A program made the position numbers and the translations under genes. A stretch of 55,235 bases of DNA from Spizellomyces punctatus DAOM BR117 (taxonomy: Eukaryota), in assembly GCA_000182565.2 (NCBI GenBank), contig KQ257465.1, one strand, 5' to 3'. The first letter of the stretch is position 1. Each line of letters begins with the position of its first letter. The notes beneath the pieces were generated by a model. That model was not told the origin of the DNA and searched no databases. It saw nothing but the letters and a program-made list of their open reading frames with translations. Of the stretch, positions 1 to 55,235 are shown piece by piece.

Positions 1-912
1 TTTACGGATACAGGAGGACACGATCCTGAGCTTCTTTCCGCGTTATTCGCCCTGCAACAGGGCGGTGCTGTCGGTCAAGGAATGCCGCTACAACCGATAT
101 CTGGAAACAGTATCAATTCTCCAATGCTGGAGACCCAAAGCTCATCCAGCTGTTGTACTGGGAGGCGCAATACTCAAGACATATGGGCTTCCGCTCCCAA
201 AAGCTGTTGTGGCGGGATTTCAGAATCAAAACCTGTCAGAGGTGGATGCTGTGGCAGCGTGGCACCACCACCGCGGAATGCTACTCGCTGTGGATGTCAG
301 GGTAATAGTGTCCCGTCAGGAGGATGCTGCGGTGGAGGGTCACCGATCCCAGTGCAAAACGGCTGCTGCGGCACTTCAAGTGGAAAATCGGCAAGCGGAT
401 GTTGTGGAAGTAGGACAGCGGAGCCGGTGTCGAATGTAGGCACCTGTGGTGGGTCATCATTGGCTCCAAGCAGAGGCAGCTCTTGCTGTGGTACATCAAG
501 CAGTTGTGGATGCTCGGGGGGTGGTTGTGGATGCTCAGGTGGAGGATGTGGGAGTACATCCGGGAGCCCTTACGAGTCGAGAAGCGATCTGGATGCCAAG
601 GACCCAGCGGAACCACATTCACCAACTTGCGAATGTGGATGCCATCAAGACAGAAAGGACTGCGAAGACTGTGCCGCAGATCTATGCTCCGTCCACCTGA
701 TGCGAATATTGAGCAACGGGAGCGTTGGGGGCGACATGCACGACGCTGCGTCCCAAAGTGCCGCTCCAGGAGCTCAACCGTCGTGTTGTGGGGGGAATGA
801 TGCATTTGATATGTCTGAAATGCGAAATGCCTTGTGTGGTTGCGGGTGTGGTGGAGCAAAGTCTGGATCTGGGTTTGAAACCGAAGGGCAATTGTGTAGA
901 TGTGGCACTTGA
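1..912 (+). CDS. 3' part of a Cys/Gly-rich protein (metallothionein-like CCG / CxC repeats); possibly the C-terminus of a copper-sensing transcription factor; 5'-truncated by the window
   Basis: Frame 1 is open from base 1 (FTDTGGHDPELLSALFALQQGG...) into the 82..912 ORF. Repeated xxCCG, CGC and CxxC motifs; stop TGA at 910-912. Confidence 0.6.
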   Translation, partial: FTDTGGHDPELLSALFALQQGGAVGQGMPLQPISGNSINSPMLETQSSSSCCTGRRNTQDIWASAPKSCCGGISESKPVRGGCCGSVAPPPRNATRCGCQGNSVPSGGCCGGGSPIPVQNGCCGTSSGKSASGCCGSRTAEPVSNVGTCGGSSLAPSRGSSCCGTSSSCGCSGGGCGCSGGGCGSTSGSPYESRSDLDAKDPAEPHSPTCECGCHQDRKDCEDCAADLCSVHLMRILSNGSVGGDMHDAASQSAAPGAQPSCCGGNDAFDMSEMRNALCGCGCGGAKSGSGFETEGQLCRCGT

Positions 913-1578
913 TAAATACTGTGACGAGTTGACGAGCATGATTTGATGAATTTGTAGAATATGATTTTTGCAAGCTGCTTTCCTAATATCAATGTACAAT
1001 GAACAAAAGCAAACGACACAAGAGAAATGTGTATCTCCTTTGGGTAATGTTGATAAACGACATTTTTCTGATTCGAGTTCACCAATGACCATAGAAAGAG
1101 ATTCAACAATGATATTGGCCGTCTTTTTGACTCGAAGGGACACTGATAAAGTAACAGCGCTACAAAAATCCCACTCGACCTTCGATAGAGCCTTTAAACA
1201 TATGCAAAAAAGTTTCCAACAAACTCATCCCCCATGCGTTGCGTCTCTTGGACATAAGTTCACCAACCATTATCCTTCTTTTTGACTACAGAGCGAGCCC
1301 GACCGGATAAAGAATAGATGGTTGCACGTAAACCTATCAAGTGCAAGAGCTGCAATGGAGGTTAATGGGTCAACGTCCTAATCTAAATCGAAGGGCAATT
1401 TCCGTTTTATACCAAAAGTCGTCGTGGCGCGGTTATACACGTGATAGAGTATTACGTAAGTACCATCGGGGGGTCAGCGACGATGGGGGAAATCCATTTT
1501 GTGTGCGGATGGAGCGAAAACTCATAACGAACAGCTGGTTCCGCACGCCGTCGACGGCCGTACGCTCAAAAGCCCGCA

Positions 1579-2186
1579 ATGTCAACTTCTTCGACAGCTG
1601 CCAAAAAATCTCCCACTACCACCCCAGTAAAGAAAGCGTCCTCGTTCCAGTCGCTCAAAACCCCTTCCTCGTCCGACTTGAACGCTGATAAGAGTGCTGC
1701 GCTGGGGACGCCTTCCCCAAAAGGGTCCATGAGCAACCTAAAAGGCGTTTCGTCCAAAGTTGGGAGCTTGGAAAATATCAATCATACCCCCAAAGGCGGA
1801 CAAAAAAAGATATTCAACGAAAAGAAAACATATAATGTCACTAGCAAAATTGGGTCGCTTGAGGTAGATTGACGTGAAAAAACAAGATTGGGAGACGGGT
1901 TCTTTGTCATGTCTCCCCCTTTTACAAGCTAAAATATGTTGCTACGGCTTAGAATATCAACCATGTCCCCGCTGGCGGCAACGTAAAGATTACTTCCACT
2001 AAGCTGGACTTTGGCTCCAAAGTGTCCCCGCGCGTTGGAAGCTTGGATAATGTTAATCATGTTCCCGCTGGCGGCAAAGTGAAGATTCACAGTGAGAAGC
2101 TTGCGTTCAAAGAAAAAGCTGCTCCCAAGATTGGCAGTCTTCCAAAGTCGAACAGCCGGAAGAGTCTTAATGGATCGGACAGCTAG
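1579..2186 (+). CDS. Tau/MAP2/MAP4-like microtubule-binding repeat protein, 172 aa, exons 1579-1863 and 1953-2186
   Basis: The GT-AG intron 1864-1952 joins in frame to give the repeats VSSKVGSLENINHTPKGG, VTSKIGSLENINHVPAGG, VSPRVGSLDNVNHVPAGG and a partial AAPKIGSL. These match the tau repeat consensus VxSKxGSxxNIxHxPGGG. Confidence 0.88.
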
Positions 2187-2571
2187 GTAGCGAAAGGATT
2201 CATGTCAAAGTTGGGTCTCGGCTGTTTGTATCTAACGTTTGCCAATTTTGTTTGATTTAGGCTAGTTACGATGCACTCTACACTGCAAAAATGATAGTAA
2301 AAAGACATTAAAGACATTTTGTAAATTCCTTTGTAAAATCATAATACACTTGCGTTCAATTCCCTATTCTAAAATAATGGTTCGTGAACCAAAGTCAACA
2401 CATGGTTATCATGGTATTAAACGCCAACGGGCCGAGCAACCACTCATTGGAAAAGAAAAACATGATGAAATGATTTATTGAACTATATCAAGTCGCTAGT
2501 GATATCGAATCTGCTCTGCACTGACTACCCTGCCTAAAAGCTATCCTGGCGTCGCTATAAGCTATTCTACA

Positions 2572-4413
2572 TTATTTGTGCAAACGGGTGGTATAGTTGG
2601 ACAATGGCGCGATACCAGTCATAAACGTCCCAAGGTGATCTACAAAACAAGCGCAACACCTCAGCATTCTGAATGACAAGAAAAACGGTCTATAGCAATG
2701 CTGCTCACCTGCACCGATTTGCCTGGTGCTCAGCTTGTTAGCTGGTAAGCACCATTTAGGGAGGACAACTTTCTGCCCGGGTGCGCCATAGATCCATCCT
2801 TCACACAATGGCTTCAATGCGGTAACTGCATCACCTTGCTTCTGGAGATCAGTCATGTCTGTTTCCTTTAGATCGTCGCCAATCGTATTGGATGGGACCA
2901 TCAGTCCACCGAAGGGCCCATAGTCTTTTTGGTAGGAGGTCCGCAGGAGACGCTTATCCAGTTGAACATGCTTTACATACGCAGCAGCAGCGCCAGTGAG
3001 ACCTTGCTCGACTAAAGGACGTGCGCTTGATCTGGCAGATTTCGGTGGGGTTGTAGGCGGCGTGACAGTGACACGGGCTTGAATAGTAACAGGAGGGATG
3101 GGAACGGAATCGGGTATGGTCTCTGCGTCGGGTCCACGGTATGTCGCACGATCCTTCACCCCGTGCGATGTACGAGGATTCCATGTCCCAGCTGCCATAG
3201 CCGCCCTCTCTTCCATGATTACCGACTGGGCCTGTTCGATTTCTGTCGATGGAGTGGTGGGCACCGGCCAGATCTGTGGATACGGCTCTGTAGGCTGTTT
3301 TTCGGTGATTCGCTGACTACGAGGGACGGAGACGGATCGTTGGGGAGGAGCAGTAGCCTCCGGTGGTGTAGGCGGGAGATTATGGTGATACACTGGCAAA
3401 TGACTTGGAGCGGGGATAGGTCTGAGCGGATGAAGTTCAGGCCGGCGAGGGTGGTAGTCTATGACAGGCATGACAACATTTGTCCGCGACGATTGTGGTA
3501 CGACGGGAAGTGTCGCTTGATTTACACTTGAGGGTTTAGTTTTACTGGTGCCCATGCCATAGGCTTTCCATGCCTGTTGTTGAGTAATAAATGTTGTGCT
3601 GGGTAGAATAGATCGTTTGTCTTTGCATGTGGATTCTTTCACTGACTTTGAATCTTCCTTGTTAATATTCTCGGTAGCCAGTTCTTTGTGATTTGTGACT
3701 GTCACAAGGCCAGCTGCCGTGGTTGGCAGTTTGGGAAAAAGCCCATCTTTCGAGATTCCCTCGTCTATCAATGTTTGCTGTGTCGGGTTAATCGTCTTCA
3801 GATGGTGCACAGGAACGTTGCTGGGTTGAATATTGGCCGCTGCGAATCCATTCTCATTTTCAGCATTTGCAGATGCTGTCGATTGCTCCTTTTTCTCGAC
3901 GCTTGATTCCTTCCTTGAGCCTCTTCCGCTTCCTTCCCTTTGACCATTCCGTTTGGTATGTCCGCTTTGTACACCCAACTTAGCTCCGCCCATGCCAACC
4001 CACCCACCAACCCCCAGTCCTGGTTTTCTTGACATGACACCGATCTGTCCAGCGGGCTTTCTCCGTTCGCGCTCTTCAACTTTCCTCAGTTCAGGGGGAC
4101 AAGGTGCACAACCTGTCTCGTCCACAAAGCAAAATGCCTCCCGCTTTCCAATAATCCCAGCAGCAAGCACATGCTTCTTTCCAATTGGACGGAACAGGTA
4201 GGGATCTATTTCGCTTCGGTGGTAGCTCTTTTCCCAGGCGAGCTCGTGAGAAATGCCTGGAGGCATGGCCGTTTGACCGGGGATGTGCACGGAACGCTGC
4301 CATGGGTGAATATGAACGTTGGCGTGTAGGTAGCTGCTCATGGTGCGCCTGATAAACTTGGAACTTTGTCTAGCGATTGATGTCGTATATGAGGCAGGTA
4401 GCGAACCATCCAA
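2572..4413 (-). CDS. Hypothetical Pro/Thr-rich, largely disordered protein (~590 aa); true start probably MSSYLHANV at ~4342; likely one in-frame intron near 2640-2710
   Basis: 613-codon ORF. GTGAG donor and TTGTAG acceptor near the 3' end. No recognisable family. Confidence 0.65.
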   Translation of the reverse strand: MDGSLPASYTTSIARQSSKFIRRTMSSYLHANVHIHPWQRSVHIPGQTAMPPGISHELAWEKSYHRSEIDPYLFRPIGKKHVLAAGIIGKREAFCFVDETGCAPCPPELRKVEERERRKPAGQIGVMSRKPGLGVGGWVGMGGAKLGVQSGHTKRNGQREGSGRGSRKESSVEKKEQSTASANAENENGFAAANIQPSNVPVHHLKTINPTQQTLIDEGISKDGLFPKLPTTAAGLVTVTNHKELATENINKEDSKSVKESTCKDKRSILPSTTFITQQQAWKAYGMGTSKTKPSSVNQATLPVVPQSSRTNVVMPVIDYHPRRPELHPLRPIPAPSHLPVYHHNLPPTPPEATAPPQRSVSVPRSQRITEKQPTEPYPQIWPVPTTPSTEIEQAQSVIMEERAAMAAGTWNPRTSHGVKDRATYRGPDAETIPDSVPIPPVTIQARVTVTPPTTPPKSARSSARPLVEQGLTGAAAAYVKHVQLDKRLLRTSYQKDYGPFGGLMVPSNTIGDDLKETDMTDLQKQGDAVTALKPLCEGWIYGAPGQKVVLPKWCLPANKLSTRQIGAGEQHCYRPFFLSFRMLRCCACFVDHLGTFMTGIAPLSNYTTRLHK

Positions 4414-5317
4414 ATCTATCTATGCGCTGTCAGATCTAGCAACCAAAGTTCACAACCCGCCCACGATGATGGAAAAAACAAGGTAAAAAAGAGCCCTAAA
4501 GAAAAACCAACAACCAAGTAGTACGTTTTCGGATCCTCCAGCACTCGACAACACCGTGAAACCAGCAATGGCAACTACAATCCCACTAGAAGCAGACACA
4601 CATCCTGACAATTCCATCCATCCCTCACAACCACATCCAAACGCCTCGATCATGTCCTCATTTCTCCAAAAGCATGATAACAATGGGTTAAAAAAGGCGC
4701 GCGCCCTTGATCGATCGTTATTAACTCATCTATAGCTCTTGGGCGAGATCTTGTTACCCAATTCGACCCTTAAAACGGGTTGCTTTGCATGGTTTTTATT
4801 TTGGCCCACCATATGAGACGAAGAATCTTGGCCGAGGTTTCCCAATAATCAAGTGCATTTCCTGCTAACAGATATTGTGTGGAATCCTTTGCTAAAAACA
4901 GCCCTTCTTGATCACTTGAGCGCTAGAGAATCCAGATGACAATCAAGCATGTCGCATTTTGACAATGTACTATACAATAACAAAAAAAATATACATCTTT
5001 TGTAGGCATGATCTCTTAAATATATTGTCGCAGCCGGGGTTCCTACTCAGCAANNNNNNNNNNNNNNNNNNNNNNNNNNNNNNNNNNNNNNNNNNNNNNN
5101 NNNNNNNNNNNNNNNNNNNNNNNNNNNNNNNNNNNNNNNNNNNNNNNNNNNNNNNNNNNNNNNNNNNNNNNNNNNNNNNNNNNNNNNNNNNNNNNNNNNN
5201 NNNNNNNNNNNNNNNNNNNNNNNNNNNNNNNNNNNNNNNNNNNNNNNNNNNNNNNNNNNNNNNNNNNNNNNNNNNNNNNNNNNNNNNNNNNNNNNNNNNN
5301 NNNNNNNNNNNNNNNNN

Positions 5318-6710
5318 CCTTACCTTATGAGTGAATTGATACAACCAAAGCTGACGCTAATGGTCCATAACCTGGCTGCTTCCACTACTTTGCGACTCTT
5401 TTCAATATCTCCCGTCTCGAAACTCAAAACAGCGCCAGGCCCCCGAGCCAGGCGACGATGTAGTTCATAATGTGGGTGACTTTTGAGTCCAGGATATCGT
5501 ACTTTGAGCCCTTTGCTTTCCAAATATTCTGCGATGCGAATAGCATTTGCTTGCTGCCGATCCATCCGCAAAGCGAGGGTCTTGACTCCACGCATGAGGA
5601 GGAAGCAATCGAAAGGTGCGAGACCACAACCTGTGGCGTTGATCATGAAATAAACTTTCTGCAAATGTCAAAAGTCGTTACATTTCATGGAAATAAAAAT
5701 TGGCATCAAACTTTTTCTCTTACCGCCGCCAAGGTTTCTTCCTTGACTCCGATGACTCCCGCCATCAGATCGTGATGTCCGCTCAAGTACTTTGTCCCAG
5801 AGTGATAGACAATATCTGCACCCTGTAGCAGCGGTTTCTGGAGATACGGGCTCATCATGGTGTTATCCACGACTACAATGGCATCAGGACACTGTTCATG
5901 TACAGTGTTACTGATGCTTGTCACATCCGCAATCTTGATGAGAGGGTTGGTTGGAGTTTCAAGGATGACAAGGCGAGTCTTTGGTGAGAGGCGTGGTTTG
6001 ATGGCTGCCAGGGATGTGGTGTCGACGTGGTGGACCGTAATGTTGTTGTGCGTGCGGAGGAATGTCAAGAGACGATTTGTTCCTAAACACGCAAGTTCAA
6101 TTATATGGAACAAACTCGAGAGTAGAGTCCATGATATTGATACTCACCTCCGTAAAGATCGTCCCCAGCGATGATCTCCTCGCCCGAATTTACCAGCCGG
6201 CATATCACATCCAGTGCGCTCATTCCGCTCGACACGGCAAAGGCGCGTTTGGCTGACATGAGCTTTGCAAGATGAGCCTCTATACAGGGAGAAAAACAAT
6301 GGTGAGGAAAATTTCAAAAGTACACACTGCTCATTGAAAGAACAGAGTGCCCATCTTATATTTCGTGACATACCGAGATGTGTCCGTGTTGGATTCCCAC
6401 TTCTCGTGTAGTCATACTCTCCCATTTCACTCGCGGCTGACTGTTTGAAGGTTGCTGTTTGATAAATGGGCACCGAGCTCGCATTGTAGACATCCCGTAT
6501 GCCGCTCTCGGGTTCGACAAATACACATTCCGTGGCTGCTCGGTACTTGGAAACAGGTGGAGTTATCAGACTATCGCAGAGGGAAGAGGAGCTGGGCTGC
6601 GGGGTAGGGTATTCTCCTTCAAAGAATGGCGTCTTTGTTACGCCGTTTGCCAGTTCCGGGATGTCCTCTGTCGGCGGCGGGAGGGTATGTTGCTGGTTGT
6701 GAGTGTGCAT
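5318..6710 (-). CDS. STR3: Cystathionine beta-lyase (Cys/Met metabolism PLP enzyme), multi-exon, 3' end lost in the assembly gap
   Basis: Motifs PIYQTATFKQ, YDYTRSGNPTR, ETPTNP, VVDNT, YHSGTKYLSGHHDLMAG (PLP lysine) and ISVSFGCINSLI. Confidence 0.9.
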
Positions 6711-6992
6711 CCTGCTGCAGGCTGTGTGGATCAGTGCAAAGGGTAGTGTTCAAGCAAAGAAATTCGAGAGAATCCGAGCAAGAAATTCCTGCAGATCTGT
6801 TAAAAAAAACGCTAGTAGGAAATGGGGGAAAACCCAAAAGGACACCCCACCAAATACTTTCATCGACCCCACAATTTGGTGGAAAAGCGCAGACTTACTA
6901 AGCCATCTTATCAGTGATCAAAAAAATTCCCACGCAAATGGTGCAAATCGATTGCTAAAATGATGCCATTTTGAGTTGAAGGAAGGGAAACG

Positions 6993-8278
6993 ATGCCATC
7001 GCCATCTGCAGTAGAACATGTACGCAAACGCACGGCAAAGAGACCCACAAAGCACTCCAAGACAAGGCTCATCAATGAGGCTGTCGCCGCAGGAAACTTG
7101 GAGGCACTGCGAACACTGGCTGCATCCAAGGGCGGATTCGTCAATCACAGTATCCGCAGAAAAGTATGGCCTCTGCTCCTTCATAGCGCCAACAAACAGC
7201 GTGAAATGTTCTCAGAAGGCGCAGGTAGAGCATGCGTGTACCAGCGTTCGTCCAAATTTCCCTTGATATAAAGGCGCGTCATGTATTTCAGATGAGCAGC
7301 GAGATGCCAGCCAAATTGCATTGGACGTGAACAGATCTCTTGCCCACTTGTTGCAGCCTGATACCGGGGAAACCCGCTTAGAGACGCTGCGAAAGGAACT
7401 TTCTAATCTGCTCCTTACTGTATTGAGCCGGCATTCTTATTTACATTACTACCAAGGTGCGTCCGGGGCAAGTTGCAGGGTGACCGCTTGGAACCTGTTC
7501 CTCAACAGGCTTAATCACAGGCTTTCACGATGTTGCCAGTGTCCTCCTCCTTGTACTGAAACCGACATTAGCCTCAGCTTGTTTGGAACCACTAGCGCTT
7601 TTCTATTTGCGTGACTTTATGGCGCCGTCCCTCCAGTCCTCCATGAATCAGATCAGTCTTCTCTTCCCTCTCATTGCCCTCGTGTCCCCAGCTACTCACG
7701 AATGTCTGTCGAGCATCGAAGGCTTTCTTCCCTACTTTTGTCTCTCGTGGGTCATCACATGGTACAGCCACGATATCGACGATCTATCCCGGATTGCTCG
7801 CCTGTTTGACTTTCTAATTGCCTCCAACCCCCTCATGCCGGTATACCTGGCTGCTGCGGTCGTACTGTCTCAAAATGAGCAGCTTGTGGAGCTAGAAGCC
7901 GAGTACAGCACTGTGCATCACTTTCTTTCAAAATTCCCGTCAGATGCAAACTTGGAGATGCTCATTAAACAAGCATACAATATGTACAAGCTGCACCCAC
8001 CAGAGGCGGTGCAGAAATCCGCGAAATTGCCGCTTGGAAGAGCGTCGGTAGTCAACAGGTTCAAAGTCGACTTTGAGCGACTACCATTAACACAAGAATA
8101 CGATGACCAGCTGCCCCAAAAACTGTTGAATCAACATGTCCGCGAAGTTGAAAAGCCAGGGGGTCATTATCATCCGGACCGGTGGGTACTGGCAAATGCC
8201 AGACACTTGGCATGGATCAGTGCATTCGCGGCCACGTCTGTAATAGCTTGGTATGCATACCAAACAGGTTATACGTAG
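6993..8278 (+). CDS. GYP8: TBC-domain Rab GAP with C-terminal transmembrane anchor (TBC1D20/Gyp8 family), 3 exons
   Basis: IRRKVWPLLL, QIALDVNRSL (Arg finger), HYYQG|FHDV (Gln finger), LSWVITWYSHD; hydrophobic C-terminus. Confidence 0.88.
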
Positions 8279-8352
8279 AATACCCTTTGCGAATACATCT
8301 GCTTCCTGTATATTATGTACATAACTTGAAAATACAGATTGGGAACTTAATT

Positions 8353-10206
8353 CTAAAAATCATCACCATCCGATAAAACATCGCCATCTCTGTCCTGAAA
8401 TTCAGGTGCCTTCTCTTGAATTGTAAACAGAGGCGTTCTCCCGTGCGATATCTGTCCAAAGAAAAAAGCATCAATATCGGGGGCCATACCACTATGAATC
8501 GAGAAGATAACCCACATTTACCGCTTGTTCACAAAAGCTTTTCAAATCTTGTTTACTTGAGCAGTAGAAGCCAAGGACAAGGGACGGGTCTACGGCTTCC
8601 ATAGACATGGTTCTTACTGTCTCGCAATGATATGTCGAGAGGTCCTGTATCATAGGACATTCAAGACGTGAACAAAAAACTAGAGATGTTTCGCAAGAAA
8701 CACATATCGCTTTACCTCTGGCGCATATGATGCAGGATGCTTCACTTCCACCGCTTTCGTAGAGACGAAACATTCCACATACTTAGATTCAAGCATGCGA
8801 CGTTTGTATTCATCCTAAGACCCTACCTGGCCGGAGAAAATGTGGATCTAAATACACCAGATGGTTGCCTGGTGGAACAGATCCTGGTGAATACGACCAT
8901 CCTTGAAAGAGGAGAAACTATCACTTTGGAACATACCTTCCACTCCGATGAAAAACAGGGACGAATTCGGCCGTCCTCTGTGGGCGTGCAACATTTTAGG
9001 ACAAACCGCCAAACACATCCCAGATGACCACCGCCTCCCCCTCGCTTACCCTGCTATTCCCACACACTGCGGCAAACTAAAACACGCCTGAGTCCACAAC
9101 AAATTAGCAAGTGCCACCGGGAGAATGATCGTATCGCAACGAACCTTTAAGGCATCAAAATACACTGGATTCAACCCTTCCACACCCAACCTGATCGGGA
9201 CCAATATCAAGGTTCCTCTCCATCCTTCATGACCTTTTGTGCACTCATTATTGATATCATCCAAATACATGACGCCATCGGTTGCTACATAGATTCCCAT
9301 ATCGATGTCCTTATGGTCGTCCAATAAGACCCTGAGGGGAACACATGGCGTGTTGGTATTTATAAAGATTCCCTAAAATATGATTGCAGTGATTTCACTT
9401 ATTACTTACTTTAGAACATGAGATATTGTAGAGGGACCAAACCATTCGCCAATATTCTTATCAAATTGTTTTCCGAGCAGCGCTATTCGATGTATCGAAA
9501 AGGGCGCAGAAGGCGTATCGAGAAATCGATTTAGTATCTGCAAAATGTTTCGATTAAGTTGGCATATTACAGAATATGAAGGAGATTCTCCAAAAGGCTC
9601 ACCGTCACATATTTGTCCCACGCACCCTTGTCATCTTGACATCGCGTTAGTCTCCAATCTAAGAACAACGAATGAGGTAATGCCGCATATCTCATATCGC
9701 CGATAGAGATGCAAACCTCTGCCCAGTTCATGGAAGAGGAAAGCATTGGCCAGCATCATCTGACCACTTCGCAACATGCATCCCCAACCGACATCGCTTG
9801 TATATGTACTCGGTTTTATCGGCGGATAACCATTCCGATATGTAATCCACACTCGACTTTTAAAGTCGTCTTGAAACCCTTGGTCGGCACACGAAGGATA
9901 CTCAATTCCCAACAGTCGCACAGGTCCGGAATCCCTATTTCGCCCGTTCCCCAGCCCAAGGTCAATACCGGTGCGGGCCGTCAGGCGGGTGAGGAGGGTA
10001 TTGTCGTCGTGGGCCGCCAGTATGATGTTGTTGGCTCCAGCGGTAGTTGAATGGGTGCGAAACCGGCCAGACGCCGTGTGGAAGAAATGAGATATTCCTT
10101 CGGTGACCTTTTCCCACAATGTATGCTCCTGCTCTTCAGAAATTGATTGCTTTAGATGCTGTGACGCTTCTGTAGTCGGCAACGTTTCAGCTTTGACAGG
10201 TTCCAT
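8353..10206 (-). CDS. ATG4: Atg4 cysteine protease (peptidase C54), multi-exon
   Basis: [25 protein letters not shown] (catalytic Cys), GEWFGPS, QCVGIAGG, YLDPH; ends DVLSDGDDF-stop. Confidence 0.93.
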
Positions 10207-10507
10207 GCCCGCCAACTCCCAGGAAGTCTACCTTCCTGCAAACCGCTGACACACGCAAGTGCTGTTGTCATCAATGTCAGCTGACTGACACGTTCGCTAC
10301 ACGGCACGTGACTCATGTCCGGATGGCCTATATAAATTGGTTCGGACGCGCATCCTGCGTTTTCCCCTCGCTCCTTCCCATCTCACCTTTTCATCGAGCT
10401 ACTTTTATCTATCCTTCTTCTCTTTCCCTATTTCTACCTTGTTCTTTTCCAACTTTCACCTTTAGCATTCCTTCCTTTTCCTTTGTTTCCTACCGTGCTT
10501 TGTCACT

Positions 10508-12299
10508 ATGGACTTTGGTACCCCAACTCGCACACTACGCAGCCGTCCCCCCGTGGACTACTCCAACTCTGGAGCAGGCTCTCGCCGCTCTTCCGTGGCT
10601 CCTAGCGTCGCTTCTAGCGTTGCCCCCAGTGAAGCTAGCTTTAGCGACGAACCCACCCCGATCTTCAGCTCCTCTTCGAGCGATGTTCCCACCCCCAAGA
10701 CCACTGTCAAGATTAAACCTCGCGACCCGGCCAGTAAGGCGAACGGCAAACCTCTCAAACTGTATCACATGAACAGATACGTTGGTAAGTTTGGAGTAGC
10801 TCTCTCTTAATGGGGTAGCTGCTGACGATGGCTTCTAGGTTTTAAAATTTCTAATTATACATTCCTTTTTGCTGACGAAGATGGCCGCCATCCAATCGAA
10901 GACTACTTCAAAGCTCTCTGGGGTTACATCTCGGCGCCCTTTAGGGCATTGGCTGATAACTGGATGACTATCGGCAGGATGCTGCAGGTGACTCTCCTCC
11001 TTGTAGCATTTGGCGCGTTCTTTTATTTCAGCCGCGATGGGGCACTTGAAAGCCGACGCCCCGGACATCAACACGAGGTATCCGATGCCGATGTGGGAGC
11101 AATACATGCTCAGTTTCAGGAAATGAGAAAGGAGGTTGCACACCATAAGGAAGAGTACCGGTCGCTGCTGAATGTGCGCTTAGCCGAATATGAAGAGAAT
11201 GTTAAACAGTACAACAAACTGTACGTTGATGATGTTATGAAGGAGTTGAAGACTCGGGAACAAAGTGACAAGGTCCATCAAAAGCACCTTGATGATACCG
11301 CTTTGATCAAGCAACAAATCGAAGAGCTTCAAAAGCAAATGATCGACTACAGCACCGCCACGCAACAGTACGACGCACTAGAGCAACAAATCGCAGAGCT
11401 TCAACAGAAAATGATCGACTACAACACCGCCACGCAACAGTACGACGCACTAGAGCAACAAATCGAAGACCTTCAGCTGCAAACGACCCAGGGCAGCACC
11501 GCCACGCAAAAGTGTGAGGCACTGGAGCAACAAATCACCGTATTAACTGCGGGGTTTGCTACTTTAGTCAGTAAGACTGATGACCTCGAAGGAAGAACCA
11601 TCAAACCAGACACAGTCGGCATGGCCGACTATGCCTTAGAGAGTGCTGGTGGCCGAATCATCTTGGGGCTTACATCCCCCACTTATGCGCCTCCAACCAT
11701 AATAGGTTGGATGGATTATTTGTTGGGGACTCCAAAGGCGCGAGGACAGCGCCCAAACACCTCTATTCAACCCGACGTGTTACCTGGCAATTGCTGGCCA
11801 ATGCAAGGTATGGTTTCAGACTGCTCGCATTATTTGTCGAATGCCTTACTGACTATGTCTTTTCCAACTAGGTAACCATGGCCGGCTCGCTATTGCCCTC
11901 TCGACCCCAACCGTCCCCACTCATATCACTATTGAGCATGCGCACAAGGAACTTTGGGGTGGCCACACTGGCCTCGCTTCTGCCCCCAAAGATTTTGAAG
12001 CGTGGGCTGTTTATGATCACGAAGCGTTTGCCAAGATGGACTTGGACTCGGAAGAAGCCCGTAGGGCTTCAGTTAGCTGGGAGACACAACCCCAAGCCCT
12101 TTTGATGGCGTCGGGTACCTTCAAACCTATGGAGAAGAATCTTGAAACCTTTGAGATTAGTCCCGTTGCTTACAGGAACCTTGAAAACATGGCACTCATG
12201 CATGAACAGCAAGTTCACACTGTCGTCTTCCGCTTCAGGAGTAACTGGGGTAATGAGGACTGGACTTGCATCTACAGGGTGCGTGTCCACAGCATTTAA
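10508..12299 (+). CDS. SUN-domain (Sad1/UNC-84) inner nuclear membrane protein, 3 exons (introns 10785-10838 and ~11808-11871)
   Basis: Ser-rich N-terminus, TM segment LLLVAFGAFFYF, coiled coil, then DYALESAGGRI, PGNCWPMQG, SAPKDFE, SNWGNEDWTCIYRVRVH. Confidence 0.92.
11310..11536 (+). repeat. Coding tandem repeat, 72-nt unit x3 plus a partial copy, in the SUN coiled coil
   Basis: AGCAACAAATC recurs at 11310, 11382, 11454 and 11526; peptide unit QQIEELQKQMIDYSTATQQYDALE. Confidence 0.92.
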
Positions 12300-12583
12300 A
12301 TTATGAACTATTTGTGTGTTTTGGCGTGAATTGTGTAAATGAACTTGCAGGATACCCATTATTTGTATAATAAATGTAAATGTTTTAAATGACTTTGGTG
12401 CAGTTTTTTAAATGTATCAAATGATGCTCTTGTCATCCATCTTTGAAATAATACTGGGACAGATGAATATCTTCAAGATCGCATGTCCACATGTTATAAA
12501 AGATGCTTAAAGTCACTACCAAAACAGCAGTTTCTAGATACATGATACAAATGCGCATGTCTACTTGGCCATTGCACAACACT

Positions 12584-13190
12584 CTATGCAAAGAAGGGGG
12601 ATATGGACCGACGTCTGCTTCCAGTATTCCCCTTTGACGAGTTTCGTCCACGCTCATCGACGCATCTCGCGACAATGACTGGAATGGTTGCGTGTTCTAC
12701 GCAGTAGTGGCTGACACTACCAACTAAGAACCTGATGAAATACAAGAGTGTCAGATGGTTGTTTTTCATGATACGGGTAGATGGTGCGTTTATCTACTCA
12801 CCCTTGCACGTGGCTCTTGCCGGCAGAGCCCAAAACCAACATTGCAGGCTTCACCTCCAATTCCTCCACCAACTTGCAAATCAACTCTCCTGCCTTGTTT
12901 GGTGCACCGACGAGCACACGAACACCCATGGTGCAGTTGACATTGTTGCTCTGCCATACACTTCTCAGCAATGTTTTGACACGGGATGTGACAGCCGTGA
13001 CGTCTTCCTTGTCCACAACTACGGCCACCGTAAGCTTATCGCCGTCACGGAGAACGTAGTCAAAGACCCAGTTGAGGGCTGCGACAGAGTGCTCAGACTC
13101 GTCGAGCGCGAACAAGATGTTTTTGGCACCAGGGGCAGGACCGTGGGGTTGTTGGCCGGGGACAGCGAGAGAAGCGGTTGCGTCTGCCAT
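12584..13190 (-). CDS. Universal stress protein (UspA-like), 2 exons
   Basis: NILFALDESEHSVAALNW at the N-terminus; LVLGSAGKSHVQG|FLVGSVSHYCVEHATIPVIV at the C-terminus. Confidence 0.88.
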
Positions 13191-13267
13191 GTCTTTTAAA
13201 GTAACTGTAGTTGAAATGTCTTGCTTTGCGGGGTTGTTTTTGGGGCTTGCTTGTTCGAGTGCTGCTA

Positions 13268-13315
13268 TTTTATACTACTGGAAGGAAATTAAAAAAACGC
13301 CAATTCATGACTCAT
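13268..13315 (-). promoter_or_regulatory. USP promoter: TATAAAA box and a perfect AP-1/Gcn4-type site ATGACTCAT
   Basis: TTTTATA at 13268-13274 (TATAAAA on the minus strand) and ATGACTCAT at 13307-13315, both upstream of the USP ATG at 13190. Confidence 0.5.
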
Positions 13316-14718
13316 TATGATAAGTGTTCCAAAACTTTAATTTCGTCTTTATTTGATAGCATCTGACACAGAAACACTGCCCCAAATCCTACTTTAAGGA
13401 TGCAAAAGAAAAAGGGAAAAAGGGATTGGAAAGCACTAGTCATTCCTATGCAGATTGACAAAGATTAGTTGCTAGAAAAGTAGGCTAGGCACAGATGGTA
13501 GAAAAGAGCGAGAATCCAGGATCAAGCCCGCATAGGACAGTGGCCAAACGACTCTGCGATGGAGACGCTGTCCAGTTTTGGAAAATTGCTTTTTAGACTG
13601 GCAGATGCTGGAGGTAGAGCGCCGTTGAACTGTAGACTCTAGTAGGTGGGTCACAAACTCGTTATGGGCATCTGCGCCACGATTTTAGACAGGCACTGGG
13701 CAGGCGCTGGTTATGTATAGATCAGCGTGCATTTGAGAAAAGATTGCTGGGTTAACAGTTCTCTTGTTAAGCAAGGAGTGCCAAAGGCGGCCGACATACT
13801 TTTGTGAACTCATTGCACATTCTACTGTAGACAATGTTGAGATCGATATAAAGTAGACCATCACGCCAGGCGAAACAGAACTGGCACAAATCTTTGCCCC
13901 ACGTTATTAGTTTGGCATATCATTTGTGATGTTGAGACTCCATTCCAACTCTGCAGTAACGTTTGCACATTTTGTGCCGTCATCATCAACAGCGTACTCC
14001 TTGTGCTGTCGGAAACTATAACAAAGCGTATTGTTGCCGTTCGTATGTGCTAGAGCACCGTGAGTGATGCTCCTCCTGTGAGCGCCTTGTTCTATGACCA
14101 GGACTTGATCTCACAACTGCAACAGAAAGTAGATACACTGATGCGATGCATTGAACAAGCTCTTCAACCAACCAGTGATCGAAATCGCAATTTATCCATG
14201 AGCCTGTAAAAAGACCAGCGAATCGCTACTGTTGTGTTTGAGAGGATCTGGTGACTATGGTCCAGACAAGTTTATACACCTACATGGATCAGGCCAGGAA
14301 AGGAGCCGAGAAACTCACTATTCAAAGATCGTTTACAAACGATTCCTGAAATATGTCGACCGTCGACAGTTCCTATGGACATCCATTGACCGTTTGATGG
14401 TCGTTCTGCAAAGTAGGGTTAGGGTTAGGTTTAATTACAATTGATCTTTGTACCACATAATCGGCTCTGTTGCGGGCGTCCTCGCGGTCTGCGGCATTTA
14501 AAAGAGGATCCCACTTGGATCGCTGGACGAGAACAAGACATTTGTTGCCACCAACTACGACAGTTGTCTGGCAGATCAACAACCGTCTGCCGTTCTACCT
14601 GTTGTGTGATCGGCAGACCAACCTATCTTTCTGTTGACGTGCTCTTGTTCCACTTTAGGATTTTGACCCACACTGTTGTTTTGCGAATACAGCCGCAATT
14701 GCAGGGGTTCAGCCCAAT

Positions 14719-17700
14719 ATGTCGTTTCAAGGCTATGGGCAGGGAAGTCAAGGATTTCCTTCACAGCCGGGAGGCGGGTGGGGACAGCCTTCCCAACAGG
14801 GTTTGGGTGCCGGCATGTTCCCTGGACAACCAATGGGATACCAAGCGCCCAATTTCCAGGCAGCGGCAGGGTCAGGCATTGGAACGGAACTAGCTGCACA
14901 AGGTGGGAATTATTCCGTTTGACTGTGGAAAAATAAGGACTACTCGGGAGAACGTGTTTTTGAGGTGCTAAAGGTTGCCTACCAACAGTATCCCTACCAT
15001 TTATCGAGCATTCTGATCTGGCCAACTATGAGAACCTATTCAAGCAAGCGAATCCGTCCTCGACAGGACATATTGCGGGTGAGCTTTCTTACAACGCTTC
15101 ATATGGTGGCACGGCACTCATTCTCCCGCAATATCTCACAGCTCCCGCGGCCCGCAATATCCTGGTGCAATCCGGCCTTCCTAACGAGATTCTAGCTCGC
15201 ATATGGTAAAGCCAGGTTTTCAACGACCATGGCGATAAGGTGCTGACCGCAATTCGTGCAGGTCTCTATCAGCGGTTTCCACAAGTACATCCCTGAATTT
15301 TGCGGAATTTTGTCTTGCAATGCACTTGGCAAAGCTGGGGAGGAATGGCACGATGCCCCCGCCTCAGCTACCTGATACTGTTCGACAGCAATTGATGGCA
15401 TCTACCGCGAACCTAACACGCGCTGCCCAAGGTGCGGCTTCAGGTGGTGGAGGATTGAGCGCACCTCTTGGGAGCTATACGGGGAGCGCGGGAGTCACTA
15501 CCAACTTGACAGGTGGTCATGGAAGTACGGGATACTTGACGCCCACTTCGACTGGGAACGCCTCTTTTTCCGGTGTCCCAAGGAATTCCACAACTGGAAT
15601 GTCGCGTTCTTCCTCGTTCCAAGGCGTTCCAAGTGGAGTAACGGTGATGGATGGCTTTGCTGGTCCGCTGGTTGCGCAGGCGCCCATCCAGTCCCAGTCG
15701 TCACAGGGACAGAGACAAAAATGGGCTGTCGATCCTGCAGAAAAGGCACAATATGATGCCATATTCAAAGTCTGGGATCCGCAGAATTCTGGATTCATAT
15801 CGGGAGACCGAGCACGAAACATTTTTACACAATCGGGGCTGCCTGACGGCGTTCTTGCGCATATATGGTATGTACAAAGGATACTTCCATGGCCGCGCCA
15901 ACCCAAGCATGCACTGAACCATTCTTTTTTCGGCTAGGACACTTGCTGACATACAAAAGAACGGAAAATTAAACGCCGACGAATTTGCTGTTGCGATGCA
16001 TCTTGTGTACCAAAAGCTAAACGGGCGTGATTTGCCGGCAACACTTCCTCCAGAATTGATTCCACCATCCACTCGCGATCTTGATTCGCTCACCAATCTG
16101 GCTAAAACGCAGATTATGAGCGATATCGTGAATAAGAAAACCAATCCTCTACAGCGAAGCCCTTTCGGATCATCATCAAACTTGTTCGGTATTGCGGATC
16201 CTCTGGGGTCTTTTGGATCCACATCTCCAAATCTCAGCGATCGTCGAAAATTGCAAGAACAAAGAGACCAAGAAGAAGCCAAGAGGAAGACCATTGTAGA
16301 GAAGTTGGAAACCAAGAAGCGAGAGTTGGCAGAACTCAGGCAGAAGACTGCTGATACGAATAAAAGTGCAACGCAAATTCAACTGGACATCGACCGGTTG
16401 CATCGCGACGCTAGAGAAGGGCATAGTGACGTCAAGTACACGACGACCACCAAGGAATCACTATTGGAGCAGTTACAGAGTCGATCGGGCTCGGGTAGCC
16501 GAGGGGGTGCTGAGACAATTGACCAAGCCATGAACATGGAGAAGGAGATCCGTAATTTACTGGATGACTGTAGAGCCTTTCATAACAAATATGCTGATCA
16601 AAAAATTCAAAAGCTTCGTGGTGCGAGCGGAGCGCAAAGTGGTAGTGGGACGTCGGTACCGGGTGGAATCTCGACTCTGCTGCCGAATACCGGATCTTCG
16701 GATCCCGTCCAAAGCAAGGCAGCCGCCCTGTTGGCAGCCAGAATGGCAGCCTTGGGTGTCAGCGGACCTTCACCCTCTCCTCTGTCTTCTTCCCCCTCTG
16801 AAAAGTCCTCTAGCAATTCAGGTGCTGTACAAGCCGAAATTGCCAAGGTAGAAGAAGAGAGAAGGAGGAGACTCAAGGAGCTCGACGATGCAAGCGATCG
16901 GGTACGTTCGATAATGGAACAGGTCCGCTCGTCAGCTCCTAGCAATGCGTCATCACTCAATATACCGCGCATCTGGAATCCACCGGTGGAAGAAAAGTTG
17001 AAATTCGAGCAGGGAGTCGGTTTAAAGAGCAAGACAGTGCGGAAGGTCATTGAAGACCTTGACAGACAGGGTGGCTATGCAACATCAACATCATCATGGG
17101 CATCGAGTAATACGCAACCTTTATCCGCACCGAGAGATTCGGATGCCCCTGCTCGGAAGCCCTCTCTTTCTAGCAGTGCTATTTCGACGTCCTTCCCCAG
17201 CGTACCATCCGTGCCACGTGCAGGCGTTCCAGACCGAAAAACTGACTCGACACCAACTAGCGCTCTCAAGTCTCCAGATCCTTGGACACCTGCTCCACCG
17301 GTCCCAGCGAGAGAACCCCCTGCGCTAAGCTTTCTTTCGAACCTGAGTTCCTCGTCAGCACCATTGAATGGTGGCAATCATTCACCGGTTGCAGGTCCTT
17401 CGCTGCCATCGCCCACCTCGGCAGCAGTCAATGATGTAGTGGCGCAGGCAGAAGCTGCCATCCGTGCTGCCAAAGAGCGACAGGCAAAACGACTAGCTGG
17501 TGCGGGAACACCAACAACTCCTGGTACACCTACAGGAGCAGGAAGTGGGAATCCATTTGGTGCAAGCAGTACTTCTGCTGGAACTATCCCCGCGACAACG
17601 ACTGGCAGTGAATCTACCGCATTCAACGCGTTTTCAAACACGTCATTTGGCGCGCCAAAGCCGGCAGAGGAGGACGATGAAGTGAGCAAGGCTATGCAAC

Positions 17701-20700
17701 GCTTGCGCGAACAGGAACAGCAGCTGCTTGGGGAGAATTTTCGTTTGGGGGCAGGTAACGTCGGTGCGTCCGTTCCTGCCCCTACCGTGAATAACCGTAG
17801 TCAGGAAAACCATCCGTCGACGGTTACACAAGGCGTACTTGCCGCTATGGAGAAAATCCGGCAACGAGAAAAGGAGGTCTTGGCTGAGCAACAGCGGATC
17901 ATGCAAGAAGACCGGGAGCGAAAGGAGAAACTGCCGGCTCCTCGCAAGTCCATTAGTGGCACATCGGCTCAGATGCCGGATCGATCAGTATCATCTGGAT
18001 CCGGGAGTAGTTTTCCTCGTTCTCCATTGGGTATATCAAAGGACGCTTTCCAATCGGCGCCCTCGAAAAAGGAGCAAGGAATTACTCCGCCTTCAAATGC
18101 AGGAAACGATCAAAGCGAGCCTAGGACGCTGAGCCCCCCCCTCGCACCAGCAATAAGTGTCCAAGAGCCCCCAGAACAGGACGGGTCCCTGCCTAAAGTC
18201 GGTGGTCCGCCTCCACCTCCACCACCTCCTCCACCGGGTGAAGTAAAGCCGGTTAAAAAGTATGTTCGGGGCACTGCGTCTCCAACAAGTTCTGGGGAGT
18301 CAACGCCCAAACGAAAGCCCACACTTGCAGACGTAGGTGCTCGTGTACCAGCCTTATTCGCAGCAGGTGCCGCTCCAGTTCAGAGTATTGGTAAAGTGTC
18401 GGATCGGATCAAGAATCTCCAAGGTGGAATGGCACACATCTTTGGTGCACCCGTCGCCATTGGTCAGCAAGAAGATACCCTCGAGCATAGTTCTCACCTG
18501 TCCCCTACCCAAGCAGAAGGGACTAGCAGTGGACTGGAAAGCGACTGGGAGGTGGTTAGCAAGGAAGATACAAAGAATCACGAACAACTGTCAAAGGATC
18601 CTACTTTGAACGTGGGCTTTACCACGAAGGGAGGGTTTCTTGATATCGGTGCGTCGGGAGCTTTAGGTCGCGCTGTGAGTATAGGGGATGTGTTTTCCGA
18701 CAAGTTTGCCTCCAGCCCTCTTCACCCTGATCCAGGTATGCGCTTTTGGATCCGATTGACGCATTTGCACTCTTTAACCTGTACTTTGATGTTGACTTCT
18801 AGTCGTCATCAGCCCCATTACAATTACGCCAGCTGACGCTGGATCCATTTTGTACAAAGCACGAGCAGCCTATGCGTATGAAGGAGGAGCCGATGATCTT
18901 CGATTGGATGTTGGGGACGTGGTTCAGGTGGAACAAGAGCAAGGAGAGTGGCTCTACGGCCGTGTAGATGGGAGAGCCGGGTGGTTCCCAAAGACCTATG
19001 TAGATGTTATTGCTGAGGATAGTGTTGTGGATACAGGTAAATCTAGACGTTAAATGAAAAATGTCCTAAGTGGTGTTAAATTCTGGCACCTTTTTCCACA
19101 GCTCGTGCACCTACTCCTGCGCTCTTGTCCTCGCGTTTCATTTCACGTGGAACAGCTCTGTGGGATTATACGGCGTTACAATCTGATGAAGTGGATCTTG
19201 TTGCTGGTGAAACTGTTGGCATTTTGGAAAAGCCCGAACAAGAATGGTGGAAGGTGGAAAACAGTCGTGGAGAGGCTGGCCTTGTACCGTCCAACTACTT
19301 GCAAGAAGCTCCGGACGAGGATGGGATACAGCTGGACGATACCAGTACAGCGCCAGCAGGCGCTAGCGGTGGAACCGCAAGAAGTTCGGCAACAGAACTT
19401 TTCGGGAAACCAATCGAAAGTCGTGCATCGTCCGTCAATAGTTCATTTTACGAGTCCGCTAGCGATGCTGGTGCTGGACATGCAACCCCTCCTCTTCCTC
19501 CTAAAAATAAGGTCCATGTTATGCCCCGGTCGAGCTCGTTAAACATCCATTCGCTAGCCGCTTACGGTGAGGATGAGGGTAGCGAAGGCCGGCCTTCTAT
19601 TGGGTTGTCCTCTCGAGAAAGCAACTTTGAGGATGAAGGGGACCGTCACGTCCTTAGAAGCGGGATACCAAAGAGTACTAGTTTTGCGGTGCAACCGTCA
19701 CAGGTGGGTACAAAAGAATTAGAAGATGCAGATGATAATGGAAAACCAACACTTTTCAACAACATCGTCTAGGCATCTACAGCATGGGCCACTAAAGTAG
19801 ACCCCTATCGCCTTCAAACCATTGCTCCAGATGAACGCAAACGTCAGGAAGCCATCTATGAACTGATCGCAACTGAACAGACGTATGTCAGAGACTTGGA
19901 ATTGATTTACCAGGTTTGGGATGCTGAGTGGCTATCGAATCCGCCATGAGTTCTTACGTCTTGTCGTGGTCCTGTCAGACGTTCTATGGACCAATGTCTC
20001 AAATTCTACCCCACGGTGACTTGGAAGCTGTCTTTTCCAACATTGAGGATATCAAGATGGTCAACGCCGTGATTCTATCGGATCTCGAAGCGGTGCAACA
20101 GGAACACGACTTTGTGATCGAAGCCATTGGCGACGTATTCTGTAAGCATGTAAGTGGACCATTCTTTTTTTGTCGACATCCTATACCAGGAGGTTGATCC
20201 AATCTGGACTTTAGGCCGACTCTCTGTCAGTGTACCAGACCTATTGTGGAAACTTTGGCAATGCTCTCAAAGTCCTACAAAAGCAGAGATCTGAGAACCC
20301 CCGGGTGGCCGAGTATTTGAAGGTGAGGAGTGGCTGTCAGTAGGCTAGGCTGAGCATTGGATGCAGGGCTATCCTTTGTGCAACACACCGATATGCACTG
20401 CAAGCTGCGTCGTAAAGACACCGGCATCTTGATGGGAAAACTGTTTATTAGACCTTACTGACAAACATCTTCCTCTGTCGTTCCTCTTTTATATCGGATG
20501 CTGCCATTTCTTGCCAAACTACTGTCATACGTCACTTTTCCTCCGTGTTATGCATCCTTTATCACCCTGCCGTCCCCATCTGAATTCACGTACAAAAAGC
20601 GACAACAAACGTCAAATCCACTCTGTCGGTCGCTGGATTTGTCATCCTTCCTGCTCCAACCAATGCAACGAATAACACGATATTCCCTTTTGTTAAAGCA

Positions 20701-21926
20701 AATCTTGCATCATACGTCCAAGACGCATCCAGATCATGAAAGTGTTGTCCGAGCTTTAGCCATGAGTGAGAAGGCCGCCGAGATGGTGAATACGGCTGCG
20801 AGAGAGCGGGAAAGTCGAGAGAAATTGGAGGAGGTTATGAAGATTTTGGATTTAACCTGTGATGAGGTAAAGGCCTAATTGTCTCGGAAAGAAAAATACG
20901 AGAGGGACTCACTAGGTGTCCTCGATAGGAACACCGGCTCGATCTTTCTGCTCCAACACGTGTGTTGGGCCCTCGGATTTTTGTTCATGAGGGACCGTTG
21001 ATGAAAAGCAAAAGCGGGCGGAAGCTGCATGCGTATCTGTTTAACGATGTATTGCTATTAGCGCAGCCAAAAGGGAAGCAGGACCGAAACGCCCGAGGGT
21101 ATCAGTTTGCACTTTACAGAAAGGTATGTTGGGTCGACAGCAAACTTCAAATAAAAAACTTGCGCTGATGCGTCATTTAGCCGATGCCTCTCAACGAAAT
21201 TGCCGTACGAGATTTGCCCAAGTTGGCAGGAAGGGACCACGGGGCTGTCGACGAGACCTGTTTCCAGGTCATTCATGGCCAAGATGCCGTCACCGTGCGA
21301 GCACCATCAGTGGCAGCAAAGAGAAAATGGGTGAACACGCTGGAAGAGCAGAGTCGGCATTACTACATGGCTGAGAAGCAGCAAGCAGAAGGTTCTTGGA
21401 AGGGAGGGAGATTCACCTATGGAACGCCCATTGGGACTTTACAAGTGATGGTCGCCGAAGCGAAAAATTTGGTTCGAGTTGATAGAGGTGAGATGCAAAA
21501 ACTTTGGAGGATGCCTTTTTCTTTTCTTGCGTACCAATGCAATATCTTTTAGGGCACAAGCTTGACCTGTTTTGTCGGGTGCAGTTAAATCGTCAGCAAG
21601 TAAAAACCCGAACGGTTCACTCTGTTGCACCGCGATGGAATCAAGCCTTGGTCTTTTCAGTCCTCAGTTTGGATGAAACCCTGAAAATCTCTGTATATAA
21701 CTACGACCGATATTCACAAGATGGTTGGTGACAAAGTGTTTACAATGTTAAAGTCGTGTTCTCTGCTAATGTGTTTGTTCTCTGTAAAGATTATCTTGGG
21801 CAGGCAGAACTTGCGCTAGATTTCCTTGAATACTATGGAGAGAAAGAGACGGAGCCCATTACACTGGGACTCCGAGACGTTGCCAGTGGATCTGTGGTCA
21901 TTCGGCTAATGTACCGAAAGACATAG
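14719..21926 (+). CDS. Pan1/intersectin-like endocytic scaffold: EH-EH-coiled coil-Pro-rich-SH3-SH3-DH(RhoGEF)-PH-C2, many exons
   Basis: EH motifs ([46 protein letters not shown]); SH3s ([16 protein letters not shown]); DH ([33 protein letters not shown]); PH (YLFNDVLLL); C2 ([18 protein letters not shown]). The junctions checked (18737-18802, 19704-19772, 20323-20599) splice in frame. Confidence 0.87.
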
Positions 21927-22343
21927 GATAGTTTTATAACCAAGTTTTGTATTTTTTGGGGAGAACGGAAATGAGCAACCGCAATGAGTTTTCAAAGCAT
22001 GCAGCGAGAGTCGAACCCAGCTGATGTCATGTCATTTCTATGTGGCACAGTCATGAAGTCGATAAGTAGATTTGAAATCCGACAGTCTGGTAACGGGGTG
22101 CGCCGCTGGGGGCGAAACTGCGGTGGGGGGGAAACTGCAATCGACAACGACAAACGGGTGATATTTAAAGCAACTTGCCTGCCATCCATCCGTTCATCGC
22201 AAATCATCCATCCATCCATCCATCGCTGTTTTTTTAGCGTCGTCCAGACTTACTCCATCCACTGAAGAACAACACCAAAACACATCTCCACACTTTTCCC
22301 TTGCGCTTTCACACATTCTTCTTTGCGAACGGAAGCCGGTTTT

Positions 22344-22980
22344 ATGTCTGAGACCATCCAGAATCTTGCATCTTACGATCCTTTCGCCGATACAGGGGAG
22401 GAGAGTGACCTGAAAGTACAGGGATATATTCGTAAGTATTGAAATTTTTGAAAGTGGGGCAAGAAGATTTTGTGGATGATGGAGACATTTGGGCCGAATA
22501 CTGAGAAGTTTGCGGGCAGTTGGAAGTATTTGTTGGGGCAAGGAGAGAAAGTACCGAAAAGGACGTACGATGGCCACTTTTGGAGATGAAGATCAGGTGG
22601 AATGGGACTTTGGGCTACGTGATGGATCCGTGCTCTTTTTGGGGTTTGGCAAGCGTGGCGAGCTGGCATAGTGTTACATAGAAGATATAAATGCTTTCAG
22701 ATGGCACATACTGATAGCGTAATGTTATGTAGATATCCGTGTCCAACAACGAAACGGACGCAAAACTCTTACCACAGTGCAAGGCCTTCCTGCCGATCTC
22801 GACCAAAAGCGCATCTTGAAGGCCTTCAAGAAGGAATTCGCATGCAACGGCACTGTTGTACAGGATGAAGACCTAGGCGAGGTTATCCAACTTCAAGGCG
22901 ACCACCGTGTCAAGATTCAGCAATTTTTGGCATCTGAAGGACTTGCCAGTAAGGACAAGATCAAGATTCACGGGTTCTAA
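22344..22980 (+). CDS. SUI1: Translation initiation factor eIF1, exons 22344-22431 and 22733-22980
   Basis: MSETIQNLASYDPFAD...YIHIRVQQRNGRKTLTTVQG...KKEFACNG...IQLQGDHR...IKIHGF. Confidence 0.96.
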
Positions 22981-24427
22981 GGTTGGGCGGTTGAGCATAG
23001 CATAGCGTTTGGCTCATTGGGTTTAGTATTTCTATTTGAGATTTGGGCAGTTTATATGCTGAATTTGGGGTTGACTGCAAAGGAATGGCGTGCGTGTGGT
23101 TGCCGAATACAAAAGAACGAGGCTGTACTCTTTCGGGCTGTTATAATATAATTATTGATGTTGCAATTCCTGTTTACGGGTTTTCTTTTTTTCGGGTTTA
23201 ACCCCATTTTCGAGCTCTTGACTGGCTTTGGCACGACGGTTTTGCATTGCAATACTCGTTAATGTCTCTTTCCACTTTCCTTTGGACAAAGTAGATTTCA
23301 AATGATTCCAGATCCCATCCTGTAACAGGGTATTATGCCTTTCTGTGACCCGCTGTGCACACACTGCCTTACAAAGCTTTGCTTGAATTTTGCCCGTAGT
23401 ACCCTGTGTCCGGCGCCGAGAATAGGCGAGATGCATGTTAAACCATTTGTTGTATCGATCCAATGCGCACGCCGATATGATACTGGCATAGAGGAGGAGG
23501 GGAGCAAGATAGCAACAGTCGCTCGTAATGCTGCCCAATCCAATGAATATGGAAATTTGGTGCCGAAGCATCAAATACATCTGTTAATCCCATCAGATTT
23601 CGCTTCCTCCAGGCGACGCCCGCGTATATCCAGCTCACTTCTTTTGGTCATATTCGGTCCCTCCAAAATAAAGACCAATGGTTTTCTCGATCACAAACGC
23701 AGCAAAGTCTTGCAACAGAATAAGAATCGGTCTTGTTGCCGCAGGTTCCGTTGCATCCAAAAAGTTCCAAGGCGACGACAGCCGGGTCGTGTGTTGGGTG
23801 GATCTCACCACGGAAAGGAATTAACTAGGGCAGCGTAAAGTGGTTGCGCGCTGAACATGGATACAGTTGACTTAAATTGTCTTTTGGATGTGATGAACGG
23901 TGTTGGTAACTAGTTTACAATTATATTCATGAACTACTGCAACATCGTGCCAAAAATCTTGATAAAAGTTACAGGCTTTCATAAATGTGTTCAGATCACA
24001 TCAAGGTTTCCAAATGACTGATTGGATGATATGGAGTTTGGTACCCAAGACCGTTTATAACGTATGGCACTTGACGCTTTGCGATGTCCTATTCTAATCG
24101 AGTGAAAGCGGCGGGCTGGACAGAGTTTTTGTCGTGCGTTGCTCCGAATGGGTATTGTTGAATCTTTGCAGACTAGTAATTTTACATGCTTTTGCGTTCA
24201 TGAGACCAAGTCACAGATGAGAACCTTCCTCCATGACTGAGAGACGCTAATGGAGCCTTTGCAATCATCAACAAGCTCTATCTGATAGACATGCGTTATC
24301 AAAATCCAGCTTTGTTTATACTTGTATGCTGCGCCTGCGCCAAGTGGCACGGTCCAGTTAGCAAAGCAAACGGGAAATCGCAACGTCCTGCAACCTTCTT
24401 GACCAAAAAACAGTAATTTAATGTAGC

Positions 24428-25683
24428 ATGGGTCGAAAGAAACAAAAAGTCCTTCCCCCCGACTCCCCCCTCTGGGCAAACCAAACCGCATTCCGTGTAG
24501 TTGAGCGGTCATGGAAGCGAAAAGAACATGCACCAGATCTCCTCAAAACTCTTGTAGATCCCAGTCGAAATGCGGCAATAGCCGTTGAAGCGGGTCTGCT
24601 AAAGCCAGTTGCGCTCTCTGACGATCCTCGTCGGATATCACCGCATTTTGGGTTTTCTGTTGAACCTGATACGCCATTACCACCCGCATATGAATTAGTT
24701 AATGTCCCCGGACTCGTCATTATTCCAAACATGTTCTCTCCGTCAGCCCAGCGAACCATTATAAAACAGTGCCTAAAAGAATACACTCGACATCCCAATG
24801 TAACCAACCTTGACACGCACTGGAAACTACCATCAGCAGGGATCTGGAACCTTCACGAACTAGTACGAAAAGGAGAAATAGCATCAGGTGCTGAAGAAAC
24901 GCTTCTCCGCATGCGACATGACGGAACCGTGGAAGGGGCACTCAAAAACGGATACGATAGTGATGTGAATGAAGCTGGGATCAAAATCGATCCCCCAACG
25001 ACCGATACACATCATCTGACACACCTAACACCCCAGGATGCACTGTTGCGGCTTCGATGGACATCCCTGGGGTTTCAATATAATTGGTCAACCAAAGAGT
25101 ATCATCTGGACCGCCGGCCGTCTTTTCCACCACTTATTGGCGAATTGTCCACGGCGATTGTGGAGGCTGTACAGGGTGTGACGGGGTATGAGGCTCGTCA
25201 ATGGAAGGCAGAGGCGGGGATCATCAATTTCTATGGATTGAAAGATGCATTGATGGCACATCAGGATCGGAGTGAGGAAAATGCTGCGGCGCCGCTTGTG
25301 AGCTTTAGGTGAGTGTATGGCGTTTGTCATTAAGATGTGAATAATCTTCTGATTTGAACGATCAGTTTTGGACATTCGTGCATCTTTCTGATTGGTACCG
25401 AATCACGAGATGATATACCTACCTCAGTGGTTTTGAGAAGCGGCGATGTTCTTGTTATGCATGGGCAGTCTCGGCTCGCTTTTCACTGTATGTAATCCTA
25501 GCGGTTGACATGTCGTGCGTGTTCTAATCGACGAGTTGCCCTCTCATAGCCGTCCCGCGAATCCTCGAAAATACCCTTCCCGAGTACCTTTTCCCGCATG
25601 TGGATGAGGCACCTGATTGGGACCTGTTTGCAGAGTACATGGCTGCCTCAAGAATTAATATCAACGTGCGACAGGTGAAATGA
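24428..25683 (+). CDS. ALKBH1: AlkB-family 2OG-Fe(II) dioxygenase, ALKBH1-like, 3 exons
   Basis: LRWTSLGFQYNWSTKEY, AEAGIINFY, LMAHQDRSE (HxD), LRSGDV, H..PR, RININVRQV. Confidence 0.9.
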
Positions 25684-25891
25684 CGGATTGGACTCAAAGT
25701 TGCAGTTAACTTGTAGTTATTATTTATAGCGTGGCTTAATGTAGAGAAGGACATGTTATTAGATAGGCAAACATCTTGAATAGGTATGCAACCACAACAT
25801 GTGCCATTGTAATATGCAAATGTGGCAAGAAAACAACCATTGATATAACAAGGTTCTATAATAGTGACTCTATTTGTAAAAAGAGTTCTAG

Positions 25892-26630
25892 TCATTGTAC
25901 AAACCCAACCATTCTACACCACCCTTCTACCAATTCTGCCGCACCCCCCCACCTCCAAGCCCAATACCATCCCGCAGCAAATACCGTTCCCACAACCCAT
26001 CCCACGCCTACTTGGGCAACGGTATGTTTCCCCAGATACACCCTCGACCACGCTACAATTAATCCAAACACGTTTAATCCGATCAATATTCCTGATGCTG
26101 CTGTTGATGGTTTTGTTGGCGGATGCGGATTGTGGGGAGAGAGGACCAGGTAATAAAGGGTAAAGTAGGTTGCAAAGTAGGCTGTGACTTGGGTATGGGA
26201 AGAGGGCATGCCGTGGGTATGGGAGGAGAAGATGCGGGTAATAATGTGAGGGGGGGAAGTTGTGGAGGGTGACGAGACTTTCTTTTCTAAAACAATCGAA
26301 GGACGGGGTTGACGGATAATGGTTTTCAAGAGTTTGGCTTAAACGCAATCATGTCAGACTGAGTGTGCTTTGTATAAAGAAGTATTGAAAACGACGGACC
26401 TACAAAGCTACACGCGACTCCACCTGCAGCGGTCCATAGGACTTGTGGGGATCGAGTGTAGAGAATGGTCATTGCCACGGCAGCAGTGACAGTGAAGCGT
26501 GCCTAGCAAGGACAAAAAGTTTTGGTGTAATGGCAAGGGTGTCATGGGCAAAAGTATGTCATTGGGTTTCTCTAGGTTAAAAAAAACATACATGCTTTAC
26601 GACCGAAAAAAGGGCCTCGCGTTTCCGCAT
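25892..26630 (-). CDS. PAP2-family lipid phosphatase, dolichyldiphosphatase (DOLPP1/Cax4)-like, 3 exons
   Basis: KTIIRQPRP, GMPSSH and SRVYLGKHT motifs. Upstream exons MRKREALFSVVKH and ARFTVTAAV... are bounded by GT-AG. Confidence 0.82.
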
Positions 26631-26997
26631 GTTTCCTACTAAAGTGCGACAATCGGTCGCAGGTCCCTGGCGTACTGGTAAAGAGCCAGCGTTCACACAG
26701 GGAGGTCCGTAGAGAGCAACTCGACAAAGGTTTGGGCAAATGGTTTACAGCCCGTTAAATTCCCGCAAGATGGAAAAAACCTCCAAACTCTTTGTTCAGA
26801 TCCGTCGTTCCTTTCAGTCCGATCGCGCAGCGGAGAAAGCTAATGACACATTTCATGCACGTTCGATCCTCGCGTGCGACAAAAATCATTTTGTTTTTTC
26901 CGTCATTGATGACGTCAGCTTGACCCTCCGACATCCTTCCTTTGCGATCCTTTGAATCCTTTGGCAAGCCGCTCAAGACCTTCTTTCTTGGCAGGAA

Positions 26998-27019
26998 ACA
27001 CACACACACACACACACAC
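26998..27019. repeat. (CA)n microsatellite
   Basis: ACACACACACACACACACACAC in intergenic DNA. Confidence 0.85.
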
Positions 27020-27659
27020 GTTTTTCGACCAAAGGGCATAAACACCTTTTTTTTATCGCAAAGCATCTGACTAGAGTTCCTGAAGATGACGAGATCCGAT
27101 TGCCATATTACGCCAAAAAGAGGATGACCTCAATTTGGAACACTTTTTGTTTGTCCATGTGTTCCTGCCAGCCCCCATGGGGCAGTGCCCACAAAAAACA
27201 CCATATAGAGTGCAAAAATACACCACAATGTCATGATAGCCTCCCCGTTAACTAACGGCAAAAACGAGTTATTGATCCGCAAATGTGGATAGGGATCGCT
27301 AACCCCTAATGGCCCAGTTGAGCGCTTCAATTTCCTTTTTTTTGTGCCTTTTCCTACAGTGTATCGTTTGGCAGGTGTTGGTCATGCCCATTGGAGGACT
27401 TTCTAGAAAACGTGCAGGGGTAGACGTCAGCGGAAGAACAGCGAAAGGAAAATTGTGCAAAGATGATGGCATATTGGTCGTGCGTTGGTCGCTGACCGAG
27501 TCATTTTCAAATCGAGGGATTGAGAAAGCCCCTCCATTCCAGAGTGTCTATAAATTCAAGGGTTTGGACATCCCCCTTTTAGTCTATAGCAATCGTATTC
27601 CAATTCGCAAGCTTCAACCCGTCTCCATAGTCATCATCCCAAACCCCCTGTTGAAAATC

Positions 27660-28995
27660 ATGCATCTTCTCCAATCTTTAGCCCTAGTCGCCGCATCCCT
27701 TACGCTCGCAATCGCGCAACAATCCACACCTCCCGCGAATATGTACGATACGTTAGCAGCACACGCAAACAACCAAACCACCACCCAGGGTCAAACGTAC
27801 GGAACCTTTTATGGTCTCGCCCAACGTCTCTCCGACATTGGCAATGCTCTTAAACAAGGCAACACGAACCGGACTTTGTTTGCGCCGACTGATGATGCAT
27901 TCAGAAAGTTGAACGATAGCGATCCGACTGGTTACCAGGGTTTGGTGGCCAATACGCAATTGCTCACAAATGTTTTAAAGTGTAAGTTGAGCAAAGAGCC
28001 TTTTAATCTCTATAAAAAGCTTTAGGTTAACCTTAAATAACCTTAAATTCTTAGATCACCTTTTGGCAAAGGATCAGTACTTTGACCCTACGCGTGTCTC
28101 CGCCTACCGCGGATTCTACGGTACCGAACTCGACAAGGGTCAAGTTGTCCGCATCGACGTAATCGACGGCAGGTTGAACAACGGCAGGACCACTTTGACC
28201 AACGGCGTAAACTCATCCAGCACCGTCGGTACCATCCCCGCCTCCAACGGTGTTATTTACGGGATTGATTCGGTCCTCGTTCCTCCTTATAGTTTCAACA
28301 GGACCCTAGCATCCAAGGACTCGACCAGCGCCTTCCAAGCCTTGCTTCAGCAAGCTAACCTTACGACCAAGGCAGATTCGCTACAATACGTCACCATCTT
28401 TGTACCAAACAATGCCGCTATACTGGCACTTCGATCAACTGATGCAAACCTCTCTGCAGCCATTTTGTCAACTACACTCGACCTCCACATTGTTCCCCGC
28501 GTTATCTACTCCACGGAAATTCCACAAACCGATAACAATCCAGTCAATGTCTCGACGGCTGCTCCCGGTTTGAATGTCACTGTTCGTAAAAGCGGAAACG
28601 ACATTTCGGTCTCAGGGCCTGGAAACCGAATCCCAGCCAGGGTTGTCGATGGAGACATTTTGTTTGCGGGCGGTGTCATTCACATTATTGACAGCGTATT
28701 GCTCCCCAATGTCAACGCGAATGGAACGGTCCAAGGTCTCCAAGGTGGTGCAGGCAACCAGCCCGACACTCCTGTCCAGCCTAATTTGCCACAGGACAAC
28801 ACGGCGCAAGGTCCTATTGCTGGTGGTGGGGATGTCAGCAACATTAGGGATGTCAGCAACAGTAATAATTTGAGGGGTGTCGGTGGTAACAGTGGCTCTG
28901 GCTCTGGCTCAAGCTCTAGCAGCGCGGGCAAAGCTGTAGAGTCGTCCTTTGGTGCTGTGGTGGCTATGGCAGTGGCAATGATTGCCCTCTTGTGA
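27660..28995 (+). CDS. Secreted, probably GPI-anchored protein with two fasciclin (FAS1) domains, 2 exons
   Basis: Signal peptide MHLLQSLALVAASLTLAIA; TLFAPTDDAF / NGVIYGIDSVL and TIFVPNNAAI / GGVIHIIDSVL; Ser/Gly stalk; hydrophobic C-terminal tail. Confidence 0.9.
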
Positions 28996-29512
28996 GATGC
29001 CTATCAAGAGATTCTAGTCTCGAGTCGTTCTCTAGGAGTGCTGTATCATATTCCTTGACACTAGGTGTCCAAATGTAGTTGTAATATATGTCTCTGTATC
29101 TAAGCTAAACATTTTTTGCACTGCATTTGCTACGTTTATAAAGGATGCATTACGATGGTAGGATTAACAAACATTGCTCCCGGCAGAGGAAAAATGTTCC
29201 ATAGGCAGTAATTCGTCAGTGAATGTCATGGTACTGCTTGACACTGCTCGTTATGCAATATTGCGAGTGTGGCATGTCCGAGGTTGTTTAGCTTCCAACG
29301 TGAATCAATCTGCTCCTCTTCCATACTGCAGGGGCAACAATAACTGCTGCCAAATACTTGAAGAAAAAAAATATATTTACACTCATTTCGAACATTCCAG
29401 GTGAACTTGACGATATTGGGCGGTACGTAAAAAGAGCCCAACACAACAGACAGAAAAAAAGAAGTAAAATTATAACATCTGTCCACCAAAGTTCGTACAG
29501 AGACATCATGAT

Positions 29513-31068
<1,556 letters not shown>

Positions 31069-31770
31069 GATGTGTGTGTAAAAGGAGTGTGTGTGTGTTA
31101 GATGCGTATGCGTATGTGTGAAAAGTCCTTGTTGAAAATCAAACGGAAAGCGCAAGAGATGAAAAGGAAATCCAAACAAGAAAGCTGCGTTTTATAAACA
31201 AGGACGAAACTCGACATCTCCCGCATCTTTTTGATCTCCAACCAAATCAGTAGATGTCACGTGAATCATTTATCTATTTTCATCAATTAGAAAGAAAACG
31301 TCACTTTGGATTTTGCTGTGCATTCCAGCATCTCACCATTCTCCATCTCTCGAATTTAAACATTAGCATGACTTGGATCTCTACCGCCAACGCATGGCAG
31401 CTGTACAGATGCAAGCATCCTGAACATTCCTACCTGCACTCGTTATTTCCACCGCAATTCACATGGTGCGGTCGGCTTGTCATGTGCAGAAGAATCACAA
31501 ATCTCTTTTTTTAACCATCCTCTAAAGCTGTAACGAGAGTGTGTGGTACGCTAGGGATTGATATGTCAAGAAAGGCTGGAATGCTGAGCACGCTTTCTCC
31601 AAAATATCAAGTTGCATTGCACCAGTTGATCACACATAGAGAATCATGATTTCACAACTTTTACACATATTTCAAATGCCGTAAGGCCAATAATGATATA
31701 AGAAATTATACATGATAAAGGATCAACCTCCATATTCACAAAAGGTTCACGCAACTGGGATCCGGACGTC

Positions 31771-34368
31771 TCACTTTTCTTTTACACTAGAGTCGTCAAG
31801 ATTCCGGGTTTCGTGCCTTTTCACAATCACAACTGAACTAGCACTGTCCTCGTCCACCCACTTTTTCAATGTCCCGCCAGCCATGCGCGCAAGAGTAGCG
31901 TATGTATCGTGACCCACCACAATCAAGTCCTTGCGTCCAAATGCGTTACCTCGGGATGTAACGGCTGACAAGGCATCAGTGGTGTTGATGTTCTCGACAG
32001 AGACATTGGTAGGGTTGATGTTGGTGAGTGTGGAAATGGATGTGTCGTTGAGTGTAGATTCAGATGTTGCTTCTCCTGAGGATGATGAGTGGAGAACATC
32101 GATGGCTAGCGTGGCGGATGATAAGTCCTTGTTGTTGTCTCCTTGTACTCGCACTCGGAGAACAGTGACTGAAAGCCCGGGGTGAGAAGCTAATTGTGCG
32201 ACGAAGCGGAGAGCTTCCCTGTCGTCCTCGGTGCCAAAGAATGGAACAAACACGTGCTGGTTTTGTCCTGGGATGGTTGCTGACGGCTCGACAACTTGCG
32301 TCGACGACACGCCAAATCCACGGTCAACAAATACTGCCACAGAGCAAGGTGCGGCTTCAACGACATCCTTCACAAAGTGGTCGTTCATGCAGCTCTGCCT
32401 GGATTCTCCTGGAGGCTGTTGCCATGGAAGAAGGATCAAGTTGATCTTCGAGTCCACACTGGTTTCCACAATGTTGCTTGGAAAGTCTTCGGGTGGGGAG
32501 ACGGTGACGAGGGTATGTACACTCACTCTGTTGAGCTGACCAAAGGTTCGGAACACGTTGATAACCGGATCTGCACGCATTGTCTCGCCTTCGTTGGCAG
32601 CCATCATGTACGTCGATGTACGTTCTGTCAGTCGGATCAACCGAAGGGCAAATACACTCAACGAGGAACGGGTCGTCTGGAACATTTGTGTGACGCTCAT
32701 CATGGCGGGAACAGTAGCCATATTGGGCAGGCACAAAAGAACTTGGATACCGCCTCGCTCGTGGTTCGAGTTGGACTCCCATTCATGCTTCTCAAGGTCG
32801 TGATGCGACCTTGACATTGATAGAGTATCGTGCGACGCAGCGCGACGGATATGCGTGTAGAACTGTGGCGGGTAGATGAAGCTGATAATTGGTGTTGTCA
32901 TGAAGGTGGTTACGAGGGCCATAATGACGAACATGCTGAAAATCTTTTGGTTGATGACCCCAGCTTCGTAACCCAAGTTCAGTACGATAAGCTCCACCAA
33001 ACTGTAAAATGCCGTAGGTTAGCACCACTGTCGCGATTGACATGGTAAGCATATCTACATACCCTTTGGTGTTCATCAAAAAGCCAACAGCAAAAGACTC
33101 CCGCCAGTTGAATCCGGTGAATTTGGCTGCCGCAGTGCAACCAACAACCTTGCCACCACAAGCAACCAGAATTACAAGAATAGTATATCCCCAAGCTTGT
33201 CCATCGCTGAGGGTACCGATGTTTGTGTTGAGGCCAGAGAGGGCAAAGTACTAGAATGTGACTTTATGTTGGCATCTTGCAAGTAACATGGCACAGATAT
33301 CTAAATACGTACCAAAGGAAGCAACAGAATGGTGACAAAGTCTTCAATCTTTTCAGTCAGTTTGATTGCAAATCCATGGTCATGGGGAGTAATCAATCCG
33401 GCAAGGAAACCGCCAAAGATAGCATGCACACCCGCAGCTTGCGTAAACCACGATGATCCAAGAATCACAATAAATGTGGCTAGCACACTCAAATGGGAGA
33501 TATGGTCGTTGTCAGCGCCCCGGCGAACAATATACGCCAAAAGGGGGCGAACAGCTATGACGAGGAAGAGACCCCAGGCTACAACGAGAAGGAAAACGTA
33601 TACAGCTGTAACAGAGTCGCTGGGGTTGTTGATAAGGGCGACTACCAGGATCAAGAGACACCATGCTACACCATCATCGACAGCGGCGGAAGCAAGTGTT
33701 ACTTGGCCAACGGTCGTTTGCAACAGCTTCAGCTCGGTTAGAATACGTGCAAGAACGGGGAAGGCTAGATTCCGTCCAATGGATTAATCAATTGTAAAAA
33801 AAAACCAAAAAACACGAGATCCTTGCTCACCAGTGATTGACATTGCCACACCACAAAACACAAAAAAGGAGTAAAAAGGCACAGTCTTATCCGCGAGCGT
33901 ATCGTAGATGGCTTTACTAACGCCCACACCGACGGCAAACGGAACGGCGATTCCCGAGATGGAAATAAAGGCGGACTGCTTTGCTTTCTTCATGAGGGTC
34001 CGGGGGTCAAGCTCCAGTCCCACAAGGAACAAGAAGAAGATGAGGGCAAAGTTGGCAATAAGACTGAGACGGGGGATGGACGACTAAGGAGGCGGTGGGT
34101 GTTAGTTTCAACTGCAAGGCATCATGTTTTCAACGTAGCTACTTACAGTAGGAAAGACATTTTCCTTGAAAGCTGCGCTCCTCGACAAAACGGAAGGCCC
34201 CAACAGGATACCACCAATAACCTCAGCAATGACGCGCGGTTGCCTCACATATCCCAATAGGATCGCCAGTAACCTCGACAGCACAATGATAATCAGTGCT
34301 TGAAGGAGGAAGAGGGCGACGGGGTCGGTGAGAGGGTTCTTCCCCGAGAGAATACTTCCTTCTGCCAT
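31771..34368 (-). CDS. KHA1: K+/H+ antiporter (CPA2, Kha1/CHX type), multi-exon
   Basis: [67 protein letters not shown]-terminal [12 protein letters not shown]. Confidence 0.93.
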
Positions 34369-35092
34369 TTGCGGTAGTGTGCAGACTTGGCACTAAAAAG
34401 TTACGTCTCGCCGTGGGCCAGAAAAAAGACCTGTACGTAAACTTGGCAGACGGGAGGGCTGTGGCAAAAGGCAGGTGACTTGGAGGGGGTGAAAGAACAC
34501 ACTTGGTTTTTATAACACTTTCCCGAAGACAAGACACGTTTGGTCAATTCGATAGCTGATGACAATCCTACCAACTGCGCCACGGCTCGCGAACGCGAAA
34601 CGCAATGGGCGGGTTTCACCCCTTTAAGCCACTTTGCCGCTCTGTTACATGACTGTGCCGGTAGTCTCCCTTTGAAAAGAGACGGGACTCGTCATTGGAC
34701 CGATCCGCCAAGTTTAAATTTCATGCCAAGGCTCAAGTTTTGAATATGCCAAGTCAGAATATATTTTAATTCCACTCCCATATATCGTATCGTTCATTAA
34801 AAAGGCTCGATAACTCCCATCTGCCAAGTCTGTGCTTTACGGCCAAGGACTTGCAAACGGAACATACGCAACTCCCGCGGCCCGCCGCCGGCAGTCGTTC
34901 TGGGCGGCGCAGTCCGCTCATCTGGAGGGACAAGGTTCCAGACACCTGGCTCGCTTTTTAAACTTTGGCAAAAGCCTCCGAAACTCCGCCCACATGAAAA
35001 GTCACGTGGATGGTGAATAGTCACGTGCATATCCAGGACTCGCACTGACATCACCGTGCTGGTTCACCTCATTGTCGACATGAACACACAAA

Positions 35093-35809
35093 ATGTCATT
35101 GACAGAGGCAAGCAAGATAAAGGCCATTATAGTGCCTGGAAATGGTTGTGACGACGTCCGGGACTCTGTCTTTTATGACTGGCTTGCCCAACGCATCCGT
35201 CCATTATTTCCAGGTGGAGTCATTTTACGTGACTTTCCTGACCCGTATGTTGCTAGAGAGTCCATTTGGATACCATTTATTCTCAATGAACTCGGGTGTG
35301 ATGAGAATACCGTATTGATTGGGCATTCTAGCGGGGCGAGTGCGATTATGAGGTTTGCAGTGGACTTGTCAGGCCATTCAATGGAGGTGTTTGTTCACGT
35401 TTGATTGGTTGATTAGATTGCTTGAATATCATAAAGTTTTGGGGGCTGTTCTTATATCTGCTGCTTTGACAGATCAAGGAATTGAAAATGAGGTATACCC
35501 CGCTTGTTACCAGCAAACAACTTTTCATCTTATCAGTTGCTTACAAGCGTTGTACCCTTCCAATAGCGAGCGTCCGGCTATTATTCCCGCCCATGGCAAT
35601 GGTCCGCCATGACCAAGAATGCCAAATTTATCATCCAAATATCATCTGAAGACGACCATCTGGTCCCCATCGATGAACAGCGGACTGTCGCCAAGGGACT
35701 TGGTGGAGATGTCGAATATGTGGAATTCAAGGATATGGGGCATTTCTTAATGTCTGAAGTACCACAGATTGCCCAAGTCATTGAGCGTAAGATGAAAACA
35801 TTGGAGTAG
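35093..35809 (+). CDS. RBBP9: RBBP9/YdeN-family alpha/beta serine hydrolase, 3 exons
   Basis: KAIIVPGNG, FPDPYVARESIWIPF, LIGHSSGA (nucleophile), SGYYSRPWQW, SEDD, GHF. Confidence 0.88.
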
Positions 35810-35939
35810 AATGAATAGTGTGCTGCCTGTTCATGTACAAGTAGGAGGTAGACCTTTACAAATATACCCATTGCTAGCCAACTTGGCTTCGCGAGGCTAA
35901 GCCGCTCCTTTTCTCACTCTACAATCAAACATCATCTGC

Positions 35940-38466
35940 ATGCCTCGTCACGTCCAAACACAATCACAGAACGACGTGCTCGTACAAGAAGCAATCACCA
36001 CCCTCCGTCAGACTATTCAAGACGACCGTCATGTGTCACATTCCTCAACCTACCACCTGTTCAAAGACCCAGTCGAGATCAACAGTCTGAGAAAGGCCCT
36101 TCTCGACTGGTACGATGGCCACCAGCGTGAAATGCCCTGGAGGACTCCTTGTGGTTCCAAAGCACAGGTGGGACATGCAGAAAGGATATAGCCAGCACGA
36201 GAAAAGAAAATGAATTGCTTATTCAACGGACCCTGTGTTCAGTAGACGTCTAGCGTATTGCCGCCATCTGAGAAGGAAGCGGCACAAAGGGCATATGAAG
36301 GTTGGCTACAAGTATTATCTTGAATATTTGTTATAAAATTCTTGACAATCGATTGTATTAAGTTTGGGTCAGCGAGGTCATGCTCCAGCAGGTATGGATT
36401 TAAGGTACTAATTGTTGGAAAACAACGAGTTGAAGCGATCTCCCCTGTTCATGCAAGACCCAAGTAGCGACCGTTATCCCATACTATAAAAGATGGCTTC
36501 AGAATTGGCCTACAATTCACGATCTGGCAAAGGCACATCCAGAAGTAAGCAACGTAAAGACAGTGGAGATGTTTTCAAATCTAAACCTCGCGCGCTCTTT
36601 CGCAGGACGTAAACAAGGTGTGGTCGGGGCTCGGATATTATTCACGTGCTAGAAGACTACATGAAGGTTCCCAACTCGTCGTCCGCAAATTTGAGGGAAT
36701 CCTCCCTCGCGATGCGAAATCTCTCGAAAAAGAAGTTCCCGGTATTGGACCATATACAGCAGGTGCAATTGCCTCGATTGCTTATAACCTACCGGCACCA
36801 CTTGTGGATGGAAACGTCGTACGTGTATTGTCCCGTCTGCGAGCTGTCGCTGGAGATCCAAAGGGCAAGGATGTGATATCATTGCACTGGTGCGTTGTTT
36901 ATGCGGTGAACATGATCCACCACGGCTCTCTAGATGTTGACACGGATTTTGATAGGTCTTTAGCCAAAGATATTTTGGATCCGGATAGGCCCGGTCACTT
37001 CAATCAGGCATTAATGGATTTGGGAGCTACGGTCTGCACGCCACAAACCCCTGATTGTGTTGCGTGCCCCATTAAGGAGTTTTGTCGTGCGAATGCTGAG
37101 GTACGCTTTTGTAAATATCTTCTGTCCAAGATCTTGACGCTATGAACTGACTATGGGTTGGGTCGTAGCAAAGGGCCCAGATTCTCCTTGCAAAGCAAAA
37201 GTTCCTTGGTACAGGGAATGTGGATAGCCCAGCAATGAGTACCCTGGGTATGTACTAGCGCTGTTACGATTATCGTAGACCATCAACTGATGTTCCCTGT
37301 AGATCTTTGCAAGCTGTGTCCTCCACTGATGGACATTGAGGAAAGTGGTGTCAAGCGATATCCTGCCAAGGCAAAGAAAAAGCCTCCGCGAGAAGAAGGT
37401 TGGAAAGTGACCTCGTTGCTCGTTATGCAACAATGATATCATTGCTAATCTATCTGGGTAGTTCGCGCTGTGTGTATCTTGGAACACGTTGGGGCACATA
37501 AAGAGTCAAAATTCCTGCTTGTTCAGGGACCAAAGGAAGGTGAGCGGCCCCAGGGAACATTGTTTTCGAAGCATGGAGAATGAGCCTGCTAATCATATAT
37601 ACGTTTAGGCTTGCTAGCAAATCTTTGGGACTTTCCTAACATTGAGCTGCAATTGCCAGAGCCAAGCACTGACGGGACAGGTGGAGCATTGCAAAGCAAG
37701 TCGGGTTCGGTTATAGAGAACATTCAATACGGCACGTGGAAGACAGCTATAGACGAGTGGATGGGCACACATCTGAATATCAGCCTTTCGTCATTGCAGG
37801 ATGAGAACAGAACAAGAGCGGAAGTCACTGTCATAGATCGGATGGATTTAGGCTCGACGCTCCACCTGTTCTCGCACATTAAACGTGTGATGGTGGTGGA
37901 ACACGTCATCATCACCGGCGAAATCCAGTTGCCCTCCAACGTGACTGCTAAGACTAGCACATCTCCAGAGACGCTCATCAAAGGCAAATCCAAACCTAGG
38001 AATGCAAAAGAAAAAACAGCGGATACTGGGGTTGAGACTCGGCCACTACGATGGTTTACAGAGGCTGAAATGATGGGTGATTCTGCCGCTGTTCCCGCAA
38101 CCTTGAAGAAAGCATTTGCCTTACTCGTCAAGGCTAGAAACGCAACCATGAAAACTAGAAAGGCGCCCGGGAATGCACAAAGAAAGAAACGGAAAGCTGT
38201 GGATGAAGACGTTGAGGATGATGCTGGAGATGTTATTCAGCCAGAGCAAGTAAGAAAGTCCAGGGTTTATTTGAACAGATTTTATTTGATCTCGATGACT
38301 CAGTCCATTTTTGTAGTCCACGCCATTAGCAAAACGGACCCAATCCAGTAGCAGTAGAACCACAAAAGTGGTGAGAGCTAAACAATCAAGGAAGGGCGAC
38401 GTCAGGGATGCAGGATCTCAATTAAAACAGTCGGGAATAGCCGCATATTTGACTCGCCAGCCATAG
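35940..38466 (+). CDS. MUTYH: A/G-specific adenine DNA glycosylase (MutY/MUTYH), multi-exon
   Basis: REMPWR, VWVSEVMLQQ|TQV, WSGLGYYSRARRL, PGIGPYTAGAIAS, VDGNVVRV, FeS motif CTPQTPDCVACPIKEFC, GLLANLWDFP, HLFSH. Confidence 0.94.
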
Positions 38467-39067
38467 AGAATGAAAGAGGAACCTGGAAGTTTGTAGTTGT
38501 TTGACGCTAGATTTTGGACTTTTCGACCTAGTATGTATATATTGATCGTTTCTAGAACTATACACTGGAAATTAGTTTGGCGATACATTTTATGCTAGAG
38601 TATGGGACTTCACGGGCATTATCTGCTATTCGTGCAGATGGCCACATTCACGTGATACAGTTTGTTATGAACGAGACCTTTCGAATATAAGCCTTCAGAT
38701 ATACATCCCTACCCGACATATCCACCCAGAAACGACATTTTCATCAACCGCTTGGCTCGAGCGACATCTGAGGATGAGCTTCTCGTACGAATAAAAATAA
38801 AATAATCTTTTTGTTCGTTGACTATCGATGTGAGCGCCCCATTCGGGTGGCGGACCCCAAGATATTTAGCTCTTTATGGAAATTGTATTGTGTGGCTGGT
38901 AGTGGCATGTAAGCCGATGAGCTATTAATCGATAACTGCAAACTCCATCCGCCAGCGTTTTTTTGGCAAACAATTTCAACTCATCCGCCTGGTGCAGCGT
39001 ATCATTTAACGCATCCTGTACACCCGCACCACACGCTCTTTTTACATTTCTGCTCATATTGATACAC

Positions 39068-40763
39068 ATGGCTTTGGTTCGCGGAATAAGGACGGCGTTT
39101 GTTCGTTCGCAGCCTTTTGGATTGAGCGCGGGATTGGCGGCGAGGAGAGGACTGGCTACTGCAACGCACCAGGTAGGACAATGAAAGCTTTACTCAAGAC
39201 AATATTGGCTCTGTGTGTGGAAACGACTCGTCTGGCTAGCGGGGTGATGGAAGATGACGTGGCATTCACCAAAAACGCGCACTAATGTTGAAAGTGTCCC
39301 TCAACTCGCAGCTTACGGTCCGTGATGCTCTAAACCAAGCCATGGAAGAAGAAATGCGCCGCGATAAGACAGTCTTTCTTTTAGGAGAAGAGGTTGCTCA
39401 GTATAATGGTGCCTACAAGGTTTGCTCCCCATTGTTCTTACTGTTCGCTGTCCTACTTTCAGCAACTAACTGTGTAAAGCAAGGTATCAAAAGGCCTCTT
39501 GGACAAATTTGGACCAGACCGGGTTATCGACACGCCAATTACGGAGATGGGATTTGCGGGGTTGGCTGTGGGATCCGCTATGGCTGGATTGAAGCCCATT
39601 TGCGAGTTTATGACCTTTAATTTTGCGATGCAGGTGAGAAAAGGGCAATAGGCAATGGAAGGGTTGTTATAGGCGGACTCGGAGGTTGGGTTCGGCATTG
39701 GTAATTGGGGTGTACGCCGGAACTGGTGACTGGCGGGGACATGGATCGAAAGTTCCGGTGAATGAATGGGATGACCTGGCGACGTATAGGAAGGATAAAT
39801 CAACTATGCGCCTTTTCGAATTCTTTGCTCACGAGCGCGTCCTTACTACAGGCCATCGACCACATTGTGAATTCAGCCGCCAAAACTCGATACATGTCCG
39901 GTGGTATCGTCGGCGTCCCAATTGTTTTCCGCGGTCCCAACGGCGCAGCGGCAGGAGTTGCAGCCCAGCATTCGCAGGATTATGCTGCATGGTACGGTCA
40001 GATTCCTGGTCTGAAGGTTGTCAGCCCGTGGAGCGCCGAGGATGCGAAAGGATTGTTAAAGGCTGCGATTCGGGACCCGGATCCAGTTGTTGTGTTAGAG
40101 AATGAGATTATGTATGGACAGCATTTCGATGTCTCGGAGGAGGTATTGTCAGATGACTTTGTGCTACCGATTGGAAAGGCCAAGATCGAGAAGGAGGGTG
40201 AGTTTTGCGTAGATACAAATTGTGTTGAGATATTTGGCTAACGATTTCCGGGGATGATAGGATCGGATATAACAGTCGTAGCGCATTCACGCGCTGTTGG
40301 CCAAAGTTTGGATGCTGCCAAAGAGCTGGAAAAGGAGGGTATCAAAGTGGAGGTACGCACCGCATCACAGATTTGGTCCCTCCATGCGTCAGTCGTACTA
40401 AAATGAGCTTACTAGGTCATCAACCTCCGCTCCATCCGCCCTCTCGACATTGACACTATCATTAAATCCGTAAAGAAGACCAACCACCTTGTAACAGTCG
40501 AAGGAGGATTCCCCCAATACAGCGTAGGATCAGAGATTTGCGCTCAAATCATGGAGAGTGAGTATCGGCTGTAAAAGACTCGTACTTGATGTTTATTGAC
40601 CTTGGAATTGATAGGTGATGCATTTGACCACCTTGATGCGCCTGTCAGCCGAGTAACTGGGGCAGATATCCCTATGCCTTACGCCAAGAACCTGGAGGAT
40701 TTGAGTTTACCTCGAGTCGAATCGATCAAGAACACCATTTTGAAAAACCTCAACAGAAAGTGA
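39068..40763 (+). CDS. PDB1: Pyruvate dehydrogenase E1 beta subunit, mitochondrial, multi-exon
   Basis: Arg-rich presequence; [58 protein letters not shown]. Confidence 0.96.
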
Positions 40764-41016
40764 CATGTGGGCGTCCATGGGCCAGGATGATGAAGGGAAT
40801 GGGTTTGAGCCATATTTTTTGTAAAAATTCAAACTGTGGGGTGAATTGGGTATCGCTTCATGTTCAATATAGACTTTTGGGGGAGAACCGACAATACCTC
40901 ATCGCATGGATTGATGACCGCTCTGTTCAGATGAATTTCTAATGATATTCGGCTATCTCTATCTACACACCCCTTCCTGCAACAACAGATCCACCCTCAT
41001 CGCTCACACCTATCTA

Positions 41017-42533
41017 CTACTTGACAATTTTCAACTCGCTAATCCGATCCACAGCATATTTATCCTTGTGGTCATGATACAGTTTCACCAAAGCGTCTAC
41101 ATATTGCTTATGCACCGCCGCAACGTACTCGCGGGAAGGATTTTCCTGCTTTGTCACCGGTATGGGCGCACCAACTACAGGAGGAGTATGCTTCAATGGA
41201 ATGCCAAACAGCACAGCCAACTATGAACAACCTACCAACAGACACGATTTTAACCTTGCGTGGGAAAGGCCCAAACCGACCCCATATAAGGGGAAGCGAA
41301 AAGGTCATCTTTTTGGTCAAGCTATTCTGTATTTTCCGAATAGAAGGAGCGTTCGCGTCTGTTACTTGCCAAAACAAGTCGTTTTCGCCGAATGTAAAGA
41401 CGGGGACCAGAGAGGCACTTTTAAAATTAAAAAATAAAGATTAGACCAAAACAAGTGAAATGCCCAGAACTGTCAAATTTAGCACCACTCACCCAGTCTG
41501 AATTGCAATCTTTATGAATCCCTTTCGTCGGTCGATAACAATATCATTGGTTCCCGGGTACGACAATAGACTACAAAATGGCTCCGTTAATACTGTCGCT
41601 TGTGTCGAAACTCACATACTACGTACGCTTCATCCGCACCACCTACAACAACCATGGTACTCCATCCAGGCCCCTTTTTAGTCAAGACATGTTTCAAAGA
41701 CTTTGCAGAAACCGAAATGACACCAAACGCCATTTGGGATTCGCGCCAGAGCGGTATACTCCAATTAAGATCCAGTGTTGTCATGCGGAGTTTGATTCCC
41801 GGAAAGAGACCAGAGAAATTGTTGACGTCTGTTATAAAGTTTGGGCTGTTCATCATGTTTAATAGCGGGTTGGAAGGTACTTTTCATGATCAAGGGATAA
41901 GAGGCTTACAGTAGGCCATAGCAGTAAATACCGTGGGGGTGGTAACCAAAGAGATAGTTTCCCCTGGGGTCCAGATCGGCTGTTTTGATGAGTTCAGCAG
42001 AGAAATAGTCCCTATATGATACAAAAAAAAAAAAAACTCCATTAAGTGAGATTCCAAAAAAAAAGTGCAGAATTCTGGCGCATATTGTCTAGATCCACAT
42101 CTAATCTTCCCATTTTCCATACCTGAAATACTTCCAAAACGACCAATCCCTGATGAACCTCCAGCGATCTGTTCCACCCGTGTATGGCGTATCCACATCA
42201 ATAAAGTAGGCAAACGTCCAATACATCACGGCAAAAGGCCATAGATAGCGCCAGTTGTAAAAGAACCACACATGAAGGAGCAATTCAATGTGAGGAATAC
42301 ATGTGTAGCATAGGACGGCCTAGTTAAGCAAATCAGTATAAACCACAGAGTGGAATACGTTTGGATGTGTGTTAAGCAAGTGTATTTACCAATATCTCAA
42401 AGATATCTGACTTGCGATATGGTCCAATAGCTTTGGTCGCAGTTGCTTTGGCCTTTACCGATGAGTCCTGCATTGCGGGAGCGTCCACAAACCGTGGTGA
42501 GTCCAAACTATCACTGGGTTCCTTCAAACTCAT
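41017..42533 (-). CDS. DGA1: Diacylglycerol acyltransferase, DGAT2/MOGAT family, multi-exon
   Basis: YF..DYF, YLFGYHPHG, VVVGGADE, RRKGFIKIAIQTG, LVPVFTFGENDL, HKQYVDALVKLY. Confidence 0.85.
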
Positions 42534-43206
42534 GGACGGGGGTTGCTACTGATGCTACTGATTAAGAGGCTCTTGCAATGGAGGAAGGGGAGGAATGGAA
42601 AAACGCGCGCGGTTAAAGAATGGACTCCAATAATCGATCGGGTCATCGCGCACCCGCAGTTTCGTAATTTGATAGCAATGTGGGCCATATGGCACAAAAA
42701 AAAACCATAGCAGAAAAGATAAAAAAAAGTAGGAGATGCTGGGCAGCAACGAAGAAATAGACGAATGGACGAGGCAGACGTTTATTCCTGAACTAATAAA
42801 TGCGAAGGTGATGAACTTGTATTCCCTTCTTTCCTAGTGTTGAGGGCAAGATAGATCCAATGAATATCATCCACATCTTATTGCAAAAAGGAGCTCTTAT
42901 TCCTTTCACCAAATCATCCTGATCACTGCCGGACCACCTTTTCCTGTCTAGCATCAATAATACAATGACATGCAAGATACCCAATGACTGTCACGAATGG
43001 TTGTCCCCGCAGCCGCCAACAGGTTGCAATTCTAATGACCCTCTACGATCAAATGCCGGTACCAAAGTATTCGAGTATTCATATCGCATAAGGTTCGAAA
43101 AAAAAAAGCAAAAATCATAGTTATTGAGGTCAAAGTCATCCAAACACCGGATTCCATTTTTTTCTTAGAGGTATAACAAAACCGACAAAGGGCCTTTTCC
43201 ATTAAT

Positions 43207-43938
43207 CTATCCCTGCCTTTCCTTCGTTGCAGGTTTCCATGCATTGTATTTTGGTACTGTTGTGTTGTAGGTCTTGAATGCCCCTTCACTTCCGGTAAGA
43301 TTTTCCACGTGCGGAGGGGAGAAAAACGGTTTAGGAACGGTCTGAGGGGTGGGAACATCATCGGTGATGTGGTGAAGCCATTGATGCCTATAACGATGAT
43401 AAGGATTCCATTCTGATGCTGTACCAATACAGGACAAGGGTTTCTTTTCCTACCATTCCGCTGGAACTTGTGTCGCATCCGGATTCCACTTTTTGTACTC
43501 AACCCAGCGATCACGGAGGACAATCTCGTCACGGTTTTCGTAGTATTCGTTGCCGTAGTCGTCCTTTCCGACAAATCGACCAACACGGGGTTGGTCGCTA
43601 TAAAGTTTGAAAAATAAAATGGTTATTCCAAGGATTCTGTCGTGTACCAAACGAATATCGGTATGGTTACATCATAAGGATCTGCTTTACGGTGCGCCGT
43701 ACACCATTTGCTCTGAGAGCTGCTAGCTGTTAGAGTGGAGCCATTAATGAGCACGAGTGGAATATACAGAGAAAAGAGCGTACTAGCGTAGTACTACTTA
43801 CAGTGCCTGTCCAGGCTGCAATTGTCCCAAACCAAACCAGGTAACAAAAGTATCAGAATCACGTTAACGTAGTAATAGAACAGAGGGCCAATCGTGGTCG
43901 AGGAACGTACCGTTGAGCCAACTTGTTGCCGGCGCCAT
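43207..43938 (-). CDS. NDUFA12: NADH:ubiquinone oxidoreductase subunit NDUFA12 (B17.2/N7BM), multi-exon
   Basis: GRFVGKDDYGNEYYEN, RDRWVEY, QVPAEW|HQWLH, ENLTGS..AFKTYNTT. Confidence 0.9.
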
Positions 43939-44259
43939 CTTCCACTAATTCTCTGCAATCTCCAGAATCACAACGCTAGGTTGTCGTGGCTTGAAAGCCT
44001 TGAGGAAGATCCACTCGCAGCCGACAATTTCCATTGTCACGTGATTCCCCAATTGGGAATGTTCAGTAAGCAGACAGATGAACAGAAACATCTACACTAA
44101 AGTGTATGCTATAAAACAATGTGTTTTGCTAGCGACAGTTACAGCATCTATATATGATTGCAAGACATGACAGCCAGCGGGTGTTCCAAAAGCTGGCCAC
44201 TCCACGCAACCGTGATCTACCCTCCCAAGCAGTAAAAATCTGCCTGCAAGGGAATCTAT

Positions 44260-45525
44260 TTACTCGTCATCGTCATCAACACCGTTATGGTCGTCACCCT
44301 CTTCCACTTCCTCATCATCATCGTACGATATTTGTATTATACCATGGTACCAGATATACCTTTTGGCAAAGTAAACCAAATTGCGTGAGTGCATCCGACA
44401 TTGCTCAATACAAAGTCACAGGTCACCTTACCCTACAAAAAAACCCACAGCGCCCAAAACCGAGAGTGCAGTCTTTATGTGGTCCTCTTGTTTGGCTTTC
44501 TCTGCCGGTACGACCTGTCGACGCATGAAAAGGCTGCGAATATACGTGGTGGGAGATTTGATAATGTCGGTAAGAAGATACGACGGTCTAAGATTTGGCG
44601 ATGGTCGCAGTGGTTTCTTAAAACAGGTTTTTCGGACACGCTCACAGTAAGCGTACAGGGTTGGGAATTCGAATGTGAGGATAGAGAAGAGGGTGGGCTC
44701 AGCGAGAGCTGGAATGGCGTGTAGGGCAAGGTGGCCGAATGCAATGGCATCCAATGAACTTGGACTTGGCATACTTGTTAACTAGTTTGTCAAATTGGAA
44801 TCGTAGAGTTCATCTCTACTTACTCTTTTCCGAAAAAGTACTCCTTTTCCCCCAACTTGTGAGAGAGGGCTTGATAACATTCGCGAGCCACAGAGTAAAC
44901 CTGCTGACTATCACGATATTTCCGAAGCCGTGCTTCGGCTTTCCTTTGCAACTGCCCCGGAACCCTCATTCCCGCCCATCCACGTAACGATTTTGCAATG
45001 GCGGGTTTTGTCGATTTGGCGGCATTGTTGACTTCGAGCCACCAGCTGTACAACTGAGAGTAGAGGTGCAGGTGAGTATACATATATAAGACAACACACC
45101 TTCCTCACCGTTCCCATCTTACCAAAGCATCATAGAGTTTATCCTCAATAAGACTTGTGTAACTTTTTGGTGAAAAGCGATCAGCCGAGAACACCTTAAC
45201 GGTCGTAAGTGCAAACCAACAACAGAACTTACGCCAAACACTCTGCCTGTTCCTTCGCTGTCAAGTGGCTATCCAGATCAAGACCCTTTTTCTTGAGATG
45301 CGAGATAATCTTTGACGTGCCCACCACCGGCTCCAGGGGCCCATCTCTGAGCATCGGCAACTCGCCAGTCGGTGACACCCCAGTGTCATTGCACTCATTG
45401 ACGACCCAGTTGGCTTCAGCAAATTGCAAGTAGGTCTCAATTGACAAGCAGAACGGGTCAAATGAAGGAACATTCCATGCCGGACCCCACGTAAACAGCT
45501 CTAGGCCAACCCCCGTATCGCCCAT
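44260..45525 (-). CDS. Metaxin/Sam37-type mitochondrial outer membrane protein, multi-exon
   Basis: WGPAWNVPSFDPFCL, SPTGELPML, ALSHKLGEKEYFFG, PSSLDAIAFGHL; C-terminal TM segment and acidic tail. Confidence 0.88.
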
Positions 45526-45670
45526 GGTTGCAAATCCAAGTTGAAAAGCAACGTCTACACAGGCCATGACTAGGATGACTCGCGTGGCACAGTCATCAAA
45601 CTTATTATGGCTGTGCCTCCGTACTAGGCATGACACGCGTGACTCATAGGCACAGTCATTGTATTCAAGT

Positions 45671-46492
45671 ATGGCTGTACCTCAGCGCTTGTTCAAAGAT
45701 GAAAACCCAGCTCAGCATGGACCCGATGCTTCATTCAACGGCAAGATGACACCTCCTCAGGTAGCGGACCCTGCGTACCCCATAAGAGATGCTACAGAGG
45801 CAGATGTACCGGGTATGCTCGAAATTTATAACTGGTGCATCCTCAATAGCGTCGCGACATTTGACTACGATCCCTGGACCTTGGAGGACAGGTTGGGATG
45901 GTTTCGTCAGTTTAATGAGCAGCGGCCACTAATTGTAGCTGAGGATGCGTCGGGTACTGTGGTAGGTACCATCAAGTGATCCGCGCTTTTGAACTTATAG
46001 AGTAGCATGTGCAGTTGGTTAACCACTCTTTATTATGCAAAACGCGTTAGGTTGGATATTGCGGGATAACTCAGTTCAACCCCAAGAAGGGTTACGACAA
46101 GTATGCATACCATGTCTTGGATATTGGGTAGACTTTGGGGGACAAAATTAACTCGGATTTTGCGTTCATTACCAGGACCGTAGAAATAACACTCTACGTG
46201 CACCATGAGCATCTTCGCAAAGGCCTTGGAAAACGGCTAGCAAAAATCATTATCGCACGAGCAAAGGCACTGGGCTACAAAAACATTATTGGTACTTGCA
46301 ATTGTAATGCTTATTGTCGCACAACAGCTGTTAATGTTCTTTCTTTCAGCCCTTGTTGCCCAGGAGAATGAAGCAAGTGTCGTCCTGTTTAAAAAGTTGT
46401 GGTTTCAACAATCTGGGTATTTTCCTGCACTGGGGTACAAGTTTGGACGGGATTTGGATGTTGTCTATATGCAGCTTCAACTCTTTTCGTAA
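45671..46492 (+). CDS. GNAT N-acetyltransferase, phosphinothricin / methionine-sulfoximine (Pat/YncA/MddA) type, 4 exons
   Basis: IRDATEADVPGMLEIYN..ATFD, TVEITLYV..RKGLGKRL, NEASVVLFKKL.F...G...GYKFGRDLDVVYMQL. Confidence 0.88.
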
Positions 46493-46670
46493 CCACAAAG
46501 TGTCAATTTGGTAGTGCCAGTATAGTTTGACAAATGGACTTCATAGTGCTATAGGCAGTTATCATGTACACCCTGGTCATAGTAGTAGCAGGAGGGCTAT
46601 CAGAAAATTTTCGGAACAGTTATGCTCATAACCAATATGAACGATTTTAGTTATCTACGGTCAATAACCA

Positions 46671-47568
46671 TCAAATATCAATAAAGTTGCCAACATTTTT
46701 AACCCAAACATCCCACTCCTTCTGATCTTTGGCCTCAACAATGTCATGTATCCTCAATGCCAATTCCTCATCAAACCCTCGTTCAGTTATATACTCTTGA
46801 AACAAATCTTGGAGGGTTTCTGGTAATTGCTGAAAGGATGGACCGCTATATAGGCCCCGTCGTTGCCAATCGCCCTGAGCGGACGAATCCATGCAAAGGT
46901 CCACGGAAGGGAAGACGGTAATATGATTGATAAAGATGTTGGGATATTTAGCCGATGCTTCAATTTCAAGTGCACCGGACTCTATACTGTCGGTCTACAT
47001 TCGCCTGATCAATTGGAAATCGATCATGGTATACACAGGGTCAAGGGTTTATCACTTGCCTTTTTTTGAATGACAATGGATAAACCGACAGGAGGCCGCT
47101 CTCCAAATGCAGGCTGCAAACGACGTGGTCTCAGCACGCCTTGATGATATGGTCGACAAGCTCGATACCCCCTACCTCGTGTTCCATATCCGCAAAATCC
47201 TGGAATTCGCTCATGGCATCCACGTTGAATAGAGCCGATATGCTAAAATAAGACAAGATACCACGACAATCAATGAAACGAATACGCAGCATCATCATAA
47301 AAGAAACAATAACACACTGTTCATTCCCAAATGTCCGTGATAGGACCATTTCGGCGTCACCCAACGTCTCGTTGAGCTTCCATAGGACTCCCTTGCTTGT
47401 TTTGAACTCTGTTGGGAGATAATATGTGTGTTCCTGAGCAGTTTTCAGGAGACTCTGTGCAAGGAGTGGGCCAATGTTGTGGGAACGGGGTTGTGATGAG
47501 ATGTGGCGGGTTTGGAGGATTCTGGTCGTATGGACGACAAGGCGGGAGGAAGATACACGCATGAACAT
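46671..47568 (-). CDS. MAM33: Mitochondrial acidic matrix glycoprotein (Mam33/p32 family), multi-exon
   Basis: Presequence-like N-terminus; LSRTFGNE; RRGLYSGPSFQQLPETLQDLFQEYITERGFDEELA...KDQKEWDVWVKNVGNFI. Confidence 0.82.
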
Positions 47569-48258
47569 GGTTTGTCGTGTTAGAAAGCGCAGAGAGGATC
47601 TACGCGTTTCCTTCACAAATGTTCCTTAAGCCATTTTGTCTGATGCGGAAACGAGGCCATTGTATCCCTGCACATGGGGAAACAAGAATACCACAACATG
47701 CTTCAAAAATGACTTTGACATAATAGCAAATGCAATAGGGACATTGCGCACCTACTACAAAACAGTGTGTGATAACATCACCTACAAGGAGGAAATAAAG
47801 AACCATACCTGTCATACTTGGAACTTGCATGTCTGTGTGTCCAATAATTGATAATAATTTAGTTGTTGCGTTACATCTCATCATCCATAGTACATCCAAG
47901 AGCCGCAGTCCGCAGAAGTTGGTGAAATCCTTTATTACTGCTCTAAGCATGCACACATTCGCGTTCAATCATGTTCGTCGCATTGGCAACGATATTCTTT
48001 AAGAAGGTCATTACCAAGACGATGCAGGAAATTGTAAAAGACAATAAAACAACTCGATACAGGGGTTCGCATTTCAGAAACTATCCAAGCAAACAAAAAA
48101 CAATGGTGACAAGAAACGTCTCGAAAATCTCAGAATACGAAGCAGTTGGTATTGAGTGCTCTATATACATCGCAGTAATGCACACATGACAAAAAAAAGA
48201 ATCTTGAAAACTATAGGTCGAGGAAAGGGTGACAATGTACGTAAAAATACACGTTCCT

Positions 48259-49266
48259 TCATTTCTTTTTCGCTTCCGTCAGCTCCATCTGATCTTCAGG
48301 AACCTATATACCAAAATCAGGCATCATGGACTGATAAGCGATGAACAAGGATGTATACCTCTTTCCAGGTTTTGAGAATCAATTCGTATATGGCGTCTTG
48401 CATATCTCCTTGCACAACAATTTCGTCTAGGCCTTGCGGGTTTTTGGTGACTGAGGATCCGCAGGCGAATTTCGTTGCAAAGAGTTTGGCGGCTTTCTTT
48501 AGGTCCACGCCTGTTTGTGGAGTTCAGTAGTGTGTAAAGGTAAGAAAAGAACTAGTGGAATTGCGTACCGAAATTTTCTAGGCCTGATACTTCTATGACG
48601 CATTTTCGCTTTGTGCGTTCCACCCGTCGGATAATGACTTTTTGTGCCGCCTTTTTCTTTCGTTCTCTTTCAGCTTTTGCTTCGGCTAAGATGACAAAAG
48701 TTTTAAAACATCGGGTAGTGTCATTTAGGGATATGGGTTTCGAACCTTTCTTTTGTTCTTTTGTGAGTTCCTTGTCAGGCACTTCATCATCTTGTAGCGT
48801 TACGTCGTCCATCTTCTTTTCGAGATCTATGACATATTGTTAGAGATACTGTGTACCCAGCTCTTCATTGCCACCAAGATCCAGGCGTCGTCCATGCTCC
48901 AATGCACCCCCAACCCGCTAAGCGTATTAAAAATTACTCCAACAACTCACCATCCTCTGGCCATATCCGAGCAAACTCGGTAGGATGCTCCTTCCGCAAC
49001 CATTTCTTACATGTTGCTGTCGTCCCGCTAAACTCACAGTACTGACAATTATAAGCAATCCTGTCTTGGCAAGCTAAATAGGAAGAAGAGGTCACACCTC
49101 AACTGGCATGGAACACACTATGATTGAAACAGTGGAAAAAGTGAGCGACATGCTTCATTGCAAACAATTCAAACATCACGCTACCTCCACAATAAACTAT
49201 ATCCGTCCTGACCCGTGTCTTGGGCCAGTCCTCCACAGGTACAGCTACGTCTTCCGTATCGGACAT
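48259..49266 (-). CDS. TMA22: Density-regulated protein DENR / Tma22 (SUI1 domain), multi-exon
   Basis: VYCG|VCSMPVE|YCEF zinc site; RVERTKRKCVIEVSGLE; KLFATKFACGSSVTKN..EIVVQGD. Confidence 0.92.
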
Positions 49267-49463
49267 GTCGCAAAAGAAGAAAACAAATCAAAAGACCGTC
49301 TATCAAAAAAACAAGGGATGACAACCAATCTCCAGATCCTGCATTTTTCAAAGCTCCTGGTTTACATTTGCCTTCACTCCAATGAAGATCACGTGAACAT
49401 CATTCATGGTGGCCAGAGAGTGATCTGCATTTGAGCACAATTGCCAACAAAACATTTTAAGAG

Positions 49464-50237
49464 ATGGATGACCGACCCTCCAAGAAACGCAAAAGCACCG
49501 TCAAGATCCCCAAACGCGCCAGCACTCCCGGTAACGAATCTCCCAGTAGTCCCAATCTCCCGTCCACGGTCCCCATACCAGATCCCACTGTCACAAAACC
49601 GGACGATGCGGAAGGCGATATAGCAGAAGAGCCTAAAGATGATGACGTGGAATTGGACGATGATATTGAGGATGAGTTGCTGCATCCACGGAAAGGGGTA
49701 GATAAGGAGGCAGAACGGTGAGGACTGTTGTTGAAGGAGTTTTGAATGATTGTTGTTGTGCGTTTTAGCTGACGTTGTAAAAGAGCTTTATTGGCGACAT
49801 TTACACAGGAACAAGTTCAGAGATATGAAGTCTTTCGACGAGCGCATTTCCAGAAAGGGGGTATGAAAAAGGTAAAATGTCGATAACCGTTTTATAGAGG
49901 ATCTGATAAGTTGGATAGTGTGTTTATGCAGTCTTGTTTTAGTTTTTGCAAGGAGTTTTGGGACAGAATGTATCTGAAAGCTCTGCGATTGTCGTGGCGG
50001 GCGCCGCAAAACTATTTGTAGGAGAAATGACAGAAAAAGGTGAAATCGTCAAAAGTCAACGAGTTTTTTTATTTTGAATCAAGGCTGATAGTCCACATTA
50101 TAGCACGTGAAGTCATGGAGGAATGGGGGGATACCGGTGGCATTCAACCTGAACACTTGCGAGAAGCTTATCGACGGTACAAGCATGACCCTGCATCATT
50201 TACGCCAGCTGGGTCCAAAAAGCGACTTTTCCGATAA
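49464..50237 (+). CDS. TAF11: TFIID subunit TAF11 (histone fold), 4 exons
   Basis: FTQEQVQRYEVFRR, IVVAGAAKLFVGEMTEK, AREVMEEWGDTGGIQPEHLREAYRRY. Confidence 0.9.
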
Positions 50238-50408
50238 TGGCTCAAGGACTGTACATAATTTGGAAAAGCTATTCTCGTAATTTGTAGATATACGCTAGAA
50301 ACAGCATGCTTGTACATATATGTTCATCTCGCAACAAAATACATAATGCTAAGTACCGCAAAACAGGACTAGCTCCCATCTACGTAATGTAAATTTCTTA
50401 CCCAATAT

Positions 50409-51871
50409 CTATGACAAAAAGTCTTTCAAATCAAATACGTCACTGCCAGGTTTCTTGACACATACACCCTTTTCGGTAACAATCGCCGATATCAAGCTAG
50501 CAGGTGTAACCTATAATGAACACTATCAATAATCACATCATACCAAAAGCAACGCATAGAAAAAAAAAAAAAAAAGAGGCTTACATCAAACGCCGGATTC
50601 CACACTCCAATACCCGGTGCAGCAATCTGGACAGTGGTAGACGCATTCTCTTGCACAGACGGACCACGAATTTGGACCACTTCAACAGCAGCGCGTTCCT
50701 CAATAGGAATATCCTTGCCAGATGCAGTCAAAAGATCAATGGATGTGGAAGGAGCAGCGACAATAAAGAGAACGTTATGGTATTGAGCTGTAATGGCGAG
50801 TTGGTATGTCCCGATTTTGTTGGCCGTGTCACCGTTTGCTGCAACACTTTTTAATCAAATATGAGAGGGGTTGCGTCTCATGTTTTGTTCAAGAAGACAA
50901 ACTGTACCGATCTGCACCAACAATGATGGCTGTGATGGGTTTTCGTGCCAAGAGGGCCGATGCCATGTCATCGCAGATGAGGGTAGCTGGTATGTTTTCG
51001 TAGACAAGTTCATACGCCGTGAGACGAGAGCCTTGGTTATACGGTCTGGTTTCGGTGCAATAAGCATGAGCAAGATTTCCGCTGGCGTGCAAGTCACGGA
51101 TGATGCCTAGTGCGGTGCCCTATTATGTAATCACAAATGTAAGTCCAAAATGTTGAGTATGGTGACAATGAGAATACTGCCAAAGACGCACCCATCCTGC
51201 TGTCGCCAGACTCCCCGTATTGCAGTGCGTCAAGACTTGAACCTCTGCTTGCGTCTGCGGTTTATGTTTCAACACGTACTCAGTCCCAAATCGCCCAATA
51301 TTATGATTATCCTCAATATCCTTTTGCAACATGGCTTCCGCAGCATCAATGTAGGCGCTCGCGACACTCTGAGCGGTAGCATTTGCTACAGTAGCAGCAC
51401 GGGCGACTAAACCGTCCAGTCGTCCAGCGGCTTCAAAGAGGTTTACGGCAGTCGGTCGAGAGGTCTTGAGATACTCTAGTTTGGAGTGGACGAATTCTTG
51501 GATGGAGGGTGCTGTGGATAGTTTGCCTACAAGTGCCGTGCTGTGGAGTTCCACTGCAAGTGAGAGTGCGGCCACAATGGCAATGGCAGGTGCTAGCGCA
51601 ATTCCATTAATGTCAATTATGAAAACTTGAGGAAAACTTGAATGCAAGCAGTTTACCTCCACGGACTTTCATGGTCTTGATCACTCTATGCCCATCTTCT
51701 ACACCTTTGACCTGCTCAAACACTGTAGCAAAAGGAAGGAGCAATTGGTCCAAGATCTCTAGAGAGCCTATAGAAATTGTACGAGTAAGCAACATGGTCC
51801 TAAAAACCCATTGTCCTTTGAGACGTACCCTTTTTGTATCGAATGGCTTCTAGCGTTGGGGCCGTTTGCAT
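50409..51871 (-). CDS. MRI1: Methylthioribose-1-phosphate isomerase (methionine salvage), multi-exon
   Basis: [76 protein letters not shown]. Confidence 0.95.
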
Positions 51872-52030
51872 GACCATGATGGGGATAAAGCGACAAGGAA
51901 AATACAAGGTTGAATTCTTGAGCCCCGGAAGCATGCCCCAAAGTTCGATTGCGCAATCCTTAGAACACGTGACTCTCCAACAAGCATGTGCCTATCGCAA
52001 GTTGCAAATCACAAACTCAAGTTCAAAAAT

Positions 52031-52783
52031 ATGCCGACCCCAGATCCACCGTCCAACACAAGCAAAGGAAAAGCTAAAGCAGCACCCTCCTCAACATCAT
52101 CGCAACCTGTTCCCCATGTTCCCGCCATAACACCCACAGACCTCTCCTCCCTCCTCCCCTCCAAAACACAAGGCCCATCGACAACCACCGGCGGATCGAT
52201 ACAACTGGACACAGCCGTCTTCTCGACACCCATTCATGAAGACTATCTGGGAGGGAGACGTGCATATCATGTCCCGACCGGAGAGGTTCTAACCGAGGAG
52301 GATTTGTTTGCGTCTGGGATTGGGAATTTTGAGCGTGAAGATAATGGGGTGTTGTTACCTGATTTACCGTCCATTTCCCAAATCACCACCGATCCGGGAG
52401 CGGATTATAGCGTGGATGCAACAGACGGGGCAGACGTACTAGACTTTCTACGATCGTCAGAGTACACTACGACCATTTACGGCTCACCCCCCGCGGCTCG
52501 TCCCATGATGGGACCCACCACGTTGCAATCAACATCGCTTCGAGCGACACTCCAAGATGGGGAGGAAGCCATTGCGTACCTCCGTGATATGCGCTATGCA
52601 AGAGATGTGTATGGGTTAGAGGATGCGGTAGAAGAGTTTCATTTGGCTGTGCAGGCTTATCAAGAGGCGGTGGAAACGGGCGGGACGCAACAGAGTGAGA
52701 CGGAAAAGAGAGTCAAGGCGGCTGTGGAGAGATTAGGCATGTTGAGACAGCATTTTGGAAATGGACGGGGGACGTCTTCATGA
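52031..52783 (+). CDS. Hypothetical protein (~250 aa), single exon
   Basis: Open frame starting MPTPDPPS at ATG 52031 in good context. Acidic middle, helical C-terminus (AVERLGMLRQHF). Divergent from MRI1. Confidence 0.72.
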   Translation: MPTPDPPSNTSKGKAKAAPSSTSSQPVPHVPAITPTDLSSLLPSKTQGPSTTTGGSIQLDTAVFSTPIHEDYLGGRRAYHVPTGEVLTEEDLFASGIGNFEREDNGVLLPDLPSISQITTDPGADYSVDATDGADVLDFLRSSEYTTTIYGSPPAARPMMGPTTLQSTSLRATLQDGEEAIAYLRDMRYARDVYGLEDAVEEFHLAVQAYQEAVETGGTQQSETEKRVKAAVERLGMLRQHFGNGRGTSS

Positions 52784-54237
52784 TAAAGCATATTATGCAT
52801 TTTTATTTATGTAAATAATCACCATTGCAATATGCTCTTGTTCAACTCACACTCGATCCAATATAAACGTGACTGTGCCGCAGGGACCCACCATCCAGCA
52901 TCCGCCAACGCACCGCCCGCACCCTTCAACATCTGGGAACGCTCGTTCTTGCGCAGATCCCCACATTTCAACTCTTACACACACACACAACAAACCAATA
53001 TGGTATGTTATTCACACTTCTTATCGTTCACTACAGGGCTAATGCTTATGATAGGCCACCTTTCCTGCCATCCGTCAACGAAAGCAAGNNNNNNNNNNNN
53101 NNNNNNNNNNNNNNNNNNNNNNNNNNNNNNNNNNNNNNNNNNNNNNNNNNNNNNNNNNNNNNNNNNNNNNNNNNNNNNNNNNNNNNNNNNNNNNNNNNNN
53201 NNNNNNNNNNNNNNNNNNNNNNNNNNNNNNNNNNNNNNNNNNNNNNNNNNNNNNNNNNNNNNNNNNNNNNNNNNNNNNNNNNNNNNNNNNNNNNNNNNNN
53301 NNNNNNNNNNNNNNNNNNNNNNNNNNNNNNNNNNNNNNNNNNNNNNNNNNNNNNNNNNNNNNNNNNNNNNNNNNNNNNNNNNNNNNNNNNNNNNNNNNNN
53401 NNNNNNNNNNNNNNNNNNNNNNNNNNNNNNNNNNNNNNNNNNNNNNNNNNNNNNNNNNNNNNNNNNNNNNNNNNNNNNNNNNNNNNNNNNNNNNNNNNNN
53501 NNNNNNNNNNNNNNNNNNNNNNNNNNNNNNNNNNNNNNNNNNNNNNNNNNNNNNNNNNNNNNNNNNNNNNNNNNNNNNNNNNNNNNNNNNNNNNNNNNNN
53601 NNNNNNNNNNNNNNNNNNNNNNNNNNNNNNNNNNNNNNNNNNNNNNNNNNNNNNNNNNNNNNNNNNNNNNNNNNNNNNNNNNNNNNNNNNNNNNNNNNNN
53701 NNNNNNNNNNNNNNNNNNNNNNNNNNNNNNNNNNNNNNNNNNNNNNNNNNNNNNNNNNNNNNNNNNNNNNNNNNNNNNNNNNNNNNNNNNNNNNNNNNNN
53801 NNNNNNNNNNNNNNNNNNNNNNNNNNNNNNNNNNNNNNNNNNNNNNNNNNNNNNNNNNNNNNNNNNNNNNNNNNNNNNNNNNNNNNNNNNNNNNNNNNNN
53901 NNNNNNNNNNNNNNNNNNNNNNNNNNNNNNNNNNNNNNNNNNNNNNNNNNNNNNNNNNNNNNNNNNNNNNNNNNNNNNNNNNNNNNNNNNNNNNNNNNNN
54001 NNNNNNNNNNNNNNNNNNNNNNNNNNNNNNCCCACTCATCCTCTGCGAAATGTTATATGATGCATCTGTAGATGTCTGCAATGGCATGTACCCTATCGCC
54101 CCCATTATAAGCGATCATACTCTGCGACATGTAATATATTGCATATCCAGATCTATGACCAGGTATGTAGTCTATGCAAACATTATACGATGCATCTGAA
54201 CAAAAAACATTGATGGTGTGATGCGAATGCACTCATA

Positions 54238-54278
54238 CAACCAGCCACAACCAGCCACAAACAGCCACAAACAGCCAC
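54238..54278. repeat. 10-nt tandem repeat x4 (CAA[C/A]CAGCCA)
   Basis: caaccagcca caaccagcca caaacagcca caaacagcca, upstream of the cyclophilin gene. Confidence 0.8.
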
Positions 54279-54596
54279 CGAAATTGACCCATACGAGTGG
54301 CAAGAGCCCTGCACGCACACACAATGAACACACTGCCTGGGGGACGCGTTCCATCGTCACATCGCAACAAGGGCGCTGCTTGTCATTTGCTGCCTTGGCA
54401 ACAAGGTTTAAAAGAGAAAGTTGTTTCCCCCCCTTTGAGTTGTTTCTTCATCGTCTTTTTCCCATCGACATCTTCATTAGCAGAACAAACAAGGTATGTG
54501 ACGGAAAGCGATTGTAATGAGAAACGAGTCTATTGGGAATTCCCCAAAAACAATACAGCCAACACTGACTAACTCGTAGCACATTTCTTGCAAATT

Positions 54597-55207
54597 ATGC
54601 CCGCGTTTCGATTTGCGTCTATTTTGCGTTCTGCTGGTCATGCGCGATCGCAGATGAGCAACCCCAAGGTTTTCTTTGACATGACTGCGGACGGCAAGCC
54701 CCTTGGGCGCATTGTCATGGAGGTGTGTGTCTATAGAACGCGTACGCACGATGGGGGCAATCTTACTCATACCTCGTTTAGCTCCGCGCGGATGTCGTTC
54801 CCAAGACTGCCGAAAACTTTCGTGCTCTCTGCACTGGCGAAAAGGGCTTTGGATACGCTGGATCTACGTTCCACCGTGTGATTCCCAACTTTATGTGCCA
54901 AGGCGGCGACTTTACACGCGGCGATGGTACTGGGGGCAAGTCGATCTACGGCAACAAGTTTGAGGATGAAAACTTTCAGCTGAAGCACATTGGGGAGGGT
55001 ATCCTGTCCATGGCGAATGCTGGCCCCAACACGAACGGATCTCAGTTTTTCATTTGCACTACCCAGACGACCTGGTTGGATGGCAAGCACGTTGTGTTTG
55101 GAAAGGTGACTGAGGGAATGGATATTGTTAAAAAGGTGGAGAGCTTTGGTTCTCAGTCTGGCAAGACCAAGGCCAAGATTGTTGTGCAAAACTCTGGTCA
55201 ATTGTAA
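54597..55207 (+). CDS. CPR1: Cyclophilin-type peptidyl-prolyl isomerase with a 19-aa putative mitochondrial presequence and a second ATG at 54654; one coding intron (54723-54781)
   Basis: [83 protein letters not shown]. Confidence 0.93.
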
Positions 55208-55235
55208 ACGGGAGTGAGTAAATATATGCGGACTA

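Follow-up and report, generated by a model that had tools for sequence, protein, structure and literature searches.

An expressed gene in the chytrid Spizellomyces punctatus encodes a short tau/MAP2/MAP4-type repeat protein

The locus at positions 1579–2186 on the plus strand of the analyzed window (the whole stretch of 55,235 nucleotides) corresponds to the gene SPPG_07449 of Spizellomyces punctatus DAOM BR117. Its coding region starts with the ATG at 1579, and the unspliced reading frame ends at a stop codon at 1872 after 97 codons. Removal of intron 1 (1864–1952) leads to a 172-residue product with a predicted mass of 17.8 kDa, which is identical in every letter to the NCBI protein SPPG_07449, titled 'uncharacterized protein SPPG_07449 [Spizellomyces punctatus DAOM BR117]'. 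Both this intron and the length of the product had been proposed in the first-pass annotation, and they agree with the database protein as well as with the RNA reads described below. The coding part of exon 1 (1579–1863, plus strand; 95 codons, residues 1–95) contains a basic Ser/Thr/Pro-rich region (residues 1–56), repeat 1 and the first half of repeat 2. Intron 1 (89 nt, phase 0, plus strand) is of the GT..AG type, begins with GTAGAT, ends with CTTAG, and splits repeat 2 between Glu95 and Asn96. The coding part of exon 2 (1953–2186, plus strand; 77 codons, residues 96–172) ends with the stop codon TAG at 2184–2186. In addition, RNA reads reveal a second GT..AG intron of 74 nt (2187–2260, plus strand), which is located in the 3' UTR and directly adjoins the stop codon. 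The last exon (2261–2366, plus strand) belongs to the 3' UTR and ends at the poly(A) site. The two introns share the same GTAG...TTAG style.

Transcription of the gene was examined in an RNA-seq run labelled Spizellomyces punctatus (run X5), of which approximately 6% was sampled as raw reads. In total, 774 X5 reads were placed on positions 1400–2400 of the window, nearly all in the same direction. Their depth is 0 up to 1501, 2.2 at 1502–1535 and 7.1 at 1536–1569, which gives an approximate start for the 5' UTR (1502–1578, plus strand); an out-of-frame ATG is found within this UTR at 1509. The depth climbs toward the 3' end, from 2–7 in exon 1 to 18–131 in exon 2, and the last exon is covered at a depth of 104–126. 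An RNA-seq check of the 1863/1953 junction had been suggested by the first-pass annotation. Two X5 reads cross this junction, skipping 89 nt with GT..AG borders, and 12 further X5 reads are clipped at 1951, with the consensus of their loose ends finishing in the last bases of exon 1. Moreover, one 208-nt contig from an unrelated metatranscriptome run (X1) extends across the same junction with 38 bases on its shorter side, and differs from the window only by a silent G>A change at 1764, the third base of the Gly62 codon. The depth inside intron 1 is 2–5 in X5, similar to that of exon 1, indicating that part of the RNA is unspliced, with counts too few for a share. RNA retaining intron 1 would code for a 97-residue product with one and a half repeats. 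The joint of intron 2 is covered by 28 X5 reads from 10 start places, and the depth is 0.26 inside this intron versus approximately 130 alongside it. The cut position of intron 2 is ambiguous, and the TAG stop codon is preserved wherever the cut is placed. The poly(A) end lies near 2366, where 25 X5 reads carry a loose run of A past this position, and the motifs AATACA (at 2343) and ATTAAA (at 2307) are located upstream. These reads establish the three-exon structure and the transcription of the gene; intron 2 and the poly(A) end are new relative to the first-pass annotation. Two runs of a kind not known (X3 and X4) carry the locus unspliced, and nothing was drawn from them. The root-metatranscriptome runs X1 and X2 show small word shares for the locus, which were not taken as a sign of habitat.

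The SPPG_07449 protein contains K/R-x-G-S cores beginning at residues 60, 90, 122, and 154, so that successive cores are 30, 32, and 32 residues apart. Repeats 1–3 are complete and repeat 4 keeps only its K-I-G-S-L-P start, in agreement with the three complete repeats at a spacing of 30–32 residues and the partial fourth one noticed earlier. The core of repeat 1 (1747–1800, plus strand; residues 57–74) runs from V-S-S-K-V-G-S to P-K-G-G and aligns to tau repeat 1. The core of repeat 2 (1837–1979, plus strand; residues 87–104) is split by intron 1, and that of repeat 3 (2022–2075, plus strand; residues 119–136) runs from V-S-P-R-V-G-S to P-A-G-G. The cores of the three repeats read K-V-G-S, K-I-G-S, and R-V-G-S, respectively, each with an N..H element. 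The repeats end with P-K-G-G or P-A-G-G, not P-G-G-G, a variant also found in other fungal and some animal members. The tail together with the partial repeat 4 (2097–2144, plus strand; residues 144–159) runs from K-L-A-F-K-E to K-I-G-S-L-P and corresponds to the start of the tau pseudo-repeat that follows R4.

The protein is highly basic, with 28 Lys and Arg versus 10 Asp and Glu, a net charge of +18 and a pI of 10.2. Seven S/T-P sites are present in the 172 residues, and five of them are located within residues 1–56, a region that harbors 8 Lys and Arg, 2 Asp and Glu, 21 Ser and Thr, and 5 Pro. The basic N-terminus with SP/TP sites described in the first-pass annotation is therefore found, although its likeness to the proline-rich region of tau is one of composition, the sequence alignment there being weak. 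The composition also agrees with the reported lack of Cys and of an acidic projection domain, as only 56 residues, basic in overall composition, precede repeat 1. Such an acidic projection domain is typical of the vertebrate members and is not demanded by the Pfam definition. The serines of the K-x-G-S type are Ser63, Ser93, Ser125, and Ser157. Serines in this motif are MARK/Par-1 sites, and fungi have Kin1-type relatives of these kinases. With a pLDDT of 0.56 and a pTM of 0.11, the ESM Atlas model looks as expected of a disordered protein, and SPPG_07449 is probably disordered according to this model. The structural neighbors given by the ESM Atlas were discarded, all of them having TM values below 0.3, which are meaningless for a disordered protein. 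Judged from its sequence, the product is little more than the microtubule-binding region of tau/MAP2/MAP4, composed of a lead-in, three repeats and a conserved tail.

The HMM search with the Pfam tubulin-binding repeat PF00418, a check that had been proposed together with the first identification, gives 135.7 bits (E 4.4e-40) for the whole protein, in four stretches. Exon 1 alone reaches 56.7 bits and exon 2 alone 73 bits, each exceeding the gathering score of 27. Scores so far above the gathering score show that the match is not by chance. A phmmer search against PDB chains returned 49 distinct sequences at E<=0.001, every one of which is tau. The best match is 7pqc_O (E 2.4e-43, query residues 11–150), and the matches include the microtubule-bound tau constructs 6cvn_D (8.1e-34) and 6cvj_D (9.9e-26). 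HMMER places the query in two registers. In one, residues 11–150 are aligned with the end of the tau proline-rich region and R1–R4, while in the other, residues 86–154 cover R3 and R4 and reach into the beginning of the pseudo-repeat. The HMMER alignment sets the tail H-V-P-A-G-G-K-V-K-I-H-S-E-K-L-A-F-K-E-K-A-A-P-K opposite the tau segment after R4, and query residues 137–154 align with this segment. The parallel between the linker and a tau segment, pointed out in the first-pass annotation, is reproduced by the alignment to the PDB tau chains. SPPG_07449 is thus a genuine tau/MAP2/MAP4-type repeat protein, and its identification as such in an early-diverging fungus holds, with PF00418 and PDB tau matches and Spizellomyces punctatus as the host. 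A convergent origin of the repeat was rejected, because 45–55% of the positions are identical over approximately 100 residues, and both the period and the tail outside the repeats agree.

Compared with human tau (MAPT), the chytrid protein shares the K-x-G-S ... N-x-x-H-x-P-x-G-G core with a period of 30–32 residues, the same Pfam repeat, and the K-L-x-F-(K/R)-E tail after the last repeat. It also has a basic, S/T-P-rich lead-in, which shows a weak HMMER alignment with the segment before R1, and it shares the disorder, here predicted. However, the chytrid protein has only 172 residues and lacks both the acidic projection domain and Cys. It has P-K-G-G or P-A-G-G where tau has P-G-G-G, and Asn where tau repeat 1 has Lys267. 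Moreover, the positions of the hydrophobic hexapeptides that open tau repeats 2 and 3 are occupied by more polar stretches, so tau-like amyloid behavior is not implied, and weak aggregation would be predicted.

Relatives of the protein were found in both fungi and animals. Among 1.84 billion representative proteins, phmmer gave 912 matches at E<=0.001, of which 533 also reach <=1e-10 and 122 reach <=1e-30. The ten top matches comprise five animal proteins (from a tunicate, a brachiopod, a sea urchin, a whelk, and a tick), one from Cetraspora pellucida and four nameless ones. Ten matches chosen by local BLAST as nearer to fungal than to animal proteins include eight fungal and two nameless ones, the fungal ones being from Paraglomus, Rhizophlyctis, Funneliformis (two), Powellomyces (two), and Linnemannia, together with the S. 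punctatus protein SPPG_00495. Ten more matches are from Chytridium lagenaria, Mycotypha africana, three animals and five nameless sources. Of 131 candidates from a word-indexed search with the single protein, 18 reached E<=0.001, including those from Rhizophlyctis, Geranomyces, Cladochytrium, and Batrachochytrium. Of 8000 candidates, 2668 proteins matched a profile of 17 fungal sequences at E<=0.001, and the best 120 of these 2668 have 25 fungal names and 14 entries without an organism name, the rest being animals. These best 120 profile matches add the fungi Gigaspora margarita, Rhizophagus clarus, Racocetra, Paraglomus occultum, Funneliformis mosseae, Syncephalastrum, Helicostylum, Mortierella, further Linnemannia, Phlyctochytrium arcticum, and Geranomyces michiganensis. 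The named homologs belong to four deep fungal lineages (Chytridiomycota, Glomeromycotina, Mortierellomycotina, and Mucorales), and at least eight chytrid genera other than Spizellomyces have homologs in independent assemblies. No Ascomycota, Basidiomycota or non-opisthokont name appears among the matches listed.

Two types of the protein exist in chytrids, a short type that includes SPPG_07449 and a second type that includes SPPG_00495. The nearest relative of SPPG_07449, a 198-residue protein of Powellomyces hirtus, is identical to it in 59% of 103 columns. The second type makes up a separate clade (eight rows, support 100/99), and its conserved C-terminus differs from that of the short type; SPPG_00495, a 288-residue paralog with six PF00418 stretches, has an ortholog in Spizellomyces 'palustris'. 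Other fungal members contain up to eight strict repeat cores. The description of the protein as a minimal ancestral tau is not supported in view of these longer forms, and the short 172-residue form may be derived. The K-L-x-F-K/R-E tail is common to the short chytrid type and the Glomeromycotina proteins. Unlike SPPG_07449, the members from Glomeromycotina, Mortierellomycotina, and Mucorales have 399–660 residues with long C-terminal extensions. Invertebrate MAP2/tau/MAP4-like proteins, such as those of Dermacentor silvarum, Bulinus truncatus, and Lingula anatina, give the top local scores for the repeat region (96–113 bits). The tick, snail, and brachiopod proteins have a near-identical tail after the last repeat, including a partial fourth core K-I/V-G-S-L. 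In contrast to SPPG_07449, the animal proteins range from 213 to more than 1800 residues and have long N-terminal regions and up to 13 repeats. The repeat block scores 113, 106, and 106 bits against tick, whelk, and starfish, and 116, 104, and 103 bits against Rhizophlyctis, Rhizophagus, and Cetraspora. These scores are alike for animals and fungi; the region is simply very conserved.

For the analysis of descent, the best block matching residues 54–160 was cut from 49 named proteins, with at least 80 of the 107 positions required; the blocks from Funneliformis geosporum, Steinernema, Batrachochytrium, and Mortierella hygrophila were too short and were dropped. The resulting maximum-likelihood tree of 45 repeat blocks (26 fungal and 19 animal) lacks resolution at depth. 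Fungi need six changes on this tree and form one group in none of the 200 bootstrap trees, and no starred branch forces more than one origin. In the AU test, the tree that keeps the fungi together is not rejected (log-likelihood lower by 7.1, p 0.377). The repeat-block tree is of no use for identifying a donor or the order of events and was used only jointly with the AU test. The tail outside the repeats suggests common descent of the whole region and is a better sign of it than the repeat block. The pattern K-[LVIM]-x-[FY]-[KR]-[DE] is present in 12 of 29 fungal and 13 of 20 animal proteins, where it lies within 12–30 residues downstream of the last complete core, and the tail of S. punctatus runs on with A-A-P-K-I-G-S-L-P, almost as in the tick, snail, and brachiopod proteins. 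With named homologs in four deep fungal lineages, an origin before the split of animals and fungi is the simplest reading. Vertical descent is compatible with the data, with the tree not recovering the fungi as one group. The origin before this split claimed by the first-pass annotation is thus favored by the distribution and the shared tail, with the AU test not rejecting a single fungal group, and the tree does not prove it.

The binding mode of tau provides a template for the function of the chytrid protein. As a cryo-EM preprint on the tau–microtubule structure (10.1101/267153) describes, each tau repeat has a 12-residue core that rests on the protofilament where tubulin dimers meet. According to this preprint, Ser258 and Ser262 bond to Glu434 of α-tubulin, Lys259 faces an acidic patch, Ile260 is located in a hydrophobic pocket, Asn265 holds a turn, and Lys267 is directed toward the acidic tail; binding becomes weaker when Ser262 is phosphorylated. 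Based on the HMMER alignment and this residue list (10.1101/267153), repeats 1 and 2 of the chytrid protein each retain five of the six named contact or structural positions. Repeat 3 retains four of six, with Ser258 replaced by Pro and Lys259 by Arg in the alignment, and the partial repeat 4 retains three of six. The position of Lys267 is occupied by Asn in all three full repeats. Given this conservation, the tandem cores are expected to bind successive tubulin interfaces. Each core would lie along the protofilament at the tubulin–tubulin interface as solved for tau, and the three to four tandem cores would staple successive tubulins, thereby stabilizing cytoplasmic microtubules and promoting their assembly. 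The basic lead-in may add affinity, and phosphorylation at Ser63, Ser93, Ser125, Ser157 and the S/T-P sites of the lead-in would weaken binding and release the protein. The gene would go back to a protein that the common ancestor of fungi and animals already possessed and that was kept in the fungi outside Dikarya and duplicated in chytrids. Overall, we consider it likely that SPPG_07449 is an expressed chytrid gene for a tau-type protein of nearly the repeat region only, which stabilizes microtubules and was inherited from the fungal–animal ancestor. No binding assay, localization or structure for any fungal member was found in the literature.

A true family member may nevertheless have a main job other than stabilization of the lattice, such as linking microtubules to actin, regulating motors or forming condensates, activities that are all reported for animal tau. 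The protein is highly basic (net charge +18) and disordered in the model, it has Asn at the Lys267 position of every full repeat, and a passage of 10.1101/267153 raises actin as a further possible partner of the P-G-G-G motif, all of which fit such a role. A counterargument is that repeats 1 and 2 each retain five of the six contact positions of the core. Moreover, the repeat region scores about the same against animals (100–113 bits) as against other fungi, which argues for the same selective constraint on both sides, and we regard a non-stabilizing main function as unlikely. Another view is that the protein is dedicated to the microtubules of the zoospore, the flagellar root or the rhizoid and is kept only where flagella are kept, a tie that had been suggested in the first-pass annotation. 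Many of the matches come from zoosporic chytrids and no Dikarya name occurs among the matches listed, in line with this view. However, homologs are borne by aflagellate fungi of the Glomeromycotina (Gigaspora, Cetraspora, Racocetra, Rhizophagus, Funneliformis, and Paraglomus) as well as of the Mortierellomycotina and Mucorales (Linnemannia, Mortierella, Mycotypha, Syncephalastrum, and Helicostylum), and a Rhizopus homolog is already in print in a passage of PMC4815063. With so many family-bearing fungi lacking flagella, a flagellum-specific role is unsupported, and we judge it very improbable.

The similarity to animal proteins also raises the question of a foreign gene, acquired either by contamination of the assembly with animal DNA or by horizontal transfer from an animal to a fungus. 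In the best free tree, fungal and animal rows are intermingled, and the identity to animal repeats is as high as 50–53%. However, the gene sits in a 579-kb contig of the reference assembly (the longest contig of the record having 579,104 bases), the GC content of its CDS (0.48) is close to that of the window (0.474), its introns are of the short GTAG...TTAG type, and it is transcribed in the X5 run labelled with the same species. Homologs are also present in the independent assemblies of many chytrids and in three other fungal lineages, and neither the starred branches nor the AU test described above calls for a second origin. Animal contamination, which the first-pass annotation had named as a reason to abandon its identification, is not borne out by the contig, the GC content and the chytrid homologs, and a foreign origin of either kind is extremely improbable. 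The preferred reading remains that of an inherited, microtubule-stabilizing tau-type protein.

Research on tau, MAP2, and MAP4 has mostly concerned neurons and dementia, and these proteins are commonly regarded as belonging to animals. Their relatives across the fungi outside Dikarya imply that the repeat region and the tail are older than animals and tied neither to neurons nor to flagella. Fungal proteins of the tau type are easily found in databases and little noticed in the tau literature. The UniRef name of the SPPG_07449 protein is 'Microtubule-associated protein', its Pfam assignment is already precomputed in databases, and the NCBI name of the Gigaspora margarita homolog is 'microtubule-associated protein tau-like'. 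In addition, Sundermann, Fernandez and Morgan (2016, PMC4815063) include the 'fungus Rhizopus delemar' among the proteins with a tau-like microtubule-binding domain, call its architecture distinct, and yet trace the family back to a 'nonvertebrate metazoan ancestor'. Apart from one sentence in PMC4815063, the full-text literature contained no study of a tau-type protein from a chytrid or another fungus; this search covered main texts. Neither PMC6759874 nor PMC13406575 mentions fungal tau, and among the matches listed for 'PF00418' in the literature no title or abstract concerns fungi. The novelty assumed in the first-pass annotation is reduced by the database names and by PMC4815063, which already point to fungal members, and SPPG_07449 is an uncharacterized member of a known family, with modest novelty.

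The value of the gene lies in making the question of the repeat region testable, rather than in a new kind of molecule. Very small, expressed and well conserved, the chytrid protein lends itself as an uncomplicated natural construct to studies of the repeat region in isolation, in a host that can be transformed. For a more specific scenario we see the odds as evenly balanced, namely that the lead-in, at least three repeats and the tail were already present in the fungal–animal ancestor, and that the chytrid protein is a natural tau of the repeat region only, acting as a phosphorylation-controlled stabilizer of cytoplasmic microtubules. If this were true, the loss in Dikarya would mark a changed organization of fungal microtubules. 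A unicellular organism could then serve to test what the tau family originally did in the cell, as S. punctatus is transformable by an Agrobacterium method (PMC7213984).

The transcript of the tau-type gene SPPG_07449 carries an intron in its 3′ end, at 2187-2260 on the plus strand, which is 74 nt long, has GT..AG borders and begins directly past the stop codon. Among the RNA reads on the window, taken from a run labelled S. punctatus, this intron is absent from nearly all (28 junction reads), and the depth within it is 0.26, compared with ~130 alongside. So short a distance between a stop codon and an exon junction is unusual. On the 5′ side of the gene, an out-of-frame ATG that may be part of the transcript lies at 1509. 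It precedes the start codon by 70 bases and roughly coincides with the onset of RNA coverage.

The spliced form of SPPG_07449 is also present in a contig assembled from a root metatranscriptome, covering window positions 1692-1988. This contig differs from the window at one position only, a silent G>A change at 1764 in the codon of Gly62, the glycine of the first K-V-G-S core. In the root sample, the gene is expressed by a close relative of S. punctatus.

S. punctatus possesses a second tau-type repeat protein, SPPG_00495, which is composed of 288 residues and matches the Pfam repeat family in six stretches (187 bits). Its gene is located outside the window, on a 2.24-Mb contig. In the repeat-region tree, SPPG_00495 falls in a chytrid-only clade of eight rows with support of 100/99, and the members of this clade have in common a distinctive conserved C-terminal ending.

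Convergent with the 3′ end of SPPG_07449, the ORF listing contains a 589-aa ORF on the minus strand (2572-4341). Its product has a high content of Pro, Ser and Thr, and a Pfam search gave no match for it. Further along, Pfam matches identify stop-to-stop frames with an EH domain (15918-18836, plus strand), a 2OG-Fe(II) oxygenase (24422-25312, plus), a fasciclin domain (27991-28995, plus) and plant-type cation/H+ antiporter domains (31771-33018, minus; CHX17_2nd, 35 bits). These four are ordinary eukaryotic neighbours, and no link between them and SPPG_07449 is visible from the Pfam matches within the window. The assembly is interrupted by two runs of N, at 5054-5317 (264 bases) and 53089-54030 (942 bases). 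The long apparent ORFs piled up in all six frames at 52.8-54.2 kb are artefacts of the latter run.
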